Positions 1 to 64,000 of a DNA stretch of 64,000 bases are shown here, one piece after another. The stretch lies in NCBI GenBank assembly GCA_964016885.1, contig OZ024749.1, forward strand, positions 248,001 to 312,000, read 5' to 3'. Under the pieces are notes generated by a model. That model saw only the letters and a list, made by a program, of their open reading frames with translations, searched no databases and was not told where the DNA came from. Origin of the DNA: Eledone cirrhosa (Eukaryota). Numbering within the stretch: the first letter of the stretch is position 1; each line of letters opens with the position of its first letter. Position numbers and translations under genes: made by a program.

Positions 1-2760
1 CAGAGTGTCTGTTGTAAACACTAAATCCCTCCCCCATGAAGAATGCACCTCCAAACATAGACTGATAATTAGCGACCTCATAGTCAGGACGAGACGTACT
101 AGACAGCAGAAGAGGACTATCCTCAGGAGAAAAATATGGAAGCTAAAGGACCCCACAGCCAGAAATAAATTTAAAAGCATATTACTTGATGCTTTCGACA
201 GTAAGGAACAATTAGTCGTACAATATAGAGGAACAGTGGGAATTCCTGAAAGCAAACCTGCTGATGGCGGCAGACAAAGTCTGTGGCTGGAGCAGGCCTG
301 TAGGCAGAAGGAGAGTAACATGGTCGTGGAACAGTAAGGTGGAGGAGTCAATTAAGGCCAAAAAGCAGGCTTGGAAAGTATGGCAGGATGGGGGAAGTAG
401 AGAAGACTATCAAGTGGCCAGGAGGAAGCTAGGAGACAAGTGTACTTCGCAAGAAGGGAAGCAGAGGAAAGAAAGTTCAAGGATGTTCTACAACGCGAGG
501 ACCAAAAACGTGAGGTGTTCAGGATTGCTAGGCAATGTGTCAAGGAAAACCGTGATATTGTCGGGGAGAAGTGTGTACTTAATGATGATGGCGTACTTGC
601 CATCACTGACGCTGATAAGGTAGCTTGGAAGTGTCACTACGAAAGGCTACTAAATGAGGAGAACAAATGGGAGAAAGACAGTCTCCCCCACATCGACCCA
701 ATAGAGGGACCAGCAGTGTTAGTCGAAGGTAGTATAATAAGTAAGGCAATCAAAGATATGAAGACGGGTAAAGCGGCTGGGCCTTCGGAAATAGTTGCTG
801 AGATGCTGAAAGCCTCTGGAACGGTGGAACACACCATGGTCACCCGGATAGTAAACCAAGTCATACAGAATGGGGTTGTTCCGAAGGACTGGCATAGCAG
901 CATCATCATTAACTGTTACAAGGGTAAAGGAGATGCCCTAGATAGGTGTAACTATAGAGGCATTAAATTAATCAACGAGGTCATGAAGGTCACGGAAAAA
1001 GTAATAGCGCAACTAATCAGAGAGAGAATTGATCTAGATGAAATGCAGTTCGGGTTTGTGTCAGGCAAAAGTACCACAGACGCTCTTTTCATTGTACGAC
1101 AACTACAGGAGAAGTACCTAGCTAAAAGTAAACCCCTATACTTAGCTTTTGTTGACTTGGAGAAAGCCTTCGACAGAGTCCCCGGTTCCATTATCTGGTG
1201 GGCTCTTAGAAAACTAGGTGTTGACGAATGGTTTGTGAGAGCTATACAAGCCATGTATAAAGAAACAGTCAGCAAGGTTAGAATTAACAACGAATATAGT
1301 GAAGAGTTTAGCGTAAAAGTTGGTGTCCATCAGGGCTCTGTTCTTAGCCCCCTACTATTTATTATTGCCCTTCAGGCTATAACAGAGGAGTTCAAGACCG
1401 GCTGCCCATGGGAACTCCTATATGCAGATGATCTAACGCTCATAGCTGAATCAATGACCGAGCTAGAGAAGAAATTCCAAACATGGAAGCACGGCCTAGA
1501 ATCAAAAGGCCTTAAAATTAACCTGGCTAAGACTAAAGTTCTAGTTTGTAGGAAAAAAAATAAGGCGGCGGTCCCTTCCAGGAAATGGCCATGCTCAGTG
1601 TGTAGGAAAGGCGTAGGTAGAAACTCCATTTTATGTCCCAAATGCAAAGTATGGGTGCATAAAAGATGTAGTGGGATCACAGGTAAGCTAACTAAGAACA
1701 TAGATTTTACATGTGGCCGGTGCTCTGGTGCAATAAGTAGCAGCAAGTGCCCACAAAATACTAGCTCTTTCAATTGCGCAGAGGGTTCTATAGAAATAGT
1801 GGACAGCTTCCGTTACCTGGGTGACAAAATCAGCAGTGGGGGAGGGTGCTCTGAAAGTACAGTAGCTAGAGTCAGAACTGGATGGAAAAAGTTCAGAGAG
1901 CTTATACCACTATTAGCCGCTAAAGGGTTCTCCCTAAAAATGAAAGGCAGGTTATACGATGCCTGAATACGAACAGCAATGCTACATGGCAGTGAGACCT
2001 GGGCATTGTGTCCAGAGGATATACGCAGACTAGAGAGGAACGAAGCTTGCATGCTCCGCTGGATGTGCAATAGTAATATACGTGAACGGTTAAGCATAAA
2101 CGAACTAAGGAAAAAATTAGAAATAAGACGGATCAGATGTTGTTTACTCGAGAGAAGGCTACGTTGGTATGGTCACGTGATGCGCATGAAAGACGACAGC
2201 TGTATAACAAAGTGCAGGGCAATAAAGATAGACGGTAGCCACGGAGTAGGCAGACCCAGAAAAACCTGGGACGACATTATAATTCCGACCTCACACGCTT
2301 ACACCTCTCCAAGACAATGTCACTGGACCGAGACCTTTGGCGGTACTCAGTAATAGAGAAGACCCGCCTTACCTAAATACAAAGTAAAACCTACTAGTCA
2401 GTAGGCATCTCTATCAAAACACACACCCGTCCCACCACCCGCACCCCATCCACACCGCCCCTTTCAATGTAAAGTTATGTTGGTGCCACAACATCCAGGC
2501 CGAAACAAATGAGATCGTGTAGATGTCACGACAAAAAAACACACAGTCCACGCTGTAAATGTGGCCGTGTAGGCAACACGGTAAAAACCTCCCAGCCCCA
2601 CACTGTAAATGTGGTTGGTGTTAGGAAGGGCATCCAGCTGTAGAAAACCCGCCAGACAGTCCTACGCGAGCAAGACAACCACTCTTGCCTCAAGTGGGAA
2701 AACCCCCGTCCAAACCCATGCAAGCGTGGAACACGGACGCTAAACCTTGATGATGATGAT
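1..2760 (+). mobile_element. RTE-clade non-LTR retrotransposon, subfamily A; 5' end cut by window edge; disrupted
   Basis: ORF 440-1966 has RT motifs (AFVDLEKAFD, GVHQGSVLSPLLF, YADD). Premature TGA at 1964, continuation 1979-2353, about 370-bp 3' UTR, (GAT)n tail ending at 2760. Confidence 0.95.
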
Positions 2761-2770
2761 ATATATATAT

Positions 2771-2939
2771 CATCATCATCATTTAACGTCCATCTTCCAC
2801 GCTAGCATGGGTTTGGACAGGAATTTTTCCACTTGAGGCAAGATTGGTTGAGCAAGACAACCAATCTTGCCTTAGGTGGGAAAGCTCCCGTCCGGGCCCA
2901 TGCTGGCGTGGAGGATGGACATTGGACGATGATGATGAT
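2771..2939. repeat. Fold-back hairpin of two inverted RTE-A 3' termini; right arm A>G hypermutated
   Basis: 2771-2850 is the reverse complement of 2858-2939. The right arm differs from the RTE 3' consensus mostly by A>G. Confidence 0.9.
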
Positions 2940-2988
2940 ATATATATAAATATATAAATATATATATATATAAAGATATAAATATATA

Positions 2989-3911
2989 TGGGCGATAAAA
3001 TCAGCAGTGGGGGAGGGTGCTCTGAAAGTACTGTAGCTAGAGTCAGAACTGGTTGGAAAAAGTTCAGAGAGCTTATACCACTATTAGCTGCTAAAGGGTT
3101 CTCCCTAAAAATGAAAGGCAGGTTGTATGATGCCTGCATATGAACAGCAATGTTGCATGGTAGTGAGACCTGGGCATTGTGTGCAGAGGATATACGCAGA
3201 CTAGAGAGGAACGAAGCTTGCATGCTCCGCTGGATGTGTAACAGTAATATACGTGAACGGCAAAGCATAAACGAACTAAGGAAAAAATTAGAGATAAGAG
3301 GGATCAGATGTTGTTTACTCGAGAGAAGGCTGCGTTGGTATGGACACGTGATGCGCATGAAAGTCGATAGCTGTATAACAAAGTGCAGGGCAATAAAGAT
3401 AGACGGTAGCCAAGGAATAGGCAGACCTAGAAAAACATGGGATGAGCTGATAAACTCCGACCTCACACACTTACACCTCTCCAAGACAATGTCACTGGAC
3501 CGAGACCTTTGGCGGTACTCAGTAACAGAGAAGACCCGCCTTGCCAGTAGGCATCTCTAACAAAATACACCCCGTCCCGCCACCACCCCCACCCCATCCA
3601 CACTACCCCGTTCTAAGTAAAGTTATGTTGGTGCCGCGCCATCCAGGCCGAAACAAATGAGATCGTGTAGGTGTCACGACAAAAAAACACACAGTCCACG
3701 CTGTAATGTGGCCGTGTAGGCAACACGGTAAAAACCTCCCAGACCCACACTGTAAATGTGGTTGGTGTTAGGAAGGGCATCCAACTGTAGAAAACCTGCC
3801 AGACAGTCCTATGCGAGCAAGACAATCACTCTTGCCTCAAGTGGGACTACCCCCGTCCAAACCCATGCAAGCGTGGAACACGGACGTTAAACGTTGATGA
3901 TGATGATGATG
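2989..3911 (+). mobile_element. RTE-A 5'-truncated copy
   Basis: C-terminal RT ORF 3150-3560, 3' UTR and (GAT)n tail, flanked by (TA)n on both sides. Confidence 0.92.
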
Positions 3912-3937
3912 ATATATATATATATATTTATATATAT

Positions 3938-4597
3938 AAGGCATAAACGAACTAAGGGAAAAATTAGAAATAAGAGGGATCAGATGTTGTTTACTCGAGA
4001 GAAGACTACGTTGGTATGGTCATGTGATGCGCATGAAAAATGACAGCTGTATAAAAAAGTGCAGGGCAATAAAAATAGACGGTAGCCACGGAGTAGGCAG
4101 ACCCAGAAAAACCTGGGACGACTTGATAAATTCCAACCTTACACCTCTCCAAGACAATGTCACTGGACCGAGATCTTTGGCGCTACACAGTAATACAGAA
4201 GACCCGCCTTACCTAAGTACAAAGTGAAACCTACTATAGTCAGTAGGCATCTCTAAGAAAAATACACCCCCGTCTCACTACCCGCACCCCATCCACACCA
4301 CCTCTTTCAATGTAAAGTTATGTTGGTACCACAACATCCAGTCTGAAACAAATGAGGTCGTGTAGGTGTCACGACAAAAAAACACACAGTCCACACTGTA
4401 ATGTGGCCGTGTAGGTAACACGGTAAAAACCTCCCAGTACACACTGTAAACGTGGTTGTTAGGAAGGGCATCCAGCCGTAGAAAACCCGCCAGACAGTCG
4501 TATGCGAGCAAGACAACCACTCTTGCCTCAAGTGGGAAAACTCCCGTCCAAACCCATGCAAGCGTGGAAGATGGACGTTAAACGATGATGATGATGA
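3938..4597 (+). mobile_element. RTE-A 5'-truncated copy
   Basis: Matches the 3' end of 1-2760; (GAT)n tail; same 5' truncation point as 29277-29956. Confidence 0.92.
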
Positions 4598-4819
4598 TTA
4601 TTATTATTTTCCTAGATAACCATAACTTGTAGTATCCTACATTTTAAAATCTCTATACCTGTCACATTAACTAACGTTTTTCTTACTCACACATTCTCTA
4701 TTGAATTTATTACGTTTTCGCATTATTAGGGTATAAATGTTGAGTTTTCTCTTAGGTTAATCACTACCTTGATTAAATCTTAACCATTTAACATCTCAGG
4801 GTATGTCATGTATCATTAT

Positions 4820-4872
4820 ATTTTGTCTGATGAGGACGTACTGTTGTACCTCCGAAATATGTATAATAAAAT
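4820..4872 (+). ncRNA. Minimal type I hammerhead ribozyme (Penelope-type)
   Basis: Stem I ATTTTGT (4820-4826) pairs with ATAAAAT (4866-4872). Core CTGATGA at 4827-4833, stem II GGAC-GTAC/GTAC-CTCC, GAAA at 4854-4857, self-complementary stem III ATATGTAT, cleavage triplet ATA. Confidence 0.8.
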
Positions 4873-4921
4873 TTAATTGATCAAAAGAACATCTATTTTA
4901 TTAATATTTGTATTTTAATAT

Positions 4922-5471
4922 AGGCATACGTCAAGACGGGCGGTCTCAAAAGTGAAACTAATTTTACGATTGTGAATTTGTTCTTTTACACCAGGTCTCA
5001 ATAGTGAAAGTATAATGCAGACACACGCAATTGTATGGATTTCTTAATATATATATATGTGTGGGTGTGTATATATGTGTATAAATGTGTGTGTGTATGT
5101 ATATATATATGTGTTTGTGTCATCATCATCGTTTAACGTCTATCTTCCACGCAGGCATGGGTTTAGACGTATATATATGTTTGTGTATATATGTGTTTGT
5201 GTGTATATATATGTGGCCACATATATATATATATATACAGACACATATATATACGCCTAAACCCATGCTTGCGTGGAAGATAGACGTTAAACGATGATGA
5301 TGACACAAACACATATATATATACACACATATATATATATATTAAGAAATCCATACAATTGCGTGTGTCTGCATTATACTTTCACTATTGAGACCTGTTG
5401 TAAAAAAACAAACAAATTCACAATCGTAAAATTAGTTTCACTTTTGAGACCGCCTGTCTTGACGTATGCCT
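4922..5471. repeat. About 550-bp near-perfect palindrome
   Basis: Arms are reverse complements around GTGGCCAC (5213-5220); each arm contains about 50 bp of RTE 3' terminus. Confidence 0.9.
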
Positions 5472-5494
5472 TTAATATATATATATATATATAT

Positions 5495-5797
5495 ATAAAT
5501 GTAAGTATGCATGTATACGTACATACATATATGTATACAGACGTACAGTAGCATGCACATATATATATATATATACATATATACATACATATGCATACAG
5601 GTACACATACATATATGCACGTATCAGTTTAGCGGCGCTAACGTCGCTTTGTTCGTTTGTAAACAAACTGAACAGCCTGAATTTATGCCATACGGTGTTA
5701 AGGCAACCACGTCACCTTTTTGTTCAACACTGACACAGGAACGATGTACTAGTTTCAAGCTTGTTAGCTATCATCAGCACCGTTTACCCATCTGCCA
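5495..5797 (-). repeat. Inverted partial unit of the 466-bp repeat
   Basis: Reverse complement of about 5836-6138. Confidence 0.92.
5740..5784 (-). ncRNA. Minimal type I hammerhead ribozyme (inverted copy)
   Basis: Reverse complement of the motif at 5849-5893. Confidence 0.75.
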
Positions 5798-5848
5798 TCA
5801 TAAGGAAAGTATATACTTTCGAACGTTCAACTATCTGGCAGATGGGTA

Positions 5849-5893
5849 AACGGTGCTGATGATAGCTAACAAGCTTGAAACTAGTACATCGTT
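5849..5893 (+). ncRNA. Minimal type I hammerhead ribozyme, unit 1
   Basis: AACGGTG-CTGATGA-T-AGCT-AACA-AGCT-T-GAAA-CTAGTA-CATCGTT. 7-bp stem I, palindromic stem III ACTAGT, GTA cleavage triplet. First pair of stem II is U.U. Confidence 0.78.
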
Positions 5894-6314
5894 CCTGTGT
5901 CAGTGTTGAACAAAAAGGTGACGTGGTTGCCTTAACACCGTATGGCATAAATTCAGGCTGTTCAGTTTGTTTACAAACGAACAAAGCGACGTTAGCGCCG
6001 CTAAACTGATACGTGCATATATGTATGTGTACCTGTATGCATATGTATGTATATATGTATATATATATATATATGTGCATGCTACTGTACGTCTGTATAC
6101 ATATATGTATGTACGTATACATGCATACTTACATTTAAGTAAGTGCCATACTAAGAGTGAGAAATGAAATTTCGTTTTCATTTTGTTTCAATTTATCGTT
6201 TTCGGTATGCCTGACCGATTTAACTCACTCAATATGCAAATTAGGCTGCTCAGCCGTTAATTTTCATAAGGAAAGTATATACTTTCGAACGTTCAACTAT
6301 CTGGCAGATGGGTA

Positions 6315-6359
6315 AACGGTGCTGATGATAGCTAACAAGCTTGAAACTAGTACATCGTT
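6315..6359 (+). ncRNA. Minimal type I hammerhead ribozyme, unit 2
   Basis: Identical to 5849-5893. Confidence 0.78.
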
Positions 6360-6780
6360 CCTGTGTCAGTGTTGAACAAAAAGGTGACGTGGTTGCCTTA
6401 ACACCGTATGGCATAAATTCAGGCTGTTCAGTTTGTTTACAAACGAACAAAGCGACGTTAGCGCCGCTAAACTGATACGTGCATATATTTATGTGTACCT
6501 GTATGCATATGTATGTATATATGTATATATATATATATATGTGCATGCTACTGTACGTCTGTATACATATATGTATGTACGTATACATGCATACTTACAT
6601 TTAAGTAAGTGCCATACTAAGAGTGAGAAATGAAATTTCGTTTTCATTTTGTTTCAATTTATCGTTTTCGGTATGCCTGACCGATTTAACTCACTCAATA
6701 TGCAAATTAGGCTGCTCAGCCGTTAATTTTCATAAGGAAAGTATATACTTTCGAACGTTCAACTATCTGGCAGATGGGTA

Positions 6781-6825
6781 AACGGTGCTGATGATAGCTA
6801 ACAAGCTTGAAACTAGTACATCGTT
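6781..6825 (+). ncRNA. Minimal type I hammerhead ribozyme, unit 3
   Basis: Identical to 5849-5893. Confidence 0.78.
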
Positions 6826-7246
6826 CCTGTGTCAGTGTTGAACAAAAAGGTGACGTGGTTGCCTTAACACCGTATGGCATAAATTCAGGCTGTTCAGTTT
6901 GTTTACAAACGAACAAAGCGACGTTAGCGCCGCTAAACTGATACGTGCATATATGTATGTGTACCTGTATGCATATGTATGTATATATGTATATATATAT
7001 ATATATGTGCATGCTACTGTACGTCTGTATACATATATGTATGTACGTATACATGCATACTTACATTTAAGTAAGTGCCATACTAAGAGTGAGAAATGAA
7101 ATTTCGTTTTCATTTTGTTTCAATTTATCGTTTTCGGTATGCCTGACCGATTTAACTCACTCAATATGCAAATTAGGCTGCTCAGCCGTTAATTTTCATA
7201 AGGAAAGTATATACTTTCGAACGTTCAACTATCTGGCAGATGGGTA

Positions 7247-7291
7247 AACGGTGCTGATGATAGCTAACAAGCTTGAAACTAGTACATCGTT
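7247..7291 (+). ncRNA. Minimal type I hammerhead ribozyme, unit 4
   Basis: Identical to 5849-5893. Confidence 0.78.
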
Positions 7292-7975
7292 CCTGTGTCA
7301 GTGTTGAACAAAAAGGTGACGTGGTTGCCTTAACACCGTATGGCATAAATTCAGGCTGTTCAGTTTGTTTACAAACGAACAAAGCGATGTTAGCGCCGCT
7401 AAACTGATACGTGCATATATGTATGTGTACCTGTATGCATATGTATGTATATATGTATATATATATATATATGTGCATGCTACTGTACGTCTGTATACAT
7501 ATATGTATGTACGTATACATGCATACTTACATTTAAGTAAGTGCCATACTAAGAGTGAGAAATGAAATTTCGTTTTCATTTTGTTTCAATTTATATATAT
7601 ATATATTTATTAAAATAACAGATTAAAGTAAGTTTAAGCAAAGATCCCGTTAAGGGTGAAAGCAGCGATTCTCTGCTTAAACTTTAAACTGTTATTTTAA
7701 TAAATATTTGCTCTATGGGTTTTATATATATATATATATATATATAACGAAGGAAGTGGTAAGGAATCAGGTGGACCATAACGCGCCAAAGTACTCAATA
7801 CTAATGGTAGTAGAGCGGCTAATAGGAAAATGTTCAAGACCCCGACGTCAAAGTTCAAGCCATTTCAACGGCTATTTCAAGACTGTATATATATAAATAT
7901 ATATTTCAATCACGCACGCACATAATGGTGACCCCTATGACTACACAAATCATTGTATTATTGTTATATTTTTAC

Positions 7976-8029
7976 CTGAAGCGCAAGATATACAGGATTA
8001 ATATACAGTTCATCAACTTCAGCAGCCAT
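7976..8029 (-). CDS. Inverted duplicate of first coding exon (MAAEVDELYINPVYLALQ); possible paralog start or pseudo-exon
   Basis: ATG, 18 open codons and the GTAAAA donor are retained; 4 synonymous changes and 2 amino-acid changes versus 8135-8188. Confidence 0.5.
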
Positions 8030-8134
8030 TTTGATAGCAACACAAAGCTATTCAGCAGTGAATATTTCAATCACACACACACACATCTTGTGATTGAAAT
8101 ATTCACTGCTGAATAGCTTTGTGTTGCTATCAAA

Positions 8135-8188
8135 ATGGCTGCTGAAGTTGACGAGCTCGATATTAATCCTGTGTATCAGGCGCTTCAG
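8135..8188 (+). CDS. ANKRD27/VARP-like gene, coding exon 1 (MAAEVDELDINPVYQALQ)
   Basis: CAAAATGG start context and CAG|GTAAAA donor, phase 0. Resembles the ANKRD27 N-terminus (NPFYLALQ-type motif, recalled from memory). Confidence 0.8.
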
Positions 8189-8621
8189 GTAAAAATATAA
8201 CAATAATACAATGAATTTTGTAATGATTGGGGTCACCATTATGTAGCAAATAGGGTAACGTCCATGTAACTGTTAAGATGTATTCTTTGCAGGATGAATG
8301 ATAAAAAGAACGATGTTGACAACGTTTATTTTGTAATAATAAAATTCACTTCTTACATATAATATTGAGTAAAAAAAATCGTGACACAATTATCATTACA
8401 TTAACTAGCAGAAAAACCACCCTTCGAGTGGTTTTCTGCTAGCATGGGTAGTGTGTATATTGATATTATACGCATGTATATATACATGTAGATATGATAC
8501 ATAAAATAAAATCGTAATTGACAATATACACAGAAATTGAACGAAGACTGTGTTACACTGTCTTATGTAATGAGTAATCCATGATACATTAAAAAAAAAA
8601 GACAATATTATATATAAACTG

Positions 8622-10395
8622 TGTAACGACCCCTAGGGTAAAAAAAAAAGAGAATTAATTAGAGTTACTTCCTGTATCCATTATAAATAGACGAGACTTG
8701 TGTTTCTCACTCGGAACTGAACACTATATGTACAGAGCATATCACCTCTATCTTGCATGCCCGGATTACTTTATCTTTATTTCTCAAGTGGTTGGTATCA
8801 GAGTAAAATCAACAGAGCTTATCAACGTAACAAATGTTTTATTGATGGAGTGGTGTGTGCATAAATGTTAGTTCATACCTGGAGTTATATGTTAGCAGTA
8901 AGAAAGGATCGGAATGCATGTCTATTCCTAGGCCCCTTGATGGGGGGTCCCTAGGAAGATGTTATAAGTTCGGAGGCTGCAGTCCAACTGTCCCTTAGCA
9001 AAGGCAATCTTTGACTTGACGTCATAACAAGGGAGGCGACTCTCACTACAAAAGCTTCTACACCACCCTGTAAGGAGTGGTGCTGGTGCTATGACAAAAA
9101 AGTACATACACCACCATGTAAGGTGATAGTGCTGGCACCATGTCAAAAAGCTCCTACACCGCCATATAAGTTGGTAGTGCTGGTTCCACAACAAAAAGGT
9201 CTCAGTACACACTAAGTTGATAGTCCTGGTGTCATGACTAAAAGCTCCTACACCACCTTGTAAGGAAGTAGTACTGGTGCCACGAGAAAGCTCTCGGACC
9301 ACATCTTATCATCCTGCTTCAAACGGAATGTTGGAGCGTTTTCACCGCCAATTAAAGGCCGCTCTTCGTGCTTATCCAGACTCTCTACGTTGGAGCGAGT
9401 ACCTTCCTATTGTGTTCTTCCCGGCTGAATTGTTGCATGGTGCTCCTCTAGCATTGCCTGGGCAAATGCTTGCCCCTGTTGATCTTGTTACTCAAGATCC
9501 CCTTTCCTATGTATCTCGTTTGTGCTTGTATTTTCAGGACTTACCGCCTATGGATACCAGGAAACAAACTGTTAAAATTGCAGTCCTGAGGGATATTGCC
9601 TCGTAGACACATGTTTTTGTCAGAGATGACACTGTTAGACCACCTCTCACACAACTGTACTCTGGACCCTACCATGTGTTAGCACATACTAACAAACATT
9701 TTACTGTAGACATTAGGGGATCCAGAGAGACAATTTCGGTTGACAGACTGAAAAGGGCATACACTGACACTCATACACCTGAGCCACATATACCCCCATC
9801 TTTCACTGTTGTACATACACCTGCTCCTTCTGCCCTACCTTCACCTACATACAAGACCACCGTTCCGGTCGAAGAGTCCACTGGCCCAAAAGATTTTGTC
9901 AAACAGTTTATATCTGAACTGGCCACTATGGAGCCATTTTTGTATTGTGTATTACATGTTTTTCTTTACCTTGTTTCTTAACGGTTGAAAGTTTTCTTTA
10001 ACTATAGAGTTTTTTTTTAAATTGTTTTTTCATGTACCTTTTTCATACCTTTGCCTTGATCCCAATTTCTTGCGGGGTCGCTACAATTACCTTGGGGTTA
10101 TTTGCCTCTCGTCTGGAGGAGAGTATTGTAACGACCCCTAGGGTAAAAAAAAGAGAATTAGAGTTACTTCCCGTAGTCATTATAAATAGACAAGACTTGT
10201 GTGTCTCACTCTCTTATTCGCTGCCGGCCTCGTTCTGATGAGCAGCTCTCAATACTCTTGCGACTACTTCGGAACTGAACACTATATGTATCACCTCTAT
10301 CTTGCATGCCTGGATTACTTTATCTTTATTTTTCAAGTGGTTGGTTACCATCGGTATCTTCCGGAGAAGATTAAACCAATAAACCAATTCACTAA
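8622..10395 (+). mobile_element. Internally deleted Gypsy LTR retrotransposon
   Basis: LTRs start TGTAACGACCCC at 8622 (partial) and 10127. Polypurine tract CTGGAGGAGAG before the 3' LTR. AACTG target duplication (8617-8621 and 10396-10400). Integrase remnants YHPASNGMLERFHRQLK and ISVDRLKRAY. Confidence 0.85.
9049..9295. repeat. Degenerate about 48-bp tandem repeat (about 5 units)
   Basis: Recurring AAAAGCTCCTACACCACC..GTAAGG..GTGCTGGTG..ATG motif. Confidence 0.6.
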
Positions 10396-10547
10396 AACTG
10401 CATTAGGAGAAAATTAGTGACAGAAAATTAATGTTTATTTAAGCGATCGCCACCGGAAGTGTTGACATTTGAAAATTTTAAAGAAGTGAATCTTTAAATA
10501 AATAATAAAATATATTTAATGAACAGCCACGAAATTTAGTAGATAAA

Positions 10548-10643
10548 TTTGCCTTTCATCCTTATGGGGTCGATAAAATAAAGTACCAGTAATACACTGG
10601 GTAATTGCTGGCCTTGTGCCAAAAGTAGAAACAATTATTTATT
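10548..10643 (+). mobile_element. SINE 3' fragment
   Basis: GCCTTTCATCC...GTCGATAAAATAAAGTACCAG...GGCCTTGTGCC; absent from the Helitron sister copy. Confidence 0.5.
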
Positions 10644-10816
10644 CAAAGTAATCCAACTTATTTTACTAATGGGATAAAAAATGATAAACCGTACGCAGTC
10701 CCGCGCTTCTTGCTTATAGTTTAGAATGTCTTACTAGCTACTCCAGCCTAAATACATGTAGCAAAGAAAAAGATACAGAAGTTTTGTTATACTTTGTAGT
10801 AGTAGAGAAATGACAG

Positions 10817-11113
10817 GAAGTAGTAGTTGTGGCTGTGGTGGTGGTGGTATTTGTGGCTGTAGTGGTAGTTTTGGTGGTGGTGGTAGTAGTAGTTGTGGCT
10901 GTGGTGGTAGGAGTAGTTCTGGCTGTGGTGGTGGTGGTTGTGGTAGTAGTAGTTGTGGTGGTGGTGGTAGTTGTGGCTGTGGTAGTAGTGGCTGTAGTGG
11001 TAGTAGTGGCTGTGGTGGTGGTGGTAGTGGCTGTGGTGGTAGTAGTGGTTGTGGTTGTAGTAGTGGTGGCTGTGATAGTAGTTGTGGCTATGGCGGTAGT
11101 AGTGGTGGCTGTG
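10817..11113 (+). repeat. Complex (GGT/AGT/GGCTGT)n microsatellite
   Basis: Direct reading. Confidence 0.95.
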
Positions 11114-11114
11114 A

Positions 11115-11583
11115 TATATATACTATTGTATTTTCACAGTAAAGGCTTTACCTCACATAATATTTACATTACTCTATATATACTATTGTATTTTCACAGT
11201 AAAGGCTTTTCTTCACATAATATCTCACATAAGATTTACATTACTCTATATATACTATTGTATTTTCACAGTAAAGGCTTTACCTCACATAATATCTCAT
11301 ATAACATTTACATTACTCTATATATACTATTGTATTTTCACAGTAAAGGCTTTACCTCACATAATATCTCACATAACATTTACATTACGCTATATATACT
11401 ATTGTATTTTCACAGTAAAGGCTTTACCTCACATAATATCTCATAACATTTACATTACTCTATATATACTATTGTATTTTCACAGTAAAGGCTTTACCTC
11501 ACATACTATCTCACATAACATTTACATTACTCTATATATACTATTGTATTTTCACAGTAAAGGCTTTACCTCACATAATATCA
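11115..11583 (-). repeat. 72-bp minisatellite array (about 6-7 units) in a TTAA-MITE remnant
   Basis: Reverse complement of the unit at 33717-41001. MITE terminal inverted repeat (TIR) ...TAAATGTTCAAGGG-TTAA ends at 11682. Confidence 0.9.
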
Positions 11584-11711
11584 AATCTACGAAATTTTGA
11601 TATTATTTATTTTGAGAACAATACCTTAACGTCAGTATGAGTGGCAGGTTAAAGCCGGCTGTTTTAAATGTTCAAGGGTTAAGGAGTAATTTTTATAATA
11701 TAGCTATTAGT

Positions 11712-13026
11712 CACTACCACAGCCACCACTACCACCACAGCAACTACTACCACCACGGCAACTACATCCACCACTACTACTACTACCACAGCCGCCACAA
11801 CTACCACCACAGCCACCACCACTACCACCACTGCCACTACCACCACAGCAACTACTATCACCACTACCGCAGCTACCACTACCACCACAGCCACCAATAC
11901 CACCACCACAGCCTACTACTACTGCTACAACTACTACTGCTGCCACTACCACCACAGCCACCACTACTACCCCAGCGGCCACTACCACCACAGCCACCAC
12001 TACCACCACAGCCACCATTACCACCCCTACTACCACAGCCACAACTACTGCTACTACCACAGCCACCACTACTACTCCAGCCGCCACTACCACTACAGCC
12101 ACCACTACCACCACAGCAACTACTACCACCGCAGCCACCACTACCACCCCTACTACCACAGCCACCACTACAGCCACAACTACTACCACTACAGCCACTC
12201 ACAACCACCACTACTACCACAGCCACCACTACCACCACAACCACCACAGCAACTACTACCACCACAGCCACCACTACTACCACAGCCGCCACTACAACCA
12301 CAGCTACTACTACTACCACAATTACAACTACCACTACCACCACAGCCACAACTACCACCACTACCACCACAGTTACAACTACCACCACTACCACCACAGC
12401 CACAACCACCACCACTACCACCACTACTACCACAACTACTACTACCACAGCCACAACTACCACGACAGCTACGACTACTACTACTACCACCACAGCCACT
12501 ACTACCACCACAGCCACCACTACCACCACAGCCACAACCACCACCACTACCACTGCCACTACTACCACCACCACCACTACCAACACAGCCACTATTACCA
12601 CCACAGCCACAACCACCACCACTACCACCACAGCCACAACCACCACCACTACCACTGCCACTACTACCACCACCACCACTACCACCACAGCCACTATTAC
12701 CACCACAGCCACAACCACCACCACTACCTCCACAGCCACCACTACCACCACAGACACAACCACCACCAAAGCTACAACCACCATCACAGCCACCACCACT
12801 ACCACCACAGCCACCACAACCACCACCACTACCACAGCCACTACTACCACCACAGCCACCACTACCACCACCACTACCACAACAGCCACTACTACCACCA
12901 CAGCCACCACTACCGCCACAGCCACCACTACCACCACAGCCACAACCGCCACCACTACCTCCACAGCCACCACTACCACCACAGTCACCACTACCACCAC
13001 AGCTACAACCACCACCACTACCACAC
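11712..13026 (+). repeat. Complex (ACC/ACT/ACAGCC)n microsatellite
   Basis: Direct reading; inverted homolog of 32570-33605. Confidence 0.95.
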
Positions 13027-13045
13027 AAAAGTAAACCACACTTAC

Positions 13046-13110
13046 TGTTCTGCAGTTGGCTTCGGTGTAAAGAGATTGCTGTTGTGAGGTTTGTTTCCAC
13101 TCTTTGCTGG
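13046..13110 (-). pseudogene. Antisense duplicate of coding exon 7 with splice sites
   Basis: Reverse complement of 32484-32548 with 2 substitutions, within a larger inverted duplication. Confidence 0.85.
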
Positions 13111-13169
13111 CTGAAATAGAAACAACTAATGTATTAAATGTAAGTATGTACTCTTGTGACGCTAAACTG

Positions 13170-13790
13170 CGCCAGTTGCAGACTGCACATCAACATGTCA
13201 TATCTCTCTCCACAAAGTTTGATCACCAACAGCAGAGTTTAAAGAGCAAAGATCAAGTCCAGTTCATAAATTGACATTGTCAAGCCATTGTTTTGGATGC
13301 TGGCGTCTGCTTCTCTTACCAGCCAACCTTCCTCCCAGGAATATATAATACCTTTTGATCACCAACAGCAGAGTTTACAGAACAACGGTCAAGTCCAGTC
13401 CATAAGTTGACATTATCAAGCCATTGTTTTGGCTGCCGGCCTCTGCTTCTCTTACCAGCCAACCTTCCTTCCAGGCATAACCTACTCACACCATGAGTTG
13501 ATATTTTTATATGACCATATAGCTTGAGTATTCTTAACTTGACAATTGATGTAATTGGTCTAAGGCTGGTAATGTTGAGCAGCTCACTGATACAGATATG
13601 GTCGCTGAGGCGGTTGCCAGTCATAAGTCTCATGATGTGGTTCTGGAATGTAGAGAGCTTCTGAAGTGACCTTATCGTCCAATTAACACAGTCAAGACCA
13701 TATAACACAACTGGTAGGATGTAAGGATCAAAGATCTTAGCCTTCAAATGATAGGAAACTCGTTTTGATGTTAGTACTTCCTTGTTCTTA
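13170..13790 (-). mobile_element. 3' fragment of a different RTE-like LINE family
   Basis: KAKIFDPYILPVVLYG...GKRSRGRQPKQWLDNV; related copies at 22300-22705 and 31560-32422. Confidence 0.8.
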
Positions 13791-13807
13791 TTGACACTAT
13801 ACATGAC

Positions 13808-14200
13808 CACCCATCATCATCACCGTTTAATGTCCATTTTTCCATGCTAGCATGGGTTAGATGCACTGTCCTGTTGTAAGAAATGTCAAGTCAGATGTGC
13901 TTTTTGTTGTGACACCTACATGACCACTTTACAGTGTGTACTGGGTACTTTTTGTTGTGACACCTACATGACCACTTTACAGTGTAGACTGGGTACTTGT
14001 GACACCTACATGACCACTTTACAGTGTGGACGGTGCTTTTTGTTGTGACACCTTCATGACCACTTTATAGTGTGGACTGGGTGTTTTTTGTTGTGACACC
14101 TACATGACCACTTTGCAGTGTGTACTGGGTACTTTTTGTTGTGACACCTACATGAACACTTTACGGTGTGTACTGGGTACTTTTGTTGTGACACCCAGTC
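13808..14200 (-). repeat. RTE 3' UTR fragment with about 40-46-bp minisatellite expansion
   Basis: (CAT)n tail followed by repeated TTGTGACACCTACATGACCACTTTACAGTGTG..CTGGGTAC. Confidence 0.8.
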
Positions 14201-14380
14201 CTACCTCCCTTCTTCTGATTACTGAATAATAAAGCTGGTGTGTATTTGAGGACTCTACCCCCATCATCACTCAGGAATAAGTGGGTGAAGAAGAAGACTA
14301 TATAAATATTGTGGAGTCCTGTTGGCAGTTGCTAAATCCATCATATTCAGGCTTTAAACTTTTTATCTTTTTATTTTCAG

Positions 14381-14486
14381 ACCAACTTTTTATCTCTGTT
14401 TGAAGAAGCCCAAGAAAAATGTTATGTAATTTGCATCCCACAGTCATCTTCGCTTATTGGGGTTAACATCAACACAAAATTTATAA
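14381..14486 (+). CDS. ANKRD27/VARP-like gene, coding exon 2 (TNFLSLFEEAQEKCYVICIPQSSSLIGVNINTKFI)
   Basis: Polypyrimidine tract, TTTCAG acceptor, GTGAGT donor; phase 0 to 1; open frame. Confidence 0.85.
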
Positions 14487-14518
14487 GTGAGTTCTTTTTA
14501 TTTTATATGTTTCATGCT

Positions 14519-14747
14519 TTAACCGTTTTCATGCCAAACACCCATAACAACCTTTGTTAAGTTATGTTCCAAACATCCCTGGTTCTATGATACAAAACTG
14601 TTTATGTTAAAGTGTTTATATTTATCTAAAAACTTTTGGAAATGAGTTCATAACTTTGAAGTTCATAACTTTGAAGTTATGAACTGTTGGAAACAAGTTC
14701 AAACATGTAAGGACGAGTTATCTTGTCTACGGCAATGAAGAGGTTAA
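14519..14747. mobile_element. Small TTAA-flanked MITE (piggyBac/Kolobok-like)
   Basis: TTAA-CCGTTTTCATGCC ... GGCAATGAAGAGG-TTAA imperfect TIRs. Confidence 0.55.
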
Positions 14748-15754
14748 TGAAATTATTGAGATAAAACTTTGTTGGAGGCCAGTGAAACCTGCTCACATGT
14801 GAGTTGAACTGTAATTTCATTGAAATTTAATCTGCAAAGACTTAAGATGGCTGTTAATTGTAGAGGTTATTCAATCTGTCGGATAGTTAACTCTGACTTC
14901 TCAATGTTAAGAGTCACACACTTACATCATCTAATATATAATGATTGGAGGACTACGAGACTGTGTCAGGGATATTTTACTGAACATGTTATTAAAATAA
15001 GTTGGATTACTTTGAATAAATCATGAATGAATATTATGTAATTTATCTACTAAATTTTGTAGCTATTGATTAAACATAAATATTCTTATATGTAATGTCT
15101 GTTGTGCTCATAATTTTTGGCATTAATATACTGGTTGGATGCCCTTCCTATCACCAGCACCACTTTACAGCATGGACTGGGTGCTTTTATTTGTGCCACC
15201 AGCACTAGAGAGGTTGTCTTACTGGACTCTGGGGCCCTCTCCACCCCATAGTTTGCAATAGTTTTTAACGGCTAAATGCCACTACCATTACTTCCATTTT
15301 ACAGCATGGACTGGGTGCTTTTATTCGTGCCAATAGCACTAGGGAAGTCGTCTTACTGGACTTAAGGGACTTCTCCACCCATCACCAATTTATTCGGAGT
15401 GGTAGCTCTCCTAGATGGGTTGCCTACATTACAGTTTATGGAGCCCCCGTGACTGCTCTGAGCGGATCTAGGTTTAAGGTGCTATATGCACCTTAAAATG
15501 GCTAGCATACAGCTGAAAAGGACCCATCCCACCGTTGCAAGCAAGGAAAAGCAGACATAAAAGATGGCTGTTAATTCTAGAGGTTATTCAATCTGTTGGA
15601 TAGTTCTGACTTCTCAATGTAAAGAATCACAGCAAACCCTGACAATATTTAAATAAACTTTGTATGACAACACAGGACAATAATTAAAGTTTTTACCTTT
15701 TGTCATAAAAGATAATAATACAAAATTTTTTTTATTAGAATTAATTATTCTATA

Positions 15755-16018
15755 GAATGTACACAATGCAGATCTTGGGTACACAAGAGATGTAGTGGGA
15801 TAGCAGGCAAACTAACAGGTAGGGAAAACTACATATGTAATAGATACAGGTAGGATCTATAGAGGTGGTTGATAGCCTCCGATATCTAGGTGATCAGATT
15901 AGTAAGGGAGGAGGGTGCTCTGAGGCAATAGTTTCTAGAATACGGACAGGTTGGAAGAAGTTTAGGGAGCTGCTTCCTCCATTGACAAAGAAGGGTTTCT
16001 CCCTATGAACGAAAGGTA
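15755..16018 (+). mobile_element. RTE-B internal fragment
   Basis: Matches the CTQCRSWVHKRC...KKGFSL region of 54901-56862. Confidence 0.8.
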
Positions 16019-16240
16019 TCATATGTGTGTGAGTGTATGTGTGTGTTTGTGTGAATGTATGTGTGTGTTTGTGTGAATGTATGTGTGTGTTTGCGTGGGT
16101 TTGTGTGAATGTATGTATCTGTGGGCATGTGTGTGTGTTTATATTTATATCCCCATACATATAAATGTATACATACACATACAATTGTAATGAATTGTGT
16201 GTATGTGTTGATGACCTCTGGTCTAAACTATATAATAATA

Positions 16241-17180
16241 TCATCATCATCATCGTTTAACGTCCATCTTCCACGCTAGCATGGGTTAGACGGGAATTAT
16301 CCCACTTGAAGCAAGATTGATCAGGTAGCCGTGTCTGGCTCGTACAGAACTGTATCTGGCAGGTTTTTGGGGGGATGTCCTTCCTAACACCAACCACATC
16401 TACAGTGTGGACTGGGAGCCTTTTTGTTGTGGCACCTACACAACCACTTTAGTGTGAACTGAATGTTCTGTGGTACCAACATAAATTTACAGAGAAAGGG
16501 TGGTGTTGGCAGGAGTGGGAGGATGGAGTAGGGGTAGTGGGTTGGGGTGTATATTGGATTAAGAGGAGCCTACTGACTGTAGGTTTTACTTTGTACATTA
16601 GGGAAAGCGGGTCTTCTGTATTACTGCGTGGTGCCAAAGATCTCGATCCAGTGACATTGTCTTAGAGAGGTGCAAGTGTGCAAGGTCAGGTTTTATCATG
16701 TCGTCCCAGGTTTTTCTGGGTCTACCTACTCCGTAACTTCCATCAATTTTGATCACCCTGCACTTTTTTATACAACTGTTGTCCTTCATGCGCACCACGT
16801 GACCATACCAACGTAATCTTCTCTCAAGTAAACAGCATCTGATCCCTCTTATTCCTAATTTCTCTCTTAGTTCATTTATATTACTATTACACATCCATCG
16901 GAGCATGCATGCTTCATTCTTTTCCAGTATGCGCAGGTCCTCTGCACACAATGCCCATGTCTCACTGCCATGTAACATTGCTGTTCGTATACAACCATCA
17001 TACAATCTGCCTTTCAATTTTAGAGAAAAACCTTTTGTGGCCAACAGCGGTATTAGCTCTCTCAACTTTTTCCATCCCGTTCTAACTCTGGCTACTGTAC
17101 TTTCAGAGCATCCACCACCACTGCTGATTTTGTCACCCAGGTAACGGGAAGTCTCTACTATTTCTATAGAATCATCTGAA
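16241..17180 (-). mobile_element. RTE-A-like 3' fragment
   Basis: C-terminal RT ORF, 3' UTR and (CAT)n tail on the + strand. Confidence 0.88.
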
Positions 17181-17184
17181 CAAC

Positions 17185-17365
17185 ACTGCAAAAGCATTCC
17201 CGTGGACAGTGGCCGGTGATGCTGCAACAGCCACTCCACCTCGTGGAGCTCCATCTTCAGACTGGCTACTGGTGTACTGATCTTGTAGAGGAGATCGACT
17301 GTACTGGGTCCAAGTACGCCTGAGGACTCGATGGCGACCAATGTGAAGAGGAAGCGGCCGGACAA
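17185..17365 (-). mobile_element. Fragment of a restriction-like-endonuclease (RLE) non-LTR element (CRE-like)
   Basis: FTLVAIESSGVLGPSTVDLL...EWLLQ resembles RLE C-termini. Confidence 0.45.
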
Positions 17366-17493
17366 TCTCCGTTGAACATTCAGTTGTCTAAATTATGTGT
17401 TGCATCTTTGTGAATTATTCACATATTTTGAACTCAATCTTAATCAATTGAAGATACCATATGATTTTATTTTATTTTTATTTTAAATTTCAG

Positions 17494-17530
17494 AGTCTCA
17501 TCTGTTGAAACCGTCGCCATTCTTTAAAGG
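17494..17530 (+). CDS. ANKRD27/VARP-like gene, coding exon 3 (KSHLLKPSPFFKG)
   Basis: TTTCAG acceptor, GTTTGT donor; phase 1 to 2 fits both neighbours. Confidence 0.8.
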
Positions 17531-17596
17531 GTTTGTAACTATTATTATTACTATTATTATTATTTCGTTTATCTTGCTTTATGTTCATACAAGTAT

Positions 17597-18150
17597 TTAG
17601 AATAAGGACGGGTTGGAAGAAGTTTAGGGAGCTGCTTCCTCTGTTGACAAAGAAGGGTTTCTCCCTGCGTACGAAAGGACGGTTATATGATGCCTGTGTG
17701 AGATGCGCGATGCTGCATGGTAGGGAGACATGGGCAGCAACTGCAGAGCATATGCGACAGCTGGAGAGAAATGAAACAAGTATGCCCCATTGGATGTGCA
17801 ATGTCAATGTGCGTGAACGACCAAGCATAGATGAGTTGAGAGAGAAACTGTGTATAAGAGGGATAAGTTGTAGTGTGCAGGAGAGAAGGGTGAGATGGTA
17901 TGGACATGTGATACGCATGGAAGATGACTGCTAGGTAAAGAAGTGTCAAGAAATCCCAGTAGAAGGAAGATGCAGTAGAGGAAGACCACAAAAAACATGG
18001 GCGAAGGTGGTGAGAGCTGACCTCAGATCACTGAAGCTCATAGTGCAGATGACGAAGGATCGTGACAAGTGGAGAGATACTGTGCTGTATAGAACCCGTC
18101 CCACCCTTGCAAGCAAGGAAAAGTGTACGTAAAATGATGTTGATGATGAC
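17597..18150 (+). mobile_element. RTE-B 3' fragment
   Basis: RIRTGWKKFRELLPLL...; ends in a degenerate (GAT)n tail. Confidence 0.88.
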
Positions 18151-18189
18151 GTTATCACCAAGTCACATCTACACACATGTATCTTTAGG

Positions 18190-18420
18190 TGTTCACACTT
18201 GTGATATACTTATAGCGACAGAATCTTCCTTAGTATATGGGCAGTTCCCATTAGTACTATCTTTTGTATTTCTTCTATACACGGGTTTCCTGGGATTTGA
18301 GATAAGTAATCATTAAACCCCTTAGGTATCATTCCTAGAGCACCTACAATCACTGGTATTGTTTTAGCTCTCAACTTCCACATTTTTCCAATCTCGATTT
18401 CCAGGTCTTTATATTTGCTC
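18190..18420 (-). mobile_element. R4/Dong-like RLE non-LTR retrotransposon 3' fragment
   Basis: KYKDLEIEIGKMWK...IPVIVGALG...QKIVLMGTAHILRKIL, typical RLE C-terminus. Confidence 0.75.
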
Positions 18421-18690
18421 ATCATCATCATCACTGTTTTACGTCCGTTCTTCGACGCTAGTATGGGTTAGACGGGTTGTCCTGTTGTGCACAGTGTCTG
18501 GTCGGCTGACCTTGTCTTGCTCATACGGGAACTGATTCTGGCTTGATTTCTACAGCTGGATGCCCCTCCTAACACCAACCTCATTTACAGTGAGTGCTGG
18601 GTGCTTTTTTTCCGTGGTGCTACACGTCCACTTTACAGTGTGGGCTGGATGCTTTTTTGCCGTGGCACCTACACGACTACTTTGCAGTGG
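18421..18690 (-). mobile_element. RTE-C 3' UTR fragment
   Basis: Matches 56933-57190. Confidence 0.75.
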
Positions 18691-18810
18691 AATGATAGGG
18701 ACCCCAGTCCTATCATCTCATTTCTACAGCTGAGTAAACTGGAGCAATGTGAAATAAAGTGTCTTGCTCAAGGACACAACACATCACCTGTTCAATTTTT
18801 ATTATTATTA

Positions 18811-19286
18811 CTAGCAGAAAAGCCACCCTTCGGGTGGTTTTCTGCTAGCAAGTGTAGTGTGTATATTGATATTTTACGCAAGTATATATACATGTAGATA
18901 TGATACGTCAAATAAAATCGTAATTGACAATATACACAGAAATTGAACGAAGACTGTGTTACACTGTCTTATTTAATCAGTAATCCATGATACATTAAAA
19001 AAAGACGATATTATATATAAACTGCATTAGGAAAAAATTAGTGACAGAAAATTAATATGTTTATTTAAGTGATCGCCACCGGAAGTGTTGACATTTGAAA
19101 ATTTTAAAGAAGTGAATCTTTAAATAAATAATAAAATATATTTAATGAACAGCCACAAAATTTAGTAGATAAATTATGTAATATTCATTCATTATTTGTT
19201 CAAAGTAATCCAACTTATTTTACTAATGGGATAAAAAATTATAAACCGTACGCAGTCCCGCGCTTTTTACTTTATTATAGTTTAGA
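18811..19286 (-). mobile_element. Non-autonomous Helitron, complete short copy
   Basis: On the minus strand: A|TCTAAAC ... subterminal hairpin ... CTAG|T; no TSD. Confidence 0.78.
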
Positions 19287-19297
19287 TTTCTATTATT

Positions 19298-20160
19298 GGC
19301 GTTCTGTAGAGGGTTAGTGGAGGGAAAGTGCAACGATGTCCTTGGGGAGACTCTGGGCGTCAACGAAAATCAACTAGCCAATCTCTTTGCGAAAACTTTC
19401 GGGCCGGGGCCCATGGACAATTTCCAGAAATCCCTGGCCTGGTAGTGCTACCGAGGAGCTTTGCCAGTTTGGGATAAACTCTACAGTTATGGAAGTGCCG
19501 ACAGCCGGGCCTGTTCGAGATGCGCACAGGGCGACGAAATTGTCCTGCATGCACTTGTTCAGTGTCCGAGCGTTGCTGACTTGTGGGTTTATGTCGAACA
19601 CCTGCTGTCGTGTGTAGGATGGATCTGGCTTTCAGCTGAGCCCATCATGAAGATTATCCCGCTGCCCTCCTTTAACCAGGAGGGGCAGGCAGTTTTTATC
19701 TGCCTGGTGGCCATGGTAAAAAAGGTTGTATGGTGGACGCGTCTGAAAGGGTTGAAGACGGGCACTTTCCTCTTTGGTGACGCCCTCATTAACTTTTTCA
19801 GGTTTCACCTAAAAAGGAAAATCAGGGTGGAGAGGGAAGTGCTGCCTTCCAGCCAGTTTGTTGAAAGGTGAGAGAGGCCTGAGTGAATGGGCCTACTCTG
19901 AGTGTGCCTGTAGCATCGTAGGAGGAAGACTGGAAGAGGACACTTGCCCTAGCGGTCAGGGTAACCGTGGCTTTTTTGTGGGCTTTCTCCAAGAGTGACC
20001 CTCGGAAGTCTCCCCTCTATTGGGGAATTTTTCCTTGCTTCTTTTTTCATACATATAATTTTGTTTTTGTTTTTTTTACACGCAGAAATACCCATTTGTA
20101 CGGTCCTGTATTGTCCTTAATGTTATACTTTATGTCAACCCTTGTGGTTAATAAACAAAG
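19298..20160 (+). mobile_element. Tx1/L1-clade 3' fragment, related to 34316-39922
   Basis: GPMDNFQKSLAW and CSRC...H...C zinc knuckle; 3' AATAAA end similar to the full copy. Confidence 0.85.
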
Positions 20161-20271
20161 CATTATAACAAGGATTATTTCCTGACTTATAAAATGAAAA
20201 GGAAAATTAACAAATTTGAAACTTAGCATATCAATGAGGAAAAAAATATAAAATACTGCAATACATCTATA

Positions 20272-20375
20272 GTGAAGGAATATGACTAAGTGGTTAGGGT
20301 GTGAGATTCATAATCATCATGGGTTCGATTCCTGAATCAGGCTGCATCTTGTGTTCTTTAGCAATACGTTTCATG
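20272..20375 (+). mobile_element. tRNA-derived SINE head, degenerate
   Basis: A-box-like TGACTAAGTGG and B-box GGTTCGATTCC; no complete cloverleaf. Confidence 0.55.
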
Positions 20376-20685
20376 TTACTTTTTATTATAAGACTTAGGC
20401 CCACTATCATATGAGATACTACTTCGTATGACCCAGCTAAACCTACATAAGTGTAGGGTCCCTATCATTAAAATACCCAAGAAACCTCATGAGATACAAC
20501 CTTGTAGGAGACCAACTAAACCTACATAGGTGTGAGATGTAACCACAATATGTAGTGTGTTGATTGGACAAAAGCCCCTTGCTACACACTGCGTCATGCC
20601 GAATCTCCCTGAGAACTATGTTAATGTCATGAACTGACTGTTCCATTCATTGTCGAAACCAAAGTAGATTGTTTTTGTTTTACAG

Positions 20686-20753
20686 TCAATATTATACCTC
20701 ATGTTCAAAAGGAAAGGTTGTGTATCTGGAGAAAAACGAACTTTATCTAGAAG
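20686..20753 (+). CDS. ANKRD27/VARP-like gene, coding exon 4 (QYYTSCSKGKVVYLEKNELYLE)
   Basis: TTACAG acceptor, GTAAGC donor; phase 2 to 1. Confidence 0.82.
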
Positions 20754-21029
20754 GTAAGCAATTAGACATTAATTTGTAATGATTTAGCAGAAAATATATA
20801 AAAACAGGTTTGTTGATTCAAATGTTTATAGTATCTTTAGTAGTGGACAGATTTTGTGAAAATTTGTAGTATTATCTCTTAACATCCTGTAATGGTTTAG
20901 CAGGATATATCTAAAAACAGGTTTGCTAATTCAAATATTTACTCTTTTACCTGTTCCTGCCATCTGGCTGAAGCCATGCTGGGGTACCGCCCTTGTTGCT
21001 ACATATTCTATCTCCAGCCTATGATGGCT

Positions 21030-21800
21030 GGCCATTGGTGTAAGAGGGAGTTTGTTGCTGCTGCCCTTAGGTTGCCTTCGTACTGTGCTGTGGGCTCATA
21101 TGGGATCCTGGATAGCAGTCAAGATATTTCTTGAAAACATCCACGTTTCTTGGCAGCTTGTGGAAGAATTGAGGGCCTTTGAACACCAGGCTATTGCAAT
21201 ATCTGCTCCTTATTCTAGATGTGGAAAACGGGACCTTTGGCACCACACAGTGACATCCTGTTCGGGGATTGGTCCAGCTCTCAATGCCAAAGTTTGGTGC
21301 TAGTCCCTCCAGAATGTTCCATATGTATAACACTGCATATCTCTCCCGTCTTCATTCCAAGGATTAGAGTTTCAGTTCTTTTAGCCTCTCCCAGTAGCTT
21401 ATCTCCTTCGTGGCAATCCTCTTGGAGTAGCTTTGATGGATTGCCTCAAGCTCCGTGGTTAGTTTGATACTATAGGGTGACCACAGATGGGATACTATAG
21501 GGTGACCACAGTCCAGGCAGCTTAAGACAAATAGTATCAACATGGTCTCTTGTCCAGATAGTCCTCAAGATCCAGCCAGCGAGTTGCCACCGTTATGATG
21601 TGTGAAGAAAAAGATGCATCATCACTCATGTCTATCCCCAGGTTTCGATTTCGAGAGGGGTTTCAATCCCTCCTGGTCTGGCGTAGCTGTGTTGTACTGT
21701 ATTTGTGTTTACAGGTTGGCATTGTAGGGCTTGAAATTTTCCAGTATTAAACTGTATGTTGTTGTCCTCAGCCCATTTGTATATGGCATCCAGATCTTGG
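21030..21800 (-). mobile_element. Degenerate CR1/L2-like LINE 3' fragment
   Basis: WAEDNNIQFNTGKF and IWNILEGLAPN...GPQFFHKLP remnants. Confidence 0.6.
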
Positions 21801-22299
21801 TGTTTGTAGTCGATTTAATTGACTTTCCCTTCTCCCTAAATTACTGGGCTATACTAGAAATCAGTATTAACTCTTAACATCCTGTAATGATTTAACAGAA
21901 AATTCTAAAAGCAGATTTGTTAATTCAAATATTTATAGTGTCTTTACTAGTGGACAGATTGTTGTGAAAATTTGTCTGAGAAATGTACCAAGATTGTTAA
22001 CTGGTGCAAATAAGACCACCAATACTGCAATATGGTTAGAGGCAACAAAAGCAATCATACCATATTTTCCTTCGTACAGCTTAACAAAGATCACATACTG
22101 GCCTTATATAGAGAGACATGTTCGAAAAAATATATTGCAGTCTCCATTTCATACTGCGAGAACTGGTGATTGATTTGCAACCTGCCCTGAGGGGCATAGG
22201 TTTGGCACACAAAATTGCGTATCCTGAGACCCCAATGAGAATTTGGAAGGGAGCAAACTATAATAAAGACTTCAATTGTCAAATTGATACATAGTACTA

Positions 22300-22705
22300 T
22301 TGTGTTATATGGTCTTGACTGTGTTAATTGGACGACAAGGTTACTTCAGAAGCTCTCTACATTCTAGAACCACATCATGAGACTTATGACTGGCAACCGC
22401 CTCAGCGACCATATCTGTATCAGTGAGCTGCTCAACATTACCAGCCTTAGACCAATTACATCAATTGTCAAGTCAAGAGTACTCAAACTATACGGTCATA
22501 TAAAAAGATCAACTCGTGGTGTGAGTAGGTTATGCCGGAACGAAGGTTGGCTGGTAAAAGAAGCAGAGGTTGACAGCCAAAACAATGGCTTGACAATGTC
22601 AACTTATGGACTGGACTTGATCTTTGCTCTTTAAACTCTGCTGTTGGTGATCAAACTTTGTGGAGAGGGATATGACATGTTGATGTGCAGTCTGCAACTG
22701 GCAGT
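22300..22705 (+). mobile_element. RTE-like LINE 3' fragment (same family as 13170-13790)
   Basis: Sequence similarity to 13170-13790 and 31800-32422. Confidence 0.75.
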
Positions 22706-22824
22706 GTCTAAGAAAGACTGTTTTGTACTTTTCAAGAATATCTTGCTGTTGCAATTTCACACAGCACAGAGTTAATTTTTCCCTTTAATTGTATATTTGT
22801 CTCTGTTCTTTCATTAATCTGCAT

Positions 22825-22825
<1 letters not shown>

Positions 22826-22899
<74 letters not shown>

Positions 22900-22962
22900 C
22901 ACTCTCTCTCTCACACACTCCACACTCTCTCTCACTCTCTCTCTCACTCTCACTCCCTCTCT
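22826..22962. repeat. (TC)n microsatellite
   Basis: Direct reading. Confidence 0.95.
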
Positions 22963-23027
22963 ATTTAACTGTTAACCCCTCTCTTACACCCACCCTCCTA
23001 CCGCTCTCTTTCTTCTCTGGTTGTCAG

Positions 23028-23083
23028 GTTTTTTCGGTGGATCCCGCACCAAGATATTAAATGAAGAGATTGGTTATAACAAG
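23028..23083 (+). CDS. ANKRD27/VARP-like gene, coding exon 5 (GFFGGSRTKILNEEIGYNK)
   Basis: TGTCAG acceptor, GTATGT donor; phase 1 to 0; resembles ANKRD27 GF...ILFEETFYN. Confidence 0.82.
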
Positions 23084-23289
23084 GTATGTGACTTAGTGGT
23101 GGAATTTTTATTTTTTCTTTCTTTCCACTTCTCAGTAAAGACCCCTTCCCTCTTCTGTCACCAGTGACCTTGGGATTTCTACCTAGAAAGTTCCCCCTCT
23201 GAAGCACAAGTCCCAGCAAGGTTGTTTGTGGAGGACCAACAGTCGCCCATGTATACCAGTCTCTCTCCTCTCTCCATACCACTGAGGTT

Positions 23290-23500
23290 GTCCAAGGGAA
23301 AGGTAATGTCTAATACAGCTTGGCACCAGTGACATCACAACTATATATATATATATATTATATATGATGTCCAAGGGAAAGGTAATGGCTGCTACAGCTT
23401 GGCACCAGTGATATCACAACAATATATATATATTATATATGATGTCCAAGGGAAAGGTAATGGCTGATACAGCTTGGTACCAGTGACATCACAACTATAT
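23290..23500 (+). repeat. About 75-79-bp tandem repeat, 3 units (SINE-derived)
   Basis: GTCCAAGGGAAAGG recurs at 23290, 23369 and 23444. Confidence 0.75.
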
Positions 23501-23510
23501 ATACACTGTA

Positions 23511-24290
23511 TCATCATCATCATTTTAGGTCTTCTTTTCCTTGCAAGGGTGGGAAGGGTCCTATTCAGCACAGCATCTCTCCATTTGTCATGATCCTTCG
23601 TCATCTCCTCGGTGAGTTTCAGCAATCTGAGGTCAGCTCTCACCATGTTTTGCCTGGTCTTCCTCTACTGTGTCTTCCTTCTACTGGGATTACTTGGCAC
23701 TTCTTTCCCCAGCTGTCATCCTCTATGCCCATCACATGTCCATAACCTCTCAGTCTTCTCTCCTGCACGCTACAGCCTATCCCTCTTATAGACAGTTTCT
23801 CTCTCAACTTGTTTAGGCTTGGTCGTTCACGTACATTGACATTGCACATCCAATGGAGCATGCTTGCTTCATTTCTCTCCAGCCATCACATATTCTCCAC
23901 AGTTGCTGCCCATGTCTCACTACCATGCAGCATCGCGCATCTCACAAGGCATCATATAACCGGCCTTTCGTTCGTAGGGAGAAACCCTTCTTTGTCAACA
24001 GAGAAAGCAACTCCCTAAACTTCTTCCAACCTCTCCTTATTCTAGTTACTATGGCCTCGGAGAACCCTCCTCCCTTACTAATCTGATCACCTAGGTACTT
24101 GAAGCTATTAACCACTTCTATAGAACCTACCTCCATTTGAAAAATGTGTCTATCATTGCGACTTCTACTGTCAAATTTCCCTGTACATCTACTGCATATG
24201 TAGTTTTCCCTACCTGTTAGTTTGCCTGCTATCCCATTACACCTCTCGTATACCCAAGATCTGCATTGTGTACATTTTATAGAATTCATG
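23511..24290 (-). mobile_element. RTE-B 3' fragment
   Basis: ORF pieces 23392-24340 match the RTE-B C-terminus. Confidence 0.88.
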
Positions 24291-24375
24291 AGAATACGAT
24301 AGAGAGGGTGTGTGGGGGAAAGCATTGTAAATTGCCACATTATTTTCTACATTATTTATTTTATATTTTCCCCAG

Positions 24376-24432
24376 ATATACAAACCTTACAAAATACTTG
24401 TCCTAGACAAACCTCTGGACCCAACCTTAAAG
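24376..24432 (+). CDS. ANKRD27/VARP-like gene, coding exon 6 (IYKPYKILVLDKPLDPTLK)
   Basis: CCCCAG acceptor, GTAAGC donor; phase 0 to 0. Confidence 0.82.
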
Positions 24433-24829
24433 GTAAGCATGGTGTATTTCATTCTATCAATTGGTTGATTGATTAAGGCAGTTCATTGTGTCCTTGAGTA
24501 AGACACTTCATTTCACACTGCTAGAAAAAAATTTGTGCATGTAATTCAAATAGTCAGTTTTGTCACACATTGTGACAGTAGCATCTACTAATATATAATG
24601 CTCTTGTGTTTTGTACGTCACGCAAAGGGAGGTAACACATCATCATCATCATCGTCACTTATTACTGTTATATGCTATTATATAATTGTCAGGTTGTACT
24701 AAATATTATTCGCTTATTACTGTTATATGCTTGTCCAATTATGCCCAAATTTCGAGGATTTTATTTAAACCTTCTCGCTAACTACCCCATACCCCTCCCA
24801 CCCACCCCCACTCACCACCATTATTATTA

Positions 24830-27263
24830 TTTCGACCAATCATAAGTCAGCGGCCTATGCTATTTTTCTTCCGGTTGCCTTTCAATATGATGGATGGACT
24901 AGGAAATTCTAGAGAGTCTGAAAAAATCTGGACACTGAGTGACAATGCCAAAGATAAAGACAAATTCACCTCATGCTGCCGAACGAAAAGGCAAGGACTC
25001 CTCCTCTTTGTTTCGGCCGCACATGGCCAACATAACCCCAACCCCCTCCCCCCTCCCCGCACCCCACCGTTCCCACCCACCAAACGCAATCCAAAACTTC
25101 AGAGTTGGTACCATGAATGTAGGCACCTTAAAATGTCGCTCTAACGAGGTTGTAGAAATGCTTGAACGCAAGGAGGTTAATGTTTGCTGTATCCAAGAGA
25201 CCAGGTGGAGGGGTGGGTCTGCTAGATTCATTGTGGGTAAAAAACGATGCTATAAGCTTTTCTGGGTGGCAAATGACAATGGGCTGGGTGGGGTAGGAAT
25301 CATGTTAGCAGAAAAATGGGTAGATAAGATAATAGACGTAAATAGAGTGAACGACAGAATAATTAAAATAAGACTTGTCCTAAATAGAACTACTGTGACA
25401 GTAATATCTGCGTACGCACCCCAATCCGGACTGCCTGGCGTTATAAAAGACAGATTCTATGAGACATTGATGCTCACAACCTCCCAGATAACCGACAGTG
25501 ACTACATAATTATTGCTGGCGACCTAAATGGTCACGTTGGACAACATTGTGATGGCTATGTCGGAATCCATGGAGGCTATGGGTTTGGTACTAGAAATGA
25601 GGAAGGCGCCAGAATCCTGGAATTCTGTGACGCAAATAACCTAACTGTCTGTAACACTAACTTCAAAAAACGAGACAATCACTTGATCACCTATAGATCA
25701 GGGGAACACGCCAGTCAGATAGATTATATCCTTACCAGAAGACGTGATAGTGTCTATCGTAAACACTAAATCCCTCCCCCATGAAGAATGCACCTCCCAA
25801 CATAGACTCATAGTCAGCGACCTCATAGTCAGGACAAGACGTACTCGACAACAGAGGAGGACTATCCTCAGGAGAAAAATATGGAAGCTAAAGGACTCCA
25901 CAGCCAGTAATAAATTTAAAAGCATATTACTTGATGCTTTTGACAGTAAGGAAGAGCAATTAGAGTCGTACAATATAGAGAAACAGTGGGAATTCCTGAA
26001 AGCTAACCTGCTGAAGGCGGCAGATGATGTCTGTGGCTGGAGCAGGCCTATAGGCAGGAGGGGAGTAACGTGGTGGTGGAACAGTAAGGTGGAGGAGTCA
26101 ATTAAGGCCAAAAAGCAGGCTTGGAAAATATGGCGGGATGGGGGAAGTAGAGACGACTATCAAGTGGCCAGGAGGGAAGCTAGGAGACAAGTGTACTTCA
26201 CAAGAAGGGAAGCAGAGGAAAGAAAGTTCAAGCATGTTCTACAACGCGAGGACCAAAAACGTGAGGTGTTCAGGATTGCTAGGCAATGTGTCAAGGAAAA
26301 CCGTGATATTGTCGGGGAGAAGTGTGTCCTTAATGATGATGGTGTACTTGCCATCACTGACGCTGATAAGAAGGTAGCTTGGAAGTGTCACTATGAAAGG
26401 CTACTAAATGAGGAGAATAAATGGGAGAAAGACAGTCTCCCCCACATCGATCCAATAGAGGGACCAGCAGTGCTAGTTGAAGGTAGTATAAGTAAGGCAA
26501 TCAAAGATATGAAGACGGGTACGGTGGCTGGGCCTTCGGAAATAGTTGCTGAAATGCTGAAAGCATCTGGAACGGTGGGATACACTATGGTCACCCGGAT
26601 AGTAAACCAAGTCATACAGAATGGGGTCGTTCTGAAGGACTGGCGTAGCAGCATCATTATTAACTGCTACAAGGGTAAAGGAGATGCCCTAGATAGGGGT
26701 AACTATAGAGGCATTAAATTAATCAACCAGGTCATGAAGATCACAGAAAAAGTAATAGCGCAACAAATCAGAGAGCGAATTGATCTAGATGAAATGCAGT
26801 TCTGGTTTGTGTCAGGTAAAAGTACCACAGACGCTCTTTTCATTGTACGACAACTACAGGAGAAGTACCTAGCTAAAAGTAAACCCCTATACTTAGCTTT
26901 TGTTGACTTGGAGAAAGCCTTTGACAGAGGCCCCCACTCCATTATCTGGTGGGCTCTTAGAAAACTAGGTGTTGATGAATGGCTTGTGAGAGCTATACAA
27001 GCCATGTATAAAGAAACAGTCAGCAAGGTTAGAATTAACAACGAATATAGTGAAGAGTTTAGCATAAAGGTTGGTGTTCATCAGGGCTCCGTCCTTAGCC
27101 CCCTCCTATTTATTATTGCTCTTCAGGCTATAACAGAGGAGTTCAAGACCGGCTGCCCATGGGAACTCCTATACGCAGATGATCTAACGCTCATAGCTGA
27201 ATCAATGGCCGAACTAGAGAAGAAATTCCAAATATGGAAGCATGGCCTAGAATCAAAAAGCCT
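24830..27263 (+). mobile_element. RTE-A copy with 5' end, APE endonuclease and partial RT; 3' truncated
   Basis: ORF from about 24945 with GTMNVGTL, CIQETRW, SAYAPQ, GDLNGHVG and QIDYIL. Frameshift near 25750. RT extends through YADD. 5' boundary approximate. Confidence 0.92.
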
Positions 27264-28900
27264 ATAACAGAATACTGGTGTGTATGAATATAACAGGAGA
27301 CTCAGTTGTGTATATAACGTTTAATTAACAAGTTGAGGTTATGTAGAACAGTATAGTTGACATGTCAATGAGTAGTAGATGAAAGAATGAAGTAAAGTTA
27401 TTTGTTACCGTTTTGAAGTTAGCTCGCAAGAGGCCATGTTAGGGTTGCCAGACGAACGCGCCTGGCCGAAGGGCCAGGCAGGTTAGAAGGCCAGGAGCCG
27501 AAAGGCAAATGAGAGGTAGAGAGCTGAAAGTTATTACTTTTATAGGTCCTGGGACGGAAGTAACAAAAAGAGTTCTGCCACCCCAACGGGAAGTAACTCC
27601 AACTACTTCCTGTCTAGAGAGCGGTGATGTGATTGTCATAATAATGGAGGCAACTCTTGCTACATAATCTCCCGCCAGATTTTTTAAAATATAAAAATCG
27701 AATGAACCATGTATGGAGTAAGATGGCGAGCATGTTACAGGCATGAAAATAACGAAAAAAAATAGTGTTTGCAATAAAAGGAAAACGGCAAAATATATGC
27801 ATGCAAAAAGCAATGATAGATATCAAGGTAGCCAACCGCTCTTGGCCAGAGAACTATCTATCCATCACTCAAAGATACAATGTAATCAAAGAAAAAAAAG
27901 AGGTCAAAGTTCAAATGTTCCAAATACAGTTCACAGGTGTGCAATCACATGACAGCAGGAAAGAAAGTGTGTTTCAGAGAATGAATGCAGGTGGTTTATG
28001 GTCTGTGGTCTAACGTGAAATTTCCAACCTCCGAAGGGATTTTCTCACAGGAAGAGTGCTGCAAAAATAAATTCTCTGGCTTGTTCTGCTGGTTTTGGTT
28101 GTTGATGAAGCTGTGCAGTTGTTGTTGATGTTGTCGCGCGGAGTGAGCATATTCGATGTTGTTTAAATTCACAAAAAAAATGAGTTGCGCAAAGTGCTAG
28201 AAATAACAGCCAAAGTTGATGATCGATGTTGAGAATGCGTTGACCTGGAAGGGTCAAGAAGCCAGCGACCAAAGAAATAAGCATTCTGAATAAATGCGCA
28301 GTTTTCAACGGCAAATTTACGAGGTAAATTTTTAAACCGGCAAATAGGAGAATATAGCTTAAGGCTGGAGAATCCTTGGCAAGAAACATTATCTATGGCG
28401 TGTGGTATCTCAGTGAGTCGAGATGTGTGCTGCCTACACATGCCGAAACAAGGTTAAAGTCAAGTTGAAAAAAAATATATATTTCTATTGCGCAAGAAAA
28501 TGGCGCGAAAATGATAGTGCAACAGGTCCGTTGGCAGCCATTTTGAAAAATTTGTGTGTGAACGTGATAATATGATGAAAAAGAAAGAAAGGCTTCACTT
28601 GGTATAACAAATATGGTGAGTTCAATTTTTTTTGAACGATGAAAAAAACTTGATGGAAAGAATAAGCAATAGTTGAGATTCAGCAAAAATAAATGTTCAT
28701 GTTGAAATGTGTAAAAAAAAAATCAAATTTCTTTTTTTTTTTTAAATGTTCGTTGTAAGAAGAAACGAAAAACATATATATACATCCAGTGAAATGCGAC
28801 ACATAGTGGTTGTACGACATGTGCATGAAGGCAAAATTTTCTGTGAGAAAAAATTTCTTTTTTTTTTCTTTTTTGATGTGTTCGTTATAAGACAGTATAT
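27263..28900 (-). mobile_element. Putative LTR element remnant (3' LTR about 27263-27664, PPT, non-coding internal part)
   Basis: On the minus strand: PPT-like AAAATCTGGCGGGAGATTA, then TGTAGCAAG, with an internal TATAAAAG. No second LTR and no recognisable ORF. Confidence 0.4.
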
Positions 28901-29020
28901 GCGGAGAGAAATCCATGTTTAAGGAGGTCTGAGGGATTTCTTAGTCCGGAAAAAAGAAATATCACGTTAGGTGAGAGAAGAAGAGTTTGTCTGAACAAGA
29001 ATTTCACATGTGCGTGTGTT

Positions 29021-29145
29021 CGAATTTTCCCACTTGAGGCAAGATTGGTTGAGCAAGACAACCAATCTTGCCTCGGGTGGGAAAGTTCCTGTCCGGGCCC
29101 ATGCTGGCGTGAAGGATGGACGTTGGACGATGATGATGATGATGA
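29021..29145. repeat. Second copy of the RTE 3'-end hairpin with A>G-hypermutated arm (left arm truncated)
   Basis: Same junction GATTGGTTG-AGCAAGACAACC as 2771-2939. Confidence 0.88.
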
Positions 29146-29150
29146 TATAT

Positions 29151-29187
<37 letters not shown>

Positions 29188-29216
29188 GATATATATATAT
29201 ATAGATATATATATAT

Positions 29217-29266
<50 letters not shown>

Positions 29267-29276
29267 TTATATATAT

Positions 29277-29956
29277 AAAGCATAAACGAACTAAGGGGAA
29301 AATTAGAAATAAGAGGGATCAGATGTTGTTTACTCGAGAAAAGACTACGTTGGTACGGTCACGTGATGCGCATGAAAGATGACAGCTGTATAAAAAAGTG
29401 CAGGGCAATAAAAATAGACGGTAGCCACGGAGTAGGCAGACCCAGAAAAACCTGGGACGACTTGATAAATTCCAACCTCACACACTTACACCTCTCCAAG
29501 ACAATCTCACTGGACCGAGATCTTTGGCGATACACAGTAATACAGAAGATCCGCCTTGCCTAAGTACAAAGTGAAACCTACAGTCAGTAGGCACCTCTAA
29601 CAAAATACACCCCTGTCCCACTACCCCCACCCCATCCACACCACCCCTTCCAATGTAAAGTTATGTTGGTACCACAGCATCCAGTCCGAAACAAATGAGG
29701 TCGTGTAGGTATCACGACAAAGAAACACACAGTCCACGCTGTAATGTGGCCGTGTAGGTAACACTGTAAAAACCTCCCAGCCCCACACTGTAAACGTGGT
29801 TGGTGTTAGGAAGGGCATCCAGCCGTAGAAAACCTGCCAGACAGTCCTATACGAGCAAGACAACCAATCTTGCCTCAAGTGGGAAAATTCCCGTCCAAAC
29901 CCATGCTAGCGTGGAAGATGGACGTTAAACGATGATGATGATGATGATGATGATGA
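29277..29956 (+). mobile_element. RTE-A 5'-truncated copy
   Basis: 3' ORF end, UTR and (GAT)n tail. Confidence 0.92.
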
Positions 29957-30238
29957 TACATGTCTGTGTATATTTTAATTATTTAAAAATTAATTTTAAG
30001 TGAACGTGACCCAACGGGTGAGGGGTGGTCTAGTTAAAAATAAGATTAGAATTTTATTTCTCGCCCTAGCACAGCTGATACATAAATGTAAGTATGCACA
30101 CATACACATATATATACACATGTACATGGCCCGATTTAGGCTGTGCCGCGCTGGTGACCAATCGTCACCTGTTCGTTCAACACTGGCTTTGAGGAACAAT
30201 CAACATGTTTCTGGGTCATTACATATGTATATATGTGG

Positions 30239-31551
30239 CATCATCATCATCTTCCACGTTAGCATAGGTTAGAGGGGAATTATCCCACTTGAGGCAAGAT
30301 TGATCGGAAGACTGTCTCACTAGTATAGGACTGTATCTGGCAGGTTTTCTACAGCTGGATGTCCTTCCTAAGACGAACCACACTTACAGTGTGGACTGGG
30401 AGCCTTTTCCTCATGGCACCTACACAAACTCTTTAGGTTGGACTAGATGTTCTGTGGTACCAACATAACTTTATAGAGAAAGGGTGGTGTTGGTGGGAGT
30501 GGGAGGTTGGTGTAGGGGTAGTGGGCTGGGGTGTATATTGGATTAAGAGGTGCCTATTGACTAGGTTTAAGTCTGTATGCAAGAGTAGGCGGGTCTTCTA
30601 TATTACTGCGTAGAGCCAAAGATCTTGATCCAGTGACATTGTCTTACATTGTATGTAAGTGAGCAAGGTCAGTTTATATCACTTCGTCCCAAGTTTTCCT
30701 TGGTCTACCCACTCCGTAGCTTCCATCAATTTTGATTGCTCTGCACTTTTTTATACAGCTGTCGACCTTCATATGCATCACATGTCCATACCAATACAAT
30801 CTCCTCTCCAAAACACAACATTTAATACCTCTTATGCTTAGTCTCTCTCTCAATTCGTTTATGCTATGCCGTTCGAGTACATTACTATTACACATCCATC
30901 GGAGCATGCAAGCTTCATTTCTTTCTAATCTACGCAAGTCTTCAGCACACAATGCCCAGGTCTCACTACCATGTAACATTGCTACTTGTATACAACCATC
31001 ATACAATCTACCTTTCACTTTTAGAGAAAAACTCCTTGTGGCCAACAGCAGTATTAGCTCTCTGAACTTTTTCCATCCCATTCTAACTCTGGCTACTACA
31101 CTTTCAGAGCACCCTCCTTCACTGCTGATTTTGTCACCCAGGTAACAGAAAGTGACTACTATTTCTATAGAATCGTCTGAGTAGTCGAAGGAGATATCAT
31201 CCAGTGGGTCCTTGCTACTTACTGCACCTGAGCATCATGCACATATAAAATCTACATTCTTAGATAGCTTACCTGTGATCACACTACATCTTTTATGTAC
31301 CCATAGTTTGCATTTGGGGCATAGAATGGAATTTCTACCTACTCCTTTCTTACTCACTGAGCATGGCCATTTCCCAGTGGGCACCTGTGCCCTATTCTCC
31401 TTTCTACATACTAGAACTTTAGTCTTAGACAAGTTGACTTTTAATTCTAGGCCATGCTTCCATGTTTGGAACTTCTTCTCTAGTTCAGCCATAGATTCAG
31501 CTATGAGAGTTAGATCATCTGCATATAGAAGTTCCCATGGGCAGCCAGTCT
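30239..31551 (-). mobile_element. RTE-A-like 3' fragment, degenerate
   Basis: ORFs 30674-31081 and 31235-31492. Confidence 0.88.
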
Positions 31552-31559
31552 TATTACTC

Positions 31560-32422
31560 TAGAACTGATCTGTAAGACTTTCTGAATGTACTGGCCAAAT
31601 ATTCACTGGAGGCTGGCTTACACATCAACAGCAAAACAAAATGTATGACAACTGATAAAAACAATGCCAATCTCCAGCTCACAATCTACAACCAGCAAAT
31701 TGCTCAAGTTAGGGAGTTTGTATATCTCGGTCACAAACTATCATCAAACAACAATGGAATGGTTGCTGCGCAGTCTCACATCACTCTAGGCTGAGCAACT
31801 TTCCACAAGAACAAGGAAGTACTAACATCAAAACGAGTTTCCTATCATTTGAAGGCTAAGATCTTTGATCCTTACATCCTACCAGTTGTGTTATATGGTC
31901 TTGACTGTGTTAATTGGACGATAAGGTCACTTCAGAAGCTTTCTACATTCCAGAACCACATCATGACTTATGACTGGCAACCGCCTCAGCGACCATATCT
32001 GTATCAGTGAACTGCTCAACATTACCAGCCTTAGACCAATTACATCAATTGTCAAGTTAAGAATACTCAAGCTATATGGTCATATAAAAATATCAACTCA
32101 TGGTGTGAGTAGGTTATGCCTGGAAGGAAGGTTGGCTGGTAAGAGAAGCAGAGGCCGGCAGCCAAACCAATGGCTTGATAATGTCAACTTATGGACTGGA
32201 CTTGACCGTTGCTCTGTAAACTCTGCTGTTGGTGATCAAAAGGTATTATATATTCCTGGGAGGAAGGTTGGCTGGTAAGAGAAACAGAGGCCAGCAGCCA
32301 AAACAATGGCTTGACAATGTCAATTTATGAACTGAACTTGATCTTTGCTCTTTAAACTCTGCTGTTGGTGATCAAACTTTGTGGAGAGAGATATGACATG
32401 TTGATGTGCAGTCTGCAACTGG
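31560..32422 (+). mobile_element. RTE-like LINE 3' fragment
   Basis: ORF 31970-32278; extends further than the inverted copy at 13170-13790. Confidence 0.8.
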
Positions 32423-32483
32423 CGCAGTTTAGCGTCACAAGAGTACATACTTACATTTAATACATTAGTTGTTTCTATTTCAG

Positions 32484-32548
32484 CCAACAAAGAGTGGAAA
32501 CAAACCTCACAACAGCAATTTCTTTACACCGAAGCCAACTGCAGAACA
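32484..32548 (+). CDS. ANKRD27/VARP-like gene, coding exon 7 (PTKSGNKPHNSNFFTPKPTAEQ)
   Basis: TTTCAG acceptor, GTAAGT donor; phase 0 to 2 links exons 6 and 8. Confidence 0.8.
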
Positions 32549-32569
32549 GTAAGTGTGGTTTACTTTTGT

Positions 32570-33605
32570 GTGGTAGTGGTGGTAGTGGTGGTGGTTGTGG
32601 CTGTGGTGGTTGTGGCTGTGGTGGTGGTGGTTGTGGCTGTGGTGGTAGTAGTGGTGGCTGTGGTGGTAGTGGTGGTTGTGGTGGTAGTAGTGGCTGTGGT
32701 ACTGGTGGTGGTTGTGGTATTAGTAGTAGTAGTTGTGGCTGTCGTGGTAGTTGTGGCTGTGGTAGTAGTGGTGGTGGTTGTGGCTGTGGTTGTAGTGGTG
32801 GTAGTTGTAGCTGAGGTGGTAGTGGTGGTAGTTGTAGCTGTGGTGGTAGTGGTGGTAGTGGTGGTGGTTGTGGCTGTGGTGGTAGTGGTGGTAGTAGTAT
32901 TGGCTGTGGTGGTAGTGGTGGCTGTGGTAGTTGTAATTGTGGTAGTAGTAGTAGTTGTGGCTGTAGTGGTGGCTGTGGTAGTAGTGGCGGCTGTGGTAGT
33001 AGTGGTGGCTGTGGTAGTAGTGGTGGCTGTGGTGGTAGTAGTTGCTGTGGTGGTAGTGGTGGCTGTGATGGTAGTGGTGGCTGTGGTAGTAGTGGTGGTT
33101 GTGGTGGTAGTGGCGGCTGGGGTAGTAGTGGTGGCTATGGTGGTAGTGGTAGTAGTAGTAGTTGTGGCTGTAGTAGTAGGCGTGGTAGTGGTGGTAGTGG
33201 TGGCTGTGGTGGTAGTGGCGGCTGGGGTAGTAGGGGTGGCTGTGGTAGCAGCAGTAGTTGTGGCTGTAGTGGTGGCTGTGGTAGTAGGGCTGGTAGTGGT
33301 GGCTGTGGTGGTAGTGGTGGGGTGGGGTAGTAGTGGTGGTAGTGGTGATAGTGGTGGCTGTGGTAGTAGTGGTGGCTGTGGTGGTAGTGGCGGCTGTGGT
33401 AGTAGTAGTAGTTGTAGCAGTAGTAGTAGGCTGTGGTGGTGGTATTGGTGGCTGTGGTGGTAGTGGTAGCTGCGATAGTGGTGATAGTAGTTGCTGTGGT
33501 GGTAGTGGCAGTGGTGGTTGTTGTGGTAGTGGTGGTGGTAGTGGCTGTAGTGGTGGTGGTGGCTGTGGTGGTAGTAGTTGTTGTGGTGGTTGTAGTGGTA
33601 GTGAC
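32570..33605 (+). repeat. Complex (GGT/AGT/GGCTGT)n microsatellite
   Basis: Direct reading. Confidence 0.95.
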
Positions 33606-34550
33606 TAATAGCTATATTATAAAAATTACTCCTTAACCCTTAAGCATTTAAAACAGCCGGCTTTAACCTGCCACTCATACTGACGTTAAGGTATTGTTCT
33701 CAAAATAAATAATATCAAAATACAATAGTATATATAGAGTAATGTAAATGTTATGAGAGATATGTGAGGTAAAGCCTTTACTGTGAAAATACAATAGTAT
33801 ATATAGAGTAATGTAAATGTTATGTGAGATATTATGTGAGGAAATGATATTATGTGATGTAAAGACTTTACTGTGAAAATACAATAGTATATATAAAGTA
33901 ATGTAAATGTTATGTGAGATATTATGTGAGGTAAAGCCTTTACTGTGAAAATACAATAGTATATATAGAGTAATGTAAATATTATGAGATATTATGTGAG
34001 GTAAAGCCTTTACTGTGAATATACAATAGTATATATAGAGTAATGTAAATGTTATGTGAGATATTATGTGAGGTAAAGCCTTTACTGTGAAAATACAATA
34101 GTATATATCGAGTAATGTAAATGTTATGTGAGATATTATGTGAGGAAAAGCCTTTACTGTGAAAATACAATAGTATATATAGAGTAATGTAAATGTTATG
34201 AGATATTATGTGAAGTAAAGCCTTTACTGTGAGAATACAATAGTATATATAGAGTAATGTAAATATTATGTGAGGTAAAGCCTTTACTGTGAAAATACAA
34301 TAGTATATATAGAGTGATTTCTTTATTTGCCACTAGGGCACAAAAGGTAGGGACAGATACAAGGGGGGAAGTTTACATATAATTAATGAGTACAAAAATA
34401 TAACAATGAAATAACAACAAACGAAGTCCTCAATAGGGAGGGGGGCATTAACATGAGTCACACACACCCCGGAAAAAATGTGCAACCCTTCTCCTCAGGA
34501 GCACAAAGAGTAGGTGCTTCCCTCGTCTCCTCTTTTTCCTCTTCTTTCAC

Positions 34551-37500
34551 CTACAGGCTGATATAGAGAGAAGACCCATTCACTCTGGCCATTCTCCCTA
34601 CTTTCACTCACCTTTCATAAAACTTGCTGGAGTAGAGCACCTCTCTCTCCATTCTGATCCTTCTTTTAAAATGGTATTTGAAAAAGGGGACCAGTTGTTG
34701 GCCGGAGAGAAAGGTGTCTGACCTCAGCCCTTTCAGCCTCGTCTACCATACAACTTCTTTAGCCATGGCTATCACACAGAGAAAAACCGCCTCTCCTTCG
34801 TTTTTGAAAGGGGGAGGCGGTTTGATCGTGACAATGGACTCGGTGGTCAACCGGATTGGTCCCACCCTCGACAGTAGTCGTTCCACATAGCCCCACAGGT
34901 CAGCAATGCCTGGGCAGTGTACGCATGCGTGCGCAACGGTTTCGTCGTCATGCACGCATCTCGGACAGATCTTATTCAAAGGATCCCTACCCAGGCTCCC
35001 ATGCCTGTGGAGCTTGTCTCGAACGGGTAGAGCCCCTCGGTAGCACTGCCAAGCCAGGGACTTTTGGAAGTTGTCCATCGGTCCAGGGCCAAACATCCTA
35101 CCGAATAGACTGGCCAGTTCATCTTCCTCCATGCCTAGAGCTTCTCCGAGAGCATCGTCGCACCTGCTGCGTACCAACCCTCTATAGAATGTCGAGGTGG
35201 AGTCTCCACTGATTGCCGGGTCTGCTTTCCAGAGGGCCGTGAGCGCCTGGGCACATTCAATGTGCCAGTCGCCCACTTTTCTCGGTCTTTGCTTGACCCA
35301 GGATTGCAGCTCGGTGAGCGAGACGAGTCTGGGAAAGGCTCGCCTCACAAACGGGGCCCACACCGGTTGACCGGTGAGGAATACCTGGAGGTGCCGTAGC
35401 CTTAATGCGTGTTTACGCATCTGTAGCCACGGCATCCCCAGCCCTCCTTTCGAAGGGTGTTGACAGCAGATGGATCTCCTCACCAAAGGGGTCCGCTTGT
35501 TCCAAAGAAATTGGAACAGCGCGCACTCCATTTTGGCGAGTCTTTTCACTGGGCAAGGCACGACGGTCAAGCGGTAGTAGATGACGGATGCTATATAAGT
35601 ATTCGCCACCTCCGCTCGACCTTTCAGGGATAGTTTGCACTGGGCCCACTTCTGGGTGAGTGCAAACACCCTGGCCATTACCTCGTTCCAGTTTTTCTCC
35701 ACCTGGAGGTCTGGTCCGAACCAGACCCCAAGCAGCTTCACCGGGCCCTCCGTCCAGCGTCCGACGACGTCATTGGAGGGCATCGGTTTGCCTCTCCATG
35801 TTCCAAGTTGCAAACCGACAGACTTGTCCCGGTTCAGCTTGGCTCCTGTAAACCTTTCATATTCCTCCAGTAAGGTGCCGATCTCACCGATTTGCGAGGT
35901 TTTCGACACCATTACTGTCACGTCATCGGCGTAGGCCGACGCCGCTTTCTGCAATCCCGGTTCCAAAGGGATGCCCTGCAACCGCTCCAACTTCCGCAGT
36001 AGTGGCTCAAGAGCCAGCACATACAGAAGGGAGGAGAGAGTGCATCCCTGTCGGATGGATCGCATGATTTGGAACGGCTCCGAGAGGTGGCCGTTCACCT
36101 TGACTCTTGAGCAGACGTTGCTGCTGTGCATCGCAGCAATCCAACCCCTGAAAACGGGTCCGAAGCCTGCCGCCGCGAGCACCGCATCCAGGTAACGATG
36201 GTCAACCCTATCGAAAGCTTTAGATTGATCCAAGTTGATCAGGGCCCCACCAAAGCCGGGTTCATTCCCTACCCTCTCTATGATGTATCGCATAAGGTGG
36301 AGATTGTCGTGAATGGACCTGGACGGGATTGCGCATGTCTGCGCTTCTCCCACCAGGTTTCCGACGACAAGCGCCAACCTCTTCGCTAACACCTTGGCCA
36401 AAATCTTTAACTCTGTATTTAGCAGAGTTATGGGCCTGAAGTTACTTATGTCATCCCCCTTGTTCTCATCCTTCCTCACCAGCGTAACTACGCCCTTGGT
36501 CACAGAACTGGGAATTCTCCTGTTCTGCTGCCAGTTGCAGTAGACCGCTTCGAGGATATCGGAGAACAAGTCCGGCATCGCTACCTATAGCTCGTATGGT
36601 AGACCATCGAGACCCGGGGATTTGCGTTTGCCGCATTGGCTCAGCGCCGCCCCTATCTCAGCAGCTGAAATCGTCCTTTCGCAGGACTTCGCCTCCGCGT
36701 CCGAGAGGCGCGGCAGACCGTCAAGGTATGGATTGAAATCCATAGTCTCACCCGGCGCGCCGCCCCTCTCGAACAGTCGTGCAAAGTGCCGCTGAAAGGC
36801 CACACACATCTGCCCAGGTTCAAGGATCACACGCCCATCCTGGTCCTTCAAAGACCGAATCGTGGACTTGTTCCCACTTTTTGCCTCTGTCACTCGGGCC
36901 CAGCTCACAGCTTTGGCTCCCTCGTTACCCAGAGCACGTATTTTACTCCTGACAACGCAGCCTTCATGCTTCACCTCAAAGAACTGGTCTAAGGCCATTC
37001 TTGATGCCAGCACGCCGGCTACATTGCCACTCCTAATCGCCTCTTCTACTCTATCTACTAATTCCCTTTCCGTCTTGTTCCTATCCCTTGCTAATTCCTG
37101 ACTAAAACCTATTGATTCTATTCTAATTGCTCTCTTAAGAGAGCTCCACCACCTGTTGTTGACAATTGCCCCTGTCAAACTCTGCTTAACTAATGTGCTA
37201 ATCCGTTTACTGTAAGCTTTGCTTGTCGGTAAGGACAAGTTCAGCTTCCAGTAACCGGGTCCCTGTCTATGGGTTCTATCAAGGTTGGCTATGCAGGTCA
37301 CTAACTTGTGATCCGAATAGTCAACCATGAACATTTTTGGACAGCTAAATGTGTCCCTATCCTTCTCTCTAACTAGGACCCTATCTAGGTACGACCTAGA
37401 TGTTCCGCTGTGATTGGTCCACGTCCATAGTGGTACAGTCGGAAAATCTAGTCGATATCTATCGGCCAGGTCAAATCGGCCGATTAACCTTTTGAGGCTT

Positions 37501-37988
37501 TTACACCCCCCTCTATTGGCACATGCCCCTACATAGTCCCAACGTGCATCCAGGATACCATTCCAGTCCCCCACTAAAAGCAAGGAGCGGGACGTTCCCA
37601 GAAAAGTTTCCAGACGTTGGAAGTATTCCGGCCGCGCTGCCCAAAAAGGGGCGTACACAGCAATTAGTCTAAGGGCTCCACTTTCACTACTGCCGACGTC
37701 TAAAACCATCAGTCGACCCTCCGGGTCCAGGTGCACCTTCTGTATGGCGAGGCCTAGGTGTTTTCACAGCAGAACGACAACTCCACCCCCACCCCCCGGT
37801 TGACAGAGAGATGCGAAGATCTCAAAGTCGTCGAAGAGGGGCGCCAGTTGGTGCTCGCTGCTGATCCTGAACTCGCAAATAGCCATTACATCCATTCTAT
37901 GCGACCTGAGATCGTTTAAAAGTTTGCCTTGTTTCCAAGACAGTCCCAGGCCGCGTACATTCAGACACCCAAATCTTATATCAGCCAT
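34551..37988 (-). pseudogene. Tx1 ORF2 (APE endonuclease, RT, CCHC), disrupted
   Basis: MADIRFGCLNVRGL, GDWNGIL, SYLDRVL, SDHKLV, LDQSKAFDRV, YADD, CPRC..H...C. Frameshift near 37760; stops at 36585 and 34743; 3' end approximate. Confidence 0.88.
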
Positions 37989-38410
37989 GTTGGTTAAAAG
38001 AGGAAGGACCTACCTGTTCGGCTCCTGAGGAGAAGGTTGCACAATATCCATGGGCGTATTGGAGGGGTTGTTTGGTGGGGTGTTGTTCTGTGGTGGAGCG
38101 GGGGTGTTTGGTGAGGTGTGGGTGGGGAAACGTTTCAAGAGGACGCGGTTATAGGGTCGAGTACATGTTTTCCCCACGTCCTCAGGAAAGTTCTCTCTTA
38201 GTTTTGCATAGGTGTCCATTGGGAGTCTTATCATTTTTAAATGCGGTTTGTTGGCCGCGCTTGCAAAGAATTGCCCTTCAGTTTCCACCGAAGGGTCTTT
38301 GTGTATTGTTTTTACTAGTTCTTTGTTATTTGTGTTAATGTATGTATACTGTTTTATTTGTGTTGTGTTTGTTTGTTGTTCTTGTGTGTGCTTACGTTTT
38401 GTTGTATGTG

Positions 38411-39805
38411 TTATGTTTTGGGGTGGGGCGGATTTTGTTCTGTTTGTTTTGTTTTTGTTGGTGGTTGTGTGTTTGTTTTGTTTATGTTCGAGTGGTGCTT
38501 TCTTTTTACAGGTTGGAAGGGTCCCCCCTGTTCGTCACTAGGTGCCGTTTCAGCTGGGTCCTCGTCCGTGCTGTCGGGTAGTGGTGTATTTTGGGGTTTT
38601 GTTGTGTTTGTGTGTGTTTTGGGTGGGGCCGTGTCTTGTGTCATTTTTCCGTGTTGTTTTTGTTGTTGTGGTGGTGGTGGAGGTGGTGGTGGTGGCGGTG
38701 GTGGTGTGTGGGGTGTAGGCAAAAGAGCCTTTTTTTTTGTCAATTGAGGACAGGCAGCCCTTAGATGACCCCTGCTTGAACAGTAGTAACATATGGGCCT
38801 CCTACCCTCGGCTGAAATGTATATAAATGTTTCTCCATCGAGGGACACCCTCTGTGGTATTCTAGCTATTCGTTCTGGTCTCATTTGGACCAGAACCTCC
38901 ACGCTCAAACCGCCGAAAACGTCTGTTGTGACTTCTCCTACTGAGAGGATTCCGTCCTCGTCTTCTAAAAATCCTGTTAGTACCCAGGAAATGCATGCAT
39001 TTGGCCGGATTCCGGAGACCCTTATTTTCTGCGTTCTTTTCCCTAAATATGTGGGGAAAAATGTGTGTAGCTTGGAAACAATTGGCGCCACAGAGTATTT
39101 CCTGGCCGTCAATTGATCCTTCATAAGCACCGTTATATTCCCATAGAGTGGCCCTTTTTGTATGAACGATATATCACTCCACACATTTTTTAGGACCAGT
39201 TCAATTTCTTTTTGGGATAATTGAGCTGGTTTCCTTGTTATGTTGGAAATTGTTCTGAAAGATATCGTTCTTAGTGTCATGTCTCTTTTGATTTCTTGTG
39301 GGGAGGTGATTGTGAAGTCTCCTCCTTCTTTGAAAGTTACATACTGTTTTGCTTCCTTCATCTTTTCTCTCAGAGTTGTAATGTCCAGTTGCTTGCAGGT
39401 CTGTGTTTTCCGGACCGCCTGTGCAAAGGAGGCACCAGTAGTGGGTTCGCTTTGTTTGGTGTTATCGTTATTTTTTCCTTGGTTGGTGTTGTGACTATTG
39501 CTGTTATTGTCGTTGTTGTTTTTGTCTGTGTTTATGTGACTTTCTGGGTTTTCACCCATTTTTACAAATTTTTCTTTTAATTCCGTGTTCCATGTTTCTT
39601 TTGCAGAAGTCAGGAGGGAAGACTTAGAGCCTTGTGCTTCTAGCTTCTCTGTATCACCTTTCTTAGGGGGCGTGGCTTTCACGTTAGGATGAGATGTGAA
39701 AATTCCGTCCATTTCTATTAGTTTGCCGTAATAAATTTTTAACTGGAAAATTCGCCCCAAAAAGGGGCGAAAATAAATAAACTCAAAGTTTGACGACCAA
39801 AGCAA
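38411..39805 (-). CDS. Tx1 ORF1 (gag-like nucleic-acid-binding protein)
   Basis: CYYCSSRGHLRAAC (CX2CX4HX4C) followed by a Pro-rich tail; probably continues into 38010-38288; true start uncertain. Confidence 0.8.
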   Translation of the reverse strand: MLWSSNFEFIYFRPFLGRIFQLKIYYGKLIEMDGIFTSHPNVKATPPKKGDTEKLEAQGSKSSLLTSAKETWNTELKEKFVKMGENPESHINTDKNNNDNNSNSHNTNQGKNNDNTKQSEPTTGASFAQAVRKTQTCKQLDITTLREKMKEAKQYVTFKEGGDFTITSPQEIKRDMTLRTISFRTISNITRKPAQLSQKEIELVLKNVWSDISFIQKGPLYGNITVLMKDQLTARKYSVAPIVSKLHTFFPTYLGKRTQKIRVSGIRPNACISWVLTGFLEDEDGILSVGEVTTDVFGGLSVEVLVQMRPERIARIPQRVSLDGETFIYISAEGRRPICYYCSSRGHLRAACPQLTKKKALLPTPHTPPPPPPPPPPPPQQQKQHGKMTQDTAPPKTHTNTTKPQNTPLPDSTDEDPAETAPSDEQGGPFQPVKRKHHSNINKTNTQPPTKTKQTEQNPPHPKT

Positions 39806-41030
39806 GGGGTTAACGTATATTACAGTATAAAAAAATTAATCAAAACTCACTTTTGAGTAAGTAAATCCGACTCGGTAGCCGAGCTTGTTCACACACGTCA
39901 ACACACGTCTCTCGTATACGAGATGTTATGTGAGATATTATGTGAGGTAAAGCCTTTACTGTGAAAATACAATAACATATATAGAGTAATGTAAATGTTA
40001 TGTGAGATATTATGTGAGGTAAAGCCTTTACTGTGAAAATACAATAGTATATATAGAGTAATGTAAATGTTATGTGAGATATTATGTGAGGTAAAGCCTT
40101 TACTGTGAAAATACAATAGTATATATAGAGTAATGTAAATGTTATATGAGATATTATGTGAGGTAAAGCCTTTACTGTGAAAATACAATAGTATATATAG
40201 AGTAATGTAAATGTTATGAGATATTATGTGAGGTAAAGCCTTTACTGTGAAAATACAATAATATATATAGAGTAATGTAAATGTTATGTGAGGTAAAGCC
40301 TTTACTGTGAAAATACAATAGTATGTATAGAGTAATGTAAATGTTATGAGATATTATGTGAGGTAAAGCCTTTACTGTGAAAATACAATAGTATATATAG
40401 AGTAATGTAAATGTTATGTGAGATATGTGAGGTAAAGCCTTTACTGTGAAAATACAATAGTATATATAGAGTAATGTAAATGTTATGAGATATTATGTGA
40501 GGTAAAGCTTTTACTGTGAAAATACAATAGTATATATAGAGTAATGTAAATGTTATGAGATATTATGTGAGGTAAAGACTTTACTATGAAAATACAATAG
40601 TATATATAGAGTAATGTAAATGTTATGTGAGATATTATGTGAGGTAAAGCCTTTACTGTGAAAATACAATAGTATATATAGAGTAATGTAAATGTTATGT
40701 GAGATATGTGAGGTAAAGCCTTTACTGTGAAAATACAATAGTATATATAGAGTAATGTAAATATTATGAGATATTATGTGAGGTAAAGCCTTTACTGTGA
40801 AAATACAATAGTATATGTAGAGTAATGTAAATGTTATGTGAGATATTATGTGAGGTAAAGCCTTTACTGTGAAAATACAATAGTATATATAGAGTAATGT
40901 AAATGTTATGTGAGATATGTGAGGTAAAGCCTTTACTGTGAAAATACAATAGTATATATAGAGTAATGTAAATGTTATGAGATATTATGTGAGGTAAAGC
41001 CACTATATTATCATATTTTGGATTTTCTAG

Positions 41031-41070
41031 GTGTCGCCAATGGCTGCTATCATTCCCAGAATATGAACCG
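41031..41070 (+). CDS. ANKRD27/VARP-like gene, coding exon 8 (CRQWLLSFPEYEP)
   Basis: TTCTAG acceptor, GTGAGA donor; phase 2 to 0. Confidence 0.78.
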
Positions 41071-41139
41071 GTGAGACACTTTTTTCTTTTTCTAATTTTT
41101 AAAAATTTATTCTAAGAAAATATCTTCAAGTATCATCGC

Positions 41140-42140
41140 AAGCATCATCACCATCATGCTCATCAGCATCACCACCATCATCACCGCCACCACCACCACC
41201 ACTGCCATCACCACCGCCACCACAACCACCATTACCACCACTACCATCACTGCCACCACCATCACTGCCACCACCATCACCACCACCATCACCACTACCA
41301 CCACCACCGCATCACCACCACTACCATCACCACTGCCACCACAACCACCATCACCACTACCACCACCACTACCACCATCACTACCACCACCACCACCACT
41401 ACAACCACCACTACCACCGCTACCACCACCACTACCACCATCACCACCACTACCATCCCCATTATTACCACCACCACCATCACTACCACCACCACCACCA
41501 CCACTACCACCACCACCACTAGCACCACCAAACACACTACCACCACCACTACCACCACCACGACTACTACCACAACCACCACCACCACTACCACTACCAA
41601 CACCACTGCCACCACCACCACTACCACCACCACCACTACAACCACCACTACCACCGCTACCACTACCACCACCACCACTACCACCACCACTACCATCACC
41701 ATCATTACCACCACTACCACCACCATCACTACCACCACCACCACCACTACCACCACTACCACCACCACCAGACACACTACCACCACCACTACCACCACCA
41801 CCACTACTACCACAACCACCACCGCCACCACCACCACTACCACCACCACCACTACCACCACCACCACTACCACCACCACTGTCATCACCACTACCACTAC
41901 CACCAACACCACCACTGCCACCACCACCACTACCACTACTAACACTACCACCACCACCAGCACTACCGCCACCACCACTACCACCACAATCAGCACTACC
42001 ACCACCACTACCACCACCACCACCACCACCACTACCACTACCACCACCACCACTACCACCACCATCACCACCACTACCACCACCATCACCACCACCAGCA
42101 CTACCACATCTACCACCACTACCACTACCACCACCACCAC
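41140..42140 (+). repeat. Complex (ACC/ACT/ATC)n microsatellite
   Basis: Direct reading. Confidence 0.95.
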
Positions 42141-42427
42141 TTTACAGAGTGTACTGGGTGTATTTCATTGTGAAACCAACACATTGGGTGTAGCATAAAA
42201 TAGTTAGATGATAAAATGAGTGCTAGGCTGAGGTTGATATTCAGTAAATCTTTTTAGTGTCATGCTCTAGCTTGGCCATACTTTAATAACTGTATAGTCA
42301 GGATAGGAAGGGAAATATTGATGATCCTTTTCAGCACCTCCAAGAATGTTTGCAACAGAAAGGACTTTGCTAAATGTACCCATGGGGCAGGTGGTGCTTT
42401 TCAAATAGGGTATCAACTTAAGTTAAC

Positions 42428-42980
42428 CACACTGTAAAGTGGTCATGTAGGTGTCACAACAAAAAGTACCCAGTACTCACTGTAAAGTGGTCATGTAGGT
42501 GTCACAACAAGTACCCAGTCCACACAGTAAAGTGGTCATGTAGATGTCACAACAAGTACCCAGTCCACACTGTAAATTGGTCATGTAGGTGTCACAACAA
42601 AAAGTACCCAGTACTCACTGTAAAGTGGTCATGTAAGTGTCAGAACAAGTACCCAGTACTCACTTTAAAGTGGTCATGTAGGTGTCACAACAAGTACCCA
42701 GTACACACTGTAAAGTGGTCATGTAGGTGTCACAACAAGTACGCAGTACACACTGTAAAGTGGTCATGTAGGTGTCACAACAAAAAGTACCCAGTACACA
42801 CCGTAAAGTGGTCATGTAGGTGTTACAAGTACCCAGTACACACTGTAAATGTGGTTGGTGTCAGAAAGGCATCCAGCTGTAGAAATCTAGCTAGAAACAG
42901 TTCTATATGAGCAAGACATGGTCACTTGGCCCAACTTCCCTTTAATGGGACAACCTGTCTAGCATGGAAAGTGGACATTC
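42428..42980 (+). repeat. RTE 3' UTR fragment with about 43-46-bp minisatellite (about 9 units)
   Basis: Repeated CACTGTAAAGTGGTCATGTAGGTGTCACAACAA(AAA)GTACCCAGTA, followed by the RTE 3' UTR end. Confidence 0.85.
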
Positions 42981-43495
42981 TAACTGCATGTCATAGAATC
43001 AGAGCTGGGATCTCTCAATTTAGAGATTCTTTCCTAAGACATTCTAACCACATGTCATAGTATCAGAGCTGGGATCTTTCAATTCAGAGAAGTAGCAGCT
43101 CTACCTGGAGTGATTCTCTCATCTCCCAGCTATACACTCTATCAAATAATGTTATTATTCCAAAGACCCTTCAGAGGAACTCCATTTTGTCCACTTATAT
43201 TTGCGATTGTATGTATTATCATATGGAAGGGTTGGCACATATACCGAATACCAATATGATTTTAATTCACATTCATTTAAATGAATTGCAATAATTTTTA
43301 TTCCTATTTTCTTGAATCATTATCAAACATAATTTAATTTTAGTCATTTTCTTTTATGAATTCATCATTCATAATTTACAGATCAATCTCATACAATTTC
43401 CTCTCTTTTTTTTTTGCTTTATTGCTTTCATATTCCATTGGTTGATTGTATATAGAGAACAGTGTAGTTTGGTGAAATAAATTGATACATAATAT

Positions 43496-44081
43496 TTAAC
43501 ACTTTAGCATTTAAACCGGTCGTAACCAGCCAGAATTCTCTCACCTCTTTCTGTTCAAACTGGCTGTAACTGGCCACTCATACTGACGTTAAGGTATTGT
43601 TCTCAAAATAAATACTATCAAAATCGTAGATTTGATATTATGTGAGGTAAAGCCTTTACTGTGAAAATCCAATCTATAATATTATAAAGCTGACTTTTGT
43701 GTGTATTATGTATGTATGTATCCTACACACCTCTCTCTAGTTTGTTAGCTTTACTCTCTCTGTCGCTCTTCCCTCTCTCTATAATAGATCATTCCCCCCT
43801 CTCTATAATTTAACTGCTTTACTCTCTCTGTCGCTCTTCACTCCCAAATATTATAAAGTTGAGCGTCGTCTCTCTCTCTCTCCCCTCTTTCACACTCTAT
43901 AATTTAACAACTTTACTCTCTGTCTCTCTTCACTCTCTATATGACAACACTCTTTTACTTTCTGTTTTAATTGTATCTCTCTCTGTCTAACGGCCTATCT
44001 CTCTTTTCCCCTCCCTCTGTTTTTCTGTCGTCGCTCGCATAAGTAACATACACACACATACTTTCTGTCGTTGCACGCATA

Positions 44082-44122
<41 letters not shown>

Positions 44123-44860
44123 TACACATACTTTCTGTCGTTGCTCGCATAAGTAACACACACACACATACGCACACACATAATATAACCTCAAAACAAA
44201 ACACACAGACACACACATACATATGCAAACACACACACACTTTATATGTATGTAAGATCATTCCCCCTCTCTATAATTTAACTGCTTTACTCTCTCAGTC
44301 GCTCTTCACTCTATATGACAACACTGTTTTAGTTTCCGTATCTCCCTTCAATATATACACATAGAGAGAGAGAGAGAGAGATTTAGAGAAAATTAGGAAA
44401 ACTACACACACACACATCTACAGAGAGAGACAGAAAAACAGAGGAGGGGAAAAGAGAGAGATAAGCCGTTAGACAGAGAGAGATACAATTAAAGTGTTAG
44501 TTTTTCAGAGAGAGAGAGAGAGAGAGTCGGAAGGACAATGTGACACGGAAGGGTGTGTGGTGGGAGCAGGTATACCTAGCCGGGCACCAGCTGGATGGGC
44601 CAGCTAGTAGTAAATATAGAGTAATGTAAATGCTATGTGAGATATTATGTGAGGTAAAGCCTTTACTGTGAAAATACAATAGTATATATAGAGTAATGTA
44701 AATGTTATGTGAGATATTATGTGAGGTAAAGCCTTTACTGTGAAAATACAATAGTATATATAGAGTAATGTAAATGTTATGTGAGATATTATGTGAGGTA
44801 AAGCCTTTACTGTGAAAATACAATAGTATATATAGTGTAATGTAAATGGTAAAGGGTGAA
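43496..44860. mobile_element. Complete TTAA-type MITE containing about 4 units of the 72-bp repeat and a Helitron insertion
   Basis: TTAA-CACTTTAGCATTTA ... TAAATGGTAAAGGG-TGAA imperfect TIRs. Confidence 0.72.
43673..44607 (+). mobile_element. Non-autonomous Helitron
   Basis: A|TCTATAATATTATAAAGCTG ... GC-rich subterminal segment ... CAGCTAG|T; removing it restores the 72-bp unit CAA|TAGTA; no TSD. Confidence 0.8.
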
Positions 44861-44953
44861 AATCAATCAAATGTTGACCATTTGTTTCTGTTGTAGTTTT
44901 ATTGTGTGTAGGGAAAGCTGTTAAAGTTCTCTGTCTCTTTATAATATTTGTAG

Positions 44954-45071
44954 ATCTTAAGTGACTTGGATACTAAACTAAGAATGTTCAACACTAACTA
45001 CATGGTACTGCCCTGCTATTTGGAAAAACACTGCTACTCACCTGTCAGAACTGGCAGAAGGAACTGTTGAG
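44954..45071 (+). CDS. ANKRD27/VARP-like gene, coding exon 9 (ILSDLDTKLRMFNTNYMVLPCYLE...), with +1 frameshift as assembled
   Basis: TTGTAG acceptor, GTACGT donor; 118 nt. Removing one A at 45024-45028 gives open ...LENTATHLSELAEGTVE. Confidence 0.72.
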
Positions 45072-45108
45072 GTACGTTGACATTTTCATCTTTTTAATGT
45101 CTGATTAC

Positions 45109-45390
45109 ATATCACCACCATCAGCATCATCATCACCATCACCACCATCATCATCACCATCATCACCATCACCATCACCACCATCATCATCACCATCACC
45201 ATCATCATCACCATCACCATCAGCATCATCATCACTATCATCATCACCATCATCATCATTATCATCATCGCCATTACCATCACCATCATCATCATTATCA
45301 TCATCGCCATTACCATCACTATCATCACCAACATCTTCATCACCATCAGCATCATCATCATCATCACTATCATCATCACCATCACCACCA
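45109..45390. repeat. (CAT/CAC)n microsatellite, expanded tail of a minus-strand RTE 3' fragment
   Basis: Followed by TTTAATGTCCAC...CATGGGTTAGA, the reverse complement of the RTE 3' end. Confidence 0.85.
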
Positions 45391-46099
45391 TTTAATGTCC
45401 ACTTTTCCAAGCTATCATGGGTTAGATGTGTCATGAGACATTCTGGCCAGATGGAACTGTAAAGTTGGCCTTTTCTACAGCTGGATGCCCTTCCTAACAC
45501 CAACCCCATTTACAGTTATCTATATAGTACTAAGAATCTTTGTTAATGTTCCAAACACTCCTGGTTCTATCATACAAAACTGTTTATGTTAAAGTATTTA
45601 TCTATATATTACTAAAACTCTGCAATTGTGTGCTTGTCTGTAATTTAATACAGCAGAAAGGGCACATAATGGGAAAGTACTTTGAAAGGAAGTTGACCCT
45701 GAAATGGGAATACAAATGGAATAAAACAAGGTTTGCTTAAATCGGAGCATGGGTTCCCAAGATATGTGGTTTCTCTGGGAACCTTCATAAAGAGAGAGAA
45801 AGAGATAGTGGTTGTAAGAGAGTAGATTGAAAGAGAGTGGGAGAGGAGACAGAGAAGGAAAATGGAAGAGAGAGAGAGAGAGCTGGTGGTGTTGTTGAAT
45901 GAAATTATAACACGTGACTTCAAAGAATCAAATACAACATTACTGTATCTAGCTCGAATTTGGTGACTGAATATTATGTCATATGTATCATTTAACTTGT
46001 GTTAGGACAAGATATGTGTAACGAATATTTACTGATAAATAGGAAGGGTTTCTACATGCGTGTGTGTCTGTGACCAGTATATATAAATCACACCCACAC

Positions 46100-46130
<31 letters not shown>

Positions 46131-46269
46131 TATATATGTGGGCCTTCCAGTTTCATTTCACATTATATACATGTCTGTATATTTTTATTATTTAAAATTA
46201 ATTTTAAGTGAACATGATTTTTTTTAAATATTTCTAAGTAAACATGACACAATGGGTCCTGGGTGGTCT

Positions 46270-48380
46270 ATCATCATCATCATTTTACGTCTGCTTTTCT
46301 CTGCTTGCAAGGGTGGGACGGATCCGATTCAGCACAGCATCTCTCCACTTGTTACGGTCCTTTGCCGTCTCCTCCGTGAGCTTCTGCAATTTGGTGTCTG
46401 CTCTCCGCCCATGATTTTCGTGGTCTACCTCTACTGCGTCTGCCTTCCACTGGAATTTCTTGGCACATCTTTACCCAGTGGTCATCCTCCATGCGCATCA
46501 CATGTACATACCATCTCAGTCTTCTTTCCCGCACACTACAACTTATCCCTCTTATACACAGTTTCTCTCTCAACTCTATACTTAGTCGTTCACGCACATT
46601 GGCATTGCACATCCAATGGAGCATACCTGCTTCATTTCTCTCCAGCCGTCGCATATCCTCCGCGGTTGCTGCCCATATCTCACTACCATGCAGCATCGCA
46701 CATCTCACACAGGCATCATATAACCGGCCTTCCATTCGTAGAGAGAAACCCTTCTTTGTCAACAGAGGAAGCAGCACCCTAAACTTCTTGCAACCCGTCT
46801 TTATTCTAGATATTATGGCCTCGGAACACCCTCTTCCCTTGCTAATCTGATCACCCAGGTATCGGAAGCTATCAATCACCTCTATAGATCCTACCTGTAT
46901 TTGAAAAATGTGTCTATCACTGCGACTTCTGTTGTCAAATTTCCCTGAAGATCTACTGCATATTTAGTTTTTCCCTACCTGTTAGTTTGCCTGCTATCCC
47001 ACTACATCTCTTGTGTACCCAAGATCTGCATTGTGTACATTCTATAGAATTTATGCCAACTCCTTTTTTTACATATTGAACATGGCCATTTCCCTGATGG
47101 AATCAGAGTTTTGTCCTCTTTTCTACTCGTCAATCTCCGTCCTTTTGATTCCAACTGCTGTTTCCATAGCCAGAATTTATTCTCTAGCTCCTCTACTGAT
47201 TCTGCTATAAGAACCAGATCGTCAGCATAGAGAAGTTACCATGGGCAGCCAGTCTTAAACTCCTCTGTTATGGCTTGGAGGACTATAATGAACAAAAGCG
47301 GGCTGAGGACCGAACCGAACCCTGATGTACACCTACTTGTATCTGGAATTCCTCACTAAACTCCATTCATCCTCTCACTTTACTGACAGCACCCCTGTAC
47401 ATAGCTTGCACTGTCCTCACAAGCCATTCCTCAACACCTAGTTTCCTAAGGGACCACCAGATGATAGATCAGAGTACTCTATCAAAGGCCTTCTCTAGGT
47501 CAACAAAAGCTAAGTATAGTGGCTTATTCTTCTCGAAGAACCTCTCTTGTAGTTGCCTCACTAAGAAGAGGGCATCTGTTGTACTTTTCCTAGGCACAAA
47601 ACTGCATCTCATCTAATTTGACCCTTTCTCTAATTAGTTGTGCTAGCACTCTTTCAGTCACTTTCATAACCTGATCCATCAGTTTTATGCCCCTATAATT
47701 GCTCCTCTCTAGAGCATCCTCTTTACCTCTGTAGCAATTTATAAGAATAGTGCTGCACCAGTGTATGACACCACCATATATAGCTTGAGTGATGATGTGT
47801 GCACCCAATTTAGTTCCTACGTCCCCTGGTGCCTTCAGCAACTATTCCCGACGGTCCAGTGGCCTTACCACTTTTCATTTGCTTAATTGCTTCTTTGATG
47901 CTATAGTCGTCAATCTCAATAGCTGGTCCCTATGTTGGGTCTGTTGGGGATAGTTTCTCTCTCCACATTCATCAGTCTCTTATAATGACATTTCCAGGCC
48001 TCCTTTTTTTGATCATTCGTGACACTAAGAACACCGGCATCATTACAGACACACTTATCTCCAACAACATCCTGATTTACACTGACACACTGCTTTGCAA
48101 TGCGGAACACCTCACGTCTCTGATCTTCCCGTCGCAGAACATTGGCAAATCTCCTACTCTCAGCCTCCCAGTGTGCTAAGTACACCTGACGTCTAGCTTC
48201 TCTTTTAGCGGCTGAGTATTGGTCTGTATTCCCACTATTTTTCCAAGCCTTCCATGCCAGTCTTTTGTCTTTAATGGCTCTATTTACCATGCCGTTCCAC
48301 CACCAGGTCACCCTCTGTCCGGTTGGAGCTCTGCTCCAGCTACAAATCTCTTCATAGCCTGCAGTAAGTTGTCGCGTAAA
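46270..48380 (-). mobile_element. RTE-B copy, degenerate
   Basis: ORF pieces 46352-46879, 47590-47841 and 47916-48311. Confidence 0.9.
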
Positions 48381-48444
48381 TTGGTCATGTACGTGTCACA
48401 ACAAAAAGTACCCTGTCCACACTGTAAAGTTTGTCATGTAGGTG

Positions 48445-51370
48445 AGATGGAGAGGTGCCTCTGCGAGACTAGTCGTAGGCAAGCGTCTTAGCTATAAGCT
48501 ATTCTGGGTAGGTAAGGATGATGGGCTAGGGGGAGTAGGCATTTTCCTGGCTGAGAAATGGATCAATAAGACAATAGAGGTAGTTCGAGTTAGTAATCGA
48601 ATAATTAAGCTTAGATTAGTTGTAGGTAGGAGACTACTGACAATCATCTTGGCCTATGCTCCCCAAGCAGGCCTAGGCAAAGATGAGAAAGACTGCTTTT
48701 ATGAGCAACTTTTGCAAACAACCGCAATGACAGAGGACGGAGACATCGTTATGCTAGCAGGAGACTTCAATGGTCATGTTGGACAGCTCCAGGATGGTTA
48801 CACTGGGGTACATGGTGGGCACGGTTACGGTTCAAGAAATGAAGAAGGAGTGAGACTTCTTGAATTTTGTGATGCAGGTACATTGACTATTTGCAACGCA
48901 AACTTCCAGAAACCTGCCAATCACCTAATAACCTACAAATCTGGTGAGCACATAAGCCAGATTGACTTCCTGCTAGTTAGGCAGCGGGACAGGCAGATAG
49001 TGTCTAATACCAAGGCATACCCTGGGGAAGAATGTACCCCACAGCATAGGTTAGTTGTTAGTGATATCTCAGTAAGCAAGAGATGGAATGAGACATATAG
49101 GAAGGTGTGGACAAGAAAGGTCTGGAAGCTAAAAGACCTTTCACTAAAATACAAATTTAGGAAAGCCCTTCAAGATGTATATGACGAAAAAGAAGATGAT
49201 TTAGAGACGTATGACATAGATAATAACTGGAATTTCTTACGTGACAACTTGCTGCAAACTACTGATGAAACCTGTGGCTGGAGCAGAGCTCCAACGAGAC
49301 AGAGAGTGACCTGGTGGTGGAACAGCACAGTAGATAAGGCTATTAGAGACAAAAGACTAGCATGGAAGGCTTGGAAAAAAGGTGGGAGTAGGGAAGAATA
49401 TACAGCCACTAAGAGATAAGCTAGACGTCAGGTGTACTTAGCACGCAGGGAGGCAGAGAGTAGGAGGTTTGCCAATGTTCTGCGACGGGAAGATCAGAGA
49501 CGTGCAGTGTTCCACATTGCAAGGCAGTGTGTCAATGCAAATCAGGATGTTGTTGGAAATAAATGTGTCCAGGATGATGCTGGTGTACTTAGTGTCACAA
49601 ATGATCAGAAAAAGGAGGCCTGGAAATGTCATTATGAGAGACTGATGAATGTGGAGAACGAATGGGAGAGAGAGAAATTACCCTTGGTGGATCCGACAGA
49701 GGGACCAGCTATTGAGATTGACGAATATAGGGTCCAAGAGGCGGTTAGGGTAATGAAAAATGGTAAGGCTGCCGGACCATCGGGAATAGTTGCTGAGATG
49801 CTGAAGGCATCAGGGGACGTAGGCACTAAACTGGTTGCACGCATCATCAATCAGGCTATATATGGTGGTGTCATACCCAAAGACTGGTGCAGCAGTATTC
49901 TCATAAATTGCTACAAAGGTAAAGGGGATGCTTTGGAGAGGAGCAATTATAGGGGTATAAAACTGATAGATCAGGTTATGAAAGTGGCAGAAAGGATTTT
50001 AGCACAACTAATTAGAGAAAGGGTCAAACTAGATGAGATGCAGTTTGGTTTTGTGCCTGGGAAGAGTACAACAGATGCCCTCTTCTTGGTGAGACAATTG
50101 CAAGAGAGGTTCTTAGAGAAGAATAAGCCACTATACTTAGCCTTTGTTGACCTAGAGAAGGCCTTTGATAGGGTACCCCGATCTGTCATCTGGTGGTCCC
50201 TAATGAAGCTAGGTGTTGAGGAATGGCTTGTGAGGACAGTGCAAACTTTGTACAGAGGTACTCTCAGTAAAGTCAGGGTAGGAATGGAGTTTAGTGAGGA
50301 ATTCCAGATACAAGTAGGAGTACATCAGGGTTCGGTCCTCAGCCCGCTCTTGTTCATTATAGTCCTCCAAGCCATAACAGAGGAGTTTAAGACTGGCTGT
50401 CCATGGGAACTTCTCTATGCTGACAATCTGGTTCTTATAGCAGAATCAGTAGAGGAGCTAGAGAATAAATTCTGGCTATGGAAACAGCAGTTGGAAGCAA
50501 GAGGACTGAGAGTGAATCTAGCTAAGACAAAAGTGTTGATGAGTAGAAAAGAGGACAAAACCCTGATTCCGTCAGGGAAATGGCCATGTTCGATATGCAG
50601 ATCCTGGGTACACAAGAGATGCAGCGGGATAGCAGGCAAACTAAAAGGTAGGGAGAAATATGTATGCAGTAGATGTACAGGGAAATTAGACAGTAGAAGT
50701 CGCACTGATAGACACATTTTTCAAATGCAGGAGGGCGCTATAGAAGTGGTGGATAGCTTCCGGTACCTAGGAGATCAGATTAGCATGGGAGGAGGGTGTT
50801 CCGAGGCCATAGTATCTAGAATAAGGACGGGTTGGAAGAAGTTTAGGGAGCTGCTTCCTCTGTTGACGAAGAAGGGTTTCTCCCTGCGTACGAAAGGCCG
50901 GTTGTATGATGCCTGTGTGAGGAGCGCGATGCTGCATGGTAGTGAGACATGGGCAGCTACCGCAGAAGATATGCGACGGCTGGAGAGAAATGAGGCAAGC
51001 ATGCTCCGTTGGATGTGCAGTGTAAATGTGCGTGAACGACTCAGCATAAATGTGTTGAGAGAGAAACTGTGTCTGAGAGGGATAGAATGTAGTGTACGGG
51101 AGAGGAGACTGAGGTGGTATGGACATGTGATGCGCATGGAGGATGACCGATGGGTGAAGAAGTGCCAGGAAATGCCAGTTGAAGGAAGACGTGGTAGAGG
51201 TAGACCACGAAAAACATGGGCGGAGGTGGTGAGAACAGACCTCAGATCATTGAAGCTCACGGTGGAGATGACGAGGGACCGTGACGAGTGGAGAGATGCT
51301 GTGCTGAATAAGACCCGTCCCACCCTTGCAAGCAGGGAAAAGCGGACGTAAAATGATGATGATGATGATG
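48445..51370 (+). mobile_element. RTE-B near full-length copy (APE plus RT), inactivated
   Basis: ORFs 48442-49419 and 49432-51351 split by TAA; YADN instead of YADD; 42-bp in-frame deletion in the zinc finger; (GAT)n tail. Confidence 0.95.
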
Positions 51371-51613
51371 TGTCACAACAAAAAGTACCCAGTACTCACT
51401 GTAAATGAGGTTGGTGTTAGGTAGGGTATCCAGCTGTAGAAATCAAGCCAGAATCAGTTCTGTATAAAGCAAGACAGGATCACCTGACCTAGCATTGCCC
51501 ACAACAGAACATGACTAACTCATGCTAACATGGAAAAATGGACGTTAAACGGTGGTGATAATGATATATATATATATATGTATATATCATCTGTTCTTAT
51601 AATATGATGGCAC

Positions 51614-53801
51614 ACTTGCCATCACCGACGCTGATAAGAAGGTAGCTTGGAAGTGTCACTATGAAAGGCTTCTAAATGAGGAGAATAATTGGGAGAAAGG
51701 CAGTCTCCCCCATATCGACCCAATAGAGGGACCAGCAGTGTTAGTCGAGGGGAGTATAATAAGTAAGGCAATCAAGGATATGAAGACTGGTAAGGCGGCT
51801 GGGCCTTCGGAAATAGTTGCTGAGATGCTGAAGGCATCTGGCACGTTGGGACACACCATGGTCACCAGCATAGTTAACCAAGTCGTACAGAATGGGGTTG
51901 TTCCGAAGGACTGGCATAGCAGCATCATCGTTAACTGTTATAAGGGTAAAGGAGACGCCCTAGATAGGAGTAACTATAGAGGCATTAAATTAATCGACCA
52001 GGTCATGAAGGTCACGGAAAGAGTAATAGCGCAACTAATCAGAGAGAGAATTGACCTAGATGAAATGCAGTTCGGGTTTGTGTCAGGCAAAAGTACCACA
52101 GACGCTCTTTTCATAGTACGACAACTACAGGAGAAGTACCTAGCTAAAGGTAAACCCCTCTACTTAGCTTTTGTCGACTTGGAGAAAGCCTTCGACAGAG
52201 TCCCCCGCTCCATTATCTGGTGGGCTCTTAGAAAACTAGGCGTTGACGAATGGCTTGTGAGGGCTATACAAGCCATGTATAAAGAAACAGTCAGCAAGGT
52301 TAGAATTAACAACGAATATAGTGAAGAGTTTAGCGTAAAAGTTGGCGTCCATCAGGGCTCTGTTCTCAGTCCACTACTATTTATTATTGCCCTTCAGGCT
52401 ATAACAGAGGAGTTCAAGACAGGCTGCCCATGGGAACTCCTATACGCAGACGACCTGACACTCATAGCGGAATCAATGGCCGAGCTAGAGAAGAAATTCC
52501 AAACATGGAAGCACGGCCTAGAGTCAAAAGGACTTAAAATTAACCTGGCTAAGACCAAAGTACTAGTTTGTAGGAAAGAAAACAAGGCGGCGGTCCCTTC
52601 TGGGAAATGGTCGTGCTCGGTGTGTAGGAAAGGCGTAGGTAGAAACTCCATTTTATGTCCTAAATGCAAAGTATGGGTGCATAAAAGATGTAGTGGGATC
52701 ACAGGTAAGCTAACTAAGAACATAGATTTTACATGTGGCCGGTGCTCTGGTGCAATAAGTAGCAGCAAGTGCCCACAAACTACTAGCTCTTTCAATTGCG
52801 CAGAGGGTTCTATAGAAATAGTGGACAGCTTCCGTTACCTGGGCGATAAAATCAGCAGTGGGGGAGGGTGCTCTGAAAGTACTGTAGCTAGAGTCAGAAC
52901 TGGTTGGAAAAAGTTCAGAGAGCTTATACCACTATTAGCTGCTAAAGGGTTCTCACTAAAAATGAAAGGCAGGTTGTACGATGCCTGCATACGAACAGCA
53001 ATGCTGCATGGCAGTGAGACCTGGGCATTGTGTGCAGAGGATATACGCAGACTAGAGAGGAACGAAGCTTGCATGCTCCGCTGGATGTGTAACAGTAATA
53101 TACGTGAACGGCAAAGCATAAACGAACTAAGGAAAAAATTAGAGATAAGAGGGATCAGATGTTGTTTACTCGAGAGAAGGCTACGTTGGTATGGACACGT
53201 GATGCGCATGAAAGTCGATAGCTGTATAACAAAGTGCAGGGCAATAAAGATAGACGGTAGTCACGGAATAGGCAGACCTAGAAAAACCTGGGACGAGCTG
53301 ATAAACTCCGACATCACACACTTACACCTCTCCAAGACAATGTCACTGGACCGAGACCTTTGGCGGTACTCAGTAACAGAGAAGACCCGCCTTACCTAAA
53401 TATATAGTAAAACCTACTCCAGCCAGTAGGCATCTCTAACAAAATACACCCCGTCCCACCACCACCACCCCCACCCGATCCACACCACCCCGTTCTATGT
53501 AAAGTTATGTTGGTGCCGCGCCATCGAGGCCGAAACAAATGAGATCGTGTAGGTGTCACGACAAAAAAACACACAGTCCACGCTGTAATGTGGCCGTGTA
53601 GGCAACACGGTAAAAACCTCCCAGACCCACACTGTAAATGTGGTTGGTGTTAGGAAGGGCATCCAACTGTAGAAAACCTGCCAGACAGTCCTATGCGAGC
53701 AAGACAATCACTCTTGCCTCAAGTGGGACTACCCCCGTCCAAACCCATGCAAGCGTGGAACACGGACGTTAAACGTTGATGATGATGATGATGATGATGA
53801 T
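51614..53801 (+). mobile_element. RTE-A 5'-truncated copy with intact RT frame
   Basis: ORF 51738-53399 (553 aa) with YADD and PHD-like finger; 3' UTR; (GAT)n tail. Confidence 0.95.
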
Positions 53802-53861
53802 GTATATAAATATATACACAGACACATATATATGTATGTAAACATATGTCTATATGTATAT

Positions 53862-54140
53862 CAGGTCACCAGTTGGTGCTACTGGTAACATGTATCCCAG
53901 TACAACCTGTCTCATGGTCGGGTCATTGGCGACTAAACTGGGAACCCCACCAAGGTTTCTTGGTGAGGAGGGTGACTTTGGACATCCTGCAGGACTAAAA
54001 ACAATACCTGTCAAAGGGCAAAAGCGCTCTTAAGAGTCAATGGCCATCCAAAATCACCGGGAGAGATGACCCCTTAGCCTTTGTCAAGGCAGAATTCTAG
54101 GAGAAGGAAAACTCTGATATAACACCTGCAACCCTGATGG
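53862..54140 (+). mobile_element. Probable 5' UTR fragment of an RTE-type LINE
   Basis: CTAGGAGAAGGAAAACTCTGA motif, also on the minus strand at about 62460-62495; structured 5' part. Confidence 0.4.
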
Positions 54141-54655
54141 TATCCAATGATGTTGACTTGTTCTTCTTTTTGGTAAATATCATCTTGGTTAAGAGAGTGG
54201 GACTGGCTTTGTGCAGTGCCTTTGCTCACTATAAAAGCTTCACGGCACAAGCATTGCTTTATATCTGGAGATCTCTCTGCACTTGTTGTCACATGGTACC
54301 ATGGGTCCAGCACTATGTGTCAATAATTGTCACAAGTGTAGTGTTTGTACCAGAGTTTTCAAGTCGCTGGCTGGACTAAAAAGTCACACTCGTTCAGCGC
54401 ATCGATAGGGGTTCTCCTACATGTATATGAAGTAGTGGCCGTACTCGAAAACGAGTTGGCAGCCACCATATGTATATATAGACATATGTATATATAAATA
54501 TATGTAAGAATATTTTCGAAACAGCGAGTGGGTTTGAAATTATTAGAAATGTAAGCTATCGCCGTATTTTGACTAAAGAAATTAAAGAAATTATTTAGCC
54601 TGATAGTGGAGTTAAGAACCCTCGGAGAAATGGAAAAAGATGAGTATTGACATAC

Positions 54656-54705
<50 letters not shown>

Positions 54706-54780
54706 GTCTATATATACATATAAACATATGTTTACATACATATATATGTATGTATATATATATATATACATATATATATA

Positions 54781-56888
54781 TGGTGGTGGAACAGCAGTGT
54801 AGATAAGGCTATTAGAGACAAAAGACTAGCATGGAAGGCTTGGAATAAGGGTGGGAGTAGGGAAGAATATACAGCCACTAAGAGAGAAGCTAGACGTCAG
54901 GTGTACTTAGCACGCAGGGAGGCAGAGAGTAGGAGGTTTGCCAATGTTCTGCGACGGGAAGATCAGAGGCGTGCGGTGTTCCACATTGCAAGGCAGTGTG
55001 TCAATGCAAATCAGGATGTTGTTGGTGATAAATGTGTCCGGGATGATGCCGGTGTACTTAGTGTCACGAATGACCAGAAAAAGGAGGCCTGGAAATGTCA
55101 TTATGAGAGACTGATGAATGTGGAGAACGAATGGGAGAGAGAGAAATTACCCTTGGTAGATCCGACAGAGGGACCAGCTATTGAGATTGACGAATATAGG
55201 GTCCAAGAGGCGATTAGGGAAATGAAAAATGGTAAGGCGGCCGGACCATCGGGAATAGTTGCTGAGATGCTGAAGGCATCAGGGGACGTAGGCACTAAAC
55301 TGGTTGCACGCATAATCAATCAGGCTATATATGGTGGTGTCATACCCAAAGACTGGTGCAGCAGTATTCTCATAAATTGCTACAAAGGTAAAGGGGATGC
55401 TTTGGAGAGGAGCAATTATAGGGGTATAAAACTGATAGATCAGGTTATGAAAGTGGCAGAAAGGATTCTAGCACAACTAATTAGAGAAAGGGTCAAACTA
55501 GATGAGATGCAGTTTGGTTTTGTGCCTGGGAAGAGTACAACAGATGCCCTCTTCTTGGTGAGACAAATGCAAGAGAGGTTCTTAGAGAAGAATAAGCCAC
55601 TATACTTAGCCTTTGTTGACCTAGAGAAGGCCTTTGATAGGGTACCCCGATCTGTCATCTGGTGGTCCCTAAGGAAGCTGGGTGTTGAGGAATGGCTTGT
55701 AAGGACAGTGCAAACTTTGTACAGAGGTACTCTCAGTAAAGTCAGGGTAGGAATGGAGTTTAGTGAGGAATTCCAGATACATGTAGGAGTACATCAGGGT
55801 TCGGTCCTCAGCCCGCTCTTGTTCATTATAGTCCTCCAAGCCATAACAGAGGAGTTTAAGACTGGCTGTCCATGGGAACTTCTCTATGCTGACGATCTGG
55901 CTCTTATGGCAGAATCAGTAGAGGAGCTAGAGAATAAATTCCGGCTATGGAAACAGCAGTTGGAAGCAAGAGGACTGAGAGTAAATCTAGCTAAGACAAA
56001 AGTGTTGATGAGTAGAAAAGAGGACAAAACCCTGATTCCGTCAGGGAAATGGCCATGTTCGATATGCAGAAAAGGAACTGGCATAAATTCTATAAAATGC
56101 ACACAATGTAGGTCCTGGGTACACAAGAGATGTAGCGGGATAGCAGGCAAACTAACAGGTAGGGAGAAATATGTATGCAGTAGATGTACAGGGAAATTAG
56201 ACAGTAGAAGTCGCACTGATAGACACATTTTTCAAATGCGAGAGGGCGCTATAGAAGTGGTGGATAGCTTCCGGTACCTAGGAGATCAGATTAGCATGGG
56301 AGGAGGGTGTTCCGAGGCCATAGTATCTAGAATAAGGACGGGTTGGAAGAAGTTTAGGGAGCTGCTTCCTCTGTTGACGAAGAAGGGTTTCTCCCTGCGT
56401 ACGAAAGGCCGGTTGTATGATGCCTGTGTGAGGAGCGCGATGCTGCATGGTAGTGAGACATGGGCAGCTACCGCAGAAGATATGCGACGGCTGGAGAGAA
56501 ATGAGGCAAGCATGCTCCGTTGGATGTGCAGTGTAAATGTGCGTGAACGACTCAGCATAAATGTGTTGAGAGAGAAACTGTGTCTGAGAGGGATAGAATG
56601 TAGTGTACGGGAGAGGAGACTGAGGTGGTATGGACATGTGATGCGCATGGAGGATGACCGATGGGTGAAGAAGTGCCAGGAAATGCCAGTTGAAGGAAGA
56701 CGTGGTAGAGGTAGACCACGAAAAACATGGGCGGAGGTGGTGAGAACAGACCTCAGATCATTGAAGCTCACGGTGGAGATGACGAGGGACCGTGACGAGT
56801 GGAGAGATGCTGTGCTGAATAAGACCCGTCCCACCCTTGCAAGCAGGGAAAAGCGGACGTAAAATGATGATGATGATGATGATGATGA
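54781..56888 (+). mobile_element. RTE-B 5'-truncated copy with intact RT frame
   Basis: ORF 54901-56862 (653 aa) with YADD and complete C4HC3 finger; flanked by (TA)n. Confidence 0.95.
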
Positions 56889-56932
56889 TATATATATATA
56901 TATATGCGTGTGTATATATTTATATACATACA

Positions 56933-58520
56933 TATCATCATCACCGTTTTACGTCCGTTCTTCCACGCTAGCATGGGTTAGACGGGTTGTCCTGTTGTGG
57001 GCAGTGTCTGGTCAGCTGACCATGCCTTGCTCATACAGGAACTGATTTGGCTTGATTTCTACAGCTGGATGCCCTTCCTAACACCAACCTCATTTACAGT
57101 GAGTGCTGGGTGCTTTTTCGTGGCGCCTACACATCTACTTTACAGTGTGGGCTGGGTGCTTTTTTGTCGTGGCACCTCCACGACCACCTTGCGGGGGGGG
57201 GGGGGGGGGGGGCATATTGTCTATATGCTTCAGCTTGTACCCATGGGAGGTCGGGTACTCTGTATTACTGTGTGATGCCAGAAGTCACGGTCGTGTGTCA
57301 TTGCCTTTGAGAGGTGTAATTGGGTAAGGTCGGCTTTTATCACCTCATCCCAGGTCATCTTGGGTCTCCCCACTCCGCGGTTTCCATCAACTTCTAGTGC
57401 TCTGCACCTTTTTATGCAGCTGTCATCCTTCATACGCATCACATGTCCATACCAGCGCAACCGCCTCTCCTGCACACAGCATTTGATTCCTCTTATGCTC
57501 AGTCTCTCTCTCAATTCATTTATGCTTTGTCGTTCACGTATATTACTGTTACACATCCATCGGAGCATGCAGGCTTCGTTTCTCTCTAATCTACGTAAGT
57601 CTTCCACCTTCAGCGCCCAGGTCTCACTACCATGCAACATTGCTGTTCGGATACACGCATCATACAGTCTGCCTTTCATTCTGAGGGAGAAGCCTTTTGC
57701 AGCTAGCAGTGGTAGTAGTTCCCTAAACTTCTTCCATCCCGTTCTTACCCTAGTTATTGTACTTTCTGAACACCCACCTCCGCTGCTAATTCGGTCACCT
57801 AGGTAGCAGAAGCTGTCTACTGTTTCTACAGAGCCCTCCCAGAGATTGGTGGTACTTGTTTCCTGTGGCTGTTTGCTGCTTGCTGTCTCAGCACAGCTGC
57901 TGCATCTGAAGCCTACATTCTTAATTAAGCTTCCTGAGATCCAACTACATCTCTTGTGTACCCATTGTTTGCATTTGGGGCAGAGAATGGAGTTCCTACC
58001 TACACCTTTCCTACATACTGAGCAAGGCCATTTCCCCGAGGGGATCTGGGTTCTGTTTTCTCGTTTACTTACAAGGACCTTAGTCTTTGTCATGTTGACT
58101 TTGAGACCCTTTCTTTCTAGTCCCTGCTTCCAAGTTTGGAATTTATTCTCTAGTTCTACCATAGATTCAGCTATGAGTGCGAGGTCATCAGCATACAGGA
58201 GTTCCCATGGGCATCCGGTCTTAAACTCCGTTATTGCCTGCAGGACTATGATGAACAGGAGGGGGCTAAGAACTGAGCCCTGGTGGACCCCAACCTGTAT
58301 GCTAAATTCCTCGCTATACTCATTGCTAATCCTAACTTTGCTGACTGCTCCCCTATACATGGCTTGTACCGCTTTCACAAGCCATTCATCTAACCCTAGT
58401 TTTCTAAGAGCCCACCAGATTACAGCACGTGGAACTCTGTCAAAGGCTTTCTCAAGGTCAACAAATGCCAAGTAGAGTGGCTTACTTTTAGCTAGGTACT
58501 TTTCCTGTAATTGCTTCACA
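56933..58520 (-). mobile_element. RTE subfamily C, 5'-truncated
   Basis: ORF 57230-58519 (429 aa) and its own 3' UTR. Confidence 0.93.
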
Positions 58521-58602
58521 AGGAAGAAGATTCTTTTAAAGAAGAAGATTCTTTTAAATATATATATATATATATATACATATATACATATATATATATA
58601 TA

Positions 58603-59463
58603 TGTGCAGAGGATATACGCAGACTGGAGAGAAACGAAGCTTGCATGCTCCGCTGGATGTGTAATAGTAATATACGTGAACGGCAAAGCATAAACGAACT
58701 AAGGGAGAAATTAGGAATAAGAGGGATCAGATGTTGTTTACATGAAAGACAACAGCTGTATAAAAATGTGCAGGGCGATAAAAATAGATGGTAGCCACGG
58801 AGTAGGCAAACCCAGAAAAACCTGGGACGACTTGATAAATTCCGACCTCACACACTTACACCTCTCCAAGACAATGTCACTGGACCGAGATCTTTGGCGC
58901 TACACAGTTATACAGAAGACCCGCCTTGCCTAAGTACAAAGCGAAACCTACAGTTAGTAGGCACCTCTAACAAAATACACCCGCATCCCACTACCTCCAT
59001 CCCATCCACACCACCCCCTTAAATGTGAAGTTATGTTGGTACCATAACATCCAGTCCGAAACAAATGAGGTTGTGTAGGTGTCACGACAAAAAAACACAC
59101 AGCCCACGCTGTAATGTGGCCGTGTAGGTAACACGGTAAAAACCTCCCAGTACACACTGTAAACGTGGTTGGTGTTGGGAAGGGCACCCAGCCGTAGAAA
59201 ACCCGCCAGACGTGTAGGTGTCACGACAATAAAACACACAGTCCACGCTGTAATATGGCCGTGTAGTTAACACGGTAAAAACCTCCCAGTCCATACTGTA
59301 AACGTGGTTGGTGTTAGGAAGGGCATCCAACCGTAGAAAACCCGCCAGACAGTCCTGAGCAAGACAATCAATCTTGCCTCAAGTGGGACAATTCCCGTCC
59401 AGACCCATGCTAGTGTGGAAAATGGACGTTAAACGATGATGATGATGATGATGATGATGATGA
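58603..59463 (+). mobile_element. RTE-A 3' fragment with internal 3' UTR duplication
   Basis: About 59073-59210 is repeated at about 59212-59350; (GAT)n tail. Confidence 0.9.
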
Positions 59464-59685
59464 TATGTACATATATATATATATATGTACATATATATAA
59501 TATGTCCATGAAAAAACAAGAACAAGCTGATAAGAAACAGTCGTTTTAGCTATTTACATATATATGTATATATATATATATATATATTACACATATATGT
59601 ATATATAAATATATATATATACATATATCATCATCATCATCAAAGTGGACGTAAAATGATAATGATGATGAGGTACATATATATA

Positions 59686-60263
59686 TCATCATCATCATCA
59701 TCATCATCATCATCGTTTAACGTCCATGTTCCACGCTTGCATGGGTTTGGACGGGAGTTTTCCCACTTGAGGCAAGAGTGATTGTCTTGCTCGCATAGGA
59801 CTGTCTGGCGGGTTTTCTACAGCTGGATGCCCTTCCTAACACCAACCACATTTACAGTGTGGGGCTGGGAGGTTTTTACCGTGTTGCCTACACGGCCACA
59901 TTACAGCGTGGACTGTGTGTTTTTTTGTCGTGACACCTACATGATCTCATTTGTTTCGGCCTGGATGTTGTGGCACCAACATAACTTTACATAGAAAGGG
60001 GCGGTGTGGATGGGGTGAGGGTGGTGGGACGGGGGTATATTTTGTTAGAGATGCCTACTGACTGTAGAAGGTTTTACTTTGTAAGGCGGGTCTTCTCTAT
60101 TACTGAGTACCGCCAAAGATCTCGGTCCAATAACATTGTCTTGGAGAGGTGTAAGTGTGTGAGGTCGGAATTTATCAGGTCGTCCCAGGTTTTTCTGGGT
60201 CTGCCTACTCCGTGGCTACCGTCTATCTTTATTGCCCTGCACTTTTTTATACAGCTGTCGTCT
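59686..60263 (-). mobile_element. RTE-A 3' fragment
   Basis: Reverse complement of the RTE-A 3' end. Confidence 0.9.
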
Positions 60264-60539
60264 TTATATTTATATTTATATTTACATATATGTGTAATAT
60301 ATATATACATATATATGTAAATGACTAAAAAGACTGTTTCTTATCAGCTTGTTTTTTCATGGACATAATAATACCTAAATAAGAGGAATGTTACTGATAA
60401 ATATATACGTAAGTAAATTTTTTAAAAGTTACACCCAATTTACTGCTCCTGTGGGTCATTATAAACCACTTTTATAAGAAATAAAACATTGTAAGATGCA
60501 TAACATAATACAATATTATACAACAAAGCCAAGCATAAA

Positions 60540-61436
60540 CGAGAGAGAGAGAGACTAGGCATAAGAGGAATCAGATGTAGTGTGTAGGAGAGGAGACTGT
60601 GTTGGTAAAGACATGTGATGTGTATGGATGAACTGAGAGAGAAACTAGATATAAGAGGAATCAGATGTAGTGTGTAGGAGAAGAGACTGTGTTGGTAAAG
60701 ACATGTGATGTGTATGGATGAACTGAGAGAGAAACTAGGTATAAGAGGAATCAGATGTAGTGTGTAGGAGAGGAGACTGTGTTGGTATAGACATGTGATG
60801 TGTATGGATGAACTGAGAGAGAAACTTGATATAAGAGGAATCAGATGTAGTGTGTAGGAGAGGAGACTGTGTTGGTATAGACATGTGATGCGTATGGATG
60901 AACTGAAAGAGAAACTAGGTCTAAGGGGAATCAGATGTAGTGTGTAAGAGAGGAGACTGTGTTGGTATAGACATGTGATGTGTATGGATGAACTGAGAGA
61001 GAAACTAGGTCTAAGGGGAATCAGATGTAGTGTGTAGGAGAGGAGACTGTGTTGGTATAGACATGTGATGTGTATGGATGAACTGAGAGAGAAACTAGAT
61101 ATAAGAGGAATCAGATGTAGTGTGTAGGAGAGGAGACTGTGTTGGTAAAGACATGTGATGCGTATGAATGAACTGAGAGAGAAACTAGGTCTAAGGGGAA
61201 TCAGATGTAGTGTGTAGGAGAGGAGACTGTTGGTATAGACATGCGATGTGTATGGATGAACTGAGAGAGAAACTAGGTCTAAGGGGAATCAGATGTAGTG
61301 TGTAGGACAGGAGACTGTGTTGGTATAGACATGTGATGTGTATGGATGAACTGAGAGAGAAACTAGGTATAAGAGGGATCAGATGTAGTGTGTAGGAGAG
61401 GAGACTGTGTTAGTATAGACATGTGATGTGGATGAA
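60540..61436 (+). repeat. 90-bp minisatellite (about 10 units) derived from RTE coding sequence
   Basis: AACTGAGAGA recurs at 60631, 60721, 60811 and onward; the unit corresponds to ELREKLGIRGIRCSV.ERRL.WY.HVM.MD. Confidence 0.92.
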
Positions 61437-61935
61437 GGATGACAGCTGCATAAAAAGGTGTGGAGCACTAAAAGTCGAAGGAAACCTTGGAGTGGGGAGA
61501 CCCAAGAAGACCTGGGACAAGGTGAACAAACTGATCTTGCCCAATTCCACCTCTCAAAGGCGATGACAAAGGACCATGACCTCTGGTGTTACGCAGTAAT
61601 ACAGAAGACCCAGCTTCCCACGGGTACAAGCCGAAGCTGAAGCATATAGGCAATATGCCTCCACCCCCTCCCACTGTAAAGTGGTCATGAAAGTGCCACG
61701 GCAAAAAAGCACCCAGTTCACACTGTAAAGTCGCCGTGAAGGCGCCATGGTAAAAAAGCACCCAGCACTCACTGTAAATGAGGTTGGTGTTAGGAACCGC
61801 ATCCAGCTGTAGAAATCAAGCCAGAATCAGTTCCCATATGAGCAAGACATGGTCACCTGACCTAGCATTGCCCACAACAGGACAACCTGTCTAACCCATG
61901 CTAGCGTGGAAGAATGGACGTAAAACGGTGATGAT
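61437..61935 (+). mobile_element. RTE-C 3' end continuing from the 90-bp array
   Basis: Matches the reverse complement of 56933-57425. Confidence 0.85.
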
Positions 61936-62630
61936 ATATATATATATATACACACACATGTGTATAATCTTTGTTTAATTAACCATACCTTTAGGATATA
62001 TATGACTACTACACAGAATTCATTCAACCACAGGTATATTTCACTATTATCACCTGTTACTATAATTCATATCCTATATTCCCATCTTTCTCTACCATTC
62101 CTCTACCATATCTTAATCAAACTCTGCCAGATTTTTTATTTTCTATCTCTTCAGCTCCTTCCATTTTTTTCCCTATATTCCTTGAATATTTATGCTTATA
62201 CTGACAGCCAGCATGTGTGTACATGATGGCTGCAAACTCTGCTAAGAGTATTGCAATAGCTTGTCGGATTATAGAGTTTGGTGCACTTTTAGGTTATGGC
62301 CAGCCACATGAACCTGTAACAGACCCTGAATAAGCAATGCCTGTACTTTGAAGGATTTTAAAGGTGGCAAAAGGCCTTACACTCGACCAATTCCACTCTC
62401 TGAGTATCGAAAACACTCCCCGAAAAGGAGAACTTGTCAACATCATCGAATGCTTCCGAAGCCGCAGGTTTATTTTCAGTTTCCTTCTCCTAGAAAGGTG
62501 TTGTGACAACAACTGGGGGCCTTTCACTCCCAGGTAAATAAAAAAAAAGTACTATTTGGATAACCGTTGCATCTGCTGAGTTCCTCCACCCTTTACCGGG
62601 TCTTGTATTTCATCCCATAGAGTGTCCAAA

Positions 62631-64000
62631 TGGCATTAAGTTAGTTGACCAGGTCATGAAGGTCACAGAAAGAGTTATAGCGCAACTAATCAGAGAGCGA
62701 ATTGATCTAGATGAAATGCAGTTTGGGTTTGTGTCAGGTAAAAGTACCACAGATGCTCTTTTCCTTGTACATTTGAAACATGGAAGCATAGCCTAGAATC
62801 AAAAGGCCTTAAAGTTAACTTGTCTAAGACTAAAGTTCTAGTCTGTAGAAAGGAAAATAGGGCACAGGTGCCCTCAGGGAAATGGCCATGCTCAGGAGTA
62901 GGCAGAAATTCCATTTTATGTCCCAAATGCAAAGTATGGGTACATAAAAGATGTAGTGGGATCACAGGTAAACTATTTAAGAACGTAGACTTTATATGTG
63001 GCCAATGCTCAGGTGCAATAAGCAGCAAGTGTCCAAAGGATACTAGCTCCTTCTATTGCCCAGATGGTTCTATAGAAATAGTAGACACTTTCCGTTACCT
63101 GGGTGACGAAATCAGCAGTGGTGGAGGGTGTTCTGAAAGTACAGTAGCCAGAGTCAGAACGGGATGGAAAAAGTTCAGAGAGCTTATACCGCTGTTGGCC
63201 ACAAAAGGTTTCTCTCTAAAAATGAAAGGCAGATTGTATGATGCCTGTATACGAACAGCAATGCTACATGGCAGTGAGACATGGGCATTACGGGCAGAGG
63301 ACCTGCGTAGACTGGAAAGGAACGAAGCATGCATGCTCCGTTGGATGTGTAATAGTAATATACGTGAACGGCAAAGCATAAATGAACTAAGTGAGAAATT
63401 AGGAATAAGAGGGATCAGATCCTGTTTACTTGAGAGAAGACTACGTTGGTATGGTCACGTGATGCGCATGAAAAATGACAGCTGCATAAAAAAGTGCAGG
63501 GCGATCAAAATTGATGGTAGTTACGGAGTAGGTAGACCCAGAAAAACCTGGGACGATCTGATAAATTCCGACCTTACACACTTGCACCTCTCTAAGACAA
63601 TGTCTCTGGACCGAGATCTTTGGCGCTACGCAGTAATACAGAAGACCCACCTTGCCTATGTACAAAGCGAAACCTACAATCAGTAGGCACCTCTTAACCA
63701 AATATACACCCCAATCCATTACCCCTACCCTATCCTCCCACTCCCACCAACAGCACGAGATAATGAGATCGAGATTGTGTAGGTGTCACGACAAAAAAAC
63801 ACACAGTCCACGCTGTAATGTGGCCATGTAGGTAACACGGTAAAAAGTTCCCACTTCCACACTGTAAATGAGGTTGACGTTAGGAAGGGCATCCAGCCGT
63901 AGAAAACCTGCCAGATAGTCCTATATGAGCGAGACACGGTCACCCGACCAGCCTTGTCTCAAGTGGGACAACTCCCGTCTAACCCATGCTAGCGTGGAAA
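62631..64000 (+). mobile_element. RTE-A-like copy with large internal RT deletion, running off the window edge
   Basis: STTDALF is joined almost directly to ETWKH; ORF 62820-63686; 3' UTR. Confidence 0.9.

What the first reader, a model, noticed from the sequence alone, without database searches (positions are those of the whole stretch)
2771..2939. A-to-I editing apparently fixed in genomic DNA: hyper-edited RTE 3' end in a hairpin
Seen: relative to the RTE-A 3' consensus (e.g. 29862-29940) and its own left arm, the right arm has 9 A>G changes in about 50 bp (2875, 2884, 2894-2896, 2905, 2913, 2924, 2925) and only about 3 other changes. No changed A has a 5' G, every GA stays unchanged, and the UAG is changed. 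Known: this matches ADAR neighbour preference, and coleoid cephalopods edit heavily. Inference: an ADAR-edited dsRNA was reverse-transcribed and integrated. Only one arm is changed, which hints at the mechanism (an edited RNA inserted against an unedited antisense copy); selection for G.U pairs is an alternative.
Basis: partly seen in the sequence, partly recalled or inferred. Interest (0 to 1): 0.8.

Follow-up and report, generated by a model that had tools for sequence, protein, structure and literature searches.

The report
RNA edits written into genomic DNA
A retrotransposon hairpin here, and at least 14 other loci in this animal genome, carry dense one-strand A-to-G changes; these are likely RNA edits made by ADAR that were copied back into chromosomes by reverse transcriptase, which would make a normally non-heritable modification heritable.

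Summary
Confirmed and extended. The right arm (2850-2939) has 9 A>G and 3 other changes; 0 of 9 GA sites changed. It is not a subfamily: 2 junction matches genome-wide against 51,824 copies of a plain motif of this LINE group. Searches found 14 further hypermutated loci on 12 contigs. Thirteen sense-strand ones pool to 604 A>G of 1,754 A, versus 10 T>C, 14 G>A and 34 C>T, with 5'-G depletion; a G>A control gave 0 of 30. Three dispersed copies of one composite carry different G sets, and palindromes are changed on both arms of one strand while unpaired parts are spared. Best reading (0.8): ADAR edited double-stranded RNA, and a LINE reverse transcriptase copied it into the germline. Why only one arm changed here is unresolved. 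One young locus (L078) was not confirmed in run contigs. Ten literature searches found no report for LINEs; retroviral precedents exist.

The parts
2760..2850 (-). Left arm: plain (unedited) LINE 3' end with its short-repeat tail, antisense
   Evidence: 3 differences from the reference, none A>G on the + strand
2851..2857 (+). 7-nt loop of the fold-back; the junction occurs only here and at 29052-29058 in the genome
2850..2939 (+). Right arm: LINE 3' end with 9 A>G changes in ADAR-type context
2940..2988 (.). TA-rich array after the tail
   Evidence: sequence
2989..3910 (+). Plain 5'-truncated LINE copy downstream of the hairpin
3941..4600 (+). Plain LINE piece sharing its 5' cut and preceding TA end with 29279-29945; likely part of the duplicated unit and a possible helper 3' end
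   Evidence: 93% identity; the only two of the listed full-length hits with this cut
29022..29051 (-). Second copy: left arm cut to 30 nt, unedited
29051..29140 (+). Second copy of the edited right arm: 10 A>G, 9 shared with 2850-2939
   Evidence: matched by contig 8 of run X1
29145..29277 (.). (AT)n array of the second copy
29279..29945 (+).
51603..53399 (+). Open frame (598 aa) of a young copy of the LINE family: reverse transcriptase plus PHD finger
   Evidence: PF00078 E=1.8e-32; PF00628 E=2.8e-5
53864..54464 (+). 600-nt SINE-like element ('E2' in this report) that follows many edited copies elsewhere in the genome

Best explanation
The right arm carries a dense one-strand cluster of A>G changes that likely began as ADAR A-to-I edits in double-stranded RNA and was likely copied into germline DNA by a LINE reverse transcriptase, which would read inosine as G. 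Shown: the cluster, its neighbour bias, its second copy, 14 further loci, confinement to self-pairing sequence in composite loci, and different G sets on copies of one source. Inferred, step 1: a fold-back insertion with two plain arms arose first. Step 2: a read-through transcript folded and was edited. Step 3: reverse transcription started at a repeat tail (the arm's own, or the intact 3' end of the plain LINE downstream). Step 4: the enzyme left the edited RNA at the loop for an unedited template, or its cDNA replaced only the right arm in place. Step 5: the unit hairpin-TA-LINE was later copied to 29022-29945, with a 5' cut in the left arm.
For: Spectrum: 13 sense loci, 604 A>G of 1,754 A vs 10 T>C, 14 G>A, 34 C>T and 64 transversions in 5,621 nt. 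Context: 5' T 0.52, A 0.46, C 0.27, G 0.12; 3' G 0.45, A 0.38, C 0.28, T 0.28. This fits the G-upstream depletion and weak downstream-G preference described for invertebrate ADARs (PMC5625713 passages). Type specificity at one motif: A>G 6 of 17 hits hypermutated, T>C 1 of 3, G>A 0 of 30 examined of 47. RNA level: L076, L077 and L079 (contigs C13, C22, C403) share one composite, with different 5' cuts and different G sets. Their 450-nt TA array is identical in L076 and L079 once G is read as A, with 32 and 17 private Gs. In L079 and L077 a palindromic element is changed on both arms of one strand while its unpaired part is spared; the downstream E2 element differs by 0-1 A>G among the three. 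In L098 an antisense arm has 37 A>G and the sense arm's changes begin where pairing begins. Not in place: inverted partner within about 1.5 kb in 2 of 14 edited vs 8 of 64 plain copies. Helper 3' end: same-strand downstream E2 in 7 of 14 edited (5 of 12 counting the trio once) vs 0 of 64 plain (p=4e-5). DNA residence: an unedited element interrupts the edited composite in L077, and older copies carry ordinary substitutions on top (L073, L023, L131). Run X4 (kind not on record) holds 103 short contigs matching L078 at 97% or more, many within edited parts, against 2 and 9 in X1 and X3, as a pool of edited RNAs would (inference).
Against: L078's edited segment was not covered by contigs of X1 or X3 although X3 covers its flank; none of the four runs bridges it (the tool warns that holes prove nothing). 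The left arm is unedited although other palindromes are edited on both arms, and no unedited source hairpin exists in the assembly. The strand ratio at the single motif (6:1, or 4:1 by source) is not significant alone. The test for decay of newly made CpG was inconclusive (5 of 136 vs 23 of 1,162, p=0.2). Target-site duplications were not established. Loci were found with patterns and queries that select for A>G, so pooled counts describe the class and do not measure its frequency.
Confidence: 0.8

Rival explanations
1. Adenine deamination acted on the DNA in place. Nascent left-arm RNA would pair with the displaced + strand of the right arm, and an ADAR would deaminate the DNA strand of that hybrid, changing only the downstream arm.
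For: Explains the one-arm pattern and the lack of an unedited source. L070 also has a plain inverted copy upstream of a heavily changed one. ADARs can edit DNA in DNA:RNA model substrates (PMC12925331 passage).
Against: 12 of 14 edited copies have no inverted partner nearby, no different from plain copies. Palindromes in L077 and L079 are changed on both arms, and in L098 the upstream arm is the more changed. Three dispersed copies of one composite differ in G set and 5' cut. None of 49 other fold-backs is changed in its RTE arms.
Confidence: 0.07
2. The reverse transcriptase or a repair polymerase misincorporated opposite template A or T (skewed nucleotide pools, or polymerase-eta-type errors after A or T; both recalled), with no deaminase involved.
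For: 5' A and T are the favoured neighbours; the changes lie in retrotransposed sequence.
Against: Up to 74 of 93 A changed with one other substitution (L070); A>T 7 and A>C 10 vs A>G 604. 5' C is well used (0.27). Within one insertion, paired segments are changed while unpaired parts and E2 are spared, which a polymerase error should not do.
Confidence: 0.05
3. Sequencing, polishing or assembly artefact in hairpin- and TA-rich DNA, or RNA-derived reads leaking into the assembly.
For: L078's edited part was not seen in X1 or X3 contigs. The youngest loci have almost no other substitutions and sit beside long TA arrays. Mismatch clusters can be artefacts (G>A type; PMC2873906 passages).
Against: Copy 2 is matched by a run contig and has only a 30-nt partner arm, yet its Gs span the 90-nt arm. 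The two copies share 9 Gs under different flanks and differ by ordinary changes. A later plain insertion splits an edited block (L077). 49 other fold-backs show nothing.
Confidence: 0.05
4. An ordinary G-rich subfamily, or selection that kept the hairpin paired through G.U wobble.
For: Two copies in the window share 9 Gs; all 9 changes leave wobble pairs.
Against: The G-rich motif and the junction each have 2 matches in 3.0 Gb vs 51,824 for a plain motif. Other loci have different G sets. The changes weaken the fold. C>T, which would also give wobble pairs, is not enriched.
Confidence: 0.01

Closest known systems
ADAR-type hyperedited avian retroviruses (Rous-associated virus U3; avian leukosis virus inverted repeat), as summarised in review PMC12925331 (passage; the 1995 paper itself was not held)
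   Same: A>G at nearly half of the adenines, tied to an inverted repeat, in a reverse-transcribed element.
   Different: Those are single retroviral cases. Here the elements are non-LTR, sit at 16 chromosomal loci of one animal genome at different ages, and include non-LINE passengers (palindromes, TA arrays).
APOBEC DNA-edited LTR retrotransposons in vertebrate genomes (PMC4866542, passages)
   Same: Deaminase clusters of one substitution type, strand-biased, fixed in genomic retroelement copies and found by comparing copies.
   Different: That is G>A on the sense strand, made on cDNA, in LTR elements; it was reported absent from 19 invertebrate genomes, and the screen was aimed at LTRs. Here it is A>G, confined to self-pairing sequence, in LINE-mobilised inserts; the G>A control was 0 of 30.
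A-to-I hyper-editing of repeat RNA in metazoans, exceptionally high in octopus (PMC5625713; PMC9068888; passages)
   Same: Dense A>G clusters, G depleted upstream, weak downstream-G preference, repeats and hairpins as substrate.
   Different: Described as RNA-versus-DNA mismatches; here the pattern is in the assembly itself.
RTE-clade LINEs of octopus such as RTE-2_OV (PMC9115989, passages)
   Same: LINE with a reverse transcriptase, short-repeat tail and recent activity.
   Different: Identity with that element and the clade assignment were not tested; the passages seen mention no edited genomic copies.

Membership tests
ADAR hyper-editing cluster | One-strand dominance of A>G over all other changes | tested here: met
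   9 of 12 in the arm; 604 vs 10/14/34 pooled over 13 loci
ADAR hyper-editing cluster | G depleted 5' of edited A | tested here: met
   0 of 9 in the arm; 39 of 329 (0.12) vs 0.27-0.52 pooled
ADAR hyper-editing cluster | Confined to double-stranded regions, both arms on the same RNA strand | tested here: inconclusive
   Met in L077/L079 palindromes and partly in L098; not met in the window hairpin, whose left arm is plain; for solitary copies the partner strand is unknown
ADAR hyper-editing cluster | Same sites edited in RNA of plain copies | tested here: inconclusive
   Run X4 has many short contigs matching the edited form, but its kind is not on record
ADAR hyper-editing cluster | Inosine intermediate and ADAR dependence | not testable with these tools
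   needs inosine chemistry or ADAR loss
Target-primed retro-insertion | 5' truncation and 3' end at a repeat tail | tested here: met
   window copy 2, L123, L130, L078 and the L076/77/79 trio
Target-primed retro-insertion | Target-site duplication | not tested
   looked at by eye only; most inserts sit in TA arrays, which hide it
RTE-clade LINE | Reverse transcriptase frame | tested here: met
   PF00078, E=1.8e-32
RTE-clade LINE | AP endonuclease in the same frame and placement in the RTE clade by phylogeny | not tested
APOBEC DNA-edited retroelement | G>A clusters on the sense strand of LTR elements | tested here: not met
   A>G in a non-LTR element; G>A control 0 of 30
Ordinary repeat subfamily | Many copies sharing diagnostic bases, balanced substitutions | tested here: not met
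   2 matches genome-wide; G sets differ between loci

The most novel reading that the evidence does not exclude
In this lineage ADAR editing is a standing germline mutagen. LINE reverse transcriptases routinely write hyper-edited transcripts back into chromosomes, including passenger hairpins and (TA)n arrays, and often through a downstream SINE 3' end when the LINE's own end is edited. This leaves a datable fossil record of germline RNA editing and helps build the genome's G-interrupted TA microsatellites.
Probability: 0.45. Interest if true: 0.92.

Novelty: new variant of a known kind. Interest (0 to 1): 0.82.

Why it matters
A-to-I editing is treated as non-heritable, and its role against retrotransposons in heavily editing animals is called unexplored (PMC9068888 passage). 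Genomic copies bearing the edits would show that ADAR meets retrotransposon RNA in the germline, preserve single edited molecules of different ages, and deliver tens of mutations in one step. They also make a question testable from assemblies alone: does editing of a LINE's 3' end block its own mobilisation? The link between edited copies and a downstream helper element (7 of 14 vs 0 of 64) hints that it does. Practically, such copies can be mistaken for RNA editing when RNA reads are mapped. The frequency seen is low: 6-8 hypermutated hits against 51,824 plain copies at one motif, a lower bound.

Tried and rejected
G.U selection and the subfamily reading were rejected. The T>C cluster at window 58301-58390 vanishes against its nearest relatives. 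Fold-back L172 looked A>G-rich, but its RTE arms are identical and the signal came from TA arrays out of register. Pattern hits that were not hypermutated: L071 (L074, 4 of 16 A in 48 nt, is borderline), and 11 of 17 by the strict rule. Of those 11, L082 is counted as edited on its full length (35 A>G vs 7 C>T) and L096 is left as borderline. The first antisense control (0 matches) covers only one subfamily and carries little weight. An antisense-edited query found no second such copy among 40 scored of 2,096 candidates. The CpG-decay test was inconclusive. My recollection that long-read studies show one-arm editing was not borne out by the passages of PMC10360234, so it is not used. No RNA holder was listed. 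Laying reads at 90% likeness was swamped by plain copies, and the RAD-seq runs barely cover either locus. Earlier scan notes: none found. Part's output was cut; only the rows shown are used.

Full report
Observation. The window (G000:C9:248001-312000, in a 3.0-Gb assembly) holds a fold-back of a LINE 3' end at 2760-2948, with 91-nt arms and a 7-nt loop. The left arm has 3 changes, none A>G on the + strand. No A after G is changed (0 of 9, vs 10 of 20 others over both copies, p=0.011). The cluster is far beyond chance (p at most 8e-6) and the arm asymmetry is real (0 of 15 vs 9 of 18, p=0.0014). Across 29,976 repeat positions of the window, A>G (154) and T>C (175) are balanced; the only clusters are this arm, its second copy and one subfamily difference.

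A second copy. At 29022-29140 lies the same junction with a 30-nt left arm and a right arm bearing 10 A>G, 9 of them shared. The junction and the G-rich motif each occur exactly twice in the genome. Both copies are followed by a TA array and, next or one element later, a plain LINE piece with the same 5' cut (3941 and 29279, 93% alike). So one edited ancestor was copied once, as a unit that ends at a LINE tail and is cut at its 5' side. A contig of run X1 spans the junction and most of the arm with the 5 differences expected of copy 2. The Gs are therefore not peculiar to the assembly, though X1's library is not on record and it may be the same sample.

It is a class. A search with the edited arm returned an independent copy, L023. 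A pattern demanding two A>G in the 3' end gave 10 matches, 8 clearly hypermutated including the window arm. A second motif gave 17, and a search with an edited query added L123, L124, L130 and L131. In all, 14 further loci on 12 contigs: L023, L070, L072, L073, L076, L077, L078, L079, L082, L098, L123, L124, L130, L131. L074 and L096 are borderline and left out. The 13 sense-strand loci pool to 604 A>G of 1,754 A, against 10 T>C, 14 G>A, 34 C>T and 64 transversions; L070 has 74 of 93 A changed and one other difference. Editing by 5' neighbour is T 0.52, A 0.46, C 0.27, G 0.12, and by 3' neighbour G 0.45, A 0.38, C 0.28, T 0.28. This matches the upstream-G depletion and weak downstream-G preference reported for invertebrate hyper-editing (PMC5625713, passages). 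Under one rule applied outside the motif, 6 of 17 A>G hits, 1 of 3 T>C hits and 0 of 30 G>A hits (30 of 47 examined) were hypermutated. The plain motif has 51,824 copies, so the class is rare: at least 1 in 10,000 at this site. These loci were found with A>G-selecting probes, so the pooled figures describe the class, not its share.

Evidence that the change happened in RNA. (1) L076, L077 and L079, on three contigs, carry one composite: a piece of a SINE-like element (E2), TA array, palindromic elements (missing in L076), LINE 3' piece, TA array, and a second E2. The 5' cuts differ and so do the G sets (LINE piece: 24 vs 0, 13 vs 1, 9 vs 4 private Gs in the three pairings). The 450-nt array of L076 and L079 has no gap or mismatch once G is read as A, with 32 and 17 private and 64 shared Gs. 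Alternating arrays align easily, but here the lengths and internal anchors are in register. (2) In L077 and L079 a palindrome is changed on both arms of the same strand and its unpaired continuation is not, while the second E2 differs by 0-1 A>G among the three. (3) L098 has an antisense LINE arm with 37 A>G followed by a sense copy whose changes start where pairing starts and stop after about 80 nt, leaving the loop and nearly all of the last 430 nt plain. (4) Edited copies have a nearby inverted partner no more often than plain ones (2 of 14 vs 8 of 64), so editing did not depend on the present site. (5) They are followed on the same strand by E2 in 7 of 14 cases vs 0 of 64 (p=4e-5 counting the trio once). 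Several without E2 keep a plain last 90-200 nt (L123, L130, L098). I infer that priming needs an intact 3' end, the element's own or a helper's; the window hairpin has a plain LINE downstream. L023 and L073 have edited ends and no helper within 1.5 kb, so this is a tendency, not a rule. (6) A later, unedited element interrupts the edited block in L077. The family encodes a reverse transcriptase.

The one-arm problem. Head-to-head fold-backs are common here (52 matches). Of 50 examined, many have identical arms and short loops, and only the window's has an A>G-rich RTE arm. A snap-back of cDNA made from edited RNA would mirror the edits into the left arm, which is not seen, so the hairpin likely came first. 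Since palindromes elsewhere are edited on both arms, I favour a switch to an unedited template at the loop, or replacement of the right arm in place by cDNA of the locus's own edited transcript. L098's mosaic arms are what such switches would leave. No unedited source hairpin is in the assembly.

Results against. Laying four runs on L078 at 97% gave no coverage of most of the edited segment in X1 or X3, though X3 covers the flank with one difference. L078 may be private to the assembled animal, filtered out, or false. X4 holds 103 short matching contigs, many in edited parts and none in the flank, which looks like edited RNA, but its kind is not on record. The CpG-decay test was inconclusive, target-site duplications were not established, and no call names the organism.

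Comparison with what is known. It works like the ADAR-type hyperedited avian retroviruses of the 1990s (review PMC12925331, passages; original not held). It is the A>G, non-LTR counterpart of APOBEC-edited LTR elements, whose screen targeted LTRs and reported invertebrates as negative (PMC4866542, passages; its supplementary note on invertebrates was not read and may bear on novelty). Editing of repeat RNA in cephalopods is known (PMC9068888 and PMC5625713, passages), as is an active RTE LINE in octopus (PMC9115989, passages). Ten full-text searches (listings and abstract starts seen) showed no report of ADAR-type clusters fixed in genomic LINE copies. The library lacks most subscription papers, so this is not proof of absence. 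No supplements were read.

Verdict. A real feature and a sample of a genome-wide class: a new variant of a known kind (deaminase-edited retroelements), interest 0.82, with 0.8 on ADAR editing followed by LINE-mediated integration.

Noticed in passing
window 53864-54464; L072, L076-L079, L124, L131: A 600-nt SINE-like element with an AT/ATGT-type tail (E2) often lies directly downstream of edited LINE pieces, itself unedited; its partner LINE was not identified.
   Followed up: partly
arrays around L070, L072, L076, L077, L079: TA arrays of up to several kb interrupted almost only by G on one strand (e.g. 291 G, 0 C in 1,582 nt). Those between shared anchors differ by A/G only; more periodic ones after E2 tails may come from tail slippage instead.
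   Followed up: partly
L023:1-818 (G000:C21, about 33108860-33109760): A tandem duplicate with a unit of about 490 nt, matching nothing else held, just upstream of the edited LINE; its two units differ mostly by A/G (14 and 15 vs 2 T>C), so both are likely edited passengers.
   Followed up: partly
genome-wide: 52 head-to-head fold-backs of LINE 3' ends, many with identical arms and loops of 4-15 nt or a TA spacer: a recurrent insertion form.
   Followed up: partly
window 4889-5502 and 5496-6137: Two further inverted duplications; the first includes 50-nt LINE 3' ends at 5120-5169 and 5259-5303. No A>G cluster in the window scan.
   Followed up: partly
window 51603-53399: The LINE frame has a PHD finger just after the reverse transcriptase domain (PF00628, score 24.5 vs cut-off 24).
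   Followed up: no
window 59073-59350, 60545-61434, 42428-42855; L094: Tandem arrays built from LINE fragments (units of 139, 90 and 45 nt); L094 is a long array of the 139-nt unit.
   Followed up: no
window 58301-58390: Apparent T>C cluster; a subfamily difference, not editing.
   Followed up: yes
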